From an uncultured beta proteobacterium (GTDB taxonomy: Bacteria > Pseudomonadota > Gammaproteobacteria > Burkholderiales > SG8-39), in the NCBI GenBank assembly GCA_963735025.1, contig CAVTJG010000009.1, positions 1,771,424-1,835,423 of the forward strand: a DNA stretch of 64,000 bases, given 5' to 3'. The notes beneath the pieces were generated by a model. It saw only the letters and a list, made by a program, of their open reading frames with translations. It was not told the DNA's origin and ran no database searches. The first letter of the stretch is position 1, and every line of letters begins with the position of its first letter. The position numbers and the translations under genes are program-made. Below, piece by piece: positions 1-64,000 of the stretch.

Positions 1-54
1 ATCGTCGTCGCGGCATCGCGCGCGACGGAGCGCGCCGGCCCATTCGTTGGCGCG

Positions 55-744
55 ATGATCGCCACGCTGCCGGTGTCGACGGGCCCCGTGTACGCGTTCC
101 TGGCGATCGATCACGGCGCGCAGTTCATCTCCGACAGCGCACGGATCAGCGTCGCGAGCACCGCGGCCATCGTCGCGTTCGTCGCGGCGCACGCATTTGC
201 GGCACAGCGCTTTGCGACGGCTGTGTCGCTCGCGTTCGCGACGCTTGCGTGGTTCGGGATGGCGCTATTCCTTCAGCTGCGGGACTGGAGCTTTTTCGAA
301 GCGTGCGTGCTCTACGCCGGCAGCTTCATCCTGGCGATCCGTGGGCTGCGGCGGTTCGGAGGGGTGCAGCAGACGCGCCCGGTACCGCGCGCGCGTTTCG
401 ACCTCGTGTTGCGCGTCTCGCTCGTCTCCGCAGTGGTGATTGCCACGACGGTCGCCGGCAATTCGTTCGGCCACTTGGCCGCGGGGGTTCTCGCGACGTA
501 TCCGGTGGTCTTCACGTGCCTGATACTCATCCTGCAGCCGCGTTGCGGCGGGCCTTTCACCGCTTCGATGCTCGTGAACGGATTGAAGGGGCTCGTCGGC
601 TTCGGCATCGCGCTTGCCGTGTTGCATCTCGCTGCGGCGCGAATGAGTGCAGCGCCCGCGCTCCTGCTCGCCCTGGCCGTCGCGGTCGCGTGGAATTTCG
701 GGCTGTTCCTGCTCCGGACTCGTCGCGCCGCCGTCCGTACTTGA
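55..744 (+). CDS. integral membrane protein, family not recognised
   Basis: 229-aa track ORF, strongly hydrophobic with several TM-like stretches. The frame stays open back to base 1, so the gene may begin upstream of the window. Confidence 0.5.
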   Translation: MIATLPVSTGPVYAFLAIDHGAQFISDSARISVASTAAIVAFVAAHAFAAQRFATAVSLAFATLAWFGMALFLQLRDWSFFEACVLYAGSFILAIRGLRRFGGVQQTRPVPRARFDLVLRVSLVSAVVIATTVAGNSFGHLAAGVLATYPVVFTCLILILQPRCGGPFTASMLVNGLKGLVGFGIALAVLHLAAARMSAAPALLLALAVAVAWNFGLFLLRTRRAAVRT

Positions 745-752
745 GTTTCGCG

Positions 753-1946
753 TCAGGTGGGGCGTGGGGCTGCAGACTGTCGATTCAAGAACCGGATCAG
801 CAGCGCGCAGGTCTGCTCGGGCTGCTCCTGCTGTACCCAGTGGCCGGCACCGTCCACCAAGTGGCAGTCGATCATGCGCGTGCACGCGCGCGTTTGCATG
901 GTCTCAAGGTCTCCGGGTCGCTGGTAGATCCCCCAATCGCTCCGGCCCGCAATGAAGCATGCGGGCACGTCGATGGTACGGTCTGAAAAGAGCTGGAGCT
1001 CGGCGGAAAATTCGGCACTGGTTGCGCACCGGTACCAGTTCAGACCACCCTGGAAACCGGTGCGGTCGAATTCCGCGCTGTAGACGCGCAGCTCGTCCTC
1101 GGGAAGCCAGCGGCACGCGGCAATCTCGCGCGGCGACGGCATTTCGACCGCGACGGTCTCGGCCATTCCTTTGTCGCGGTCCATGATGTAGTACGTGGGC
1201 AGCTTCGCCAGCTCCTCGGCGGTCCACGAGGCGAGCTGGAAGGGCTGGTTGCGCTTCCAGTCCGCGCTCTTGTGGTGATAGTAGGCGCGCAGGAACGCGT
1301 GGATGCCCTGTGGACAATCGTGCATGTCGGCATCCGCGGCGCGCGTCGAGTAGTACCACTGGTAGTGCTTGCGCGGGCGCGGCAGCGCGGCGAGCTCTGC
1401 GTGGATATCGGGCGCGGGAGGGCGTGCGACTGGCTGACTCCGCGGAGCGCCGTGGCCGGTGGCGATCGGTGGGGGGCCCGCAAACGGCGCGCTCATCAGC
1501 GCCACCGAGCGAAACACGTCCGGCCGTATCAACGCGCACCACGCTGCGACGGGCGAGCCGAAGTCGTGCCCCACCACCGCGGCCACGGAGCGATAGCCGA
1601 GCGCGCCGACCAGGCCGAGGATGTCGCGCACCAGATTGAAGAAGCGGAACGACCCGACGTCTCCATCGTAGTCGCCATCCCAGCCGGTGGTCCGACCGTA
1701 GCCTCGCTGGTCGGGCGCGACGACGTGGTACCCGGCTGCAGCAATTGGCAGCATTACCTTGCGCCAGCTGTAGGCGAGCTCCGGAAATCCGTGCAACAGC
1801 AGGACGCAGGGGCGTCCCGGCTCCTCGAAGCCGGCTTCGAGCAGGTGCATCGTGAGGCCATTGACGCCGCTCACGTGACGCGCGCGAATCCCGGGCGGAA
1901 GGACTGTCGCGTCGAGCGCGGATATTTCGGTCAACCGGATCGGCAT
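753..1946 (-). CDS. alpha/beta-fold hydrolase, epoxide-hydrolase-like
   Basis: Track ORF 753..1970. Motifs HGFPELAYSWRKV and VVGHDFGS (nucleophile elbow). Start placed at ATG 1946 (MPIRLTEI); the 1970 codon is TTG. Confidence 0.8.
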   Translation of the reverse strand: MPIRLTEISALDATVLPPGIRARHVSGVNGLTMHLLEAGFEEPGRPCVLLLHGFPELAYSWRKVMLPIAAAGYHVVAPDQRGYGRTTGWDGDYDGDVGSFRFFNLVRDILGLVGALGYRSVAAVVGHDFGSPVAAWCALIRPDVFRSVALMSAPFAGPPPIATGHGAPRSQPVARPPAPDIHAELAALPRPRKHYQWYYSTRAADADMHDCPQGIHAFLRAYYHHKSADWKRNQPFQLASWTAEELAKLPTYYIMDRDKGMAETVAVEMPSPREIAACRWLPEDELRVYSAEFDRTGFQGGLNWYRCATSAEFSAELQLFSDRTIDVPACFIAGRSDWGIYQRPGDLETMQTRACTRMIDCHLVDGAGHWVQQEQPEQTCALLIRFLNRQSAAPRPT

Positions 1947-2136
1947 CTGCGAAGGATACCCGCGTACCAAAGTGGACTCCAGCGGTCACCGCGCTGCTCA
2001 CTTGAAATTCGGCACACCGAATCGCACATGAGCGTCCTATCGGATCGCCGTGCTTCATGTCTCGCGCCATTCGCGTGGCTTGACCCGAAATCGGTACGGG
2101 GAGATCCTTCCCGATCACTACTCGAGGAGTCCCGGC

Positions 2137-3015
2137 ATGAGCGCAACTCCGCGCACCGTCACCCGCCTGATCGACCCGGAGCCGACGATGGAGGGCGCCG
2201 GCGTGAAGCTGAATCGGCTCATCGCGGGGAGGCAGATCGACTGGATCGATCCGTTCCTGCTGCTGGATCACTTCGGCTCCGAGGAGCCCGCAGATTACAT
2301 GGCGGGATTTCCCATGCATCCGCATCGCGGGATCGAGACCGTCACGTACATGCTCGACGGCGAGACCGATCATCGCGATACGATGGGCAACGCGGGAACG
2401 ATCGGTCCCGGTGCCGTGCAGTGGATGAGTGCCGGCGGCGGCCTCCTGCACGAGGAGATGCCGCGTCCGGTGAAAGGGCGGCTGGAAGGCTTCCAGCTCT
2501 GGGTCAACCTGCCCGCCAAGCTCAAGATGAGCCGGCCGAACTATCAGGAGTTCACCGCCGAGCAGATTCCGGAAGCGCGCCGCGACGACGGGACGGTGAT
2601 CCGCGTAGTCGCGGGCGAGACCGACGGCGTACGCGGCGCGGTGACCGAGATCGCGATGCAGCCGACCTATCTCGACGTACACCTCGCCCCGGGCGCGAGC
2701 TTCGTTCAGCCCATTCCGCAGGGGCATGCGGCGTTTGCCTATGCGTATCGCGGGGGCGGCACGTTCGGTATCGGCGTGGACGGGAAGGGCACCGTCATGC
2801 AGGCGCCCCGACTCGCAATCCTGGGTGATGGCGGCTCCGTCGAAGTGCGTGCAGGTCCCGACGGTGCGCGATTCCTCCTGGTCAGCGGGCGGCCAACCCG
2901 CGAGGCGATCGCCCGCTACGGTCCGTTCGTGATGAATACCCGCGCCGAGATCATGCAGGCGGTCAACGATCTCAACAACGGGACGTTTGTATGGCAGGAA
3001 GGGAACCGCGCGTAG
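2137..3015 (+). CDS. pirin family protein
   Basis: Track ORF 2050..3015. Cupin/pirin motif FPMHPHRGIETVTYML. Start moved to ATG 2137 (MSATPRTV). Confidence 0.85.
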   Translation: MSATPRTVTRLIDPEPTMEGAGVKLNRLIAGRQIDWIDPFLLLDHFGSEEPADYMAGFPMHPHRGIETVTYMLDGETDHRDTMGNAGTIGPGAVQWMSAGGGLLHEEMPRPVKGRLEGFQLWVNLPAKLKMSRPNYQEFTAEQIPEARRDDGTVIRVVAGETDGVRGAVTEIAMQPTYLDVHLAPGASFVQPIPQGHAAFAYAYRGGGTFGIGVDGKGTVMQAPRLAILGDGGSVEVRAGPDGARFLLVSGRPTREAIARYGPFVMNTRAEIMQAVNDLNNGTFVWQEGNRA

Positions 3016-3098
3016 GGAGCAAAAATCGACGCGCGCACCACCCCAGCGCCCCTCCATTCTCATCCGTGGGCGCCTCGACGAACCATACAAGGATGGGT

Positions 3099-3117
3099 CC
3101 GCCCGCAGGGCGGGCGG
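3099..3117. terminator. GC-rich hairpin between the convergent pirin and FKBP genes
   Basis: CCGCCCGC-agg-GCGGGCGG, a perfect 8-bp stem lying between the two stop codons. Confidence 0.5.
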
Positions 3118-3123
3118 GGTGGT

Positions 3124-3468
3124 TCAGCTGACGCCGAGCAACTCCACTTCGAAGACGAGGGTCGCGTTCGGCGGGATGACGCGGCCGGCACCGCGCGCAC
3201 CGTAGCCGAGTGACGGCGGTATGGTGAGCTTGCGCCGACCGCCGACCTTCATGCCCTGCACGCCCTCGTCCCAGCCCGCGATGACGTGGCGCGCGCCGAG
3301 CGGGAATTCGAATGGGTCATTGCGATCCTTGCTCGAGTCGAACTTGGTTCCGTCGGTGAGCCAGCCCGTGTAATGCACGGTGACGGACTGGCCGGCAGCC
3401 GCTTCCGACCCGTCGCCGACCGCGAGCTCCTCGATGATCAATCCACTGGCCGTGGTATTCGTGCTCAT
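3124..3468 (-). CDS. FKBP-type peptidyl-prolyl cis-trans isomerase
   Basis: 114 aa; [18 protein letters not shown]...[24 protein letters not shown] is a classic FKBP core. Confidence 0.9.
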
Positions 3469-3489
3469 GTGGCAGCCTCCCTTGTCGTC

Positions 3490-4363
3490 CTAGCGCCCGC
3501 TCGCCTGCAGGGCGGCGATGCGCTGCTCGATCGGCGGGTGGGTGGAGAAGAGCGCCATCCAGCCCGGCCGATCGTTGATGCCCATGGTGCGAATCGCCTC
3601 CGGAAGCGCACCGGGCTCGATGCCACCGAGGCGGGCGAGTGCGTTCACCATCGGCCGGCTCGAGCCGAGGTACTGCGCGGAACCCGCATCGGCACGAAAT
3701 TCCCGCCGCCGCGAGAACCACGCGACGATCATCGAGGCGAGGATGCCGAGCGCGATCTGGCAGACGATGGACGTGATGAAGAATCCGGGCCCGACGCCGC
3801 GCTCGGTCTTGAAGATCACGCGGTCGACGAAGAATCCCGCCACGCGTGAGAGGAAGATCACGAAGGTGTTCACGACGCCCTGGATGAGTGTCAGCGTGAC
3901 CATGTCGCCGTTCGCGACGTGCGCGATCTCGTGGCCGAGCACCGCCTCGATCTCCTCCTGGTTCATCGACCCGAGGAGCCCCGTCGAGACCGCTACGAGC
4001 GCCGAATTCTTGAAAGCCCCGGTCGCGAAGGCATTCGGCGCACCCTCGTAGATCGCCACGTCAGGCATGCCGATTTGCGCCTGGTCGGCCAGGTGCTTGA
4101 CGGTGGTGACGAGCCAGCGCTCCGTCTCGTTCTGCCGGCGTCGCGATCACTTTGGCGCCGGTAGACCACTTCGCCATCGGCTTCGAGATCAGCAACGAGA
4201 TGATCGATCCCGCGAAACCGATGACCGCCGAGAAAACCAGGAGCGCGCTGTAGTCGATGCCCTGCTGGGTCAGGTACTGACCGATGCCGAACACCTGCAT
4301 GATGATCGTCAGGACCAGCAGCACGGCGATGTTGGTGACGAGGAACAGTAATATCCGCTTCAT
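3490..4363 (-). pseudogene. htpX: protease HtpX, reading frame broken by one extra base near 4129
   Basis: N-terminal ORF 4061..4363 ([16 protein letters not shown]...KVIATPAE) and C-terminal ORF 3490..4068 ([17 protein letters not shown]...[10 protein letters not shown]) are the two halves of HtpX. Shifting frame at 4129 restores ...[30 protein letters not shown]. Span is 874 nt, i.e. 3n+1. Confidence 0.85.
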
Positions 4364-4513
4364 ACGGAAAACCCTTCAGAGTTGATGCCGGGGAACGGAT
4401 TGCGGCGCGCATGGTAGCACTCCGCCACCACGTCGCCGCGCCGTTCCGCTACCTTGGTGGGTGCGCGGCGGCAGGAAGTTCCCGCACGCGGTTACTGAAT
4501 CCGCGGGCCGCCG

Positions 4514-5182
4514 CTAGTTGCACATCGATTCCAGCTGGGCCCTCATGCGCTGAATGTTCTGCTCGCACATGGCGCGGTTTGCGCCGGCGTTGGCGCACAT
4601 TGTGCCCGGGTTCATGCTGCCGAGCTGCGCCTGGGCCTGCTGGCATTCCGGGCTGTTCTTGTTCATGCGCATGCCCGCACCCGGGCGTGCGCCGATGCCC
4701 ATTCCGGGGCCCGACTGGGTGCACTGCGCGCTCTCGAACGTGTAGCGCGCTTTCATGGAGTAGCTTTCGCCACGGCGCGTTCCCGCCGTCTGCATGAGGA
4801 ACGACTTGTCACCCTCCCGCGTGATCGTGGCGCGCATCGTGCTGTCCGGGCAGGTGGTTTCCATGACCGCCTCGGTGGCGGTGTCCTTCAGAATCTGCAC
4901 TTTGCAGTCGGGCCTTTCCCGGCCTCCCGGGCCGGCCTGATTTCTGCCCATATCCCGGACGTCGTCCATGCAGACCGACATCGCGCCGGGCATGCCGCCC
5001 GCATGTTGGGCGCCTTTCGCGCTCAATTCCAGAAACTCCATCTTCCATTGCCCCTTCTGGAAGGGCGCGTCGCGAAACACCTGCGGCATGGGCATGTCCG
5101 CAGCGAGAGCGAGGGTGCCTGGCGCCACGGCAACCACGGTCAGTGCGCCCAGCGCGATAAAGGCGTTGGAGAATCGGGTCAT
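4514..5182 (-). CDS. secreted Cys-containing protein, DUF3617-like (tentative)
   Basis: 222 aa. N-terminal signal peptide MTRFSNAFIALGALTVVAVAPGTLALA, a GQWKME motif and several conserved-looking Cys. Family assignment is from memory only. Confidence 0.5.
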   Translation of the reverse strand: MTRFSNAFIALGALTVVAVAPGTLALAADMPMPQVFRDAPFQKGQWKMEFLELSAKGAQHAGGMPGAMSVCMDDVRDMGRNQAGPGGRERPDCKVQILKDTATEAVMETTCPDSTMRATITREGDKSFLMQTAGTRRGESYSMKARYTFESAQCTQSGPGMGIGARPGAGMRMNKNSPECQQAQAQLGSMNPGTMCANAGANRAMCEQNIQRMRAQLESMCN

Positions 5183-5270
5183 GTCGGCCTCCTGGTGTGT
5201 GCGGAGGCGATGATAGCAAGCCCCCCGCGAGGCGTCGCGCGGGGGGGCCGGGCGGCGGCTCGTGCGGGCG

Positions 5271-5963
5271 CTACCGGCTCGCCGAGGGTGCGAGCTGGCC
5301 AGCGGTCGCCGGCTCGGCGACGAAGATCTCGACGCGGCGGTTCATCGCACGACCCTGGGCGGTGCTGTTGTCCGCGATGGGATCACGCGAACCGCGTCCG
5401 TCGATTGCGACGCGGGTCGGTGCAACGCCCCGTGCGGACAGATAGTCGCGCGTGCTCGCTGCGCGATTGACCGATAGCGGATTGTTGATCGCGTCGCTCC
5501 CGGTGCTGTCCGTGTACCCGATGATGCGCACCGTCGAGCTGGGATAAGTCGTGAGACCCTGCGCAAAGCGGTCGAGCACGGGCCGCATCTGGGGCTTGAT
5601 GTAAGCCTGGTTCACGTCGAAGGAGATGTCGCTCGGGATCTCCAGCTTGAGCTGGTTGTCCGCCGTCCTGGTCACCTCGACGCCGGTGCCCTGGGTCGCT
5701 TCGTCCATCGCGCGCTTCTGCTCCTGCATGTGCTGGGACCAGACGTATCCGCTTGCAGCGCCAACGGCGGCACCGATGCCGGCGCCCGCGGCTGCGCCGC
5801 GTCCACCGCGGGCGATTCCACCGATCACCGCGCCGGCCGCAGCACCGATGCCGGCGCCCGTGGCAGTCGTCTTCTGCGTCTCGTTCATTCCGGCGCATCC
5901 CGAGAGCGCCAGGGCGCCGATCGCGGTGGCTACGATGATTCGTGACTTGATGTGCGTGTTCAT
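5271..5963 (-). CDS. OmpA-family lipoprotein with glycine-zipper N-terminal region
   Basis: Lipobox LALSGC after start MNTHIKSRII (ATG 5963, AAGGGAG Shine-Dalgarno sequence (SD) upstream). C-terminal OmpA_C motif IIGYTDSTGSDAINNPLSVNRAASTRDYL...NRRVEIFV. Confidence 0.8.
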   Translation of the reverse strand: MNTHIKSRIIVATAIGALALSGCAGMNETQKTTATGAGIGAAAGAVIGGIARGGRGAAAGAGIGAAVGAASGYVWSQHMQEQKRAMDEATQGTGVEVTRTADNQLKLEIPSDISFDVNQAYIKPQMRPVLDRFAQGLTTYPSSTVRIIGYTDSTGSDAINNPLSVNRAASTRDYLSARGVAPTRVAIDGRGSRDPIADNSTAQGRAMNRRVEIFVAEPATAGQLAPSASR

Positions 5964-6168
5964 GAGCTGTGCTCCCTTTCGAGAAATTCGTGGTGCAATT
6001 CTAGCGACGCACCGGCGCAAAAAAAGGACCTGTTGCACTTTGTTACGACCGAAACATCTGGAGCGGAGTAGGCGTCGTCGACAAACGACAGTTTCGGCGC
6101 CGGGAGATGGGGCGGCGTGAGATCCGTCACGTCCTTGTTAACATGGGGTCGAAATCGAAAGGGGCAAG

Positions 6169-7122
6169 ATGGCTGAGCAGAATGATTCCGCGGGCTTGAC
6201 GGACAGTGCGGCGAGCGGACTGCAGCGCGCGCTGCGCGATGGGCGTTTTGTCGTCACCGCCGAAGTTTCGCCCCCACTTTCGGCCGATGCGGCCGCTTTC
6301 GTCGCGCAGGTGACGCCGCTGCGTGGTCTCGCGACCGCCGTCAACGTCACCGACGGCGCCTCGGCGAAGACGCACATGTCGAGTCTCGTGGCTGCGCACT
6401 TTCTCGTGCAGAGCGGCATCGAGCCCGTTCTGCAGATGACTTGCCGTGATCGAAACCGACTGGCATTGCAGGCCGACCTTTTGGGCGCGGTCGCGCTCGG
6501 TATTCGCAATGTTCTGGTGCTGCGCGGCGACGAGCCCTCTGCCGGTGATCAGCCGGAGACCCGGGCAGTCTTCGACCTTGCCACCACGGATGTGCTCGCC
6601 ATGGCGCATCGCATGCGCGCGGAGCGTCGCCTCCCGTCCGGTGCAGAGATCGCGAGCCCGGTGCCGTTGGTGCTTGGTGCGGCGGACACACCGGTCGATC
6701 CGCCGCAGGACTGGCAGCCGGCCGGGCTCATCGCGAAGGCGGCTGCCGGCGCGGATTTCGTGCAGACGCAGTTCTGCATGGATCTGGAGGTCGTGCGTCG
6801 CTATGCCGCGCGACTCCTCGCGCTCGGCATTGCGCAGCGCCTCCCGATACTCATCGGCGTCGCACCGATCCCGTCGGCGCGCTCGGCGCGCTGGATGCGG
6901 GAAAAGCTCTGGGGGACGCTCATTCCGGACGCGCTCGTCGACCGTCTCGAGCGCGCGTCGGATCCGCGGCGCGAGGGGATGCAAGTCTGCGTGGAACTGA
7001 TGCAGGGACTCGCGGCGATTCCGGGTGTTGCCGGCGTGCACGTCATGGCACCCCGCATGCATACGGCGTTGCCGGAAGTCATCAGGGAGTCCGGCGTCGC
7101 GGGGCGTCCGCGCGCAGCCTAG
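6169..7122 (+). CDS. methylenetetrahydrofolate reductase family protein
   Basis: 317 aa. VTAEVSPP...NVTDGASAKTHMSS...LQMTCRDRN...LVLRGD pattern typical of MetF-type TIM-barrel reductases. Confidence 0.7.
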   Translation: MAEQNDSAGLTDSAASGLQRALRDGRFVVTAEVSPPLSADAAAFVAQVTPLRGLATAVNVTDGASAKTHMSSLVAAHFLVQSGIEPVLQMTCRDRNRLALQADLLGAVALGIRNVLVLRGDEPSAGDQPETRAVFDLATTDVLAMAHRMRAERRLPSGAEIASPVPLVLGAADTPVDPPQDWQPAGLIAKAAAGADFVQTQFCMDLEVVRRYAARLLALGIAQRLPILIGVAPIPSARSARWMREKLWGTLIPDALVDRLERASDPRREGMQVCVELMQGLAAIPGVAGVHVMAPRMHTALPEVIRESGVAGRPRAA

Positions 7123-7140
7123 GGGGCCGTCCCCGGAAGT

Positions 7141-7170
7141 CCGTCATTCCCGCTTGCGCGGGAATGACGG
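7141..7170. repeat. REP-like palindrome (GTCATTCCCGC-N4-GCGGGAATGAC core)
   Basis: CCGTCATTCCCGC-ttgc-GCGGGAATGACGG, a perfect 13-bp stem between convergent metF-like and gshA stops. The same core recurs at 25229..25251. Confidence 0.75.
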
Positions 7171-7188
7171 GTCCTAATCGGACCTTTC

Positions 7189-8770
7189 CTATCTCAAGTG
7201 CGGGCCGCCGATCAGGTTCTGGCTGATGTACTGCTGGCGGTAGGTCTCGAACGGCACCTTGTCGGCCGCCTCGATGCTGCGCTGCGTGGCGATCGATTCG
7301 TCGGTCATGTGCGCATATCGCGATTCAATTTCCTGCGTGAAAGGCAGATCCAGCAACGCGTCCCGGTGCCGCATGGATTGCGTTCTGCCGAACTGGACGT
7401 AGGAGTTTGCATGGCTCTCGGCCATCTGGTGCAATATCTGCGCGGACGGCACGCGCGCCGGATCGCCGAGCGCGGACGCGCGCTTCGGCGAGTGCCGCCA
7501 CGTAGGACGACCCGCCGTGGGCAGTGTCGAGCGCGGCGGCGATCGACTCGCTTGCGTCGAGCACTGCGAAACCTCGTTCCCTGAGGGTCGTCCCGGGGCC
7601 GCGTTCGACGAGTTGCAGCGCCGCGTCGCGTCCGCTCTCGGCGACCCGCTGCCGGTCGTAAGTGATCGCGGAGACTTCCTCGGGCGTGTCGGGGGGACTG
7701 TCGTCGAGGAGGCAGTAGAGCAGGAACACGTCGAGAAAGCGCATCGTCTCCGCGGCGATGCCGACCGGGGAGAAGGGATCGAGATCCATCAGCCGGACCT
7801 CGACATACTCTACGCCGCGCTCGCCCAGCGCGTGCAGCGGCCGCTCGCCCCGGCCGATGTGGCGTTTCGGACGGACGGTGCCGTAAAATTCGTTCTCGAT
7901 CTGCAGCAGGCTGGTGGACAGCTGGCGATACTCGTTTCCGTCCCGGATGCCGATGGCTTCGTAGGGCGGATACGGCTCGGTGAGCGCGCCGTGCAACGAC
8001 TGCGCGTAGCTTCCGAGGCCGTTGTAGCTCACGCCGAGCGTCGCCTGCGCATCGCTCTGGTAGCCGAGCGGACCCATGCGCAGCGACGTCGCGTGCGGCA
8101 GATACATCGTTCCGGGCGTCAGTTCCTGCAGCCGATGGGCACGGCCGGCGACGAAGGTGCTGCACACGGTGGGCGACGCGCCGAAGAGATAGAGCAGCAG
8201 CCACGAGTGCCTGCGGAAATTTCGCATCAGGGCGAAGTACGCCGCGTCCTGGAAGAATTCCGTCGCGACACTTCCTCCGGCGACCTTGCGCAGCAGCGGC
8301 CACGCCGCTTCCGGCAGCGAGAAGTTGTAGTGCACGCCGGAGATGGTCTGCATGCGCCGGCCATAGCGATGGCCGAGTCCGAGCCGGTACACGGTCTTGG
8401 TGCGGCCGACGTTCGACGAGCCGTACTGGCCAATGGGAATCGCGTCGTCCGCAGGCAGGCCGCAGGGCATGCTTGCGCACCAGAGCATCTCGTCGCCGAT
8501 CGCTCGATACACGACCTGGTGGATCTGCTCGAGCTCTGCGATGCACGCACCCACATCGGTGTGCACGCCGGTGATCAACTCGAGCTGCGACTCGCTGAAG
8601 TCGGTGGTGATGTGCGGATGCGTGAGCGCCGACCCGAGACCCGCAGGGTGGGGCGTCGTGGCCAGCTTGCCATTCGCCTGCACGCGCAGGCTCTCCTTCT
8701 CGATGCCGCGCCGGATGCCCTTCAGCACCTCGGGAGGCAGCGCATTCAGCCGTTTCTCGATGCCGCTCAA
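7189..8770 (-). pseudogene. gshA: glutamate--cysteine ligase, frame broken by one extra base near 7471-7486
   Basis: ORF 7325..8770 (MSGIEKRLNALPPEVLKGIRRGIEKESLRV...) carries most of GshA. ORF 7189..7452 (..PSAQILHQMAESHANSYVQF...) is the expected C-terminus in another frame. The junction restores ...ALAEAR..LGDPARVPSAQIL. Span is 1582 nt, i.e. 3n+1. Confidence 0.85.
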
Positions 8771-8839
8771 ACGGCGACTCCTTCGATCGAAGGGGGTTAG
8801 AGTAGCAGACCCGCGTGTTCCGAACGTGCGTGCGCCGCC

Positions 8840-9991
8840 TCAAAGGCGATGCAGCTGGAAGTGCAGCGTCACCCCGAGCGCGGTGAAGAGCAGACCGAAG
8901 CCGGCGATCATCCACGGATAGCCGAATGCGGCCACCCCGGCGCCCATGAGCGCGGCGCCCACGGCCTGGCCGGAGGCCCAGAACATCGAGAATTGCGAGA
9001 ACCCCGTCGCGCGCGACTGCGGTGCCATCTCGGCCGCCTTCACCTGCAGGGTGTTGTGCACCATGTAAAAGGAGAACCCCACGCCGATGGTGCACACCAT
9101 GACGAGTGGCCAGACGGGCACGAGGACCACTGCCACGTAGCAGACGCCGCCGAGCAGCCCGCCGACCAGGACGCAGCCCCTTTGCCCGAGCCGCGGCAGG
9201 ACCCAGTGCACCGTCGCGATGTAGATCAGTCCGCCGAGCCCGAACCCCATCAGCAGCACGCCGATGAGAGTGTAGGGAAGCTCGAATTTCGACCTCAGCA
9301 TCGCGCCGAGGAAGGAGAACGCCCCGAAGAAGAAGACCATTTCCAGAAACACCGCGCCGAGCACTGCGCGCGTCTTCGGGAGCTTCAGGAGGGCGAGGTG
9401 CACGGCAGGGGAAAACAGCGGGCCGGTCGCGCGGGGCCCGGAAACCCATTCCGCGCGCGTGCGCAGAAAAAGGACCAGGCCGACGGCCGCAAACACTGCT
9501 CCGAGCAGGACGAACGTCGCGCGCCAGCCCGCGAGATCAGTCAGTGCGCCGCCGACCAAGGGGCCGAGAGATTGGCCGATGATCGTGCCCGAAATGAAGC
9601 GTGCGATGACGAGCTGCCGCCGCTCGGCCGAGACCGTATCCGCGACGTACGCCATGCCAAGGGTCATGGTGGCCGAGACGAAGAGCCCCGTGGCGAACCG
9701 CCACGCGATCAGCGCGGAGAGGCTGCCTGCGAATGCGCAGCCGAGCGATGCGAGCGTCGCGAAGGCCATCATGATCGTCACCACCCGCAGCTTTCCGTAG
9801 CGGTCGCCGAGCGGGCCATGGAAGTACTGCGCCCCCGCCTGCGCCAGCGCAAATGCGGTGATCACCGCGGCTGTCGCCGGGACGGTCGTGCCGAAATCGC
9901 TCGCGAGCCGAGGCAGCATCGGCTCGACGACGCGCATGGCGATGCCGGTGTTGGCCGCGGCGATCGCGAGGAGAACGATGGTTTCCTTCAC
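8840..9991 (-). CDS. MFS transporter
   Basis: 383 aa with about 12 hydrophobic segments and an MFS-type loop motif GPLGDRYGKLRV. GTG start. Confidence 0.8.
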   Translation of the reverse strand: MKETIVLLAIAAANTGIAMRVVEPMLPRLASDFGTTVPATAAVITAFALAQAGAQYFHGPLGDRYGKLRVVTIMMAFATLASLGCAFAGSLSALIAWRFATGLFVSATMTLGMAYVADTVSAERRQLVIARFISGTIIGQSLGPLVGGALTDLAGWRATFVLLGAVFAAVGLVLFLRTRAEWVSGPRATGPLFSPAVHLALLKLPKTRAVLGAVFLEMVFFFGAFSFLGAMLRSKFELPYTLIGVLLMGFGLGGLIYIATVHWVLPRLGQRGCVLVGGLLGGVCYVAVVLVPVWPLVMVCTIGVGFSFYMVHNTLQVKAAEMAPQSRATGFSQFSMFWASGQAVGAALMGAGVAAFGYPWMIAGFGLLFTALGVTLHFQLHRL

Positions 9992-10006
9992 TTAACAGTG
10001 TGTTAA
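9992..10006. repeat. 15-bp palindrome TTAACA-gtg-TGTTAA abutting the MFS start codon (possible operator)
   Basis: Read directly. AT-rich dyad in an otherwise GC-rich context, immediately upstream of GTG 9991. Confidence 0.3.
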
Positions 10007-10024
10007 ATAACCCGGTGCATGCCC

Positions 10025-10141
10025 ACAAGGGGATATACAAGGGGCTTGCCCCTTGTTCGTTCCGGGGGATTTACAAGGGGCAGGAAGGGGTGAGGGGGCC
10101 CCTTCCATTCCCCCTCGGCCCCCTTGTTCGTGCGCCCGGGG
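10025..10141. repeat. cluster of ACAAGGGG / CCCCTTGT nested palindromes
   Basis: ACAAGGGG at 10025, 10037 and 10073; CCCCTTGT at 10049 and 10120. Hairpin 10037..10056. Outer stem 10073..10080/10120..10127 encloses inner stem GGAAGGGG (10083) / CCCCTTCC (10099). Both units are followed by TTCGT.C..CCGGGG. Confidence 0.7.
10065..10098 (+). other. canonical G-quadruplex motif (four G4-5 tracts, loops of 7, 6 and 3 nt)
   Basis: GGGGG-atttaca-GGGG-caggaa-GGGG-tga-GGGGG, read directly in the divergent MFS/MoxR intergenic region. Confidence 0.55.
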
Positions 10142-10389
10142 TTTGTCCCGTGCACTGATCCCGTCGATCGAAACCGCAGCGCCACGCATTCTTCAACAGC
10201 CTGTTATGGGGAAATTTGCACGGAACGCCCGCGAGTGTAGCCGGTCATGCGCCAAGCTTCGAAGTATGCTGCTTGAATTGCGCAGTGACGCCAGGGCCGG
10301 GGATCTCCAAAAACGCTCGTGCCATAGTGCTATTGTCGATATTGGCGAGCGCGCATCCGAGACCCGTTCCAATCCAGACCCCACGGCCC

Positions 10390-11328
10390 ATGAATCAGGC
10401 CATCCAGCCGCCGCTCGCACGCATTCCGGTCCAGGTCGGCACGGTGATGCGCGGCCAGGCGGGCGTCATCCGCAAGCTGATTGCCGCGTGGATTGCAGGC
10501 GTCCACGTGCTGCTGGAGGATTTTCCGGGAACCGGTAAGACGACCCTGGCCAAGGCACTCGCGCGCAGCGTCGATGCGAAATTTGCGCGCATCCAGTTCA
10601 CGCCCGACCTACTGCCGAGCGACATCGTGGGCGTCTCCATCTACGACCAGGCCGAGCAGGTCTTCCGGTTTCACGAGGGGCCGGTTTTCGCGAACGTCGT
10701 GCTTGCCGACGAGATCAATCGCGCCTCCCCGCGCACACAGTCCGCGCTTCTCGAGGCGATGGCGGAGATGCAGGTGACGGTGGACGGGAGGCGGCTGGTG
10801 CTGCCGGATCCCTACTTCGTGATCGCCACCCAGAATCCGGTCGAGTCCCACGGCACCTATCCGTTGCCCGAGGCGCAGCTCGACCGGTTCGGCGTGCGGC
10901 TGAGCCTGGGGTACGTCTCGGCAGAGGAGGAGGCGCGCATGCTCGGCTACTCGGCCGCGGACCATCCGGTCGATACGCTGGTGCCCTGCGCGACACTCGA
11001 CGATCTGCGCGTCGCGCGCGCGGCGGCGTCCCGCGTCACGGTTGCGGACGCGCTTCGGCAATACATCGTGGCGCTCGTGGCGGGCACCCGGCAACGCGCC
11101 GAGATCCGCATGGGCGCGAGCCCGCGCGGCTCGATCACGATTTTTCAGCTGGCACGCGCACTCGCGCTCGTCGACGGGTTGGACTACGTCACCCCCGACC
11201 ACGTGCAGAGTATCGCCGTGGATGTGCTTGCGCATCGCCTTGCGCTGGATCCGCAGGCGCATTACTCGGGCGCTTCCGCGAGCGAGCTGGTGCGCGAGAT
11301 CGTCGCGGCAACGCCCGTCCCGGTGTAG
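10390..11328 (+). CDS. MoxR-family AAA+ ATPase
   Basis: Walker A LLEDFPGTGKTTLAKALA and FARIQFTPDLLPSDIVG. Start moved to ATG 10390 (MNQAIQPP). Confidence 0.9.
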   Translation: MNQAIQPPLARIPVQVGTVMRGQAGVIRKLIAAWIAGVHVLLEDFPGTGKTTLAKALARSVDAKFARIQFTPDLLPSDIVGVSIYDQAEQVFRFHEGPVFANVVLADEINRASPRTQSALLEAMAEMQVTVDGRRLVLPDPYFVIATQNPVESHGTYPLPEAQLDRFGVRLSLGYVSAEEEARMLGYSAADHPVDTLVPCATLDDLRVARAAASRVTVADALRQYIVALVAGTRQRAEIRMGASPRGSITIFQLARALALVDGLDYVTPDHVQSIAVDVLAHRLALDPQAHYSGASASELVREIVAATPVPV

Positions 11329-11338
11329 CGCACCCGTC

Positions 11339-12666
11339 GTGCGGCTCCTGGGTCTGTTTCGCAGGATCTTCCGGCTCAGCCGCTGGTTTCAGCGGCGCGT
11401 GACACCTACCGGATTTCTCATTGCAACGGCCGGATTCGCAGCGGGCCTGCTCGGTGTGGACACGCGTCTCTCGCTGGCCCACCTCGTGTTCGCCGTCGGA
11501 CTCAGCCTGATGCTGGTCGGCTTCATCGGACGCGGCCGGTTGTCGCCGGCGCTGGAGATCGTCCGGCGCCTCCCGCGCTTCGTTACGGTGGGAAATCCGG
11601 TGCGCTATGTCGTGACGCTGCGCAACGCCTCGGTGCGCGCGCTGGACGGGCTCACCATCGAGGAGCGATTGCACCAGCCTTTTCCGGATGCGGCAGCCTT
11701 CGCGCGGCGGCGCACGCGCGCATCGAACTGGTTCGACCGGGCGGTCGGGTATCCGGACTGGATAGACTGGTTGCGGCGCTTGCGCGGCGTTGCGGTGTCG
11801 CCCGTGGATGTTCCCGCGCTCGAGCCCGGCCAGTCGGCCGAGTTGACGTTCTCGCTCGAGCCGCTGCATCGCGGCGTGGCGTTCTTCGAAGGTTTCGCGG
11901 TGACGCGCTGCGATCCGCTCGGGCTATGGCGGGCGATATTCGACACGCCCGGAGCAGAGGCGCTCGTCGTGCTGCCGCAGATCCATCCGGTCGAATGGCC
12001 GGTGTTCAGCGGAAGTCGACACTACCAGCCGGGTGGCATTTCGCAGGCATCGCGGGTCGGCGACTCGGAGGAGTTCCGCTCGCTGCGCGATTACCGGCCG
12101 GGCGATCCGCTGCGCGCAATCCACTGGCGCAGCTGGGCGCGCACCGGCCGGCCGGTCGTGAAGGAGCACCAGGAGGAGTACTTCACGCGGCACGCGCTGG
12201 TGCTGGACACCGCGGCTGCGGCCACGATGGACGAGGCATTCGAGAATGCGGTCTCGATCGCCGCATCGTTCGCGGTGGCCAGTCGTGGCGAGGACTCGCT
12301 GCTCGACCTGCTGTTCGTCGGCGGTGACGCCCACCGCATCACGGTAGGTCGCGGCCTCGGCACCACCGACACGCTGCTGCGCGTGCTCGCTACGGTCAGA
12401 CCTTCTCCGCCGGAGAGCTTCGCGCTGCTCGCCCATCGCTGACCGCTCATGCTCCCGCGATCAGCAGCGCGATCCTGGTGCTGCAGACCTGGGACGAACC
12501 GCGTGCCCGGCTGGTCGCGACGCTGCAGAGTTTGCGCATCGGCGTCCGGGCATATGTCGTTGCCGACACCATCCCGGACTCGTCCATCGTGGCGAATCCC
12601 GCTGTTCCCCCGGAAGTGCGCTGGGTCCGGACCGGCGCGGTGCGCGAGGCGCTTGCACGGCCGTGA
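11339..12666 (+). pseudogene. DUF58 (vWA-like) protein, C-terminus displaced by a 1-base deletion near 12438-12442
   Basis: GTG 11339 just after the MoxR stop. The main frame stops at 12442. The next frame continues as LTAHAPAISSAILVLQTWDEPRARLVATLQSLRIGVRAYVV and ends at 12666 in a GTGA overlap with the next gene. Span is 1328 nt, i.e. 3n-1. Confidence 0.7.
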
Positions 12667-14626
12667 AGCCGCCGCGCTTTCTGCTGGGTCTCGCGCTCGC
12701 GCTGTGGGGCTCCTGCGCCGAGGTGCTGTGGCTGGGCTTGCTGCTCGGGGCGCTCGTCGAGGGTCTGCTCGCCGCGAATCTGCGACGCGCATTTTCCACC
12801 GCAGACTTCAATCGCGTGGCCGATCTCGCCACCCTGCTCTCGATTGGCGCAATCGGCTACTTCGCCGCGACGCGCGGGATGTCGGAGGGCGTGCTGCGCG
12901 CCGTCATCTGGTTTCCGGTGATGGTTCTGCCGGTGCTGCTCGCGCAGATCGTCTCGGACGTCGGCCATCTGAGACTGCGGAACCTCTTCTACTCCCTGCG
13001 CAAGAGCGATCTGCCGGAGGCCGACCGGCCGATCGACATCGCCTTTCCGTATTTCGCGCTCTGCATGGTATCGGCGAGCATCGCCATCAATACCTACGAG
13101 ATGTTCCTGCCGGTCGCGGCGCTGCTGATTTCGGCTACGCGCTTTTCTCCGTGCGGGCGCGCGGCCGCGCGAGCTGGGTCTGGGCGCTCGCGCTGGCGAT
13201 TGCGCTCGCGATCGGAACCGGGACGTCGCTGGGAATGAATCGCCTGCAGCTCGCGCTCGAGGACATCGCCTTCGAGTGGCTGTCGGCTGTCGAGCAGGAC
13301 CCCTACCGTGCCGCGACGCGCATCGGCGACGTCGGGCGCATCAAACTCTCCGACCAGATCGTCTGGCGCGTCCGCACCGAAACCATGGACTCGCCACCGA
13401 ACTGCTGCTCTTCGAGGCGGCTTACACGTTCTTCGACGGCAGCGCCTGGCGTGCCCCCGTCGAGCGTTTCACGCAGCTCGGTGCGCCCGCGCAGGGCCAG
13501 ACCTGGACATTGGGCGCGCCTGCCGGACGACTCGACTACATCGAAGTAAGTGGCCATGTGGACGGGAGCGGCGCGATCCTGGCATTGCCGTCCGGGACGC
13601 GTTCGGTAGCCGGGCTTGCGGCAAACAGTGTCGCGCGGAATTCGCTCGGTTCGGTGAAAGTGGCGGATACCGCGCCCTATCTCAAGTTCGACGTGGCCTA
13701 CGCGCCCGGCGAAATCCTGCAACCGGCGCCGACGGCGGCGGACTTGAGCGTGCCGCGGCCCCTCGAGCCGCTGTTCTTCCAGGTCCGGCGCCGGATGGCA
13801 CCATCCATCGGAAACGCGCGCGCAGTCCGTGGCCGCTGTGCGCAAATTCTTCCGCGAAGATTTCCGCTATAGCCTCTATCTGGGCGACCGGCGCGGCGGC
13901 AAGAGCCTCAGCGATTTCCTGCTCGACTCGCGCGCCGGACACTGCGAGTATTTCGCCACCGCGACCACGTTGCTCTTGCGCAGCCTCGGCGTTCCCGCGC
14001 GCTACGTCGTGGGCTATTCCGTGCAGGAATTCGGCGCGATCGACGAGCTGTACCTGGTGCGCAAGCGTCACGCCCATGCCTGGACGCAGGCATATGTCGA
14101 CGGTGCATGGGTGGTCGTGGACACGACACCTGCAATCTGGGCGGAGGCCGAGGCGCAGAACTCGGGACTGCTCACGCCGATCTACGATCGCATCTCCTGG
14201 CTCTGGGCACGCTTCAGCGAATGGCGCACTGGCGAGCGCGAGGACACGGGAGGCTGGGTGCTAGGGGGCGCGCTGTTGGTGTGCGTGTGGATCTATTTGC
14301 GGTTGTTCCGGCGTCCGCGCGCAAGCAGGGCTGCCAGGTCGAAGCGCGCAGCGGCGGAAACTGCCAGAGAGTCCGCATATTTCGTGGCCGAGCGCGAGCT
14401 CGCGCGCGCGGGTTACCCGCGCCGCCCCGGCGAGACGCCGCTTGCCTGGCTCGGGCGCCTTGCTTCCGATCGCTGCCCGTACATCAGCGACGCGCTTCGC
14501 GCGCTGGTCGACGCGCACTATCAGTATGCCTATCAGCCGGGCGGCAATCGGCCGGGTCTGCAGGCGGAGATGCGGGAACTTATGGAGCGCTGGCACGCGG
14601 AGACGGGCGTTTTTCAGGCGCGCTGA
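12663..14626 (+). pseudogene. transglutaminase-domain membrane protein (TgpA-like) with three frameshifts
   Basis: Membrane N-terminus in the 12663 frame. Frame changes near 13115-13130, 13380-13400 and 13780-13800. The last piece holds the transglutaminase core GHCEYFATATTLLLRSLGVPARYVVGY...HAWTQAYVDGAWVVVDTT. Net length is 3n-1. Confidence 0.8.
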
Positions 14627-14692
14627 TCGGAACTGGAACGGACGATCTGGCTACGAACCAGGGAGTCGTGGGTTCAAATCCTGCCGGGCGCT
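14620..14692 (+). tRNA. tRNA-Arg(ACG)-like sequence; canonical 3' two-thirds, degenerate 5' third (pseudo-tRNA or att scar)
   Basis: Anticodon arm TCTGG-CTACGAA-CCAGG (14646..14662), 5-nt variable loop, T arm GTGGG-TTCAAAT-CCTGC, acceptor 3' strand CGGGCGC. The 5' strand GCGCTGA pairs only 5/7, the D stem does not pair, there is no CCA, and the 5' end overlaps the upstream stop codon. Confidence 0.4.
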
Positions 14693-14878
14693 TCGTGACA
14701 TCATCGCGGCGCGCTAATCGACGAATGGGTGGCCGAGTCTGAGCTAGTATTCTGGACGCTTGGCGGGCGGATCCGGCGAACGGGAGAGGGGTCCTCGAAA
14801 GGCATGGCGAGGTTGTCGCAAGGCCGAAGACTCGGATGCTAGGCTTGTTCGAAATCGCAAATTTGGACGCATGGAAGA

Positions 14879-16825
14879 ATGGCGTCGGGCGAAACCGGTA
14901 GCGGCGAGGGCCGCAATGCTCAGAAGGAGGCGTCGAAGCGCGCGCCGCCTCCAACGGCGCACAGCCAATCGTTTGCAGTTCTCGCCATCGCGGTGCTCGG
15001 GGTGGTCTACGGGGACATTGGCACGAGCCCGATCTATGCGCTGCGCGAGTGTTTCGCCGGCAAGAATCCGATTCCCGTTACCCCCGGCAACGTACTCGGG
15101 GTGCTGTCACTGATCTTCTGGACCCTGGTCCTTGTCATCTCGCTCAAGTACATGGTCTATGTGCTGCAGGCAGACAACCGTGGCGAGGGCGGAACCTTCG
15201 CATTACTTGCACTGCTGCGGCCGGATCGGGATCAGGAACGGCGACGACGTCGCGCCCTCATTCTGCTGGGAATACTCGGCGCCTCGATGTTATACGGGGG
15301 CGCGATGATCACGCCGGCGATCTCGGTGCTAAGCGCGGTGGAGGGCTTGCAGGTCGCGGCTCCCGGATTGCACAGCTATGTGATCCCGATCACGGTGGTC
15401 ATCCTGTTCGCACTGTTCGCGGTGCAGCGCCACGGGACCGCGGCGGTAGGCGCGGTATTCGGGCCGTTGACACTGATCTGGTTTGCGGTGCTCGCCTTGC
15501 TCGGGGTTCGGGGCATTCTCCAGGCGCCGGAAGTGTTGTGGGCGGTCAATCCGTGGTACGCGATTCAATTCTTCCTTGCGAACGGCTGGACCGGATACTT
15601 CATCCTTTATGCCGTATTTCTGGTCACCACCGGCGGCGAAGCGCTATACGCAGATCTGGGCCATTTCGGTCGCAAGCCGATCCGCCAAGTGTGGTTTGCC
15701 TTCGTCCTTCCAGCGTTGGTCATCAACTACTTCGGCCAGGGCGCGCTGCTGATTGCCGAGCCCTCGGGGAGCGTCCATCCCTTCTTTCATCTAGCGCCGT
15801 CGTGGGGACTCTATCCTCTGATCCTCCTCGCCACGGCTGCCACCTGCATTGCCTCGCAGGCGGTCATCACGGGCGCCTTTTCACTCACCAGGCAAGCCGT
15901 CCAACTCGGACTGCTGCCGGGCCTTACCGTCGAGCAGACCTCGGCCAAAGCTCGCGGCCAAATCTACATGCCCGCCGTGAACTGGCTGCTGATGGCGGCT
16001 GCGATCGGCCTGGTATTCACGTTCCGGTCTTCGGGAAATCTGGCGGCAGCCTACGGTGTGGCGGTCAACTCCGCCATGGCGATCACGACGGTGCTCGCGT
16101 TCAACGTGGCGCGCGAGCGTGGTGGCTGGAGCATGCCTGCGGCGCTAGCCTTCCTGCTGGGGTTCCTCGCGATCGATCTCGGATTCCTCGGATCCAATCT
16201 GCTCAAGATTCCCGACGGTGGCTGGCTGCCGGTGCTGATCGGCCTCGCGTTGTTCACCGTCATGACCACCTGGCGCAGGGGCGCGAGCCTGCTCGCCGAG
16301 CGCATTGCGGATACCACGCCGACGCTGGAAACATTCATGGGGCGCATTGCGGGCGAGCGCATACCACGGGTTCCCGGCACGGGAGTGTTTTTTACCGGCC
16401 GTCTCGACCAGACGCCACCGGCGCTGCAGCAACTGGTGCGCCACACCGGAATCCTGTACGAGCGTGTGCTTCTTCTCACCGTGGTCATCGAGCCACTGCC
16501 CAAGACCGATCTCGAGGAGCGAATCGAAGTCAAGGACCTCGGTGCCGGGTTTTGCCGCGTGGTGCTGCACTATGGATTCATGCAGGGCCCGAATATTCCC
16601 TCCGAGCTGGCCACCTCGGCGGCGCTCGGCCTGACAACGGACCTGGATCAAATACACTACCTCATCGGCCACGTCGACTTGCTGGCCGGCCGTAAGCTGC
16701 GTGGCATGGCCCGCTGGCGAGATCAGCTTTTCGTCGTCATGGCGAGCAACACGCAGGATGCCACTTCTTTCTACCAAATCCCGGCGGCCCAGGCGATGAA
16801 GGTGGGACTGCAGGTAGGCATCTGA
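14879..16825 (+). CDS. kup: KUP/HAK/KT potassium uptake transporter
   Basis: 648 aa; N-terminal signature LGVVYGDIGTSPIYAL and a polytopic membrane domain followed by a cytoplasmic C-terminal domain. Confidence 0.9.
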   Translation: MASGETGSGEGRNAQKEASKRAPPPTAHSQSFAVLAIAVLGVVYGDIGTSPIYALRECFAGKNPIPVTPGNVLGVLSLIFWTLVLVISLKYMVYVLQADNRGEGGTFALLALLRPDRDQERRRRRALILLGILGASMLYGGAMITPAISVLSAVEGLQVAAPGLHSYVIPITVVILFALFAVQRHGTAAVGAVFGPLTLIWFAVLALLGVRGILQAPEVLWAVNPWYAIQFFLANGWTGYFILYAVFLVTTGGEALYADLGHFGRKPIRQVWFAFVLPALVINYFGQGALLIAEPSGSVHPFFHLAPSWGLYPLILLATAATCIASQAVITGAFSLTRQAVQLGLLPGLTVEQTSAKARGQIYMPAVNWLLMAAAIGLVFTFRSSGNLAAAYGVAVNSAMAITTVLAFNVARERGGWSMPAALAFLLGFLAIDLGFLGSNLLKIPDGGWLPVLIGLALFTVMTTWRRGASLLAERIADTTPTLETFMGRIAGERIPRVPGTGVFFTGRLDQTPPALQQLVRHTGILYERVLLLTVVIEPLPKTDLEERIEVKDLGAGFCRVVLHYGFMQGPNIPSELATSAALGLTTDLDQIHYLIGHVDLLAGRKLRGMARWRDQLFVVMASNTQDATSFYQIPAAQAMKVGLQVGI

Positions 16826-16943
16826 GCTCCGGCAAGCGCGCGCCGTCTTCGTACCCGCACTGCGCGAATGTCTGCGTAGCCAGATCGTAGCCAGTTCCTG
16901 CGTTCTGGGTCTCGACTCAACTCATCGAGGCACGGCTTGGAGG

Positions 16944-17162
16944 GAGGGCGGGCGCTTGTTCGGCTACGGGCTGTACCTGCTGGGCGGCAGGCCGGTGTTC
17001 ACCTACAACTTCCAGGGCCTCAAGCGGACAAAGTGGGAGGAGCCGGTTGTGGCTCCGGGCATGCACACGATCGAGTTCGACCTTCTGTACGACGGGCTCG
17101 GTGCGGCGCCGCTCGCGTGCAATAACGTGAGCGGCGTCGGCCGCTACCTGGTCAGCCTGTAG
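16944..17162 (+). pseudogene. arylsulfatase fragment (about 70 aa internal/C-terminal remnant)
   Basis: GGRLFGYGLYLLGGRPVFTYNFQGLKRTKWEEPVVAPGMHTIEFDLLYDG resembles the sulfatase C-terminal beta-sandwich region. There is no catalytic N-terminal domain or plausible start. Confidence 0.55.
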
Positions 17163-17175
17163 GGATCAGGTCGAG

Positions 17176-18051
17176 TCAGCTCGCGAGGAACGCGGAGAGC
17201 TTCTCGGAGAGCCACTGCGGCTGTTCCTCGGGGATGTAGTGTCCGCTTCTGGGCACGATCTCGGTGACGATGTCATCACAGAACTGCTTCATGGCCGCGG
17301 TCATCACCGGGCCGATCGGCGTGTCGCTGCCGAACACTGCTGCCGGCACTTTCAGTTTTCCGCGTGCGGCGTACGCCTGGTTCTGTTGCATCGACACCGG
17401 CATGGCCCGGTAATACTCGAAGCCGGCCTGCATCGCGCCGGGCGCGCTGTACACCCGCTCGTACTCGTCGAGATCGGCCGCGCTGATTGCATCCGTGACG
17501 AGCGTCCGGTTCCGGAAGAACCATTCGAGAAAGATGCGCTCGCGCCCGGCAGTGAGAGCTTCTGCAAGCCCGCGCTGCTGGTTGAATCCGAAATGCCAGA
17601 GCTTCGGATCAGGCGGGGCCGCAAAGAGACCGGGAATGACGGCGTCCATGAACACCACCTTGCGCAGACTCGCCGCATACTCGTGCGCGTAGGAAAATGC
17701 CAGCCACGTCCCGATGTCGTGCGTGACGAGGCGCACGCCCGCGAAGCCGAGTGCCTCGACTGCCTCGTGGACGCGGCGTGCCATGGTGGCGACGTCGTAG
17801 CCGTCTGCCGGTCGCTCGGAATCGCCCATGCCGGGCAGGTCGATTGCGGCGACCTCGTAGCGCGTCGCGAGCTGCGGCATCACCTTGCGCCACGCGTACC
17901 AGGATTGCGGCCAGCCCGCGAGCAGCACGAGCGGGTCGCCCTTGCCGCCGCGCACGACGTGCAGCTTCACGTCGCTTGCGGCAATCACTTCGTGGTGAAA
18001 ACCGCCGCCAAGTGCGGCGGCGTCGAAGCGTCGCTGATTTGCTGCCGGCAT
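17176..18051 (-). CDS. alpha/beta-fold hydrolase (haloalkane dehalogenase / epoxide hydrolase-like)
   Basis: LLAGWPQSWYAWRKVMPQL and VTHDIGTW nucleophile elbow. Start moved to ATG 18051 (MPAANQRRF). Confidence 0.8.
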   Translation of the reverse strand: MPAANQRRFDAAALGGGFHHEVIAASDVKLHVVRGGKGDPLVLLAGWPQSWYAWRKVMPQLATRYEVAAIDLPGMGDSERPADGYDVATMARRVHEAVEALGFAGVRLVTHDIGTWLAFSYAHEYAASLRKVVFMDAVIPGLFAAPPDPKLWHFGFNQQRGLAEALTAGRERIFLEWFFRNRTLVTDAISAADLDEYERVYSAPGAMQAGFEYYRAMPVSMQQNQAYAARGKLKVPAAVFGSDTPIGPVMTAAMKQFCDDIVTEIVPRSGHYIPEEQPQWLSEKLSAFLAS

Positions 18052-18064
18052 TGGTGTCGTCGGA

Positions 18065-19072
18065 TCAGGGGCCAGCCGCGCCGGGCGCCGCGGCGGGCGT
18101 CGATCCCGGCATACGCGGCTCGTAGATGAGTATGGCCTTTTCGCGGCCTGGCGCGCCGCGCTGCGCGCGAATCTCGAGCGCCGCAGGCGCCCCCTGCTCG
18201 CTCTGCGCCTGGGCCGCGCGCAGCTCACGCACCGCTTTGAGATATTGCTCCTGAAGCTCGAAAGTCGGACGGCCCGCTGCTTCCGCCGCGCGCATGGCCT
18301 CGGCGATACTCGCGAGGCGCTGCGCGGGAGGGAGTGAGCGGGTCGGCGCTCCGAACTGCTCGGGCGGGGTACGCGCCGCTTCGGCGAATCTCTCGGGCGT
18401 GGTTACCATCTTGGCGATCTGCGGATTGCCGTTGCGCATCGCCCACGTGAGCGCATCGTCGCCCCAGTCGTTCTTGATGGCGGTACTTGCGCCGAGATCG
18501 ACCAGTAGCTTCGCAATCTCGGTACGCCCTTCGCGCGATGCCATCATCAGCGGCGACGATCCATTGGTGGAGCGGGCGTCGATGTCCGCGCCCCGGGCGA
18601 TGAGCGTGTTCACGACATCCTGATGGCCTGCAAAGACCGCGTAGTGAAGCGCGGACCACTCGAGACCTTGGCGATTGATCTGCGCGCCGTGGTCGAGCAG
18701 CCACCGCACCGCGTCGAGATGTCCGTTCCAGGCGGCGTGCATGAGCGGCTGCTCATGGTTTGCGTTCACCGCATTGACGTTCGCGCCGTGCGCGACGAAG
18801 AGCGCCATCATCTCGACGTTGCCCTCCCATGCGGCGAGCATGAGACCGGTTCCGACACGATCGGCCGCGAATTCGGGGTCGAGTCCTTCTTTCAGCCAGC
18901 CACTGACTGTCGCAACGTCGCCGGACTGGATGGTGACCGCAAATCGGACGGGGTCGGGAAGCTCCGCCGTGGCATCGGCCGGCGCCATCAGGGCGAAGCC
19001 AATCGTTGCGACGGCGAGACACCGACGCGCCCGGTCAGCGAGAGTCAATTCCTGCTTGCCATTCACAGTCAA
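18065..19072 (-). CDS. secreted ankyrin-repeat protein
   Basis: Signal-like N-terminus, then at least 4 ANK repeats (G..LMLAAWEGNVEMMALFVAHGANVNA; PLMHAAWNGHLDAVRWLLDHGAQIN; SALHYAVFAGHQDVVNTLIARGADIDA; SPLMMASREGRTEIAKLLVDLGAS). The start codon is uncertain (TTG 19072). Confidence 0.8.
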   Translation of the reverse strand: MTVNGKQELTLADRARRCLAVATIGFALMAPADATAELPDPVRFAVTIQSGDVATVSGWLKEGLDPEFAADRVGTGLMLAAWEGNVEMMALFVAHGANVNAVNANHEQPLMHAAWNGHLDAVRWLLDHGAQINRQGLEWSALHYAVFAGHQDVVNTLIARGADIDARSTNGSSPLMMASREGRTEIAKLLVDLGASTAIKNDWGDDALTWAMRNGNPQIAKMVTTPERFAEAARTPPEQFGAPTRSLPPAQRLASIAEAMRAAEAAGRPTFELQEQYLKAVRELRAAQAQSEQGAPAALEIRAQRGAPGREKAILIYEPRMPGSTPAAAPGAAGP

Positions 19073-19094
19073 CGACCGTCATAGTCGGGGATTC

Positions 19095-19898
19095 ATGGCG
19101 ATAAGTCAAAGTACCCGACCCGATCTGCCCATGGTCGCAGGCGAGTCGAAGGCCCCCTTGTGGTGGGCTGTCGCCGGGTCGATTGCTCTGCATGTCCTCG
19201 TGCTGTCACTTCCCGGCAGCCCGATCCGGCCGCTCGCGCCCGCGCCGGAGGCGCCAGCCGCGCTCAGCGCGCGCCTCGAAATGCTGCCTCCACCGCCTCC
19301 CGAGAAGCCGGCGCCTCCCGCTCCCGAAGCGAAGCCCGGTGCACCACCGAAAGTGCTCAAGAACACCATCGATCCGCCGCAGGCCGAGGTGCTGCAGGAT
19401 CCTATCGAGCCAAAACCCAAACCAATACCTAAGCCAAAGCCCAAGCCCAAGCCGCGTGCGGAAAAGCCGCAACCCAAACCGGAATCCAAGCCGACTGAAG
19501 CCAAGCCGCCGCGCACCGAGACAGCGGCCGCATCCGAGCAGCGTCAGGGACTCGATCTCCGTCTGCCCGAAAATCTGCGCGGAGGCATCGGATTGCGGAC
19601 ACCCCCGAGCGCGCCGGCCGAGCAGCTGTCGCCGAACGAGTTGCGCGAGACGCTGGGCCGGCTTTCGGAAACGATGCTGTTTCCGCCGGAGGCGCTCGAG
19701 CGCGGACTCGAAGGCGAAGTGACTTTGCTCGTCCAGCTCGGCGAGAACGGGCGAATTCTCGACGCCTCCGTCGCGAGCGGTTCGGGCTATCAGATTCTCG
19801 ACGACGCCGCGGTTCGCGCCGTCCTCAAGCTCGGTACGCTCGGGCCTTCTTCGGCAAACAAATCGATTTTGTTGCCGGTAAGGTTTCGCATTCTCTGA
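19095..19898 (+). CDS. TonB-family energy transducer
   Basis: N-terminal TM helix (LWWAVAGSIALHVLVL), a Pro/Lys-rich spacer (PKPKPIPKPKPKPKP) and a C-terminal TonB domain (EGEVTLLVQLGENGRILDASVASGSGYQILDDAAVRAV). ATG 19131 is an alternative start. Confidence 0.8.
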   Translation: MAISQSTRPDLPMVAGESKAPLWWAVAGSIALHVLVLSLPGSPIRPLAPAPEAPAALSARLEMLPPPPPEKPAPPAPEAKPGAPPKVLKNTIDPPQAEVLQDPIEPKPKPIPKPKPKPKPRAEKPQPKPESKPTEAKPPRTETAAASEQRQGLDLRLPENLRGGIGLRTPPSAPAEQLSPNELRETLGRLSETMLFPPEALERGLEGEVTLLVQLGENGRILDASVASGSGYQILDDAAVRAVLKLGTLGPSSANKSILLPVRFRIL

Positions 19899-19909
19899 AG
19901 TCCCTCGCC

Positions 19910-22678
19910 TCAGCGTGATTTCAGGGCAGCGTGGGCGGCGGCGAGGCGGGCGATGGGGACACGGAAGGGTGAGCAGCTGACGTAATCCAGCCCGGTGCGG
20001 TGGCAGAAGTCGATCGACTTCGGGTCGCCGCCGTGCTCTCCGCAGATGCCGACCTCGAGCTCGGGGCGGGTGCCCCGCCCGAGCGCCACGCCCATTTCCA
20101 TCAGCTTTCCCACGCCCGTCTCGTCGATGGTGGCGAATGGGTTCTCCAGCAGAATGCGCTTCTCGAGGTACTCACGCAGGAAACCGGTCTCCGCGTCGTC
20201 GCGGGAGATGCCGAACGTCGTCTGCGTAAGGTCGTTCGTTCCGAACGAGAAGAACTGCGCGTGCCGGGCGATCCGATCGGCCACGAGCGCCGCACGCGGT
20301 ATCTCGATCATCGTGCCGAACTCGTATTTCACTTTGCGGCCCTGCTCCTTCATCACCGCGAGCGCTTCGGCGTCCAGGATGCCCCGCTCGACGCGGAGCT
20401 CGTTCGTGCTGGCAACGAGCGGGATCATGATCTTCGGATGGACCTTGACGCCGGACTTCGCGCACGCGCAGGCCGCCTCGATGATCGCGCGAACCTGCAT
20501 GCGCACGAGCGCGGGGAGGTGGATGCCGAGGCGCACGCCCCGCAATCCGAGCATCGGGTTCTGCTCGCGCATCCCCTCGACCACGCCGAGCACTTTCTTC
20601 TTCTGCGCGAGCGTACCCGCGAGACCGAGCGGGTCGCCCGTCCCGTCGGCGATCTCGATACGGGTCTCGAGCTCGGTCACTTCCTGCAGGAGCTCGTCGT
20701 GGCTCGGAAGGAACTCGTGCAGCGGCGGATCGATCAGACGGATCGTGACGGGCAGGCCGTCCATGGCCTTGAAGAGGCCGATGAAATCCGCGCGCTGGAG
20801 GGGCAGGAGCTGCGCGAGCGAGGTGGCGCGCTCGTCGTCCGTGGCAGCCATGATCATCTGCCGGACGATCGGCAGGCGCTCGGACTCGAAGAACATGTGC
20901 TCCGTGCGGCAAAGTCCAATGCCCTCGGCACCGTAGCCGCGCGCACGCTGCGCGTCGCGCGGGTAGTCGGCGTTCGCCCACACGCCGAGCTTGCGAAATC
21001 CGTCGGCCCACTGGAGGAGCTTGATCAGATAAGGGTCGTCGAAGTTCGGGATGACGGTCTTCAGCTCGCCGGCAAAGACCTCACCGGACGTGCCGTCGAT
21101 CGAGACCACGTCGCCTTCCTTGAACACGCGCGCACCGACGGTGAACTGGCGTGCGTCGGGGTCGACGCGCAGTGCCTCCACGCCGACCACCGCCGGCTTG
21201 CCGAACTGCCGCGCGACGAGCGCCGCGTGGCTGGTGCGTCCACCCCGGCTCGTGAGGATCCCCCGCGCCGCGAGCATGCCGTGCACGTCGTCAGGCTTGG
21301 TTTCCGCGCGGACCATGATGACCGCCTTCTTCTGTTCGAGACCCCAGGTCTGGGCCGTGTCGGCGTCGAAGGCGAGGATGCCGCTTGCCGCGCCGGGCGA
21401 GACGTTCAACCCGCTGGCGATGCGGTCACCGCGCTCCTTTGCGGCGAGTTTTTCGGCCAGATCGAACTGCGGGTGCAGGAAAAAATCGACCTGCTCCGGC
21501 GTCACGCGCTGCACGGCCTCGGCGCGACTGATGAGCTTTTCGTTTGCCAGGTCCACCGCAATGCGCACCGCCGCCTGCGCGGTGCGCTTCGCATCGCGCG
21601 TCTGGAGCATCCACAGCTTGCCGCGCTCGATCGTGAACTCGACGTCCTGGACTTCGCGATAGTGGCGCTCCAGTTTCTTGCAGATCTTTTCGAATTCGGC
21701 GTAGATACGCGGCATCTCGCTCTTCAAGGCCGCGATGGGCTTGGTCGCACGGATGCCGGAAACGACATCCTCGCCTTGCGCGTTGGTGAGATAGTCGCCC
21801 TCGATCTCGCGCTTCCCGGTGGAGACGTTGCGTGTCGTGACCACGCCGGTGCCCGAGTCGTTGCCCATGTTGCCGAACACCATCGTCACGATGTTCACGG
21901 CAGTGCCGAGGTCGTGCGCGATGCCGGCGGCGTTCCGGTAATCGATCGCACGTTTTCCGTTCCACGAGCTGAACACGGCTTCGGTTGCCAGCCGGAGCTG
22001 CTCGACCGGATCGTCGGGAAAGGGGCGGCCGGCCTTGGCCTTGACGATGTCCCGGAACTCGCGCGTGATCGCCGCCAGGTCCTCGGGCGAAAGGTCCGCG
22101 TCGTTCGCGATATTTCGCCTGGCGCGATAACCCGCCAGCACCTTCTCGAACGGCTCGTCGTCAATGCCCATCACCACGCCGCCGAACATCTGTACCAGGC
22201 GGCGGTATGCGTCGTAGACGAACCGTGCATCGCCGGTGAGCGCGACCAGCCCTTCGGCCACCGCGTCGTTGAGACCGATGTTGAGGACGGTGTCCATCAT
22301 GCCCGGCATCGAGAACTTCGCGCCGGAGCGGCACGACACGAGCAGCGGGCGGGCCGGGTCACCCAGTTTTTTGCCGGCTTGTCGCTCGATCTTGCCGACC
22401 GCCGTCAGCACCTGCTCCCACATGCTGGAGGGGAATCCCCCGGCCGCGAGAAATGCGTTGCAGGCCGCGGTGGTCACGACGAATCCCGGTGGGACCGGGA
22501 GTCCCAGTGCGGTCATTTCAGCGAGGTTGGCCCCCTTGCCCCCGAGGAGATCGCGCATGGTTGCGTCGCCCTCGCCGAGGAGGTAGACCCACTTTTTCTT
22601 TTGGACAGAGCGCGGCGCACGGGTCGCGGCACGGCGGGACTTGCTGCGGGAGGTGGACTTGGCGGGATGACGAGCCAT
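19910..22678 (-). CDS. ppdK: pyruvate, phosphate dikinase
   Basis: KKWVYLLGEGDATMRDLLGGKGANLAEM, phospho-His region TSRGGRTSHAALVARQ and a C-terminal PEP-utilising domain. ATG 22678 has an AGGAGG SD. About 28 aa of basic N-terminal extension. Confidence 0.9.
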   Translation of the reverse strand: MARHPAKSTSRSKSRRAATRAPRSVQKKKWVYLLGEGDATMRDLLGGKGANLAEMTALGLPVPPGFVVTTAACNAFLAAGGFPSSMWEQVLTAVGKIERQAGKKLGDPARPLLVSCRSGAKFSMPGMMDTVLNIGLNDAVAEGLVALTGDARFVYDAYRRLVQMFGGVVMGIDDEPFEKVLAGYRARRNIANDADLSPEDLAAITREFRDIVKAKAGRPFPDDPVEQLRLATEAVFSSWNGKRAIDYRNAAGIAHDLGTAVNIVTMVFGNMGNDSGTGVVTTRNVSTGKREIEGDYLTNAQGEDVVSGIRATKPIAALKSEMPRIYAEFEKICKKLERHYREVQDVEFTIERGKLWMLQTRDAKRTAQAAVRIAVDLANEKLISRAEAVQRVTPEQVDFFLHPQFDLAEKLAAKERGDRIASGLNVSPGAASGILAFDADTAQTWGLEQKKAVIMVRAETKPDDVHGMLAARGILTSRGGRTSHAALVARQFGKPAVVGVEALRVDPDARQFTVGARVFKEGDVVSIDGTSGEVFAGELKTVIPNFDDPYLIKLLQWADGFRKLGVWANADYPRDAQRARGYGAEGIGLCRTEHMFFESERLPIVRQMIMAATDDERATSLAQLLPLQRADFIGLFKAMDGLPVTIRLIDPPLHEFLPSHDELLQEVTELETRIEIADGTGDPLGLAGTLAQKKKVLGVVEGMREQNPMLGLRGVRLGIHLPALVRMQVRAIIEAACACAKSGVKVHPKIMIPLVASTNELRVERGILDAEALAVMKEQGRKVKYEFGTMIEIPRAALVADRIARHAQFFSFGTNDLTQTTFGISRDDAETGFLREYLEKRILLENPFATIDETGVGKLMEMGVALGRGTRPELEVGICGEHGGDPKSIDFCHRTGLDYVSCSPFRVPIARLAAAHAALKSR

Positions 22679-22814
22679 GCTTGACGAGCCTCCTGAAAAT
22701 TGACGGCATACGGGCAGGCGAGCGGAACGCCACGCAGCCCCAAGCGTCATTCTCGGTGCTTCGATCGGTCGAGCTTCTGACGCGGGTCAAAGGAATGCAG
22801 GGTCACAAGGACTA

Positions 22815-22840
22815 CGGGACCCGAGCGCGGGACCCGAGCG
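22815..22840. repeat. perfect 13-bp tandem duplication CGGGACCCGAGCG x2
   Basis: Read directly in the intergenic region upstream of ppdK. Confidence 0.8.
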
Positions 22841-22912
22841 GGGCGCAAAAGGAGGGCGAGCCGTCGGGCCACTTTTGGAGGTGGCCGGGGAGGGCAGCCG
22901 AAGGAGGCCCGA

Positions 22913-23308
22913 TCAGGGCATCTGGATCTTGCCGCCGCCGCCTAGTCCGCCGAGGCCGGGAGGCATCGAATCGGGGACGACGATCGAGGACGCGGCCTCG
23001 CGACGCATCTCCTGGATCTCGCGCGCCGTGCGCTCGACGGCCACTTTCGCCGCGTCGGCAAAATTCTCGATTGCCTCGGTCAGGTTGGCAGCCTCGATCT
23101 GGAAGGAAAGGGGAATCGCTCCCATCGGTGTGAGGATCTGGGCCTCACCCATGTACTGCACCGGTCGTGCCGAATCGGTAGTGCCATCGGTCGTGACAGG
23201 CGTGAGGACGCGGATGGTGCCCATCTTGCGGTCGGTATAGAGATCCTCGCGATGCAGTGCGGCAGGATCCATCTTGAGTTCGGTGGAAGGTCGTCCAGTG
23301 GTGGCCAT
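22913..23308 (-). CDS. hypothetical cytoplasmic protein with Gly-rich tail
   Basis: Track ORF 22913..23434 trimmed to ATG 23308 (MATTGRPSTELKMD...). Coding-like codon usage. Ends GLGGLGGGGKIQMP. No family recognised. Confidence 0.5.
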   Translation of the reverse strand: MATTGRPSTELKMDPAALHREDLYTDRKMGTIRVLTPVTTDGTTDSARPVQYMGEAQILTPMGAIPLSFQIEAANLTEAIENFADAAKVAVERTAREIQEMRREAASSIVVPDSMPPGLGGLGGGGKIQMP

Positions 23309-23625
23309 GGCAAGGCGGCCCTCGCGGGCCGGGTTGGAGGTTAATGACGGATCGATTATCCCACCCCCGCGAAATGCGCGCCTTTCTCCGCTCTTTGCCG
23401 CACGCGATGTCGTTTGCCGACGACAGTTCAGCATGTCAAAGCTAGGTCGGTCCGTCGCGCCGAGGTCGCGTCAACCCGGTTCGATTCGAACGCGTTGAGG
23501 CTCCTGCGAGAAGTGGTGCGAGGAGTCCGCCGTAGCGGTATACCCCGCGCTTCATTTCCGCAGGAGCTTGGGCGCCACTTGGCGCGATTTCGTCGTAGTA
23601 CCAACCATCGTAGGGGAGTGTAAGA

Positions 23626-23778
23626 GTGAAACAGCTCATCGCAATGCTGCTCGCCGCCACTTTTGCCGGCGCTTCGGTCTCCGTGATTGCCGAAGAGAAG
23701 AAGTCATCGAAAAAGCCCACGGCAGAGCAGTGCAAGGCGAAGCCGAAAACCAAGGGTTGCGACGCGACGCCGAAGTAA
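23626..23778 (+). CDS. small (50 aa) Lys-rich secreted peptide with two Cys; not in the ORF track (below its size cutoff)
   Basis: GGGGAG SD 7 nt upstream of GTG 23626. VKQLIAMLLAATFAGASVSVIA signal-like N-terminus, then EEKKSSKKPTAEQCKAKPKTKGCDATPK. Strong hairpins follow. Confidence 0.45.
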   Translation: MKQLIAMLLAATFAGASVSVIAEEKKSSKKPTAEQCKAKPKTKGCDATPK

Positions 23779-23820
23779 GTCGAACGTTGTGCAGGGAAGA
23801 AGGGCGACCCACCAGGCCGC

Positions 23821-23864
23821 CCTTTCTCATTGGGGAAACCTGTCGGATTCCCCAATGAGAAAGG
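23821..23864. repeat. 17-bp perfect-stem hairpin (loop 10 nt)
   Basis: CCTTTCTCATTGGGGAA-acctgtcgga-TTCCCCAATGAGAAAGG. Its left arm overlaps a weaker upstream hairpin (23800..23824), so the two structures are mutually exclusive. Confidence 0.8.
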
Positions 23865-23876
23865 CAGAAGGATACG

Positions 23877-23908
23877 AACGGGAGGAAACCGACTGGTTTC
23901 CTCCCGTT
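23877..23908. repeat. 14-bp perfect-stem hairpin (loop 4 nt)
   Basis: AACGGGAGGAAACC-gact-GGTTTCCTCCCGTT, read directly, 13 nt after the previous hairpin. Confidence 0.8.
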
Positions 23909-24034
23909 ACCCTCCTTCCCGTTGGGCGTAGCCTTTCCAGGGTGGTACGGGAACTTCGGCGGAGGTGCGGTGGACGAAGATTTGACAGTTGAATCTCGTC
24001 GTCCAGATTACCTTCCGCGCGCGGAGCCTCCAAC

Positions 24035-25201
24035 ATGAAGAAAACCGTTTTGCTGCAGCTTCGGTGTTCGTATGCCGCGGCGGTGCTGTTGGGGCCGATC
24101 GCGCTTGGGGTGAGCGAATTATCGTTCGCCCAGGCGCCGGCGGAGCATATTGCCACCGAGGAGTACACGGTGCGCGTGGTGACCGTTGCCCGCGGGCTAG
24201 AGCATCCGTGGAGCGTCGCCTGGCTGCCGGACGGTCGGATGCTGGTGACCGAGCGGCCCGGGCGGCTGCGGATCGTCGGCACCGACGGGCAGGTCGCCCC
24301 GACACCCATCGGAGGACTTCCGCCGATCGAGCCGCACGGGCAGGGCGGGCTGTTCGACGTGGTGCTGCATCCGCGCTTCGCAGAGAACGCGTTCGTCTAC
24401 TTCTCGTACGCCGGCAAGGGTCCGGACGGATTCGGCACGGAGCTTGCGCGCGGCAAGCTCGTTGGCAATCGGCTCGAAGGCGTGGAAGTGCTCTTTCGCC
24501 AGGAGCCGAAGGGCCAAACAGGTCGGCATTTCGGCGGTCGCATCGTCTTCGACCGCGCCGGATTCGTGTATCTCACGCTGGGCGACCGCGGGGAGATGGC
24601 GCGTGCGCAAAAGCTCGAGGATCACGCGGGATCGGTGATCCGGCTTCATGACGACGGCCGTGTGCCTGCCGACAATCCGTTCGTCGGCAACCCCACTGCA
24701 AAGCCCGAGAAGTACACGCTGGGCAATCGGAACATGCAGGGCGCCGCGCTCAACCCGAAGTCAGGTGAGCTCTGGGCGCACGAGCATGGCCCGCAGGGCG
24801 GCGACGAAGTAAACGTGATTCGTGCGGGCGTGAACTACGGGTGGCCGGTGATCACTTACGGGGTCAACTACGGCATCGGCACGAAAATCGGCGAGGGAAC
24901 GCACAAGGCCGGAATGGCCCAGCCGCTGCACTACTGGGTGCCATCGATTGCTCCGTCCGGCATGGCGTTCTACGACGGCGACAAGTTTCCACGCTGGCGC
25001 GGGGATCTGTTCGTCGGGGCGCTCCGCGACCAGATGCTGGTCCGGTTGCAACTCGACGGCGAAAAGATCGTCAAGGAGGAGCGCATGCTGAAAGGCGTGC
25101 TCGGCCGCATTCGCGACGTGCGGCAAGGTCCCGACGGCTACCTCTATCTCCTCACCGACGAGTCCGACGGCGCCCTTGTGCGCCTCGAGCCGGTCAACTG
25201 A
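24035..25201 (+). CDS. PQQ-dependent soluble sugar (aldose) dehydrogenase, YliI-like
   Basis: Signal peptide, then GLEHPWSVAWLPDGRMLVTERPGRLRIV, GQGGLFDVVLHP and HFGGRIVFD beta-propeller motifs. Confidence 0.85.
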   Translation: MKKTVLLQLRCSYAAAVLLGPIALGVSELSFAQAPAEHIATEEYTVRVVTVARGLEHPWSVAWLPDGRMLVTERPGRLRIVGTDGQVAPTPIGGLPPIEPHGQGGLFDVVLHPRFAENAFVYFSYAGKGPDGFGTELARGKLVGNRLEGVEVLFRQEPKGQTGRHFGGRIVFDRAGFVYLTLGDRGEMARAQKLEDHAGSVIRLHDDGRVPADNPFVGNPTAKPEKYTLGNRNMQGAALNPKSGELWAHEHGPQGGDEVNVIRAGVNYGWPVITYGVNYGIGTKIGEGTHKAGMAQPLHYWVPSIAPSGMAFYDGDKFPRWRGDLFVGALRDQMLVRLQLDGEKIVKEERMLKGVLGRIRDVRQGPDGYLYLLTDESDGALVRLEPVN

Positions 25202-25204
25202 CCG

Positions 25205-25324
25205 GCCAGGGAAGCTCTGCAGAAGTTCGTCATTCCCGCGACAGCGGGAATCCAGACCGTGTCAATTCAAAGGTTTGCCGGATCCCCGCTGTCGCAGGGA
25301 TGAGTAAGTCAGAGCTTCCCTGGC
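25205..25324. repeat. 120-bp MITE/REP-like composite palindrome exactly filling a convergent gene gap
   Basis: Perfect 15-bp terminal inverted repeats GCCAGGGAAGCTCTG (25205..25219) / CAGAGCTTCCCTGGC (25310..25324). They enclose the REP core ATTCCCGC-gaca-GCGGGAAT (25232..25251) and the related ATCCCCGC-tgtc-GCAGGGAT (25282..25301). Confidence 0.75.
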
Positions 25325-26656
25325 TCAGACCGTCAGGAACGGTCGTACCAGCGCGCCGACGTCTACTCGGGCGTTAATTCGGGCGCAGAGCTGGAACGAT
25401 CCGACCAGCTTACGATGCAGGAAGAGAGTCTCGGGAGGCGGCGCGCGCAGCAGGCCGCGGCGGAAAAGGAGGTCGAATCCCAGGTCTCGCACCCGCGCCG
25501 GGAGGTCCGAGGCGGCAAAATCGTAACGCCCGCGATGTCGCAGCGGCTCGCACACGAGCATCATCATGTCGATTACCGCGCGCGCGCGCTGCGTGGAGTC
25601 GCCTGGCGCGAGGTACCCGATTGCGAGCGCTCCGCGCCGGATGCGAGCGCGGTCTCCGGCCAGGATGGCCCGGCAGGTCTCGCGATAGTGCGCGACGAAG
25701 TCGCGGCTGAACTCCCGCGTCGATCCGAAGTCGAGCAGCACCACTGAGCGATCAGTCGCGTCGTACAGATAGTTCCCGAAATTGGGATCGGTCTGCATGA
25801 ACCCGAATTCGAACAGCTCGCGAAAGAGCAGATGCTCGAGCAGTTTCCCGACCCGGTCGCGTTGCGCTTGCGCAGTGCCCGTTGCGGCAAGGTTTTCGAG
25901 CGGCGTACCCTCCAGATAGTCCATCGCGAGTGCATGGCGGGTCGTGAGATCCGCGTGGACACGCGGCACCCGGAGCCCCGGCTCATCGGCGACCAGCGCA
26001 CGATAGCGTTCCAGAAACTTTGCCTCGAGCAGGTAGTCGGCCTCCTGACGCAACTGGCGCTTCGCCTCGGCGGCGAGTCCGGAAACGTCGAGATCGACGG
26101 GCAGCAGATTCGCGAGCCGCAGCAGCGCGGCGACATTGTCCACGTCGCTTGCGATCGATCGTGCGACGCCGGGATACTGGATCTTGATCGCGAGCTCGCG
26201 GCCGTCAGCCGCACGCGCGCGATGCACCTGGCCGATGGAGGCGGCCGCGATCGGCTCCGGATCGAACGCCGCGAACCGCCGCTCCCATTTGCTTCCATAT
26301 TCACGGGTGAGGACGCGCGAGAGCTGGGCGGCGGGCATCGCGTTCGCGCCGGCGCGCAGGACTGCGAGCGCCTGCGCGAACTCGGGCGGGAGCAGGTCGT
26401 CGCCTTCCAGCGAGAGCAGCTGGCCGAGCTTCATTGCCGCGCCGCGCAGGTGCGCAAGGCGCTCGGCGAATCGCCGGGCATTGCTCGCGTTCAGGAACGC
26501 GCCGCGGGTGCCGCGCGACCCGGCGGTTCCGGTGCCGCGCAATCCTCCGACGAGGCCTCCGAGCACGAGTTCCGTCGCGGCGAGTCCGAATCCCAGGAGC
26601 CGGCCGAGGCGGCTGGCCGGGACGCTGGATTTCCGCTTTGGGGCGCGCGGGCTCAC
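25325..26656 (-). CDS. ABC1/UbiB-family atypical kinase
   Basis: 443 aa; LRGAAMKLGQLLS, ASIGQVHRA and IKIQYPGV motifs of ABC1 (AarF) kinases. GTG start. Confidence 0.85.
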   Translation of the reverse strand: MSPRAPKRKSSVPASRLGRLLGFGLAATELVLGGLVGGLRGTGTAGSRGTRGAFLNASNARRFAERLAHLRGAAMKLGQLLSLEGDDLLPPEFAQALAVLRAGANAMPAAQLSRVLTREYGSKWERRFAAFDPEPIAAASIGQVHRARAADGRELAIKIQYPGVARSIASDVDNVAALLRLANLLPVDLDVSGLAAEAKRQLRQEADYLLEAKFLERYRALVADEPGLRVPRVHADLTTRHALAMDYLEGTPLENLAATGTAQAQRDRVGKLLEHLLFRELFEFGFMQTDPNFGNYLYDATDRSVVLLDFGSTREFSRDFVAHYRETCRAILAGDRARIRRGALAIGYLAPGDSTQRARAVIDMMMLVCEPLRHRGRYDFAASDLPARVRDLGFDLLFRRGLLRAPPPETLFLHRKLVGSFQLCARINARVDVGALVRPFLTV

Positions 26657-26738
26657 GGGCGACGATCCGACGGTGCGCGCGAAGTGGGGGGAGTGTGATA
26701 CGTTTTGCGGCCCACGATGATCGATTATAGGAGGACAG

Positions 26739-27125
26739 ATGGAAGCAGATGAGAAGGGACTCTATGACCGCGGCATGAAGATCCGCCGCGAGGTGCTCGG
26801 TGCGGAATACGTCGACAAGTCGGTGAACAGCGCGGACGAGTTCCAGCGGCACTTCCAGGAGTACGTGACCAAGCACTGCTGGGGGGCGGTGTGGTCGCGT
26901 CCCGGGCTGCCGAAGAAGACGCGCAGCATGCTCAACCTCGCCATGCTCGCCGCGACGAATCGCTCGAACGAGCTGAAGCTCCACCTCAGGGGAGCGGTCA
27001 ACAACGGAGTGACGAAGGAAGAGATGGCCGAAATCTTCCTGCAGGTCGGCGTCTACTGCGGGGCACCCGCTGCGCTGGAGAGCTTCAAGGTCGCGAAAGA
27101 GGTGTTCGCGGAGCTCAAGATATAG
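26739..27125 (+). CDS. carboxymuconolactone decarboxylase (CMD) family protein
   Basis: 128 aa; AGGAGG SD; WSRPGLPKKTRSMLNLAMLAATNRSNELKLHLRGAVNNGVTKEEMAEIFLQVGVYCGAPAA. Confidence 0.85.
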   Translation: MEADEKGLYDRGMKIRREVLGAEYVDKSVNSADEFQRHFQEYVTKHCWGAVWSRPGLPKKTRSMLNLAMLAATNRSNELKLHLRGAVNNGVTKEEMAEIFLQVGVYCGAPAALESFKVAKEVFAELKI

Positions 27126-27184
27126 GCTAGGGCTTTCCCAGGCCGTTCGGCCAATTGGCGGCGCGCTCACGTTCGGAGGGAACC

Positions 27185-27988
27185 GTGACGACCGAAGATG
27201 CCCACGACCCGGAGGACGATTCGCCGTTTCCGGAAATCCGGGAAGTCGGGATGGATGCCCCGGCGCGCTGGTTGCGCGCCGGATGGGCGGATTTTCGCAG
27301 GGCCCCGGTACCGAGCCTTTTCTACGGAGTCGTTCTGGCGGCGATGGGTGCCGCACTCGCAAACGCGCCGCACACCGGGGCCGTGGAGCTCGCCCTCGTC
27401 ACCGGTTTCCTGCTGGTGGGGCCGTTCCTACTCATGGGCCTGTACGACATCGCGCGGCGGGCGCGCCGCGGCGAGGACGTGATGATCGGACCGACAACGG
27501 TTGCGTGGAAGGCGAACGTGTCCTCGATCGGCTTCTACGCCCTCATCCTGGCGCTCCTGCTCGCAGTCTGGATACGCATCTCGATCGTCGTGGTGGCGCT
27601 CTTCTTCGAGGGGGCGCCGCCCTCGGCATCGTCACTCCTTCAGGGCGTCATGACGAGCCCTGAGGCGCTCACGTTCGTGGCCGCCTACGCCGCGGCGGGA
27701 TTCGGGTTTGCGTTGTTCGTTTTCGCGACCTCGGTGGTGTCGCTTCCGATGCTCTACGATCGCGAGAAGATGGACACGCTGACCGCCATGATCACGAGCT
27801 TCAACGCGCTGCGCGTCAATTTCTGGCCGATGCTGCTGTGGGCAGCGATCATCGTCGCGTTGACCGCAGTCGGGTTCGCCACGCTCTACGTCGGGCTCGT
27901 CCTGGTATTGCCGTTGGTCGGACTCGCCACCTGGCACGCATACCGGGAAGTCGTTGCGCCAGTCGATGCGCCGAAGCCCGTGCCATGA
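27185..27988 (+). CDS. DUF2189-like integral membrane protein
   Basis: Track ORF 27155..27988 (TTG). GTG 27185 preferred because GGAGGG lies 5 nt upstream. WLRAGWADFRRAPVPSLFYG followed by several TM helices. Family assignment is from memory. Confidence 0.6.
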   Translation: MTTEDAHDPEDDSPFPEIREVGMDAPARWLRAGWADFRRAPVPSLFYGVVLAAMGAALANAPHTGAVELALVTGFLLVGPFLLMGLYDIARRARRGEDVMIGPTTVAWKANVSSIGFYALILALLLAVWIRISIVVVALFFEGAPPSASSLLQGVMTSPEALTFVAAYAAAGFGFALFVFATSVVSLPMLYDREKMDTLTAMITSFNALRVNFWPMLLWAAIIVALTAVGFATLYVGLVLVLPLVGLATWHAYREVVAPVDAPKPVP

Positions 27989-29223
27989 GCAAAGTTCTGC
28001 AAATCGATGCCGAGCGCTACTGGCGGTCCGTGGAGGCTTCCGGGAAGATCGGCCCCGGACGCCCCGGGGGGCTCGCGCGCGTCGCGCTTTCCGACGCGGA
28101 TCGGGAGATGCGCGACCTGTTCGTGCAGTGGTGCGAGGCGGCCGAATGCGCGGTCACGATCGACCGGGTCGGGAACGTTTTTGCGCGGCGCGCCGGGTCG
28201 GACCCGGCCGCCCCGCCCGTGGTGATCGGAAGCCACCTCGACACGCAGGTGAACGGGGGCAAGTACGACGGCATCGTCGGCGTGCTGGCGGGTCTCGAGA
28301 TCGTGCGCACGCTGAACGATGTCGGCCGGAAAACCCGGCGGCCGATCGAGGTCGTGTCCTGGACCAACGAGGAAGGCGCGCGATTCTCGCCCCCGATGAT
28401 CGCGTCCGGGGCATTCGCCGGGGTATTCGATACCGCCTGGGTGCTCGCGCGCGCCGACGACGACGGTCGACTGCTCGGCGCCGAGCTGGAACGCATCGGG
28501 TATGCAGGCAGTGCGGAAGTCGGCGGCCGGCCGCTCGACGCGTACTTCGAGCTGCACATCGAGCAGGGGCCGATACTCGACGCAGGCCGCGTCGACCTCG
28601 GGATCGTCACCGGCGGCTACGCGACGCATGGATTCGTATTCGAAGTGCAGGGCGAGACCGCGCACACCGGACCCTGGCCAATGGACAAGCGCCGCAACGC
28701 TCTCGTCGGCGCTGCCATGCTGGCGGTCGCCGTGAACGATATCGGCTGGCGCTATCACGCCACCGAAGGCAAAGCTACGGCCGCACGCCTCGTGGCATGG
28801 CCAAACAAGCCCGGCATCCTGTCCGACTGGGCGCAGCTCACGTGCGACGTGCGCCACGCAGAGCCGAAGAATGCCGAACGCATGGTGGCCGAGCTCCTCG
28901 CGGCGGTCGACGACTGCGCGCAACGTTCGCGGTGCGAATTCCGGTTGATGAATCGATGGGAATTCGGCAATGAGCGGTTCGATCCGGAGTGCATCGCCTT
29001 GCTGCGCGACGCGGCGCGCGATCTCGGCGTGTCCACGCGCGACATCCAGAGTCAGGCGGGGCACGACGCCTACTATGTCTCCAAGGTCGCGCCAACTGCA
29101 ATGATCTTCACGCCTTGCGTCGGCGGGATCACGCACAACAATAACGAGCAGGCCGAGCTCGCGCGGACCAAGGCAGGTGTGAACGTTCTCCTGAACGCCG
29201 TCGTCGCGCGCGCCGATCGGTAA
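27985..29223 (+). CDS. M20-family amidohydrolase (N-carbamoyl-L-amino-acid / allantoate amidohydrolase type)
   Basis: ATG 27985 overlaps the upstream stop (ATGA). VGNVFARRAGSD...VVIGSHLDTQVNGGKYDGIVGV...SWTNEEGARF motifs. Confidence 0.8.
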   Translation: MSKVLQIDAERYWRSVEASGKIGPGRPGGLARVALSDADREMRDLFVQWCEAAECAVTIDRVGNVFARRAGSDPAAPPVVIGSHLDTQVNGGKYDGIVGVLAGLEIVRTLNDVGRKTRRPIEVVSWTNEEGARFSPPMIASGAFAGVFDTAWVLARADDDGRLLGAELERIGYAGSAEVGGRPLDAYFELHIEQGPILDAGRVDLGIVTGGYATHGFVFEVQGETAHTGPWPMDKRRNALVGAAMLAVAVNDIGWRYHATEGKATAARLVAWPNKPGILSDWAQLTCDVRHAEPKNAERMVAELLAAVDDCAQRSRCEFRLMNRWEFGNERFDPECIALLRDAARDLGVSTRDIQSQAGHDAYYVSKVAPTAMIFTPCVGGITHNNNEQAELARTKAGVNVLLNAVVARADR

Positions 29224-29242
29224 CGCGGCGCGACGACGTTGA

Positions 29243-32200
29243 CTACGTCGCAGCGCCAATACCGGCTTTGCCCAGGCCCTCTGCCGACCTGATATGCAGG
29301 TCTCGTTGCGGGAAGGGGATCTCGATCCCGGCCGCGGCGAGCGCCGCGGCGATCGCGACGTTGAGCTCGTGCGTCGTGCGCAGGCGCTTTTTCGTCGCGT
29401 CGACGTAGGCGCGGATCTCGTAGTTGAGAGAGCTGTCGCCGAAACCCATGAAGTAGACGCTCGGCGCAGGTTCCTCGAGCACGTTCGGGTTGGCGCGCAC
29501 TGCATCGGAGAGCACCTTTTCGGCGCGAACCGGATCGGTGCCATAGGCCACTCCGACCGTCAGCAGCAGTCGGGTCGTCGGACTTGAAAGGGTCCAGTTG
29601 ATCACCCGTTCGGTGATGAACGCCTTGTTTGGAATCAGGACCTCCTTGTTGTCCCAGTCCGTGATGACAGTCGCACGCGCGCGGATGCGCGTCACCGTTC
29701 CGGAGGTCTCACCGACCGTGACCAGGTCGCCGAGCCGAATCGGACGCTCGCCGAGGATGATGAGACCCGAGACGAAATTTGCGACGATCTCCTGCAGGCC
29801 GAAGCCGAGGCCCACGCCCAGCGCGGCAACCAGCCACTGCGCACTGGACCAGTTGATGCCGATCAGATTTGCCGCCATGACGATGCCCACTCCCGCCGTG
29901 ACGTATCGCGCGACGGTCTTGATCGCGTAATTTGCATCGGCTTCGAGCCGGAGACGTTGCAGCAGGACGATGTCCAGCATCCCACCGATGTTGCGCGTGA
30001 CGATGTAGGCGACGGCGCCTATCACCAGTGCCAGAAGCAACCCCGATAGGGCGACGGTACGGGTCACCGATTTTCCGTCGACCTTCTCGGTGAAAGACCA
30101 GAGCGCCCAATCGGTTCCGAAGTTCAGGGCCGAGAAGGCCTGGGACCAGATGAGCCAAAGCCCGACGCCGACCACGAGCGTCATGACCATGTTGAGGAGC
30201 TGCCGGGTTTGAGCGTCGATTGCTTCCGCATCGATCTCGATCGGCCGGACCGCCGGCGACTCGTCCGAGGGCTCCGTCTCCCGCTCCGCTGCCGCACTCG
30301 CCTGTTGCTGCTCGACCTCGGCCAGTCTGAGACGCTGCACGGCTAGCCACAGCGAGATCAGGCCGTAGGCCAGCGAAACCGAGAAGACCAGCAGGATGGT
30401 CTCGAGCACGATCCTGTGGAGAAAGGCAGCCAGGAAGTAGAACCCCGCGACGGAGAGGAGGGCGAGCCCCGCGCCGAACCATACAGGCAGGCGGATCACG
30501 ACAGCAAAGACGAACCTGAGCCCGATCGCCGAATCGTCGCGATCGATTCGGCTGAGTGGCCGATCGGGACGGAGCGCCAGTCGCCAAAGTATGGCAAGCG
30601 AGATCATCGCGAGCACGAATGCGATGCGCCCCAGGCTCTGGCGAACCGATTCTGGCGCGTGGACCGTTCCGACGACAGCCACGAAGACGAGCGGAACATA
30701 CAGCGCCAGCAGTTGCTGAAGCCGACGGTTCGCAGCGAGAACCGGCTCCTTGTGCCAGCTGAAGTGCGTGATTGCCACGCCTCCCGAATCGAAGAGCCAG
30801 CGTATCGCCCGGAAGAACAGCGCGACTTCAGCGGCGCGCCGGAATGCGAGCCCGACGCTCTGCGCGAATAGCGGCGCATTGTGCGCAGCATCGAGTGCGT
30901 AGCCGGCCGTCCAGATCGCGAATGGCGCTGGAAGCGCCAGAAGCAGGGAAATCCCCAGCGCTTCCAAGGTGTGACGCAAACGAAACGCGTGCAGGGGAAT
31001 CGCCCCGGGCGCGAGGGTCGGGAGTTTGCGCTTGAACCAGCCGCGTGCCGCCAGCAGACCCAACAGCACGACCGCCGCGAGCGCGAAGAGCGCAGAATGG
31101 CGTTGCGCCGCGCGACGCCAGGTTTCGACAACGCCGCGCCAGTTGTCTGTCGACACGAACCACTGTGCCGAGGGGCCGAGTTCGCGGAACGTCTCCAGAC
31201 TGACCGGCGCCACGGGAACCCACAAGAGCAGGCGCACGAGTTCCGCCCGGACCTCCTGGGTGCGCCGCAGTAGCGCCGATTCCGCTTCGTCGGTCGCGCG
31301 CAATGTACGCAACAGGACGTCGAGTTCCTTGTCGGCGCGTTCGAGAAGGCGTTGAAGTTCGCCGAAGGCGGTCCGCAAACGCTGTGCGATGTTCGCCTGC
31401 GATGCGGCAGGGAGGCCGGGATCGAGGCCCTGCACGGCGTCTGCTACGGCGCGATTGATGTCGGCGAACTTGGCACGCTCCAGTTCCACGTCCAACCGTG
31501 CGTCGGCAGCCTTCGCAATGGCCTCGGCACGTCGTTCTGCAGAGTTCCGGAACTGATCGGGGGTCGGGAGCGAACCGAGCTGACGAAGCAGGAGCTTGTC
31601 AAGCTCGCTGCCTTCGGTGATGGTCGATGCCCGCCGCTGCGTGGCGCGCAGCATCTGCTCGATCTCGGCAAGCTGTTCCCTCCGCTCGGAGAGTGTCGCA
31701 AGTGCTCCGCTTACTGCGAGCGATGCTTCGGCAACCTGCGCACGGCGCTCCATGGAGCGCGCCTCGATCGCGCGCGCGGGATCGATCGGACCTGCCCCCG
31801 GCGCGCGGACGCGCGCCGCTTCCTCGCGGGCCTTCGCGATCTCGGCCCGCTGGCGTTGCTCGAGCTGCGTTCGCAAGTGCCGCCAGTCCGCCGCGCGAAC
31901 GTCGCGTTTCGCCTGGGCGACATACAGCGCCAGCTGCGCAATGCGGGCTTGCGTGGGCTGCGCAACCATCTCCTGTTCGACATGGGCGAGGCGTGCCTGC
32001 CGGATCGCTTCCCTGGCTTGCGCGAGATCGCGCCGAGCCGCCGCGAGTGCGGCAGGCACGCCCGCGCCGGACTGCTCCCTGACTTGCGTATCTCGCCCGG
32101 CGGCCTCCTCGCGCAACTCGGCCTGCTCGAGGCGCGCCGAGAGAGGGCGGGCGAGGATCTGGTCGAACTGACGCTGCAGCTCGGCGACGCGCAGCCGCGC

Positions 32201-32635
32201 GTGCTCGGCTTCTTCGCGCGCGCGGCTCTCGAGGCGCTCCAGGGCGTCGAGCGGCAAGGCATCGACCTTGGCCAGCCGTTCCGGGGATGCCGCTTCGGCG
32301 CGCACTGAACGCAGCTCACGCTCGAGTCGCTGAATCGATTCCTCCGCGCTGTCCTCGGCTTTCCGCATCTCCGCGATCTCCGTGCGGAGACTGCTTGCGC
32401 TCACGAGCGCCGCGATCGCGTTCTGGTAGTCCTCGACGATCTGGGCCTTGAGCGCCGGATCGAGATCCTGACGGGCCTGTGCGTCGGAGAGCCGACCCTT
32501 TAGCGCCTCGATCGCCGTGCGTTCGACGGCGGGGGCCGTCTGCGCCGCGACAGGCTCGATGAACCCAATCGACAGGAGCGCGCTGCAGCACGCCAGAATC
32601 CAGGCGGCCATCGTTCTCGGAAGTACGCTCTTCAT
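29243..32635 (-). CDS. large MscS-family mechanosensitive channel (MscK/KefA-like)
   Basis: About 1130 aa. Signal peptide, long coiled-coil periplasmic domain, about 11 TM segments, and a C-terminal MscS core (GFGLQEIVANFVSGLIILGERPIRLGDLVTV). Start placed at ATG 32635. Confidence 0.85.
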   Translation of the reverse strand: MKSVLPRTMAAWILACCSALLSIGFIEPVAAQTAPAVERTAIEALKGRLSDAQARQDLDPALKAQIVEDYQNAIAALVSASSLRTEIAEMRKAEDSAEESIQRLERELRSVRAEAASPERLAKVDALPLDALERLESRAREEAEHARLRVAELQRQFDQILARPLSARLEQAELREEAAGRDTQVREQSGAGVPAALAAARRDLAQAREAIRQARLAHVEQEMVAQPTQARIAQLALYVAQAKRDVRAADWRHLRTQLEQRQRAEIAKAREEAARVRAPGAGPIDPARAIEARSMERRAQVAEASLAVSGALATLSERREQLAEIEQMLRATQRRASTITEGSELDKLLLRQLGSLPTPDQFRNSAERRAEAIAKAADARLDVELERAKFADINRAVADAVQGLDPGLPAASQANIAQRLRTAFGELQRLLERADKELDVLLRTLRATDEAESALLRRTQEVRAELVRLLLWVPVAPVSLETFRELGPSAQWFVSTDNWRGVVETWRRAAQRHSALFALAAVVLLGLLAARGWFKRKLPTLAPGAIPLHAFRLRHTLEALGISLLLALPAPFAIWTAGYALDAAHNAPLFAQSVGLAFRRAAEVALFFRAIRWLFDSGGVAITHFSWHKEPVLAANRRLQQLLALYVPLVFVAVVGTVHAPESVRQSLGRIAFVLAMISLAILWRLALRPDRPLSRIDRDDSAIGLRFVFAVVIRLPVWFGAGLALLSVAGFYFLAAFLHRIVLETILLVFSVSLAYGLISLWLAVQRLRLAEVEQQQASAAAERETEPSDESPAVRPIEIDAEAIDAQTRQLLNMVMTLVVGVGLWLIWSQAFSALNFGTDWALWSFTEKVDGKSVTRTVALSGLLLALVIGAVAYIVTRNIGGMLDIVLLQRLRLEADANYAIKTVARYVTAGVGIVMAANLIGINWSSAQWLVAALGVGLGFGLQEIVANFVSGLIILGERPIRLGDLVTVGETSGTVTRIRARATVITDWDNKEVLIPNKAFITERVINWTLSSPTTRLLLTVGVAYGTDPVRAEKVLSDAVRANPNVLEEPAPSVYFMGFGDSSLNYEIRAYVDATKKRLRTTHELNVAIAAALAAAGIEIPFPQRDLHIRSAEGLGKAGIGAAT

Positions 32636-32789
32636 GTGCTGATATGGGCGATACATCGCTGGCCGCGTAGTGTAGCGTGTTAGCACTGGCCGGCACGCGC
32701 TTCGGCTACTCGTTCGGCGGGCCTCCGCCCTGCGAGGCGCTTCCGCTTTCCGCTAAAATCACCCTCTTCCGGATATCGAGGCTACACCC

Positions 32790-34001
32790 ATGCCCGCCGT
32801 CAGCCGCCGCACCGCCGAGCTCGGCACCGAGAACGCATTCGTCGTGCTGGCCGAGGTGACCGCCCTTGTCCGTCAGGGGAAGGACATCATCTCGTTCTGC
32901 ATCGGGCAGCCCGATTTCGCCACGCCCCAAAACGTCCAGGAAGCGGCGATCCGCGCGATCAGGGAGGGCAAGCATGGCTACACCCCGTCCGCCGGAATCG
33001 GCGAGCTGCGTGAAGCCGCCGCCCGGTACATGGGCGGCATGCGCGGACTCAAGATCGATCCGGAACACGTCGTCGTCGGCGCAGGCGCGAAGCCGTTCAT
33101 CGCGTACGCCATTCTCTGCACCACTGACTACGGCGTGGGTGACGAGGTGATCTACCCGAACCCGGGCTTCCCGATCTACGAATCGCAGATTCGCGCCTGC
33201 GGCGCGGCGCCGGTGCCATTGCATCTGCGGGAGGCACGCAGCTTCGCCTTCGACCCGGCAGATCTGGAGGCGCGCATCACGCCGAAGACGCGGCTCGTCA
33301 TTCTGAACTCGCCGCACAATCCGACTGGCGGCATCCTCACCCGCAAGGACCTTGCCGACATCGCAACGATACTGCGCAGGCATCCCGACGTCTGGGTGTA
33401 CGCCGACGAAATCTACTCGCGGCTCTGCTACGAAGGCGAATTCGCATCGATCGCCTCGTTTCCGGACATGTACGAGCGCACCATCATCTCCGACGGTGCC
33501 TCGAAGACCTGGGCGATGACCGGCTGGCGGCTGGGATTCGCGTCCAACCCGGTCCTCGCGGGCGAGTTCACGCGCTGGGTGACGAACACCGACTCGTGCG
33601 CGTCGCAGATTTCTCAGTGGGCCGCGCTCGAGGCGATTGTTGGCCCGCAGGCGGAGGCCGAGCATATGCGCGAGTCGTTCCTGGCGCGGCGCGACTTGAT
33701 CGTCGGCCTGCTCAACGGCGTTCCGGGCGTGCAGTGCCAGACGCCGGGCGGGGCGTTCTACGCCTGGCCCAACGTCACGGAGGCGTGCCGCATGATCGGC
33801 GCCGCGGATTCCGAGGAGTTAAGAAAGCGGCTGTTGAACGAGGCCGGCGTCGCGGTGCTGGCGGACATTCACTTCGGAATGCGCGTGCCGGGCGAAGGCC
33901 AGCACATCCGGTTCAGCTACGCCGCATCGAACCAGGCAATCGAGGCGGGCATTGGCAGGATGGCCACGTTCATCCGCCGGAACACCCGCGCCGCAGCGTG
34001 A
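32790..34001 (+). CDS. pyridoxal-phosphate-dependent aminotransferase (class I, aspartate aminotransferase-like)
   Basis: 403 aa; NSPHNPTGG and SDGASKTWAMTGWRLGF (PLP-lysine region). Confidence 0.85.
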   Translation: MPAVSRRTAELGTENAFVVLAEVTALVRQGKDIISFCIGQPDFATPQNVQEAAIRAIREGKHGYTPSAGIGELREAAARYMGGMRGLKIDPEHVVVGAGAKPFIAYAILCTTDYGVGDEVIYPNPGFPIYESQIRACGAAPVPLHLREARSFAFDPADLEARITPKTRLVILNSPHNPTGGILTRKDLADIATILRRHPDVWVYADEIYSRLCYEGEFASIASFPDMYERTIISDGASKTWAMTGWRLGFASNPVLAGEFTRWVTNTDSCASQISQWAALEAIVGPQAEAEHMRESFLARRDLIVGLLNGVPGVQCQTPGGAFYAWPNVTEACRMIGAADSEELRKRLLNEAGVAVLADIHFGMRVPGEGQHIRFSYAASNQAIEAGIGRMATFIRRNTRAAA

Positions 34002-34471
34002 ATGACACGTCCGGGGAACCCGCACGGGTCTGGAAGCCGAGCGTCACCGTTGCGGCGGTGATCGAGCGCGACGGGGCGTTTCTCCTCGTGGAGGAGGAAG
34101 CGCACGGGCGGGTTGTCTTCAATCAGCCGGCGGGACACTGGGAGCCCGGTGAATCGCTGGCGGAAGCGTGCGCCAGGGAAACACTGGAGGAAACGGCGCA
34201 CCACTTTCGGCCCGACGAATTGCTGGGCGTCTACCGCTGGCACTTTCCGGAGGCGGACGTCACGTTCCTGCGCTTCGCGTTCCGTGGCGCGATCACCGGT
34301 CACGACCCGGATCGCACGCTCGACAAGGAGATCCGTCGCGCGGTCTGGCTGACCCCGGACGAGATCCGCGGCCTGCGCGCGCGGCATCGCAGCCCGCTCG
34401 TGCTCGCGTGCGTCGAGGACTACATGGCGGGCAGGCGCTTCCCGCTCGATCTCATCAGGCACTTCGAATGA
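33998..34471 (+). CDS. NUDIX hydrolase
   Basis: GTG 33998 overlaps the upstream stop (GTGA). Nudix box [22 protein letters not shown]. Confidence 0.8.
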
Positions 34472-35559
34472 CCGAGCGCATCGTGGTGGGAATGTCCGGC
34501 GGCGTGGATTCGTCGGTCGCCGCGCTGCTGCTCAAGCGGCAGGGCTACGACGTCGTGGGCCTGTTCATGAAGAACTGGGAAGATGACGACGATGACGAGT
34601 ACTGCTCGACACGCCAGGACCTCGTCGATGTCGCATCGGTGGCAGACGTCATCGGCGTCGAGCTGGAGGTCGTGAATTTCTCGGCCGAGTACCGGGAGCG
34701 CGTCTTCAGCGAATTCCTGCGCGAGTATTCGGCCGGGCGTACGCCGAATCCGGATGTCCTGTGCAACGCAGAGATCAAGTTCCGCGCGTTCCTCGATCAT
34801 GCGGTTGCAATGGGCGCGCAGCGCATCGCCACCGGCCATTACGCGGGTGTGCGCGCTGAGCCCGACGCGGCCGGGATCCGCCACGAGCTCCTCAAGGCCG
34901 CCGACCGCGCCAAGGATCAGAGCTATTTCCTGCACCGGTTGACCCAGGAGCAGCTGGCGCGCGTGGTGTTTCCGCTGGCGACGCTGAAGAAACCGGATGT
35001 CCGGCGCATCGCCCGGGAAGCGAGCCTTCCGGTAGCGGAGAAGAAGGACTCGACCGGCATCTGTTTCATCGGCGAGCGCCCGTTTCGCGAGTTCCTCAAT
35101 CGCTATCTTCCGCGCACTCCGGGTGCCATGCGAACGCCCGAAGGCCGGGTGATCGGTGAGCACATCGGGTTGGCGTTCTACACCATTGGCCAGCGAAAGG
35201 GCATCGGCATCGGCGGTATGAAAGAGACCGCGGCGCCGGGCGAGCCGTGGTACGTGGCGGCGAAGGACATGGCGCGGAACGAGCTGATCGTGGTGCAAGG
35301 TCACGACCATCCGCTGCTGAAGCGCGACAGCCTGGTCGCGCAGGATCTCGCGTGGGTTGCCGGCAAGCCGCCGGAGACTCGGCGCGACTACACGGCAAAG
35401 ACCCGCTATCGGCAGGCCGATGCCCAGTGTCACATCGCCGGGCTGGACGCGGAAACACTCTCGGTCGAGTTCGATGCGCCGCAGTGGGCCGTCACTCCCG
35501 GCCAGTCGGTGGTGGTCTACCGGGAAGAAGTTTGCCTGGGGGGCGGGGTGATTCAGTGA
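34468..35559 (+). CDS. mnmA: tRNA 2-thiouridine(34) synthase MnmA
   Basis: ATG 34468 overlaps the upstream stop (ATGA). PP-loop [13 protein letters not shown] and [16 protein letters not shown]. Confidence 0.9.
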
Positions 35560-35646
35560 TGTGATTTGGCTGGTGCCGTCACCACCCGGCCGCCTGCGGC
35601 GGGGTGGCTGCGAAGCAGCCGGGGTGGTCAAGCCCCGGTTCCCGAC

Positions 35647-36255
35647 TCAATCCGAAGGCATTGTGTCGATGAACGTCGACCTGTCCATCAGCTTGTCGTA
35701 GTGACGTGCCAGTGCGGGGCAATCCGCGCGCCAGTCGAGATCCGGGAACCGGAACGTGAGCCAGCCCGCGCAGCATCCGACGGCGATATCGGCGAGCGAG
35801 TAGCCGGATCCGGCGCACCATGTGCGTCCTTCGAGATCGAGGTTCATCGCCCCGACACCGCGGCTCACCTTGCCGAGCTGGCGCTCGATCCACGCCGAAT
35901 TCTGTTCATGGGGTGGACGCTGCCGCTCTTTGCGTGCAGCGCCACCCGCATCCAGAATGCCGTCGGCGAGCGCTTCCCAGCGGCGAACCTCGAAGCGCTC
36001 CCGATGATCGGCGGGAATCAATCGCCCGATGGGAGAAACCGCATCGAGAAACTCGACGATCACGCGCGAATCGTAAAGCGCGCTGCCGTCCTCGAGGACC
36101 AGCACCGGAACCTTGCCGAGCGGATTGTGGACCGCAAGCGCCTGCTCGGATTGCCAGGGATCGACTCGTTCGAACGTATAGTCGATACGCTTCTCGGCGG
36201 CGACGATGCGCACCTTGCGCGCGAACGGACTGGCGAGCGAGCCAAAGAGCTTCAT
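35647..36255 (-). CDS. glutathione S-transferase
   Basis: 202 aa; SPFARKVRIV...NPLGKVPVLVLEDGSALYDSRVIVEFLD thioredoxin-like N-domain. Confidence 0.85.
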   Translation of the reverse strand: MKLFGSLASPFARKVRIVAAEKRIDYTFERVDPWQSEQALAVHNPLGKVPVLVLEDGSALYDSRVIVEFLDAVSPIGRLIPADHRERFEVRRWEALADGILDAGGAARKERQRPPHEQNSAWIERQLGKVSRGVGAMNLDLEGRTWCAGSGYSLADIAVGCCAGWLTFRFPDLDWRADCPALARHYDKLMDRSTFIDTMPSD

Positions 36256-36416
36256 GTTGTTCGTGTTGGATGAGGCGCACCGTTGATACCCGGTGCGCGG
36301 GTCGAGTCAAGCCGGGCGCAGGAGTATAGCCTACCTTCGGCAAGCCGCGGAATATGCCCTTCCGTATTCCCATGGCCCGGTGGCGATTCACTGGTGCGTG
36401 CCGTCACGCGTGTTAG

Positions 36417-37853
<1,437 letters not shown>

Positions 37854-37857
37854 GCGG

Positions 37858-38749
37858 TCACCCGGACTCGGATTTGGACTTGGGCTCGTCGGGAATCGCC
37901 GGGAGCGAGCGCAGGTAGGCGATCAGCGCGGCGAGATCGGCAGGGGTGAGTTGTCCGGTGGTGTTCTTCACCACCTCACCCATGGATGCGGCCGCCACGT
38001 CGCCGTCGGGCGTCAATCCCGTGGTCAGAAAATACTTGAGCTCGTCGTCGCTCCATTTTTTCAGGCGCGCGGGCGTCAGGTTCGGCACGCCTTTGCCGTC
38101 GGGACCCTTGCCGCCGGCGAGGCGTCGATCGGGATTCGGGCCGCCCAGAGCGTTGCGCGGCGTGTGGCATTCACCGCAGTGACCTAGTGCCTGGACCAAA
38201 TAGGCGCCCCGGTTCACGACCTCGGATGATGCGGGGTCGGGCTTGAAGGGGCCGGGCTGGAAGTAGAGCCATTTCCACGGGGTGACGAGCCAGCGCCAGC
38301 TGTACGGCGCTTGCAGGTCATGTGCGCGGCTTGCCTTGTCGCTGGGCGGAATCGTGCGGAGATATGCCCACAGGTCTCGCAGGTCGGCGTCCGTAATCTT
38401 CGTGAAAGACGTGTACGGAAATGCCGGAAAGTAGTTGGCGCCCTCCGGGCTCACTCCCTCGCGCATCGCTCGAACGAAGTCCGCTTCCTTCCAGTTTCCG
38501 ATTCCCGCCTGTGGATGCGGCGTGATGTTCGGCCCGTAGAAAGTCCCGAACGGCGTCTTCAATGCACGACCGCCCGCATAGCGGACTGCGCCCTCTTTCT
38601 CCTCGGTGTGACAGGCGACGCAGCCGCCGGCTTTCGCGAGGTACTCGCCATGCTTCGGGTCGCCCTGCTGGGCGGCCGCGCCGCCGGCGCATCGCCATCA
38701 GGAAGAGCGCAGTCTTGCCCAACACCAGCAGCAAATATCCGGAATGCAC
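37858..38749 (-). pseudogene. di-haem cytochrome c, signal peptide displaced by a frameshift near 38668-38692
   Basis: Two CxxCH motifs (CVACH at about 38607-38625; CGECH). The frame carrying GAAAQQGDPKHGEYLAKAGGCVACHTEE has an upstream TGA and no start. The signal-like VHSGYLLLVLGKTALFLMAM lies in another frame (GTG 38749, start uncertain). Confidence 0.7.
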
Positions 38750-38765
38750 AGTGGAAGTCTGCCGG

Positions 38766-38794
38766 AAAAAAGAAGACCCCGCCGAAGCGGGGTC
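38766..38794 (-). terminator. rho-independent terminator after the cytochrome c' gene
   Basis: On the minus strand: GACCCCGC-ttcg-GCGGGGTC followed by TTCTTTTTT. Confidence 0.65.
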
Positions 38795-38815
38795 CGTTCT
38801 GCTCAACCGCACGAG

Positions 38816-39278
38816 CTACTGTTTCTCGCGGAATTCGTCGTGGCAGGCGCCGCACGACTTTCCGATGCCTCCGATCGCCGCTTTCATCTTGCCTTCGTCG
38901 CCGCTCTTCGATGCCTCGACGAGCTGGGCAACGGCGGATTGGAAATGCTCCTGCGCTTCCTTGAACTTGCCGGGTTCCGACCAGATCACAGGTAATGCAC
39001 GCGTCTTTGCGCTCGTACCCTTGGTGCTCTCGGCGAAGTTGTCCCAGGCCATCTTGTCGAGGACATCCAGATACGCGGCATTCCGCGCGACCACTTGCGC
39101 ATTGAACGGAATTTTGCCTTGGGCCATGCCCCCGAGCGGCCCGAAATACTTGCCCTGCAGGGTCATTGCCGCTTGCCGCTGCTTGACCATGGCTTCCGGG
39201 CTTCTGGGCATGGGCCGTGAACGCGAAACTTGTGCCCAGGGCGAGGGCCAGACCGGCCGTAACAATCCTAAAATTCAT
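38816..39278 (-). pseudogene. cytochrome c' (class II, C-terminal CxxCH), one extra base near 39196-39200
   Basis: ATG 39278 with AGGAGGAG SD gives the signal peptide MNFRIVTAGLALALGTSFAFTAHAQKP. The mature part PEAMVKQRQAAMTLQGKYF...GKSCGACHDEFREKQ is in another frame. Span is 463 nt, i.e. 3n+1. Confidence 0.8.
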
Positions 39279-39449
39279 CGAATACTCCTCCTGTTGGGTT
39301 GGATGCGGGGGGAGGCCAAATGAGAGGTTCCGCCACGCTGAATGTTACAACACGCTGCGCGGGCAAACTATTCCACCGGTGGATTGCGGGGTCGCGAAAT
39401 CATTCAGCTGCCCCGCTGCCGAGGTGCCCGGACCGGCGGCGCGTCGTGA

Positions 39450-40382
39450 TCAGACGACGGCTTCCTGCTTCTTATCGCGCACGGGCTTGACGAGATCCTC
39501 GCGCTTGACGCCGAGCCAGCGGACCAGCGGCGCCATCACGAGGACCGAGGAATAGATCCCGAACAGGATGCCGATGGTCAGCGCGACTGCGAAGTAGTGC
39601 AGCGCCTCGCCGCCGAAAATCAGCATCGACAGCACGACGGTCTGCGTCGTGCCGTGCGTGATGATGGTGCGCGAGATGGTGCGGGTGATCGCGTTGTCGA
39701 TCACCTCGTTCACCGGCGTCTTGCGCATCTTGCGGAAATTCTCCCGGATCCGGTCCGCGATCACCACCGACTCGTTGACCGAGTAGCCGAGGACGGCCAG
39801 CACGGCGGCCAGCACCGGAAGCGAGAACTCCCACTGGAATAACGCGAAGAAGCCCAGGATGATCACCACGTCGTGCAGGTTGGCGATGATCGCGGAGACG
39901 CCGAATTTCCACTCGAAGCGCAGCGCGAGATACGCGACGATGCCGAGCGCGGTGACGAGCAGAGCGAGCGCGCCGTTCTCCGCGAGTTCTTTCCCGACCT
40001 GCGGGCCGACGAATTCGACGCGTCGCAACTCGGCCGTGCTGTCGACCGCAGTGAGCTTCTCCATCACGGCCTTCGACAGGTCCGACGTCGATTGCCCCTC
40101 CTTGAGCGGCATGCGGATCAGCACATCGCGGGACGTGCCGAAATTCTGCACTTGCACGTCGGAGTATCCGGCCGTATCGAGCGCGGCGCGAATGGCCTGG
40201 ACATCGGCGGCCTGCTTGTAGGCGACCTCGATGACCGTGCCGCCGGTGAACTCGATGGAAAACGCCAGGCCTCGTGTCGCAAGGAACGCCACGGCGGCGA
40301 TGAAGGTGACGAGCGAGATGATGTTGAACACCAGCGCATACCGCATGAACGGAATGTCGCGCCGGATCTTGAAGAATTCCAT
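39450..40382 (-). CDS. secF: protein translocase subunit SecF
   Basis: 310 aa; typical SecF order and sequence (FMRYALVFNIISLV...TFGTSRDVLIR...). Confidence 0.9.
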   Translation of the reverse strand: MEFFKIRRDIPFMRYALVFNIISLVTFIAAVAFLATRGLAFSIEFTGGTVIEVAYKQAADVQAIRAALDTAGYSDVQVQNFGTSRDVLIRMPLKEGQSTSDLSKAVMEKLTAVDSTAELRRVEFVGPQVGKELAENGALALLVTALGIVAYLALRFEWKFGVSAIIANLHDVVIILGFFALFQWEFSLPVLAAVLAVLGYSVNESVVIADRIRENFRKMRKTPVNEVIDNAITRTISRTIITHGTTQTVVLSMLIFGGEALHYFAVALTIGILFGIYSSVLVMAPLVRWLGVKREDLVKPVRDKKQEAVV

Positions 40383-40392
40383 TAGGCGCCCC

Positions 40393-42252
40393 TCACTTCC
40401 ATTCGGTATTGCCTATCGCGATCGCCTCGACCTTGCGGCGCGACCCGTAGTAGAGATTCGCCAGGGCACGCGATACGACGATCGCCGAGAAGATCGACGT
40501 CAGGATGCCCAGGCAGTACACCACGGCAAACCCGCGCACCGGCCCCGAGCCGAAGATGAGCAAGGCGAGGCCCGCGATCAGCGACGTGATGTTCGAGTCA
40601 AGGATCGTCCCGAACGCGCGCTCGTAGCCGGTCGCGATCGCGGCCTGCGGCGACTGGCCGGCACGCAGTTCCTCGCGGATACGCTCGTTGATCAGGACGT
40701 TGGCGTCGATTGCCATGCCGAGCGTCAGCGCGATGGCGGCGATACCGGGCAGCGTCAGCGTGGCCTGCAGCAGCGACAGCAGCGCGATCAGGAACAGCAG
40801 GTTCGCGGAGAGCGCGATCGCCGAGAAGACGCCGAAGACCTGGTAGTAGAGGATGATGAACACGATGATGGCGATGAAGCCCCACAGCGTGGACTGGAGA
40901 CCCCTTTCGATGTTCTCCGCCCCGAGGCTCGGGCCGACCGTGCGCTCCTCCACGATCTCCATGGGCGCCGCAAGCGCGCCGGCGCGCAGGAGCAACGCCA
41001 CATCGTTTGCTTCCTGAGTGCTCATCCGGCCGCTGATCTGGACCCGTCCGCCGCCGATCTCGGTGCGGATGACCGGCGCCGTCACGACCTCGCCCTTGCC
41101 GCGCTCGATGAGCAGGATCGCCATCCGTTTGCCGACGTTGTCGCGCGTGACGTCGCGGAAGATGCGCGCGCCGGTCGAATCGAGCGTGAGATGAACCGCC
41201 GGCTCGTTGGTCTGGGGGTCGAAGCCGGGCTGCGCATCGGTGAGCCGCTCGCCGGTGAGCACGACCTGCTTCTTGACGAGCAGCGGGGCGCCGTTGCGCT
41301 CGATGTAGAACTCGTCGCCGAAGGGGACCTGTCCCGACTGCGCGGCGGTGAGCGCCGTGGGGTTCATGTTGTCCTCGTCGACCATCCGGATTTCCAGCGT
41401 CGCCGTTCGCCCGAGGATCTTCTTGGCCTGCGCCGTATCCTGGACGCCGGGGAGCTGGACCACGATGCGATCGGCGCCCTGCTGCTGGATCACGGGCTCG
41501 GCCACCCCGAGCTCGTTCACCCGGTTGTTGAGCGTGCTGATGTTCTGCTTGATCGCGGATTCCTGGATGCGCTTCTCGGCCTCGGGTCGGATGGTGACGG
41601 CGAGCCGCGGTTCGGCTGCGTCGCCGGTCTCCGCGATGGCGAGATCGGGCAGATTGTCGAGAATGAGGCGACGCGCCTGGGCGCGGGTCTCCGCATCGCG
41701 GAATTTCACGACGATGGTCTGCCCCTCCCGCGATATCCCGGTGTGGCGGATGCGCTTGTCGCGCATCTGGGTCCGGATGTCGCCGGTATAGGAATCGAGA
41801 CGCTTCGTGAGCGCGCCGCGCATGTCGACCTGAAAGAGGAAGTGCACGCCGCCGCGCAGGTCCAGTCCGAGATACATCGGCAGCGCGTGAATGGCGGTGA
41901 GCCAGGCCGGCGAGCGCGACACGAGATTCAGCGCGACTGTGTAGGACGGATCGTCCTTGGCGGGATTGAGCTCCGAGTCGACGACGTCGCGTGCACGAAG
42001 CTGCGCATCGGTGTCGGCAAACCTGATCCGGATCGTATTGGTGTCGAGCTGGGAGCCCGTGTACTCGAGATTCGCGCGGCGCAACGCTGCTTCGGCGCGT
42101 CCGAGCGTATCGGTGTCGATCCGGACCGTCGCCTTGGCGCTCGAGATCTGCACGGCTGGCGCTTCGCCGAAAAAGTTCGGCAGCGTGTACAGGATGCCGA
42201 GCACGAGCGCGACAGCCACGGTGGCGTAGACCCAGACGGGATAACGGTTCAT
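40393..42252 (-). CDS. secD: protein translocase subunit SecD
   Basis: 619 aa; MNRYPVWVY..., LGLDLRGGVHFLFQVD, C-terminal 6-TM domain. Confidence 0.9.
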   Translation of the reverse strand: MNRYPVWVYATVAVALVLGILYTLPNFFGEAPAVQISSAKATVRIDTDTLGRAEAALRRANLEYTGSQLDTNTIRIRFADTDAQLRARDVVDSELNPAKDDPSYTVALNLVSRSPAWLTAIHALPMYLGLDLRGGVHFLFQVDMRGALTKRLDSYTGDIRTQMRDKRIRHTGISREGQTIVVKFRDAETRAQARRLILDNLPDLAIAETGDAAEPRLAVTIRPEAEKRIQESAIKQNISTLNNRVNELGVAEPVIQQQGADRIVVQLPGVQDTAQAKKILGRTATLEIRMVDEDNMNPTALTAAQSGQVPFGDEFYIERNGAPLLVKKQVVLTGERLTDAQPGFDPQTNEPAVHLTLDSTGARIFRDVTRDNVGKRMAILLIERGKGEVVTAPVIRTEIGGGRVQISGRMSTQEANDVALLLRAGALAAPMEIVEERTVGPSLGAENIERGLQSTLWGFIAIIVFIILYYQVFGVFSAIALSANLLFLIALLSLLQATLTLPGIAAIALTLGMAIDANVLINERIREELRAGQSPQAAIATGYERAFGTILDSNITSLIAGLALLIFGSGPVRGFAVVYCLGILTSIFSAIVVSRALANLYYGSRRKVEAIAIGNTEWK

Positions 42253-42362
42253 TGCCGGATGAGGTGTGACGCGTGAGGGATAGGGCGCGAGGAGCGGAAA
42301 GTCGGGACGCGAGTCGAGCCTCGTCGACCCACGGTCCTCACTCGTTGCTCAATTCTCGTTGC

Positions 42363-42689
42363 TCAAAGGGACTTGAGGGTGCCCTTCGGCAGCACCGTCT
42401 GCACGGCCGACCGCTGCACCACGATCTCGGTGTTTTCGGCGATCTCCAGCGTGACGTATGCGTCCGAGACCTTTGTAATGCGGCCGATCATCCCGCCGCC
42501 GGCGACGATCTCGTCGCCCTTCTGAAGACCCTCCACGAGCGCCTTGTGCTCCTTGGCGCGTTTCATCTGCGGGCGCACCATGACGAACCAGAGCACGACG
42601 AACATGAGGATCATCATGATCGTCAGCGACATCGGGTCGCCGCCTCCGCCGGAAGCCGGGGCCTGCGCGTAAGCGTTGCTGATGAACAC
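42363..42689 (-). CDS. yajC: preprotein translocase subunit YajC
   Basis: GTG 42689 (VFISNAYAQ...) with GGAGAC SD. VMVRPQMKRAKEHKALVEGLQKGDEIV core. Confidence 0.85.
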   Translation of the reverse strand: MFISNAYAQAPASGGGGDPMSLTIMMILMFVVLWFVMVRPQMKRAKEHKALVEGLQKGDEIVAGGGMIGRITKVSDAYVTLEIAENTEIVVQRSAVQTVLPKGTLKSL

Positions 42690-42745
42690 GGGCGTCTCCG
42701 TTGCCTGTAAAAGAAACCACGGGATTATACCCCCGGGCGGGCTCA

Positions 42746-44952
<2,207 letters not shown>

Positions 44953-44974
44953 TGCAACATAATCGCGCACTCGT

Positions 44975-45061
44975 GCCGGGATGGCGGAACTGGTAGACGC
45001 ACGGGACTCAAAATCCCGCGCCAGCAATGGCGTGAGAGTTCGATTCTCTCTCCCGGCACCA
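44975..45061 (+). tRNA. tRNA-Leu(CAA), class II with long variable arm, encoded CCA
   Basis: Acceptor GCCGGGA/TCCCGGC, anticodon loop CT-CAA-AA in GGGA/TCCC stem, T arm GAGAG-TTCGATT-CTCTC, 3' ACCA. Confidence 0.9.
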
Positions 45062-45176
45062 TGTCTCAGAGGGGAAATCGGGAATTTTCGATATTCATTC
45101 CCCTAACCATTCACCCAGTTGAATCCTCTCTTCGGACAGTGATTTGAGGTTGGTCCGGTTTCTCGACACTTCTGAA

Positions 45177-46036
45177 CTAGAGTCTGGCCTCTTTCGGGGC
45201 TGACTTCTGACCTTTGCTGGCGAACTCACTCGGGGTCAGACGACCGAGTGAACCATGTGGGCGTTGCTCATTGTAATCGCGCCGCCAGGCCTCGATTCGC
45301 TGCTTCGCGTCTTCGATCGATACAAATTCGTTCACGTTCAGGCATTCGTCGCGCAGCCGGCCGTTGAACGACTCGATGAAGGCGTTCTCCGTAGGCTTGC
45401 CAGGCCGCGTGAAGTCGAGCTTCACGGCGTGGTTCCAAGCCCATTCGTCGAGCGACTTCGAGGTGAACTCGGTGCCGTGGTCGACGGTGATCGCCTTGGG
45501 CAGCGGTCGGCTCAGGGCGACCGCCTTCAGGGCGTCAACGACGCTCTGTCCGGTGAGCGAGAAACTGGTCTCCAGCATCACACTCTCGCGACTCCATTTA
45601 TCGAGCACCGTGAGCACCCGGAATCGCCTGCCGTTCGCCAGCTGATCGTGGACGAAGTCCATGGTCCAGTATTCGTTCACCGTGGTGGCCGTTGGCACCG
45701 GGCCGCGGTGCAGGCTGATGCGTTTACGTCGTCTCACCCGCATGCGCACCTGCAACCCCTCGAGGCGATAGAGCCGGTGCACGCGGTTACGCCCGACCCG
45801 CCAGCCTTCACGGCGGAGCAGAATATGGATGCGCTCATAGCCAAACCGAGGCCGGCTGTGCGCGAGCTCGCGGATGCGCATGCGCAGCGCCGTCTGATCC
45901 TTTGCATGCGAGCGGTAATAGAACGTCGCTCGGCGCAGCAGCGACAGCCGACACGAACGCTTCTTGCTCACCCGGAACCGTTCGTGGATCCACAGCGCAA
46001 TCTCGCGTCGTCGTGCCGGCCTCAGGTCTTTTTTTT
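45177..46036 (-). CDS. IS3-family transposase OrfB (DDE/rve), expressed as an OrfAB fusion by -1 frameshifting
   Basis: The -1 frame reads KKDLRPARRREIALWIHERFRVSKKRSC... into the rve domain (WTMDFV...DHGTEFTS...NAFIESFNGRLRDECLN). Confidence 0.85.
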
Positions 46037-46288
46037 AAGGACCTCCTGCAAGATGTGGCGATCCAGCGTCAGATCCGCCACCAGGCGCTTGAGCCGCGCG
46101 TTCTCGTCCTGCAATTGCCTCAGCTGGCGAAGCTCGGTGACACCAAGATTGCCGTACTTCTTCTTCCAGACGTAAAAGGTAGCCTCTGAGATCCCCATCT
46201 GCCGACACACATCGGCCACCGGCGTCCCGGCTTCGGTTTGGCGCAATGCATAGGTGATCTGCTCCTCGGTGAATCTCGACTTCTTCAT
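46022..46288 (-). CDS. IS3-family transposase OrfA (HTH)
   Basis: MKKSRFTEEQITYALRQTEAGTPVADVCRQMGISEATFYVWKKKYG...leucine-zipper-like LRQLQDENARLKRLVADL. Confidence 0.9.
   Translation of the reverse strand: MKKSRFTEEQITYALRQTEAGTPVADVCRQMGISEATFYVWKKKYGNLGVTELRQLRQLQDENARLKRLVADLTLDRHILQEVLKKKT
46028..46034 (-). promoter_or_regulatory. programmed -1 ribosomal frameshift heptamer A-AAA-AAG
   Basis: Minus-strand CTT-AAA-AAA-AAG-ACC-TGA. The orfB frame is -1 relative to orfA across the A8 run. Confidence 0.7.
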
Positions 46289-46562
46289 CGCTTCTCCTTA
46301 CCCTTGCAAGGAGCCTCGAAGCGACCTTACTCCAGTTCTAGCCAGTGCCGAAATTCCGGGGTGACGTCAAACCGTATCAGCCGGTTAGGGAGGTGGCGCT
46401 GCACCTTGGATTCGGAACTGTAAGAGGTTCCGACGCGAAATCGGCTATGACCTTGACGCCGCCACTCTCACGGCGGCACCGTGTTGGACGCTCTATCCCC
46501 GCGAGCGGGTGTATCGAGTAACCCTAGCCGTGGTCGAACCGTGCAACCATGAGGAGATCACT

Positions 46563-46916
46563 ATGACGCGAGCATCGTTCAAGAATCCCGCTAGTTCGAT
46601 CCAACGTGTTCGTCTCGGGGCACGCAGTACCTTGGTCGCGATGTTGGCAGTGCTGCTACTGGTCGGGCTCGGAAATCTCGCAGTCGCGCAAGCACCCGTG
46701 CCTCGTCCGGAATCGCGAATTCCGAGGAGCGTCTCGCTCGATTCGGTGCTTCTCGAGACCATCCGGATCGAGGGTCGGATCCAGAGCTGGATGATGCAAA
46801 AGCTCTGCATCGAAGGCCAAGCGTACTGGATAGGATTCAGTGAAACGAATCCGACCGGCATTTCGCCAGCCTTCAAGGACGGCAAAGCCGAGCAATGCTC
46901 GCTCCGGGCAAAATGA
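46563..46916 (+). CDS. hypothetical small secreted protein
   Basis: GAGGAG SD before ATG 46563. Signal peptide ...STLVAMLAVLLLVGLGNLAVAQA; two Cys in the mature part; a weak hairpin follows (46932..46950). No family recognised. Confidence 0.45.
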   Translation: MTRASFKNPASSIQRVRLGARSTLVAMLAVLLLVGLGNLAVAQAPVPRPESRIPRSVSLDSVLLETIRIEGRIQSWMMQKLCIEGQAYWIGFSETNPTGISPAFKDGKAEQCSLRAK

Positions 46917-47257
46917 ACCCGAGAAACAAGAAAGCCCGCACGCGGCGGGCTCTAACGAGGTTAACGAATGGGACGAATTAGCGAAGCCGGATGGCTTCCT
47001 ATCCGTCCGCCTTTGGCCGGCAAGCGTCAGCGCACGACCGACTCAGATCGACCCGTTGCCGCCTCTCGCTCATACCGAAGCGGACGTTCGCGACTTGTCC
47101 CTGAACGGCCACGAGCGGCCGTACGGCACCGCAGCGGTAAACCGCCGTTCGATGCCGGTATCGACCCATGCGGGCCGTCCCGCGCCCAGAGAAGCGAACG
47201 TTCACGGACTTCGCTGAACGGCCATCCTGGCCGATCCCTGCCTATTGAGCGTTCGTC

Positions 47258-47533
47258 TCATTTCGACCGAACGCGGGTCGGGTGCAGTCGCGGGCATGGA
47301 ACCAGGGTGGCCGGCCTCTGCGTGAAATCCAGTGGCGACGTCACCAGGCATGTGGTGCCGTCGCGCCACGGCGTCTTCAAATGCAACGCGACACGCCGCC
47401 AGGTCGAGGGCCGCGTCGACGCTTTGCAGCGTGCCGAACCCATCCGGGGCGACAAGTCACCCGGGTCCCTGCGTGCGCCAGGGGCTGACAAGCTGCTCAG
47501 CTTCGCGAGACCGATGGCAAAGCCGGAGCGCAA
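47258..47533 (-). pseudogene. IS91-family (Y2/HUH) transposase C-terminal fragment
   Basis: RVALHLKTPWRDGTTCLVTSPLDFTQRPATLVPCPRLH resembles the conserved IS91 block ..LKTPWRDGTTH..PLEF..RLAALVPRPRLHL. There is no N-terminal domain and the flanks are degenerate. Confidence 0.55.
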
Positions 47534-47569
47534 GGCTCCGGCAATGTGGGGAGGAGGAGAGGAGCGTAC

Positions 47570-48085
47570 TTAGATCTTGACCTTGCGCCGCATAAACGCC
47601 AGACCGATGAGCGCCGAGCCGATGAGGATTCTGCTACCGGGCTCAGGCACCGTGGCAGTGGAAAGGGTGAAGGCGTTGCCGCCGTCGTTGCCACACCCGC
47701 CGCGTAACGTTGGGGTGCCGAATTCGCAGCTCGCCGGGCCGCCGTTAACGTCCCAGGCGACAAATTGGTCGTTGAAGCTGTTGTTCGCCGCGCCCACTGT
47801 CAGCACGTAAGGGCTGCCGGCGTTCATCATGCTCGACGTCAGGCCGGTCAGTTCGATCTCATAGACGTCATAGCCAAATCCGTTGGTCAGCAGCAGACTC
47901 ATGTCCGCCGCCGTCAGGTTTACCGTGCCCCCACCGATGCTGTTGTCGAGATAGGTGGTGCCGAGCCACCAGGTGAAGGTGGTCGGGGTGCTGCCCGTGC
48001 GCACCCACAGACTCAGGTCCAGCTCGCCAACGGTGCCGCTGCCGGTTGCAGTGAACGAATCGGCGACCCATTGGAGCGCGCTGCT
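47570..48085 (-). pseudogene. PEP-CTERM sorting-domain protein lacking a start codon and signal peptide
   Basis: C-terminus VPEPGSRILIGSALIGLAFMRRKVKI (PEP motif + TM + basic tail). The frame opens at 48085 just after an in-frame TGA. The first ATG/GTG is GTG 48004. No signal peptide. Confidence 0.6.
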
Positions 48086-48122
48086 TCAGAGGGAGCTGCT
48101 CAGTACTCGAGCGAGTTGTGTT

Positions 48123-48626
48123 TCACAGATAAATTACATACTCGATCACCATGTCACGCGCGATCCCGCGTTGCTTCTGAAATGGAAGGAAGGTCTTGAT
48201 CCGAAGCTTCACTAAATTTCCCTCCGCCGTCTTAATCCAATAGACCTTGCCAAGCAATGAATTCGAGGAAGAGGCCGGGTTGAAGAACAGGTCTGGGTAC
48301 TCGGAAATTGGATGCTTGCGGTTGGTGTATTGCGCCTCCGACATGAAACTCGGGCCCAAGGCGAAATTTTGAGTTGGCGGATCGGCCCAGAATACCTTTG
48401 GCAAAGCGCGCAAATACTCGTTCTCATTTCCGCCGCAGAACACGACGTCATACCAGATATCAAAACTCACATTGGGCGGGCGCTGGTCATCCGTCCCGGT
48501 CTCGAAGTCGAATTTTCCACACGCGACAAGCCTCACTTCGTTAGCTGCATTAGCTGTTGGAACAAGAAGCTGGCACCCAAGAAGCAGGCCAAGCAACAAC
48601 CGGAGTGGCGAAGGAGCATTAGACAT
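48123..48626 (-). CDS. hypothetical secreted protein
   Basis: AGGAGAAG SD. Signal peptide MSNAPSPLRLLLGLLLGCQLLVPTANA. Visibly lower G+C. No family recognised. Confidence 0.55.
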   Translation of the reverse strand: MSNAPSPLRLLLGLLLGCQLLVPTANAANEVRLVACGKFDFETGTDDQRPPNVSFDIWYDVVFCGGNENEYLRALPKVFWADPPTQNFALGPSFMSEAQYTNRKHPISEYPDLFFNPASSSNSLLGKVYWIKTAEGNLVKLRIKTFLPFQKQRGIARDMVIEYVIYL

Positions 48627-48849
48627 GACAATCTTCTCCTCTGAAGCGCGTTTGACCCGCGTCCGTCTCCCACGATCAGGTCGCCGATCAGCGCGACATG
48701 GCAGTACAGCATCTATTGCTGTGATTCCTCATGGACAATGTGCACTCACACAGAACACCGCGTCCCATCCGCGTTCCCTGTATCAATGGTAGGTCAGGAA
48801 ACGGATATTGGAAGTTATTAATCTAAAGGGCAGGTACTCCCGCGGAGGT

Positions 48850-49710
48850 CTAGCCTGTCATCTTCTTGGCTCCAGCTCCGATAATCGCGCCGCCAATAGC
48901 CCCAACAATCGTTCCGGCGACCGCTTCCCCAATCGCTTCGCCGACTGTCCCGGACATAACCCCGCCGCGAACAATTCCCGTGATCGCTCCAACGAACAAC
49001 CCAGTGATGGCGCCACGGATTGCGCCACGGCAAGGGTGCACAAACGTACCAATAATCGGGCCAGCGAAAATGGCGGTCATGGCGGCGGTTATGTTGTAGT
49101 CACGAAAGCCATCGAGAGTCAAAGTAATTGCCGCGCTGACAACTCCGGCGATTAGGCCAACGACCCCGTCGTACGCCCTGTTTGACCGCGGCGCAGACGC
49201 TGACTTGTCTGAGGAAAGTGGCCGCGATGCAGCCTCTCGCGCGCGGATCGCCTGGGTCGGCATTGCAATCGCCGGAGCGTCTCTCACGGCACGCGCCGTA
49301 GCATCCTCGGATTTCGTAGATGGGCCAAGAATGCTTGCGACGTCCTCGAGGAGCTGCCGGAACCCTGGGGCGGTACGAGTGCCGTCCCAGCCGGTCAGGT
49401 CGGCCGCCTGGATCTGGCCGAAGCCGAGCGGCGGCTCTATGTCGTCCATGCGGACCGGGACAAGGAGCCTGCGACGCTTCCCCCGATCAGCCTCCTCGCG
49501 CACCCACTCGGACTCGACGGACGACATCGTCCATACCACCAGCATGCACTTGGTGTCGCGGATTGCCGCCTCAATGACCTCGGCATACGTGCGGCCGGCT
49601 GGGATCCTTCGATCCCACCAGACAGACCATCCCGATGCCTCCAGCGCATCGACGAGCGCCCGAATGCGTCCGCGATCTTCAGTCGCGTAGCTGAGGAAGA
49701 TGTCGGACAT
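48850..49710 (-). CDS. TIR-domain protein with C-terminal glycine-zipper membrane module
   Basis: N-terminus [72 protein letters not shown] (TIR_2-like, with the conserved Glu after SxWV). C-terminus [53 protein letters not shown] (repeated GxxxG). Confidence 0.85.
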
Positions 49711-49790
49711 GATTCGCAGCGCGCAATACTGCTCTCTTGATCTACTCGATAAATAATCCCTCGAGGACGTTAAGAAAGTATTGTTCTAGG

Positions 49791-50297
49791 TCAACGTCGC
49801 CGCCACACCCACGGAGGCATCGGGATCGGATCGCGCCATAGGCAGAACTTCCTTTCCGTAGCCTGCCACTCGGGAGACTCGTAGCGGTCCTGGTCTTCGG
49901 GCGACTGCTCCTTCGCATACGCCCGATACCACCACGCGTAATCAGCGCGGATCTGCTCGAGCCCTACGTCGCCGGAGCCATTCAGGATCTTGCAGACCTC
50001 CTGGCCGTATCGATGGCGCTTGCCGCACTCTGCTAGGACGTTGCGATCGTAGATGAGCTTGGAAAGGTCTTCCTTAGATCGGAAGCCAGATGCCTGTCCC
50101 TTCGCGGGCGCATCGATCCCGTTGAGGCGGATCTTGTGCTGACGATTATCAAGGTCGACGGTAGTGATGGTGTCGCCATCGGCGACGCCGACGACGCGAC
50201 CCTTGCTGACCCAAGACTCGGCAGCCGGCGCAGGACCAGAAAAGGCGACCACCATGATGGACGCGATGAGCTACCGAGGGGCATAGCCTCGCTTCAT
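49791..50297 (-). pseudogene. staphylococcal-nuclease-like thermonuclease with an in-frame TAG in the signal peptide
   Basis: VADGDTITT...IRLNGIDAPA...GLEQIRADYAWWYRAY...CLWRD..PMPPWVWRR SNase fold motifs. Upstream in frame: ATG 50297, MKRGYAPR-TAG(50271..50273)-LIASIMVVAFSGPAPAAES. Confidence 0.8.
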
Positions 50298-50745
50298 TGC
50301 CGAAGCGTACTTCACCCCTTGGCAGGCTGCGCCAGAGCGGGACTGCAAAACTTGCCGCTACTCAATCGGACAACCTGACGACGCCCACCTGTGGTGCACG
50401 CAGCACCGACTCGTGGTCGTGTTCGCTTGCGGATGGTGGGAGCTAGAGGCAGGGACCGAGCCCGAAGCGTGCCGGGAATCTGAGCTAGCAGGGCTACTTC
50501 CAGCGGATTCAGTGGCGGATTCCGGAGGCGCCTGCCCGCAGAGCTAGTGTCGGCGTGGGGATTGACGCTCTCTCCGGGCATCTCGGCTCCAACCCATCCC
50601 CGCGTTCTGGAGTGCGGGTGCAGACGAAGGGTGCGGGTGGTTGGCGCCTCTCGGGCGAAGGCTAACACCTGCGACTGGCGCATGCCGGGCGAGGATGGAG
50701 GAGGACAGGGTCCCGGGCACTCCCGGGAGACATCTGGAGGAGACG

Positions 50746-51000
50746 ATGAGCCCTGTAAAGACAGCCTTGCAGTTTCCTGCCGGCGACGATCCCTGGTCAG
50801 TGGAGCAGGCGACTGCACTCCTGTGCATCATCGAGGATATCTTTCACCGTATCGACGTCGACGCGTTGGTGCGTGGATTCACCGAGGACTGCGTGTTGCG
50901 CATTCACCGGATTGCGCTCGGCGGCAGCTTCTTGAGCTTGGCGCCTTCCGGCTTGTGCGTCTACAGCTCTTTCCCGGGCAAGGCTAGTCAACTGTCATAA
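50746..51000 (+). CDS. possible NTF2/SnoaL-like fragment (84 aa)
   Basis: GGAGGAG just upstream of ATG 50746. EQATALLCIIEDIFHRIDVDALVRGFTEDCVLR resembles the first helix-strand of SnoaL-like proteins, but similarity is lost after that. Confidence 0.3.
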   Translation: MSPVKTALQFPAGDDPWSVEQATALLCIIEDIFHRIDVDALVRGFTEDCVLRIHRIALGGSFLSLAPSGLCVYSSFPGKASQLS

Positions 51001-51081
51001 CGGTTCGGCGCTCACGGCAGTGGAGACTTTGCGATTCTGCTAAAGTGGACGCGTCGCCGTCCATTCAGCCGCTTGCGACCC

Positions 51082-51113
51082 TGCGTCAATCCCCCCGCGC
51101 GTCAATCCCCCCG
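51082..51113. repeat. perfect 16-bp tandem duplication GCGTCAATCCCCCCGC x2
   Basis: Read directly. Confidence 0.85.
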
Positions 51114-51121
51114 CAATAGAA

Positions 51122-51502
51122 TTGTCATGTCGCGTGCGCCATCTTTCACGGACACTGGCCATGGCGAATCGCGAAAGTTGCGTCTGTCTCTCTGAATGCA
51201 GCAGTGTCCCAAAACCGCTTTTCCACAAGGGTCCTCAAATAGAACGCATCGAGCGAACCGAGATATTCGGTCGACATGTGATCTCAGCGATCGCCCTCAG
51301 CGCCTCCGGCGTAGGCTCACGCCGCGTCTGGGAGGTCGATGTGGCCGCAATGGGGCTTGCCAGCGGGCCCGATGTGCCGCTCGTTCGGTTATCGCCGTCT
51401 CGGTGGACTTTGGGCGGCGATCCGGGCAATGCAATCGAGGCCGCCATAGAAGAAGTGCGGCGCGTGCTCGACACGATCGATGTTGAGTCTCCGCCTGCCT
51501 GA
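51122..51502 (+). CDS. hypothetical protein (weak call)
   Basis: 126-aa track ORF. The 3' two-thirds has coding-like GC3. No family recognised. It occupies the DNA that replaces the missing 3' end of the GDPD gene on the other strand. Confidence 0.25.
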   Translation: MSCRVRHLSRTLAMANRESCVCLSECSSVPKPLFHKGPQIERIERTEIFGRHVISAIALSASGVGSRRVWEVDVAAMGLASGPDVPLVRLSPSRWTLGGDPGNAIEAAIEEVRRVLDTIDVESPPA

Positions 51503-51544
51503 CCGTCTCTCTTTTCCTGAATCGAATGCGGGCAACGCGCGATC

Positions 51545-52575
51545 GCGCGAGAAGCGCGGGCATTGGCGGAGCGAAGATCCGGACGCCCTTCTTCCGGATT
51601 TCCCGCAACTCCGCGTAGGTGAGGGGCGGCACTAGCGGCGTCGCGGTCGGATCGACGTCATCGAGATAGACCGCCTGCTTGCCGAACGCCGGCGCGTGCT
51701 TGATCCAGTACAGCACGTCGTTGATGTCGAACGACTGCAGCCAGACGTTCTTCGGGTCGACGCCTTCGGCGACCAGCGTGTCGATCATCTTCTGCGCGTA
51801 GGTTTCCTGGCCGCCGAAGATCGCATTGATGCGAGCGGGGTCGCCGCTCTTCAGCTCCGGCGTGTGCTTGACGCCCAGCTTCTCATTGAGTTCGATACTC
51901 TCCTTCAGCGTCATGAGCGTTCCGCGGCCGGTGTAGAGATCACTACGCCAGCTCGCGGTGCCGCCCAGAGACGCTTCGGCCGTCGTGGCGGCCGGGGTTG
52001 CTGGCGTCCATCTTGACGGTCAGCGTCTTGAACTGCTCGAGCGTGATGTCGCTTGTGCAGCACTTTGGCGACGAGTTCTGGCCGTTCCATGGCTTGGTAC
52101 ACCACCCGTTGAGATCGGTGTTGACGATGTTCGTGGTGGTGTGCAGGTCGCATTCGGAATGGCGGCAGACCAGCTCGCCATCCTTTGTGAACGTCACGTC
52201 ACATTCGACTATTCCAGCGCCCTGCCGCGCCCCGCTCACATAGGCCTCGCGGGTGTGCTCGGGAAACTGCAGCGCGGCGCCGCGATGCCCGATCGAGAAA
52301 TCGGTGCGGTAGAACGGCCCCTCCTTGCAGCTTTGCAGCTTGTCCTTGAGTCGGCTATCGTCCATGCCGTCGACCAGGTAGAACGGGCGCGGCCCGAGCT
52401 GCGCACCGGTGAGCGGCTTCCGGCGATCGTCATCGCCGTCACGGCTGCCTTTGTGATCGGAATCGTATCGGTTGTCGTTCGAGCGGGAGTCGGAATCGGC
52501 CAGCGCGGGGGATGCGGCAAACGTCGTCGCGGCCAGCAACACGACCAATCCGAGGGCGTGCGTATTGATGATCAC
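51545..52575 (-). pseudogene. glycerophosphodiester phosphodiesterase (GlpQ-like), frameshifted near 51991-51997 and 3'-truncated
   Basis: GTG 52575 gives the signal peptide [30 protein letters not shown] motif [24 protein letters not shown]. The corrected junction reads ..[46 protein letters not shown]. Similarity ends after GVRIFAPPM (about 51545) in all three frames. Confidence 0.75.
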
Positions 52576-52865
52576 CTCGAGTTCCTTCCGTGTGTTGTGG
52601 AGGTTTCGGTGGGACAGCGATACGACAATGTCATCCTCGCTTCCCGGAGCCAACATACGTGCGGACGATTGCTGCCTGGTGACCACAACGAGGCGCGGAC
52701 GTTACAGATTTCGCGCGATGGATTGCCTTGGTGGATGCACGGCGGCGCGCGTTGCGATGCTGCCATGACGCGACGCACATCGACACGTAGCCCTTTTGGA
52801 TATCCTGTCGGGGACGCCATGTGGTCTGTCGTCCGTCAGGCGTTCCGATCCAATGTGGAGCACCT

Positions 52866-53787
52866 GTGAAACCCATGATCCTTTTGGCAATTGTCACGAC
52901 GGTTCTGGCACTGGTTGGAATCTGGCTCTGGACGCCGGACAAGGACCGGGCGGAACTCGAAGCGCGCTACGCGAACACGCCGGCCGATTTCGTCGAGGTG
53001 GCGGGATTGCGAATGCACGTTCGCGACAGCGGACCGGAAGGACGCGCCGGTGGTGATCATGCTGCATGGCCTCGGGGCCAGCCTGCACACGTGGGAGGCC
53101 TGGGCGCGGGTGCTTTCGAGCGACCATCGTGTCATCCGGTTCGACTTGCCGGGCGCCGGGCTGACCGGGGCCGACCCGACGGGTGACTACTCGGATGAGC
53201 GCGGGATCGAGGTCCTGGTGGCGCTGATGGACAGGCTAGGCGCGCCGCGCGCGACCTTGATCGGACATTCGATGGGTGGACGACTCGCATGGAACTTCGC
53301 TGCGCGGCACCCCGAACGGCTCGACAGGCTGGTGCTGATCGCGCCCGATGGGTTCGCCAGCCCGGGTTTCGAATACGGCAAGAAGCCGGTCGTCGCGGCG
53401 CCAGTCAAGCTGATGCAATACGCGCTCCCCAAACCAATCTTGCGCATGAACCTCTCTCCCGCCTATGCGGATCCATCGGCATTGACCGACGATCTGGTCG
53501 CGCGCTACTACGACTTGCTGCTGGCACCTGGGGTGCGCACGGCGATGATTGCCCGGATGGCGCAGATGGTGTTGCAGGATCCTGTCCCGATGCTCGAGCG
53601 TATCGAGACGCCGACCCTGCTCGTCTGGGGAGAAATGGACGCGATGATTCCGGTCACCAACGCGGCGGACTACGTTCATGCGATGCCGAACGCGACGCTC
53701 GTGATGTTGCCGGGGGTAGGGCACTTGCCGCATGAGGAGTCGCCTGCGGCGTCCGTAGCGGCAGTGAAGTCATTCCTGGAACACTGA
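52866..53787 (+). pseudogene. alpha/beta-fold hydrolase, one extra base at about 53036-53037
   Basis: GTG 52866 (GGAG 5 nt upstream) gives an N-terminal TM, then ..RMHVRDSGP, then the second frame KDAPVVIMLHGLGASLHTW...GHSMGG...GHLPHEE (Ser-Asp-His triad context). Span is 922 nt, i.e. 3n+1. Confidence 0.8.
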
Positions 53788-53842
53788 GCCCGCGCCGCCT
53801 GTTACAGCGCGTAGATTTGCCCGACGCCTCCTAGCGGGCGCG

Positions 53843-54569
53843 TTACGACGTTTTTGCGGGCGGGGAGTTCTCGGCGCCGTCGCGAGGCAACTGTTCGAGG
53901 CGATAGCCGTGCTGATAGATGGCCGACAGTCGCCAACCGTTCTCCGGCAGCAGCCCGAGCTTGGTTCGCAGTCGGCTCACGTGGGTGTCCACCGTCCGGG
54001 TGTTGAGGTCGGGGCTGCGTCCCCAGACCGTCTCCAGGATGTGGCCGCGCGAGACGAGGTTGCCGACGTTCCGGAACAGGAACGTGGCGAGGTCGAAATC
54101 CTTTTGCGTCAGCTCGATCGACTGGCCGTTGCGGACGACGAGCCGCCGATCGGGATCGATCTCGAATTCGCCGACCCGGAACCCGGCGCGCGCCGCAGCG
54201 CGACCGCCGACGCCTGCGGACCAGCGCGCCGATCCTGGCAAGCAGCTCTTCCTTGCGGAGTGGCTTGACGAGGTAGTCGTCGGCACCCGCCTTGAGCGCC
54301 GCGACGATATCCTGCTCGTCGTCGCGCGCTGTCGTGAACAGGACCGGAACGCTATCGTGGCCGTTCGCGCGCACCCAGGCGAGCACCTCGTCGCCGTTCA
54401 CGTCCGGCAGCTCCCAGTCGAGCACTAGCAGGTCGAAGCTGTCGTGCGACAGTACGCGCATGAACTCGCGCGATCGGTCGAACGAGTGACAGATGTGACC
54501 TGCGCCCGAAAGCCACAGCCTTACCAGGTCGCTCTGCGCGGGATCATCCTCGAGGAGCGCGATTCTCAT
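53843..54569 (-). pseudogene. OmpR/PhoB-type response regulator, one extra base near 54190-54225
   Basis: Receiver MRIALLEDD...DLLVLDWELPDVNG...LVKPL, then a frame change into the winged helix FRVGEFEIDPDRRLVV..LTQKDFDLATFL..DTHVSRLRTKL. Span is 727 nt, i.e. 3n+1. Confidence 0.8.
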
Positions 54570-54571
54570 GG

Positions 54572-54893
54572 TCAGCCGAAAGTCACTTCCACCGAGTCGA
54601 GATACTCGGTCAGGCATTTCACCGCGGCGTCGAGCGCCGGGGCATCTCCTGCCTTGGCGAGGCGCTCGATTTCGTCGCCGATGCGAGGTGATGTCGTCGA
54701 AACCGTAGGCGGCCCCGGATCCTTTCATCGCATGCCCGATCGATCGGACCGTCTCGAAATCCGTCCGGTCGATCGCTTCTCGCAGCCGGTCGACGTCGCC
54801 GCGTCGGTGCGCGAGAAATCGCGGCGCGAGCTCGCGCAGCTCGGCGGAAACATGCACCAGGCGCGGACGCATCGATTTCGGAAAGTCACCCAT
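54572..54893 (-). pseudogene. Hpt (histidine phosphotransfer) protein, one extra base near 54690
   Basis: SIGHAMKGSGAAYGFDDITS (HxxKG phospho-His motif). The corrected reading continues LGDEIERLAKAGDAPALDAAVKCLTEYLDSVEVTFG-stop, 2 nt before the response-regulator ATG. Span is 322 nt, i.e. 3n+1. Confidence 0.7.
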
Positions 54894-54975
54894 GTCGATG
54901 ATTCTAGGGGCGGGGGCAGGGGCCAACGCGGGAATTTGCCCGGTGCGATCACATCTCGCGGGGAGAATTTCCGGA

Positions 54976-57462
54976 TTATTGCCAGGAAGCGGCATTGCGC
55001 CGCGCTTCGGGCAGCACTTGGCGCAGCGCGGCACCCAGCGATTCGAAAGTGACCGGCTTGGTGATGATTCCGTCACACCCCGACGCGAGTGCACGCTCCA
55101 CCTCGACGCCCTCCTGGTGGGCAGTCAGCGCGATGATGGTGCCGGTGTAGCCGCGCGTGCGCAGCACGTTGACCGCCTCGTAACCGTTCATCACGGGCAT
55201 CTCGATATCCATCAGCACGACGTCGAATTTGCTCGCCAATGCCGCCTCGACCGCCGAAAAGCCGTTCGTGACGCTGGCGACATCGAGTCCGAGCTTGCCG
55301 AGCTGCAACTCCAGCAGCGCGCGAATGTCCTCGTTGTCCTCGGCGAGCAGGACGCGGCCCACAAGTGGGTCGCGCGGCGCGAAAGCGTCGCTGATCGGTC
55401 GCACGGTCGCGGGTTTCGCGGCGGCCTCGGTCGGCAGCCGCACGCGAAAGGTCGACCCGACGCCTACCTTGGAATCCACTTCGAGCGATCCGCCCATCAA
55501 TGTGACCAGGTTTCGCGTGATCGCGAGTCCCAGGCCGGTGCCGCCGTGGCGCTGCGCCACCGAAGGATCCGCCTGCTGGTAGGGCTCGAATATGCGCTGC
55601 ATGGCCTCGTCCGGAATGCCCGGTCCGGTGTCGCGAACCTCGAATACGAGCGCGGCGACGTGCCATGCGACGATCAGCTCGGCTTGCCCGGCCTCGGTGA
55701 AGCGCAGGGCATTGGAGAGGAGATTGATCAGCACCTGGCGTACGCGGAACGCGTCGAGCATCACCGCCGCGGGGAGCGGCGTGTTCCGCGAGAACTTCAG
55801 GCGAATCCGCTTTTCTTCGGCAAATGGAAGCATCGAGTTCACCACGCCTCGGCAGAGCTGGTCCGGGTCCTCCGGTGCGAGCGCGATCGTGAGCGTGCCC
55901 GCCTCGATCTTCGCCAGGTCGAGGTTGTTGTTGACCAGCTGCAGCAGGTGCTCGCAGTTGCGCGCGATGATTGCGCTGTTCTTGATGCGCGCCTCCCGCC
56001 CGAGGTCCTCGGTGAACTGATTGACCTTGTTGAAGCCCATGATCGCCGTGAGCGGTGTGCGCAGCTCGTGCGTGAGGTCGTTCAGGACCGACGTCTTGAG
56101 CCGGTTGGCTTCCTGTGCCGCGAGGGTCTCGTACCGCAGGCGCCGCCGCTCGTCGTAGAGCAGGAAGAGCCACAACGAGCCGACAATTGCGAGCGTCGCA
56201 ATCCCCGCGATCAGCGCAAACAGCCATCGGCTTTGCAGGCCGCCGGCGAACAGCAGCGTCCCGGTGATCGCGAAAAAGAGCGGCAAGGTCAAGAACGCGG
56301 CAATGAAGTGTCGGGGGGTCGCTTCGGCTCCGCGCCGCAGCAGCAGCACGCCGAGCCCGAGCGCCACGATCACGAGCAGGCCGTCCACCCAGGGCTTCGG
56401 TGGCGTGAGGACATTGCCCTCGCCGAGACTTGCGTAGGTGATCGCGGAAAGGCGCAGACTCGACACGCGTCCGAGCGGGGTATAGACGAAATCGCCGGAA
56501 GTTACGCTCGACACGCCGATGAACACCGTCTTGCCCGCGACTTCGCGCGCCAGATCCTCGTAGCCCGGCTTGCCGGCTGCGGCAAGCGCGAGCCTGTCGA
56601 ACCGGATGACCTGGAGACCGTCCATGTTGGCCGGATAACGGAGCAGCGCTTCACCGTCGCCGGTCACCGGTATCCGCGCGCGCGCCAGCTGGACCACGCC
56701 GTTGGAATACGTCGGTTGCGCCTCTTCGCCGGCCGAGGCGAGCAGCGCGGCGGCCGGCAGGCTGGGATAGATGAGGCCCTGCGCCGCGTGGAATAGCCCG
56801 ATCCTGCGCACGACGCCATCGTCGTCGGCGCGAATGTTGACGACGCCCACTCGGGCACCGCTGTCCTGCAGGTACTTCTCCAGCGGCAGCTTCAGGTAGT
56901 GCCAGCCGATATGAGGCAGCCCTTGCTCGCTGCTCGTGCGCAGGAACCCACCGGGGGTGGTGGTGTACATGAGCTCGCGGCCGATCGCGCGCGCGGCGAG
57001 GCGGCGACCATACCCTTCGGCCGAATCCAGCGTAATCGGAAGTCCCGCAGCGGCGAGCACCATGTTGGGCTTGAGCGCTTCGGCGAAGTGCTGTGACCCG
57101 GACCGCTCTTCCGCAAGCAGCAGATTGAAGGCGACAGTGCGCGCCCCGTGCTCCGTGAGGTACCGGGCTGAGTCGGCGAACACGTCGTGCGCATACGGCC
57201 ATGGACCGTACTCACGCGACAGGCGCTCGATCGCCGCTTCGTCCGCATCGAACACCACGACCGAGTCCAGATTGATCGGCCGGGCGAGCAAGCCCTGCTG
57301 GACGTCATAGAGCCACCAGTTCAGCCGCTGGTAGAGAGTGGTCTGGGCGAGCAGAATCGCGAGCAGCAGCCCCGCCGCGCAAACGGCCACTGCCCGCCCG
57401 CCTGCGTTGCCCGACACGCGATCGGTAAGCACGACGTTCGTTTTCCCCCCGGAACGATTCAT
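54976..57462 (-). CDS. hybrid sensor histidine kinase with CHASE2-like periplasmic domain and C-terminal receiver
   Basis: H-box LTHELRTPLTAIMGF, G-boxes DTGPGIP and GTGLGLAI, receiver VLMDIEMPVMNGYEA. The N-terminal ~300 aa sensor followed by 3 TM helices resembles CHASE2. Confidence 0.85.
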   Translation of the reverse strand: MNRSGGKTNVVLTDRVSGNAGGRAVAVCAAGLLLAILLAQTTLYQRLNWWLYDVQQGLLARPINLDSVVVFDADEAAIERLSREYGPWPYAHDVFADSARYLTEHGARTVAFNLLLAEERSGSQHFAEALKPNMVLAAAGLPITLDSAEGYGRRLAARAIGRELMYTTTPGGFLRTSSEQGLPHIGWHYLKLPLEKYLQDSGARVGVVNIRADDDGVVRRIGLFHAAQGLIYPSLPAAALLASAGEEAQPTYSNGVVQLARARIPVTGDGEALLRYPANMDGLQVIRFDRLALAAAGKPGYEDLAREVAGKTVFIGVSSVTSGDFVYTPLGRVSSLRLSAITYASLGEGNVLTPPKPWVDGLLVIVALGLGVLLLRRGAEATPRHFIAAFLTLPLFFAITGTLLFAGGLQSRWLFALIAGIATLAIVGSLWLFLLYDERRRLRYETLAAQEANRLKTSVLNDLTHELRTPLTAIMGFNKVNQFTEDLGREARIKNSAIIARNCEHLLQLVNNNLDLAKIEAGTLTIALAPEDPDQLCRGVVNSMLPFAEEKRIRLKFSRNTPLPAAVMLDAFRVRQVLINLLSNALRFTEAGQAELIVAWHVAALVFEVRDTGPGIPDEAMQRIFEPYQQADPSVAQRHGGTGLGLAITRNLVTLMGGSLEVDSKVGVGSTFRVRLPTEAAAKPATVRPISDAFAPRDPLVGRVLLAEDNEDIRALLELQLGKLGLDVASVTNGFSAVEAALASKFDVVLMDIEMPVMNGYEAVNVLRTRGYTGTIIALTAHQEGVEVERALASGCDGIITKPVTFESLGAALRQVLPEARRNAASWQ

Positions 57463-57642
57463 TCTAGCCCATGCACGCGACGGTCGCGGGCGAGGAATGG
57501 CGGCCAATGCCAAATCCCGCCGCCCTCACTGGCGGCCGGCGAGTGCGGCCAGGCACGTGGCTGGCTGCAGAGGGCCGACCAGCAGGCTATCCTCCCCCCT
57601 TTTCCCGCCCTATCACCACGCACGGGGGAGACAGATCTGACG

Positions 57643-58626
57643 ATGAAATTCTGCATTGTGGGAGCCGGGGCAATCGGTGGAATGGTCGGCGCACGGCTCG
57701 CGATGGCGGGACACGAAGTCGCGCTCGTCGCACGCGGCGAGCATCTGGCAGCGATACGCACGCACGGGCTGACTTATCGCGCGCCGGACGGTCGCGAGAC
57801 GCGGCTGCGACTGCCGGCTTCGGATCGGCCCGAGGATTTCGGCCGCCAGGACGCCGTGGTCATTGCCCTCAAGGCGCACTCGATCGCGCCGATGCTCGCG
57901 CGACTGCACCCACTGCTTGCCGCCGACACGCCTGTCGTGACAGCCATCAACGGCTTGCCCTGGTGGTACTTTTACGGTGAGGGCAGCGCGCACGACGGCA
58001 GTCCCATCCAGTGCCTCGATTCGGATGAGGCGATGCGGCGTGCCGTGGACCCGTCTCACCTCCTCGGTTGCGTCGTGCATGCAGCGGCCGAGGTTCCCGA
58101 CGCGGGCGTCATCAACCACACCGCCGGCCGCGATTTCATCCTGGGCGAGCTCGACGGAAGCACGAGCAGGCGCATCCGGGCGCTCGCCGATGCGTTCACG
58201 GGCGCGGGACTCGCGGCGCGAATCACGTCCCGTATCCGGGACGAAGTCTGGACGAAGCTCATCGGAAACCTTTCGGTCAATCCGATCTCGGCGCTCACCG
58301 GGGCCCGCATCGGCGAGGTCCTGGACAATCCCGAGCTTTGCGCGCTGGCGCGCGCGATGATGGCCGAGGGCATGCGCGTTGCCGACGCCTACGGTGCCCG
58401 CATTTCGGTGACCATCGACGAGCGCATCGAGCTGGGGCGCAAGGTCGGGGGCGCCAAACCTTCGATGCTGCAGGACATGGAGAAGGGCCGTCCCCTCGAG
58501 ATCGACGCCATCGTCGCCTCGGTGGTCGAGTTGGGGCGCCGCGTCGGGGTCGCGACGCCGAGCGTCGAGAACGTCGCGGCGCTGATCCGGGCCCGCGAAA
58601 AGCACGCGGCGCCGCAAGCCGGATAG
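57643..58626 (+). CDS. panE: 2-dehydropantoate 2-reductase (ketopantoate reductase family)
   Basis: GGGGGAG SD. MKFCIVGAGAIGGMVGARLA Rossmann motif; SMLQDMEKGRPLEIDAI C-terminal motif. Confidence 0.8.
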   Translation: MKFCIVGAGAIGGMVGARLAMAGHEVALVARGEHLAAIRTHGLTYRAPDGRETRLRLPASDRPEDFGRQDAVVIALKAHSIAPMLARLHPLLAADTPVVTAINGLPWWYFYGEGSAHDGSPIQCLDSDEAMRRAVDPSHLLGCVVHAAAEVPDAGVINHTAGRDFILGELDGSTSRRIRALADAFTGAGLAARITSRIRDEVWTKLIGNLSVNPISALTGARIGEVLDNPELCALARAMMAEGMRVADAYGARISVTIDERIELGRKVGGAKPSMLQDMEKGRPLEIDAIVASVVELGRRVGVATPSVENVAALIRAREKHAAPQAG

Positions 58627-58795
58627 CGGCCTTGATCTGCATCACGCGCGCGCTCGGCGCGTCAGGCCGCACTGGCATGTTTGGCCCCCGCGAGGCAGAT
58701 CGGTTAATCTAGCTACCGTTCGGCGCAGTCGCCAGAAGAGCAGTCGCCAAGAGAGCGGCGCCGGAATTCATTTCGATCACTCGAGGAGGGTACCC

Positions 58796-59839
58796 ATGGT
58801 TTCGAAACGACTTATCGCGTCCGCATTCGCCACGTTCGCCACTTTCACAATTGCCGGACTCGTGGCCGCCGCGCCGGCAGCCGCGCAGACGACACTGACG
58901 CTTTCCGCCTGGGTGCCGCCACAGCACCTGCTCACCCGAGCCATGCTCGAGTGGGCCAACGAGGTCGAAAAGGCCTCCGGCGGCCGCATCAAGCACACGC
59001 TCGTTCCGAAAGCGGTCGCCGCACCGCCCGGCACGTTCGACGCGGTGCGCGATGGCCTCGCCGATGTGTCCTTCAGCGTCGACGGCTATACGCCTGGCCG
59101 GTTCGTGCTCACCCGCATGGCGGAGTTTCCGCAGCTCGGGGACACCGCCACCAGCGTCTCGGTCGCCTACGAGCGCATCTCGCGCAAATATTTCGCGAAG
59201 GCGGACGAGCACAAGGGTGTCAAGGTACTCACGGTGTTCACCCATGGACCCGGCGAGATCTACAACACCAAGCGTCCGATCAACACGATCGGCGATCTCG
59301 CCGGACTCAAGATCCGTGTCGGCGGTGGCATGATCAATGAGCTTGCCAAGAATCTCGGGGTGGACGCGCTGCTCAAGCCGGCGCCGCAGTCCTACGAGAT
59401 CCTTTCGTCCGGGGTGGCCGACGGCGTGTTCTTCCCGGCTGAATCGGTCGCGTCGTTCAAGCTCGAGAAGCTGATCAAGTTCGCGACGCTGGTGCCGGGC
59501 GGGCTCTACAACACCTCGTTCGCGTTCATCATGAATCCTGAGAAGTACAACAAGATGTCGCCCGCGGACAAGAAGGTGATCGACGACTGGTCGGGCGAGA
59601 AGCTCGCGCGCCTGGTCGGCAAGTTCTGGGACAAGGGCGACGAGGTCGGCCGCGAGGCGCTCAAGACCAACAACGTCCCGACGATCACCGCGAATGCGGC
59701 GTTCCTTGCCGAGCTGGACACCAAGATTGGCCCGCTCGAGCAGAACTGGTACAAGCTGGCGGCAGAGAAGGGTATCGACGGCAAGAAAGTGCTTGCCGAG
59801 TTCCGCGCCGAGGTAAGGAAGGTCGCGGCGGGCCAGTAG
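58796..59839 (+). CDS. dctP: TRAP transporter substrate-binding protein (DctP family)
   Basis: GAGGAGGG SD, signal peptide, DctP-like fold motifs. Followed by the small and large permease genes. Confidence 0.85.
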   Translation: MVSKRLIASAFATFATFTIAGLVAAAPAAAQTTLTLSAWVPPQHLLTRAMLEWANEVEKASGGRIKHTLVPKAVAAPPGTFDAVRDGLADVSFSVDGYTPGRFVLTRMAEFPQLGDTATSVSVAYERISRKYFAKADEHKGVKVLTVFTHGPGEIYNTKRPINTIGDLAGLKIRVGGGMINELAKNLGVDALLKPAPQSYEILSSGVADGVFFPAESVASFKLEKLIKFATLVPGGLYNTSFAFIMNPEKYNKMSPADKKVIDDWSGEKLARLVGKFWDKGDEVGREALKTNNVPTITANAAFLAELDTKIGPLEQNWYKLAAEKGIDGKKVLAEFRAEVRKVAAGQ

Positions 59840-59897
59840 GCGGCCGGGCAGAAAGCGAAAGGGCGCGGCGCGGGCGCAAGCCTGCGCCGCTCGCTTG

Positions 59898-60383
59898 ATG
59901 CGGTTCGTACCGGGATCATTCGGCCGCGCGGGAGACGCGCTGGTCGGCGGCATCGCGGCCATCATCCTGTTCGGCATGATGGCGCTCACTTTTGTCGACG
60001 TGTTCATGCGCTACGTCGTCGGCGATTCGATCCGCGGCAGTTTCGAGATCACCGAGCTCATGATGGTGATCCTCATATTCGCGGGACTGCCGCTCGTTTC
60101 GCGCAAGGACGAGCACGTGACCGTTGATCTCGTCGAGCACGCACTGCCGACGGGCATTCGGAAAGCGCTGCGCATCGTCGCGGACCTCGTCTGCGGGGCG
60201 GCGCTGCTCGGCATGTGCTGGCTGATGTGGCGCAAGGCAGGCGAAGTGGTCGGCTACGGCGACGTCACGGCTGCACTGCGAATCATCCTGTGGCCGTTCG
60301 TGTACTTCATGTGTGCGCTCGCGCTCGTGACCGCCCTGATTCACTTCTACAAAGCGTTCCGTCGGCCGGACGACCTCGGCTGA
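59898..60383 (+). CDS. dctQ: TRAP transporter small permease (DctQ family)
   Basis: About 160 aa with 4 TM helices. Track ORF begins at TTG 59895; ATG 59898 preferred. Confidence 0.8.
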   Translation: MRFVPGSFGRAGDALVGGIAAIILFGMMALTFVDVFMRYVVGDSIRGSFEITELMMVILIFAGLPLVSRKDEHVTVDLVEHALPTGIRKALRIVADLVCGAALLGMCWLMWRKAGEVVGYGDVTAALRIILWPFVYFMCALALVTALIHFYKAFRRPDDLG

Positions 60384-60415
60384 CGGAGGCATCCATGAAT
60401 CGCGAAAGCGTGTAG

Positions 60416-61708
60416 ATGCAGGAGGCATTGCTCGGTTTCGCGGCGATGTTCGTCTTGACCCTCCTCAGGATCCCGATCGCCTTCTCGATGGCCATCGTCG
60501 GGTTCGTCGGCCTCGGATTGATCAAGAGCTGGAACGCCTCGCTCGCCTCCGCCACCGCGGTAATCTACGAGACCGGGTTTTCATACGCATTGTCGGTTGT
60601 GCCGCTTTTCATCCTGATGGGCAATTTCGTGACGCGCGCGGGGATGTCCCAGGAACTCTACCGCGCTGCATATACCGTGATTGGGCACTGGCGTGGCGGG
60701 CTTGCAATGTCGACCGTCGTCGCGTGCGGCGGATTCAGCGCGATCTGCGGCTCGAGCCTCGCCACCGCTGCGACCATGTCCAAGGTCGCGATGCCATCGA
60801 TGCGCAGGTTCCATTATTCCGAAGGCCTCGCCGCCGGTTCGATCGCGGCGGGCGGCACGCTCGGCATCATGATTCCGCCTTCGGTGATCATGGTGATCTA
60901 CGGGCTGATGACAGAGACGAACATCGGCAGCCTCTTCGCCGCCGGTATCTTGCCGGGAGCCTTGGCGGTCTCCTGCTACATGGGCGCGGTCGCGTGGACG
61001 ACGTGGCGGGATCCGAAGTCGGGTCCCCCGGGCGAGCGCTCGACCTGGGCCGACCGCCTGCGTGCACTCCGCGATATCTGGGGTGTCGTGGCGCTCTTCG
61101 TGCTCGTTCTGGGCGGCATCTACGGCGGCGTATTCACGCCCACCGAAGCCGCAGGCGTCGGTGCTGCTGGCGGGTTCTTCTTTGCACTCGCCCGCCGCGC
61201 GCTCACGTGGAAGACCTTGTTCGCAGTGCTCATCGAATCGGCACGCACCACGGCGATGCTGTTTGTCATCCTGATCGGCGCGCTCATTTTCGCGAACTTC
61301 ATCAATTTCACGACGATGCCCGGCGACTTGCGGACGTTCGTCGGTCAGTTCGATCTGCATCCGATCATGGTCGTGATCGCGATGTGCGCCATCTACATCG
61401 TCCTCGGCTGCATGCTCGAGAGCCTTTCGATGATTCTCCTCACGGTGCCGCTCTTCTTCCCGCTCATCTCGCATCTGGGCCTCGACCCCGTGTGGTTCGG
61501 GATCGTGGTGGTCACGGTCGTCGAGATCAGCCTGATCACCCCGCCCGTGGGAATGAACGTGTTCGTGCTACGCACCCTGCTGCCCGAGATTCCGATCGGA
61601 ACGATGTTCCGGGGCGTCGGACCGTTCATCGTCGCGGATTTCGTCCGCCTCACCGTGCTGATCGCTTTTCCGACCATCAGCCTATTGCTCCCGCGCCTAT
61701 TTTTTTAA
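60416..61708 (+). CDS. dctM: TRAP transporter large permease (DctM family)
   Basis: 430 aa polytopic; typical DctM sequence (IPIAFSMAIVGFVG..., GGTLGIMIPPSV). Confidence 0.9.
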   Translation: MQEALLGFAAMFVLTLLRIPIAFSMAIVGFVGLGLIKSWNASLASATAVIYETGFSYALSVVPLFILMGNFVTRAGMSQELYRAAYTVIGHWRGGLAMSTVVACGGFSAICGSSLATAATMSKVAMPSMRRFHYSEGLAAGSIAAGGTLGIMIPPSVIMVIYGLMTETNIGSLFAAGILPGALAVSCYMGAVAWTTWRDPKSGPPGERSTWADRLRALRDIWGVVALFVLVLGGIYGGVFTPTEAAGVGAAGGFFFALARRALTWKTLFAVLIESARTTAMLFVILIGALIFANFINFTTMPGDLRTFVGQFDLHPIMVVIAMCAIYIVLGCMLESLSMILLTVPLFFPLISHLGLDPVWFGIVVVTVVEISLITPPVGMNVFVLRTLLPEIPIGTMFRGVGPFIVADFVRLTVLIAFPTISLLLPRLFF

Positions 61709-61750
61709 GCCCGCGCTTGCAAGCGCCCCAGTGGCGTGACCCTCGACTGC

Positions 61751-63094
61751 TCATGACATTGCGCGCGACGCAGCGTGTATGAGTAACCCGACAAGCCCGC
61801 CGATCAGCGTGCCGTTGATGCGCACGTACTGCAGGTCGTCGCCGACGTAGGATTCGATGCGCTCGGTGAACGTCTTCGTGTCCCAGCGCGCGACGGTGTC
61901 GCTGATGAGGCGGCCGATCTCGGCGCGCTGCGCCTCGGCGACCCGCACGATCACCCCGCGCAACCAGCGATTGAGTGGCGCACGCGCGGCCGCGTCGTCG
62001 CGCATCGTCGATGCGAAGCCGCCAATACCACGCTCCAGTTGTGCAACGACGAGTGAGTCATCGCGCGCGAGATCGGCACGCAGCGCCGACACGATCGCGT
62101 CCCACACGCTTCCGAGGTAATTCTGCAATGCCGGATGAGCGAGAAACTCCGACTTGACATCCTCGATCCGCTGCCGGTACTCCTCCGAGGTCTTGAGCTC
62201 TTCCGCGAGCTCCAGGAGCGCGGCATCGAGCTTCCGTCGCCACGGATGTTCCGGGTCGCGCGCCATCTCGGTGATCACCGCTTCGGCCGCGGCGATGATC
62301 CGGTCCGAGACTGCGACGTCCAGCGAGACGCTGCGCCAGTACCAGGCGGTCTTCTCGCGAACCTTGGCACGTATCGATGGCTCGTATTCTGCAAGCAGCG
62401 CCGTGAGCTCGCCGATCAGCTGGTCGACGATCGGCCGATGTCTACCGGTCGCCGTGACCGCGGCGAGCAACTCTCCCGCGAGGCGCGCGAGATCCGCGCC
62501 GCGCATCCACTCGTTGACGCTCTCCTGCACGTAGCGGCGCACCTCGCCCGCCTCGAGCTCGCCGAGCAGTCCCGGCAGACGGTCGCCGATGCGCTCGGCA
62601 AGCTTGCGCGGTCGATCGCCTTCGCCGATCCAGCGCGCCACGGCCGCGACGATATCCACGTCCGCGATCTTCTCCCGGACGACCCCCGGAGCAAGAAAGT
62701 TGCGCTCGACGAACTCGGCGAGGTTTCTGCCGATGCGGTCCTTGTTGCGCGGCACGATCGCCGTGTGCGGGATGGGCAGTCCGAGCGGATGGCGGAAAAG
62801 CGCCGTGACCGCGAACCAGTCGGCGAGCGCGCCCACTATCGCGGCTTCCGCGAAAGCCCGAACCCAGGCCATTCCCGGATAGTCCGCCTCGAGGTAGCGC
62901 GCAGCCAGAAACACCACGAGCATCAAGCCAAGCAGCCCCGTCGCGATGCGCCACATGCGCCGCGGATGGCGGCGCGGCGCCGCGCGCGGGACGGCCGCTT
63001 GATTCGCCGGTTGATTCGTGTCGCTCACTGCAGGGCATAGGATACGATGGACTCGCGCGGCGCGAGATTCGCGGCCCGAATTCCTTTTCAGCAT
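61751..63094 (-). CDS. DUF445-family membrane protein
   Basis: AIVGALADWFAVTALFRHPLGLPIPHTAIVPRNKDRIG is the DUF445 signature. The start is uncertain (ATG 63094 or the internal MWRIATGLL). Confidence 0.7.
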   Translation of the reverse strand: MLKRNSGRESRAARVHRILCPAVSDTNQPANQAAVPRAAPRRHPRRMWRIATGLLGLMLVVFLAARYLEADYPGMAWVRAFAEAAIVGALADWFAVTALFRHPLGLPIPHTAIVPRNKDRIGRNLAEFVERNFLAPGVVREKIADVDIVAAVARWIGEGDRPRKLAERIGDRLPGLLGELEAGEVRRYVQESVNEWMRGADLARLAGELLAAVTATGRHRPIVDQLIGELTALLAEYEPSIRAKVREKTAWYWRSVSLDVAVSDRIIAAAEAVITEMARDPEHPWRRKLDAALLELAEELKTSEEYRQRIEDVKSEFLAHPALQNYLGSVWDAIVSALRADLARDDSLVVAQLERGIGGFASTMRDDAAARAPLNRWLRGVIVRVAEAQRAEIGRLISDTVARWDTKTFTERIESYVGDDLQYVRINGTLIGGLVGLLIHAASRAMS

Positions 63095-63147
63095 CCGGCT
63101 GGCAACGGCCGTTGCGCGAGAGCGGATCCCTCTGGTTTCACGCGCAT

Positions 63148-63161
63148 TTGACGTGAATCAA
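63148..63161. promoter_or_regulatory. FNR/CRP-type dyad TTGAC-gtga-ATCAA
   Basis: 9/10 match to TTGAT-N4-ATCAA, about 70 nt upstream of the Crp/Fnr-family gene start, in a divergent intergenic region. Confidence 0.5.
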
Positions 63162-63231
63162 AGTCGCGCTGTCCATACGAGTGATCTTGTTGCCTATGGT
63201 CACGGCGGAACCGAAGAGAGGCGCCACGAAG

Positions 63232-63924
63232 ATGGGTGCGACCCCCATCCGGGTACAGCAGTTCCTGCAGAACCTTCCGCTGTTCAGCGGACTCACCGCG
63301 GAGGAGATCGATCGCCTCGCGGCTGCGACTGCCCAGGTGCGCGCACCCAGTGGGACTCTCGTGTTCCGCCGCGGCGATCCTTGCAACGGCTTTCACGTGA
63401 TCGTCTACGGCCAGATCAAGCTCGCCCTGGCCGGGCGCGACGGCTCTGAAAAGGTCGTCGAGGTGCTGGGTCCCGGCCAGAGCTTCGGCGAGGCCGTCAT
63501 GTTCCTCGAGCAGCCCTACGTGGTCTTCGCCGAGGCGCTTACCGACACGCTCTTGCTCTTCATCGGAAAATCCGCGCTGTTCGCGGAGGTCGAAAGCAAC
63601 CCGCGATTCGCACGCAAGATGCTCGCCGGCCTCGCGATGCGGTTGCACCGCCTGATGGGCGACCTCGAGGCCTTTTCGCTGAAGAGCGGCACGCAGCGGG
63701 TGATTGCCTATCTGCTGCGCGAGGCACCTGCCGAGCTGGAGGTCCGCACCCCTTTCGAGGTCGAACTCACCACGAGCAAGGGGGTGCTGGCGTCCAGGCT
63801 GAATATCACCCGTGAGCATTTTTCGCGCATTCTCCACGAGCTCACCGTGGCCGGTCTGATCAAGGTGCGCGGCAGGCAAGTGAGCGTCCTGGACCTCACG
63901 CAGCTGCGCGCCTATACCCCCTAG
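63232..63924 (+). CDS. Crp/Fnr-family transcriptional regulator
   Basis: cNMP-binding-like domain (LPLFSGLTAEEIDRLA...GQSFGEAVMF) and C-terminal HTH (SKGVLASRLNITREHFSRILHEL). Alternative starts at GTG 63181 and ATG 63196. Confidence 0.8.
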   Translation: MGATPIRVQQFLQNLPLFSGLTAEEIDRLAAATAQVRAPSGTLVFRRGDPCNGFHVIVYGQIKLALAGRDGSEKVVEVLGPGQSFGEAVMFLEQPYVVFAEALTDTLLLFIGKSALFAEVESNPRFARKMLAGLAMRLHRLMGDLEAFSLKSGTQRVIAYLLREAPAELEVRTPFEVELTTSKGVLASRLNITREHFSRILHELTVAGLIKVRGRQVSVLDLTQLRAYTP

Positions 63925-64000
63925 CCCCCTAGCGTTCGTTGCCCAGGAGGGCAGATGTAGTTCTTCCGGGGGATGCCGGGCACTCGGTCACGGTGGTCCG

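Follow-up and report, generated by a model that had tools for sequence, protein, structure and literature searches.

A rare fusion protein, made of a TIR domain, a low-complexity linker and a glycine-rich four-helix membrane module, is encoded by a complete gene on the reverse strand of the window, the stretch of 64,000 nucleotides that we analysed (48850..49710; 286 residues; stop codon at 48850-48852 in the list of open reading frames). As judged by sequence comparison, its four-helix module is rare, previously undescribed and found fused to TIR only. The best reading that we can offer is that of a membrane-tethered TIR NADase, the clustering of which would be controlled by the glycine-zipper bundle, possibly together with a periplasmic partner. 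We hold it tentatively, giving it somewhat less than an even chance. The identical protein is on record in one 2.29-Mb NCBI/ENA contig, and its nearest relatives come from Burkholderiales MAGs. The GC3 of the gene is 0.69, against approximately 0.8-0.9 in backbone genes. A sequencing or frame artefact was considered for this open reading frame and is ruled out by the codon-position evidence.

The N-terminal part of the protein (residues 1-130; 49321..49710, minus strand) had been assigned in a preliminary description to the TIR_2 type, and this identification is borne out. The Pfam profile TIR_2 (PF13676) matches residues 4-121 over its whole length (1-122/122), with E=1.6e-24 and 87.2 bits for a cut-off of 28. 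The AF2 model displays a TIR (flavodoxin-like) fold with a pLDDT of 80-89 across residues 1-130, and Foldseek relates it, with a probability of 1.00, to the TIR domains of SPARTA TIR-APAZ, Hydra TRR-2, AbTir and MyD88. Nucleotide differences between the window gene and its homologue at locus L001 are distributed over the three codon positions as 14/11/56 in this domain. The motif of 11 residues quoted in the preliminary description is found in the protein, and the catalytic-type glutamate that it considered to be retained is indeed there. E73 (codon 49492..49494, minus strand), within W69-x-x-x-E73, is aligned with the glutamate of the WxxxE motif in AbTIR (WTNYE) and PdTIR (WPQKE). It is invariant in 122 of 122 aligned relatives, and also in the alignment of all four TIR-4-helix proteins. 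W69 is replaced by asparagine in two of these four (P0122 and P0124), so that catalytic equivalence across the TIR-4-helix family is not certain. Judged by the position of its glutamate, the TIR domain of the 286-residue protein appears to be a catalytic one, of the NADase type, cleavage of NAD+ being its predicted activity. Models built for particular defence systems recognize it poorly. The Pfam profile ThsB_TIR scores 16.3 bits, under its cut-off of 21.2, and the NCBIfam model ThcB4 scores 29.7 for a cut-off of 220. The PADLOC ThsB models (E from 6e-5 to 7e-3) match the TIR core only. Likewise, the match to the PADLOC SAVED_TIR model is confined to that core (residues 3-74), and the protein contains no SAVED, STING or cNMP-binding domain.

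A linker follows (residues 131-180; 49171..49320, minus strand), which had been described as a low-complexity segment of approximately 45 residues. It is closer to 50 residues long and is predicted to be disordered, with a pLDDT below 50 over residues 134-182 in the AF2 model. Its length differs between members of the TIR-4-helix family, and in the comparison of the window gene with that of L001 its substitutions favour no codon position (16/18/24).

The remainder of the protein, residues 181-286 (48853..49170, minus strand), is the glycine-rich hydrophobic four-helix, or 'glycine-zipper', module, delineated by hydropathy, AF2 modelling and conservation. Its 106 residues are 21% glycine and comprise four hydrophobic segments, all encoded on the minus strand: H1 (approximately residues 181-200; 49111-49170), H2 (206-224; 49039-49095), H3 (229-249; 48964-49026) and H4 (256-282; 48865-48945). 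AF2 places helices at 178-199, 207-223, 230-253 and 256-285, with a confidence of just 50-73, from an alignment of four sequences. Runs of G/A-xxx-G follow a period of four residues, with G229, G233, G237, G241, G245 and G249 in one stretch and G266, G270, G274 and G278 in another. All four members of the family share nine invariant glycines (G229, G241, G245, G249, G254, G266, G270, G274 and G278), and likewise D200, N206, G217-P218, R248, E258 and E262. The module thus displays what defines a glycine-zipper motif, at least three small residues at a period of four in a conserved hydrophobic helix. The Pfam glycine-zipper profiles remain below threshold, with 16.2 bits vs 27 for Gly-zipper_OmpA (E=0.009), 14.4 vs 25 for Gly-zipper_Omp and 8.0 vs 28.9 for Gly-zipper_YMGG. 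Between the window gene and that of L001, third positions dominate the codon-position differences (28/16/50), a pattern that indicates purifying selection on the module, in contrast to the linker. In every member, the Kyte-Doolittle means of the four segments lie between 1.5 and 2.5. In P0002, P0122 and P0124, H1 and H4 have a clear transmembrane character and H2 and H3 are marginal, while each of the four segments of the window protein is marginal by the Hessa scale (+2.6 to +4.3). Loop charges, read from the alignment, fit a four-pass topology with both ends inside in all four members. The module is a putative integral membrane bundle of four passes, its insertion and topology being predictions. 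Of the hydrophobic GxxxG C-terminus of approximately 110 residues in the preliminary description, the glycine-rich, four-segment character is thus real and conserved; its matches to the Pfam glycine-zipper families stay below threshold, and in the window protein its hydrophobicity is marginal.

These very features also lend themselves to one of the interpretations put forward in the preliminary description. The glycine-zipper module would itself be a toxic effector: once triggered, the TIR domains would oligomerize and thereby assemble the four-helix modules into a pore or lesion of the membrane, whether or not NAD+ is depleted as well, and the protein would be an abortive-infection system on its own. 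We deem this rather unlikely. Glycines at a period of four, with the charged residues R248, E258 and E262 in or near the helices, could line a channel, and marginal hydrophobicity is also met in pore formers that insert conditionally. Effectors that disrupt membranes by means of transmembrane helices are widespread in CBASS, Pycsar, Thoeris II and type III CRISPR systems; in those that are known, however, the soluble part serves to sense a ligand (SAVED, cNMP-binding, Macro or CARF) and is no TIR domain of the catalytic type. The toxins TelE (T7SS) and Tde1 (T6SS) depend on glycine zippers for toxicity or for translocation across membranes (PMC10434224, PMC10240207). Against a pore, none of the holin or effector families catalogued in PHROGs, PADLOC, Pfam or the PDB resembles the module.

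How rare the module is can be seen from an exhaustive phmmer search of 1.84 billion representatives, which found it in just three other clusters (P0002, P0122 and P0124). In each it follows an N-terminal TIR domain, and these domains are just ~30% identical to that of the window. Four further matches (P0121, P0123, P0125 and P0126) are long repeat proteins, rich in G/N/V or G/A/V/D, and were rejected as compositional. The phmmer search is the valid basis for rarity. A profile search built on the C-terminal modules of the four proteins was uninformative and says nothing about absence, its 8000 candidates being swamped by low-complexity glycine-rich proteins and true members left unscored. No family match was obtained for the module in Pfam (above threshold), NCBIfam, PADLOC, PHROGs or a PDB profile search. 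Metagenome scans with the module gave no matches, scans of viral contigs and phage records gave no relatives, and plasmid records yielded matches to the TIR domain only. That a fusion of TIR with a glycine zipper is uncharacterized, as had been proposed, therefore stands up well: it is absent from curated families and defence catalogues, and it makes four clusters in 1.84 billion.

The TIR domain, by contrast with its rare companion, belongs to a large clade. In the top 120 homologues it is N-terminal in 115. A tail of at least 60 residues is present in 110, and 94 of these 110 have at least one predicted transmembrane segment after the TIR domain. The view that bacterial TIR domains pair with soluble domains, on which the preliminary description relied, is thus wrong for this clade. 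What comes after the transmembrane segment is variable (a coiled coil, Big_2, FGE-sulfatase), and C-terminal regions are swapped among TIRs that are 70-77% identical. As far as predicted architecture goes, a constant TIR output is combined in this clade with a variable membrane or outside part. A membrane tether is the norm, and the novelty of the window protein is its four-helix module in place of one transmembrane segment and an ectodomain. Whether the module disrupts the membrane or anchors a sensor there is a question on which clade architecture favours the latter, because a plain single transmembrane segment followed by an outside domain points to anchoring or sensing and runs against the formation of a pore.

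The surroundings of the gene tell us little of phage defence. The preliminary description had seen an IS-rich defence island with a nuclease gene next to the TIR gene, a reading that our analysis does not support. The nuclease gene encodes a homologue of staphylococcal nuclease (SNase; 49791..50255, minus strand; Pfam SNase E=1.9e-9). As a part of the unit it was rejected: it is absent upstream of the L001 homologue, the only close one, where DNA similarity begins at the TIR start codon. It is probably a mere neighbour, outside the unit. Insertion sequences amount to a single IS3-family element, present in one copy in the window (45177..46288, minus strand; orfA at 46022-46288 and orfB at 45177-45971, with the Pfam domains HTH_Tnp_1 and rve/rve_3). 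Between approximately 45 and 53 kb the GC content falls from 0.65-0.69 to 0.54-0.62, and a tRNA-Leu(CAA) gene (44975..45061, plus strand; ARAGORN, Rfam) lies at the edge of this variable patch of lower GC. A repeat of the 3' end of this tRNA gene, such as would mark an island boundary, was not found in the window, nor was an integrase seen there. The scan for promoters and terminators gave nothing above chance, and Rfam gave tRNA only.

Around the TIR-4-helix gene, we find the SNase homologue, a gene for a secreted protein of 167 residues (sec167, described below), a PEP-CTERM protein, the IS3 element and GDPD fragments. PADLOC recognized no known defence proteins among the first three, apart from a weak SNase match (E=8.6e-4). 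The partner that defines Thoeris, ThsA in its SIR2/SLOG or Macro-TM form, does not adjoin the gene among these neighbours, and there is no nucleotide cyclase nearby, as CBASS or Pycsar would have. Looking at homologue neighbourhoods, as the preliminary description advised, showed that clade members, in a small sample taken from long contigs, have housekeeping genes around them (fumC, sodC, cysDN, an ABC transporter). This lack of a defence context also speaks against the pore. An immune role is then an extrapolation from other TIR proteins, as no recognized defence context accompanies the gene.

One may ask, then, whether the clade has to do with immunity at all. It could be a chromosomal module for membrane signalling or envelope maintenance, the window gene being a rare variant that does not act on phages. 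We consider this unlikely, while granting it a serious share of the probability. Two clade members, P0038 and P0050, reside in a conserved core-genome neighbourhood (fumC, sodC, cysDN), where the stop codon of the TIR gene lies in a 4-bp overlap with the start of a gene for a protein of 416-427 residues with an OmpA domain of the peptidoglycan-binding type. Another, P0020, lies among transporter and redox genes. The absence of PADLOC defence partners among the window neighbours scanned, and of relatives on phages or viral contigs, goes in the same direction. The window copy, however, sits in a tRNA-adjacent patch of atypical composition, with an insertion sequence and pseudogenes, which is accessory DNA. 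The swapping of C-termini among closely similar TIRs is typical of conflict systems, and the catalytic glutamate is strictly conserved. Furthermore, the bacterial TIRs to which a physiological function has been assigned so far are all immune proteins or toxins (PMC11350192).

The most telling neighbour is the downstream gene sec167 (48123..48626, minus strand), a candidate partner the position of which beside the TIR-4-helix gene is conserved. At L001, L022 and L023, the TIR-4-helix gene is followed by a gene whose product is 66-69% identical to that of sec167. The flanks on either side of the pair differ between loci, which marks the two genes as co-inherited, in a pairing that encompasses two lineages only. 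At P0124 the downstream gene is a different one (DUF3795). sec167 begins with a segment resembling a signal peptide and is preceded by an AGGAGA ribosome-binding site. Its family consists of just seven clusters, in which relatives also adjoin another TIR gene (L027) or a gene for a polytopic membrane protein of 470 residues. Comparison of the latter with the TIR-4-helix family by hhalign revealed no relationship. No matches to sec167 were obtained in Pfam, PADLOC, NCBIfam or PHROGs, nor in a metagenome scan, and its AF2 model, made from 6 sequences, is unusable (pLDDT 40).

A small conserved gene after the TIR-4-helix gene calls to mind an immunity gene. In such a scheme the window protein would be a NADase toxin, secreted or delivered by contact, its glycine zipper helping it to cross the target membrane, in the manner of T6SS and T7SS effectors, where glycine zippers mediate translocation or toxicity (PMC10240207, PMC10434224). 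This is very improbable. The TIR domain starts at residue 1 and leaves no room for an N-terminal trafficking domain, no secretion genes are seen within approximately 8 kb in the annotated neighbourhood, and the positive-inside pattern of the module fits a resident of the inner membrane. Moreover, the product of sec167 starts with what looks like a signal peptide, and protection from a NADase would have to act in the cytoplasm. A more elaborate role for the pair would be that of a 'split receptor' made by two genes. Periplasmic sec167 would detect an event in the envelope, be it phage adsorption or injection or damage to the cell wall, and signal it through the conserved charged face of the bundle, thereby clustering the TIR NADase. 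We think this improbable in so specific a form. If true, bacteria would have an equivalent of Toll-like signalling across the membrane, with a modular periplasmic sensor, since relatives of sec167 pair with another TIR or with the unrelated polytopic protein.

We now come back to the membrane-tethered TIR NADase that we favour. TIR catalysis needs self-association, as is established for AbTir, SARM1, SPARTA and TIR-STING. For this reason, the membrane module is most likely the regulatory part of the protein. A cytoplasmic TIR domain, of the NAD+-cleaving or of the signal-producing type, would be held at the inner membrane by its flexible linker of approximately 50 residues. The anchor would be a compact four-helix glycine-zipper bundle, with almost no extracytoplasmic mass, the GxxxG faces of which would promote or hold back the packing of its helices within the membrane. 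Upon a change in the envelope, triggered perhaps by phage attack or by some other envelope stress, tethered TIRs would cluster and switch on NAD+ consumption or signal production. Conserved charged residues on the face that is predicted to be periplasmic (D200, N206, R248, E258 and E262) would take part in sensing this change, and the co-inherited periplasmic protein of 167 residues may supply the signal. In E. coli, TIR systems protect against phages in a way that requires the TIR active site, and they include single-protein systems and a system containing a transmembrane domain (PMC11350192). Our analysis does not show the TIR-4-helix protein to act against phages or to form pores. Should the bundle control TIR clustering or form a pore, 286 residues would make a minimal system for switching a TIR domain by a membrane event; should it do neither, this would be one more uncharacterized accessory membrane protein.

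Bacterial TIR proteins have been studied almost entirely as soluble components of phage defence. Proteins of the AbTIR/PdTIR type share with the window protein a fold of the TIR_2 type, a glutamate aligned with the catalytic one, a small size and the lack of any other enzymatic domain. They differ in being soluble, with a coiled coil or no extra domain, and their identity to the window TIR is low (E of approximately 1e-5 to 1e-4). Their anti-phage or NADase activity has been demonstrated, while for the window protein a NADase activity would be a prediction. Much closer are the uncharacterized clade members P0003-P0120, from Burkholderiales, Rhodocyclales and other bacteria (among them Dechloromonas, Hydrogenophaga and Azonexus MAGs). 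With TIR domains 45-77% identical to that of the window, N-terminal and endowed with the invariant glutamate, they too continue with a low-complexity linker and then one or more membrane segments. They have one transmembrane segment and 95-300 residues of variable extracytoplasmic sequence (a coiled coil, Big_2, FGE-sulfatase, a Cys-containing motif), where the window protein has four short glycine-rich helices and no outside domain. Many of their genes are coupled to an OmpA-domain gene, that of the window to sec167.

Among membrane-acting proteins, the transmembrane effectors of type II Thoeris (ThsA Macro-TM), Pycsar (PycTM), CBASS (Cap14/Cap15) and CRISPR (Cam1) resemble the window protein in joining a small soluble cytoplasmic domain to a few transmembrane helices, and oligomerization in the membrane is part of their mechanism. 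In these effectors the soluble domain is a receptor for a nucleotide signal, which another enzyme encoded nearby produces, whereas in the window protein it is itself a TIR of the catalytic type, and its locus has no cyclase, no ThsB-like partner and no sensor domain. Glycine-zipper peptides and toxins (Gly-zipper_OmpA/Omp/YMGG, TelE, Tde1) share with the module consecutive (G/A/S)xxxG motifs in hydrophobic helices; they are either short peptides of the lipoprotein type or segments of secreted toxins, and a TIR domain is attached to none of them.

Finally, with its N-terminal cytoplasmic TIR domain, transmembrane segment and variable outside part, this large and neglected clade recalls Toll-like receptors in its topology. 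The window gene would be a rare compact version of it, in which a conserved four-helix glycine-zipper bundle, met with TIR only, stands where the others have an outside domain. The most evocative parallel is the 'split' receptor TRR-2 of Hydra, where a cytoplasmic TIR domain is likewise carried by a membrane anchor devoid of a ligand-binding ectodomain (PMC7075850). Its TIR domain ranks fourth among the Foldseek structural matches (TM-score of 0.82 on the target), and here too a separately encoded extracytoplasmic protein is the candidate partner. The polarity is opposite, the TIR domain of the window protein being N-terminal, and four helices take the place of one. The resemblance to Toll-like receptors and to Hydra TRR-2 is one of analogy, in which homology is limited to the TIR fold.

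The gene studied here encodes a protein of 286 residues (48850..49710, minus strand), exactly where the preliminary description had placed it. An N-terminal TIR domain, a linker and a four-helix glycine-rich module follow one another in this TIR-4-helix protein. The Pfam TIR_2 profile is matched over its whole length by residues 4-121 (E=1.6e-24, 87.2 bits vs a cut-off of 28), while the classic TIR and ThsB_TIR models give below-threshold matches only. AlphaFold2, used with a four-sequence alignment, predicts a confident TIR fold for residues 1-130 (pLDDT about 80-89), and Foldseek matches this fold in the PDB, with probability 1.00, to SPARTA TIR-APAZ, the Hydra TRR-2 TIR, AbTir, MyD88, MAL and SARM1, among others. 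The TIR_2-type assignment proposed earlier is thereby borne out: judged by its sequence, the protein genuinely belongs to this family. The catalytic-type glutamate that had been read in it is also there. Aligned by phmmer with two solved bacterial structures, W69-V-R-E-E73 faces W-T-N-Y-E in AbTIR and W-P-Q-K-E in PdTIR, which makes E73 the counterpart of the catalytic glutamate. It is invariant in 122 of 122 relatives of the TIR-domain alignment, as is P85; F5, S7, Y8, D33 and G39 are kept in 121 of them, the remaining sequence being gapped there.

The low-complexity linker, previously estimated at some 45 residues, corresponds to residues 131-180 (pLDDT<50 in the AlphaFold2 model). Residues 181-286 comprise 21% glycine, 16% alanine and 14% isoleucine, with four hydrophobic segments modelled as helices at 178-199, 207-223, 230-253 and 256-285 (pLDDT 50-73). 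Small residues recur there with a period of four (G229-G233-G237-G241-G245-G249 and G266-G270-G274-G278). An exhaustive phmmer search of 1.84 billion representative proteins with residues 176-286 returned seven matches, four of which, long G/N/V or G/A/V/D repeat proteins, were discarded as compositional. The others are the protein clusters P0002 (272 aa, E=1e-29), P0122 (271 aa, E=2e-9) and P0124 (264 aa, E=2e-6), which share one architecture: the TIR comes first, then a linker that differs in length, then the same four-segment module. Their TIRs are only about 30% identical to that of the window protein; nonetheless, the four-member alignment of the module displays as invariant D200, N206, G217-P218, G221, G229, A234, G241, G245, R248-G249, G254, E258-A259, E262, G266, G270, G274 and G278. 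Comparison with the closest relative of the gene, at locus L001 (63% amino acid and 71% nucleotide identity), gives the following differences by codon position: TIR 14/11/56, linker 16/18/24, module 28/16/50. In the ORF frame the module is therefore under purifying selection, and the linker not. The C-terminal module is real, not GC-rich noise. Its earlier naming as a glycine zipper holds by motif definition, with glycines at period four, but not by profile: the Pfam glycine-zipper families stay below threshold (Gly-zipper_OmpA, E=0.009, 16.2 bits vs 27). PADLOC, NCBIfam and PHROGs contain no match to the module, and a profile built from the four modules has none in the PDB. The module is absent from curated libraries and, among the 1.84 billion representatives, TIR proteins are its exclusive carriers.

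How would this module sit in a membrane? With simple Hessa sums between -1.5 and +0.5, segments 1 and 4 of P0002, P0122 and P0124 are clearly transmembrane-like, segments 2 and 3 being of marginal hydrophobicity; all four are marginal in the window protein (Hessa +2.6 to +4.3; Kyte-Doolittle means 1.5-1.8). The alignment reveals a charge pattern common to the four proteins: basic before helix 1, neutral or acidic in the helix 1-2 loop (LDGxxxYN), two basic residues in the short helix 2-3 loop, neutral or acidic between helices 3 and 4 (RGxxxxGxxxEAxxE), and basic at the C-terminus. This is compatible with a positive-inside, N-in/C-in four-pass bundle, which would be built from two hairpins and expose only very short loops to the periplasm.

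The preliminary description took it that TIRs of bacteria come combined with soluble domains. For the clade of the window TIR this premise fails. A search with the full-length protein gave 461 matches, nearly all confined to the TIR half, and architecture was counted in the best 120, where the TIR is N-terminal in 115. Among the 110 of these best 120 with at least 60 residues after the TIR, 94 have at least one predicted TM segment in that part, and 88 exactly one. Beyond it come an Arg/Glu/Ala-rich coiled coil together with a conserved domain some 170 residues long (P0003-5 and P0010), or else Big_2 domains, FGE-sulfatase or repeats, and many Rhodocyclales members end in a short Cys-containing tail, 'RCxDLLxRxQLGE'. 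According to this survey, anchoring in the membrane is typical of the clade, whose TIR stays constant in the cytoplasm while the membrane or outside part diversifies; the oddity of the window protein is the kind of its predicted membrane part, not membrane anchoring itself. The TIRs of P0003-5 and P0010 are 70-74% identical to the window TIR, and that of the same gene type in L002 (3017-4387) 77%. Such near-identical TIRs with different C-terminal halves indicate recent swapping of the region beyond the linker. In P0003, P0004, P0005, P0010 and the L002 protein, that half is wholly unlike the window's: it has a single TM segment, and its long coiled coil carries 'EERRRAEEAAR' repeats.

Some members of the clade have a stable genomic setting. 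P0038 and P0050 sit between fumC, sodC and cysDN, with a 4-bp overlap with a downstream gene of 416-427 codons encoding an OmpA-domain protein. Pairs of a TIR-TM gene and an OmpA-domain gene of the peptidoglycan-binding type occur in L029 (8001-10171), L031 (8001-10234), L032 (922-3155) and L034 (1771-4004). Rhodocyclales-type TIR-TM proteins of roughly 310 residues, with this conserved neighbourhood and OmpA-gene overlap, are common. No defence context was seen at the loci of this conserved core-genome operon, for which we found no described function, nor on the long contigs of the wider clade (P0038, P0050 and P0020, the latter next to ABC transporter and redox genes). These core-genome, OmpA-linked contexts suggest a non-immune envelope role of the TIR-4-helix protein, a reading that we hold to be unlikely, if by no means negligible.

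The active site of TIR enzymes is assembled where two TIR domains meet, as in AbTir filaments, SPARTA tetramers, SARM1 and TIR-STING, so that activity depends on induced self-association. All of these are among the Foldseek matches of the window TIR. In E. coli, phage protection by TIR proteins depends on the active-site residue, and the protective set includes single-protein systems as well as one system with a TM domain (PMC11350192). In our preferred reading, which is quite conceivable although we would stop short of calling it probable, the four-helix bundle would hold the TIR at the membrane and also control its activity. The GxxxG faces would pack helices within and between protomers. 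A change in the envelope, possibly read via the conserved, putatively periplasm-facing D200, N206, R248, E258 and E262, and possibly with the involvement of sec167, a secreted protein of 167 residues encoded downstream, would re-pack or cluster the bundles; the tethered TIRs would then meet, and NAD+ be consumed or a signal made. The oligomerised bundle might instead make a pore by itself, as glycine zippers do in TelE-type toxins (PMC10434224). We find such a pore-forming effector rather improbable: the soluble domain of TM effectors known so far is a ligand sensor, and the logic of the clade points to the membrane part as the input.

The sec167 gene (48123..48626, minus strand), of interest to the anchoring and regulation reading, encodes a signal-peptide-like N-terminus. 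L001, L022 and L023 encode versions of its product that are 66-69% identical to it, and beyond the gene comes a metK-like ORF in L022 vs a small PEP-CTERM protein gene in the window (47570-48004, minus strand). Because the flanks differ on both sides, the TIR-4-helix gene and sec167 co-travel, although in two lineages only. Small PEP-CTERM sorting-signal proteins, which imply an exosortase system in the host, are encoded near sec167 genes at two unrelated loci, in the window and in L024 (1715-2179), a recurrence that may be coincidental. The sec167 family consists of seven clusters with no known domain, and its members always adjoin the gene of some TIR or membrane protein. In the window, L001, L022 and L023 this is the TIR-4-helix protein. 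In L027 (1247-2380), where the relative is sec171, the next gene downstream encodes a decayed TIR that shares 54% identity with the window TIR and lies beside IS1595; in L024-26 and L028 the downstream gene encodes a polytopic membrane protein of 470 residues with an unknown cytoplasmic domain (L024 5204-7231; L028 647-1950). The latter shows no relation to the TIR-4-helix protein and has no family in Pfam, PADLOC or NCBIfam. The sec167 family looks like a modular periplasmic partner. At the P0124 loci a DUF3795 gene takes the place of sec167, and the P0122 contig is too short to show a downstream gene. The L027 locus (3385-8515) also holds genes for an IS1595 transposase, the toxin HicA and a trypsin-PAN protein; with its toxin-antitoxin element, this accessory region gives the only hint seen of a conflict-type context. 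A further reading, in which the TIR-4-helix protein would be a secreted toxin with a glycine zipper for translocation and sec167 its putative 'immunity' protein, is most improbable: there is no trafficking domain, the surrounding 8 kb or so show no secretion genes, and the putative 'immunity' protein bears a signal peptide.

The TIR-4-helix gene belongs to a lower-GC patch of about 8 kb (about 45-53 kb; GC 0.54-0.62 vs 0.65-0.69 in the backbone). Its GC3 is 0.69, and that of sec167 0.61, vs about 0.8-0.9 in backbone genes. The patch starts next to a tRNA-Leu(CAA) gene (44975-45061), directly followed by an IS3-family element with orfA and orfB (44975-46288 for the whole). Within the window, neither an integrase gene nor any att-like repeat or second copy of the tRNA end was seen. 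Two adjoining minus-strand ORFs of 205 and 247 residues (51297-52686) are likely the halves of a frameshift-split GDPD pseudogene; the upstream one matches, over about 95 residues, the first 75 of 244 positions of the glycerophosphodiester phosphodiesterase profile. The patch is probably a decayed tRNA-adjacent accessory region or genomic island. With a single IS3 copy in the window, it is not IS-rich, as had been supposed, and the defence island suggested for it finds no support: among the gene and the neighbours scanned, PADLOC recognises no defence gene, matching just the TIR core of the gene itself and, weakly, its neighbour. This neighbour, a staphylococcal-nuclease-like (SNase) homologue (49791-50255, minus strand) once taken as telling context, is not conserved with the L001 homologue: there, DNA similarity sets in with the start codon of the TIR gene, upstream of which a RidA-like repeat protein is encoded. 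The SNase homologue may be truncated. Read from the start of the maximal ORF, it shows no recognisable signal peptide, and among viral families it best matches the very large PHROG family phrog_8809, over an internal stretch of the latter (E=5e-18). From there to the GDPD fragments, a stretch of about 1 kb holds no convincing ORF; the 16-nt unit GCGTCAATCCCCCCGC is perfectly duplicated there in tandem (51083-51114), with an inverted copy, 94% complementary, about 515 bp upstream (50553-50568). Viral contigs and phage genomes yielded no relatives, and plasmid matches are TIR-only. The abortive-infection role first envisaged draws no support from this gene context.

As a whole, the large membrane-anchored TIR clade may be a more consequential lead than the TIR-4-helix gene. 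With reference to known systems, the latter is not Thoeris, since ThsB models remain sub-threshold on its product and ThsA is absent at the locus, nor does it encode a CBASS or Pycsar effector, because both the cyclase and the sensor domain of these are absent. Our literature search found no paper on bacteria in which TIR domains and glycine zippers are brought together. The protein is, as far as its predicted features go, a real and rare form of an already known kind, the membrane-tethered bacterial TIR proteins. Its nearest analogy in logic, and this is analogy only, is a Toll-type receptor without ectodomain, such as Hydra TRR-2, the TIR of which is incidentally among the best structural matches to the window TIR.
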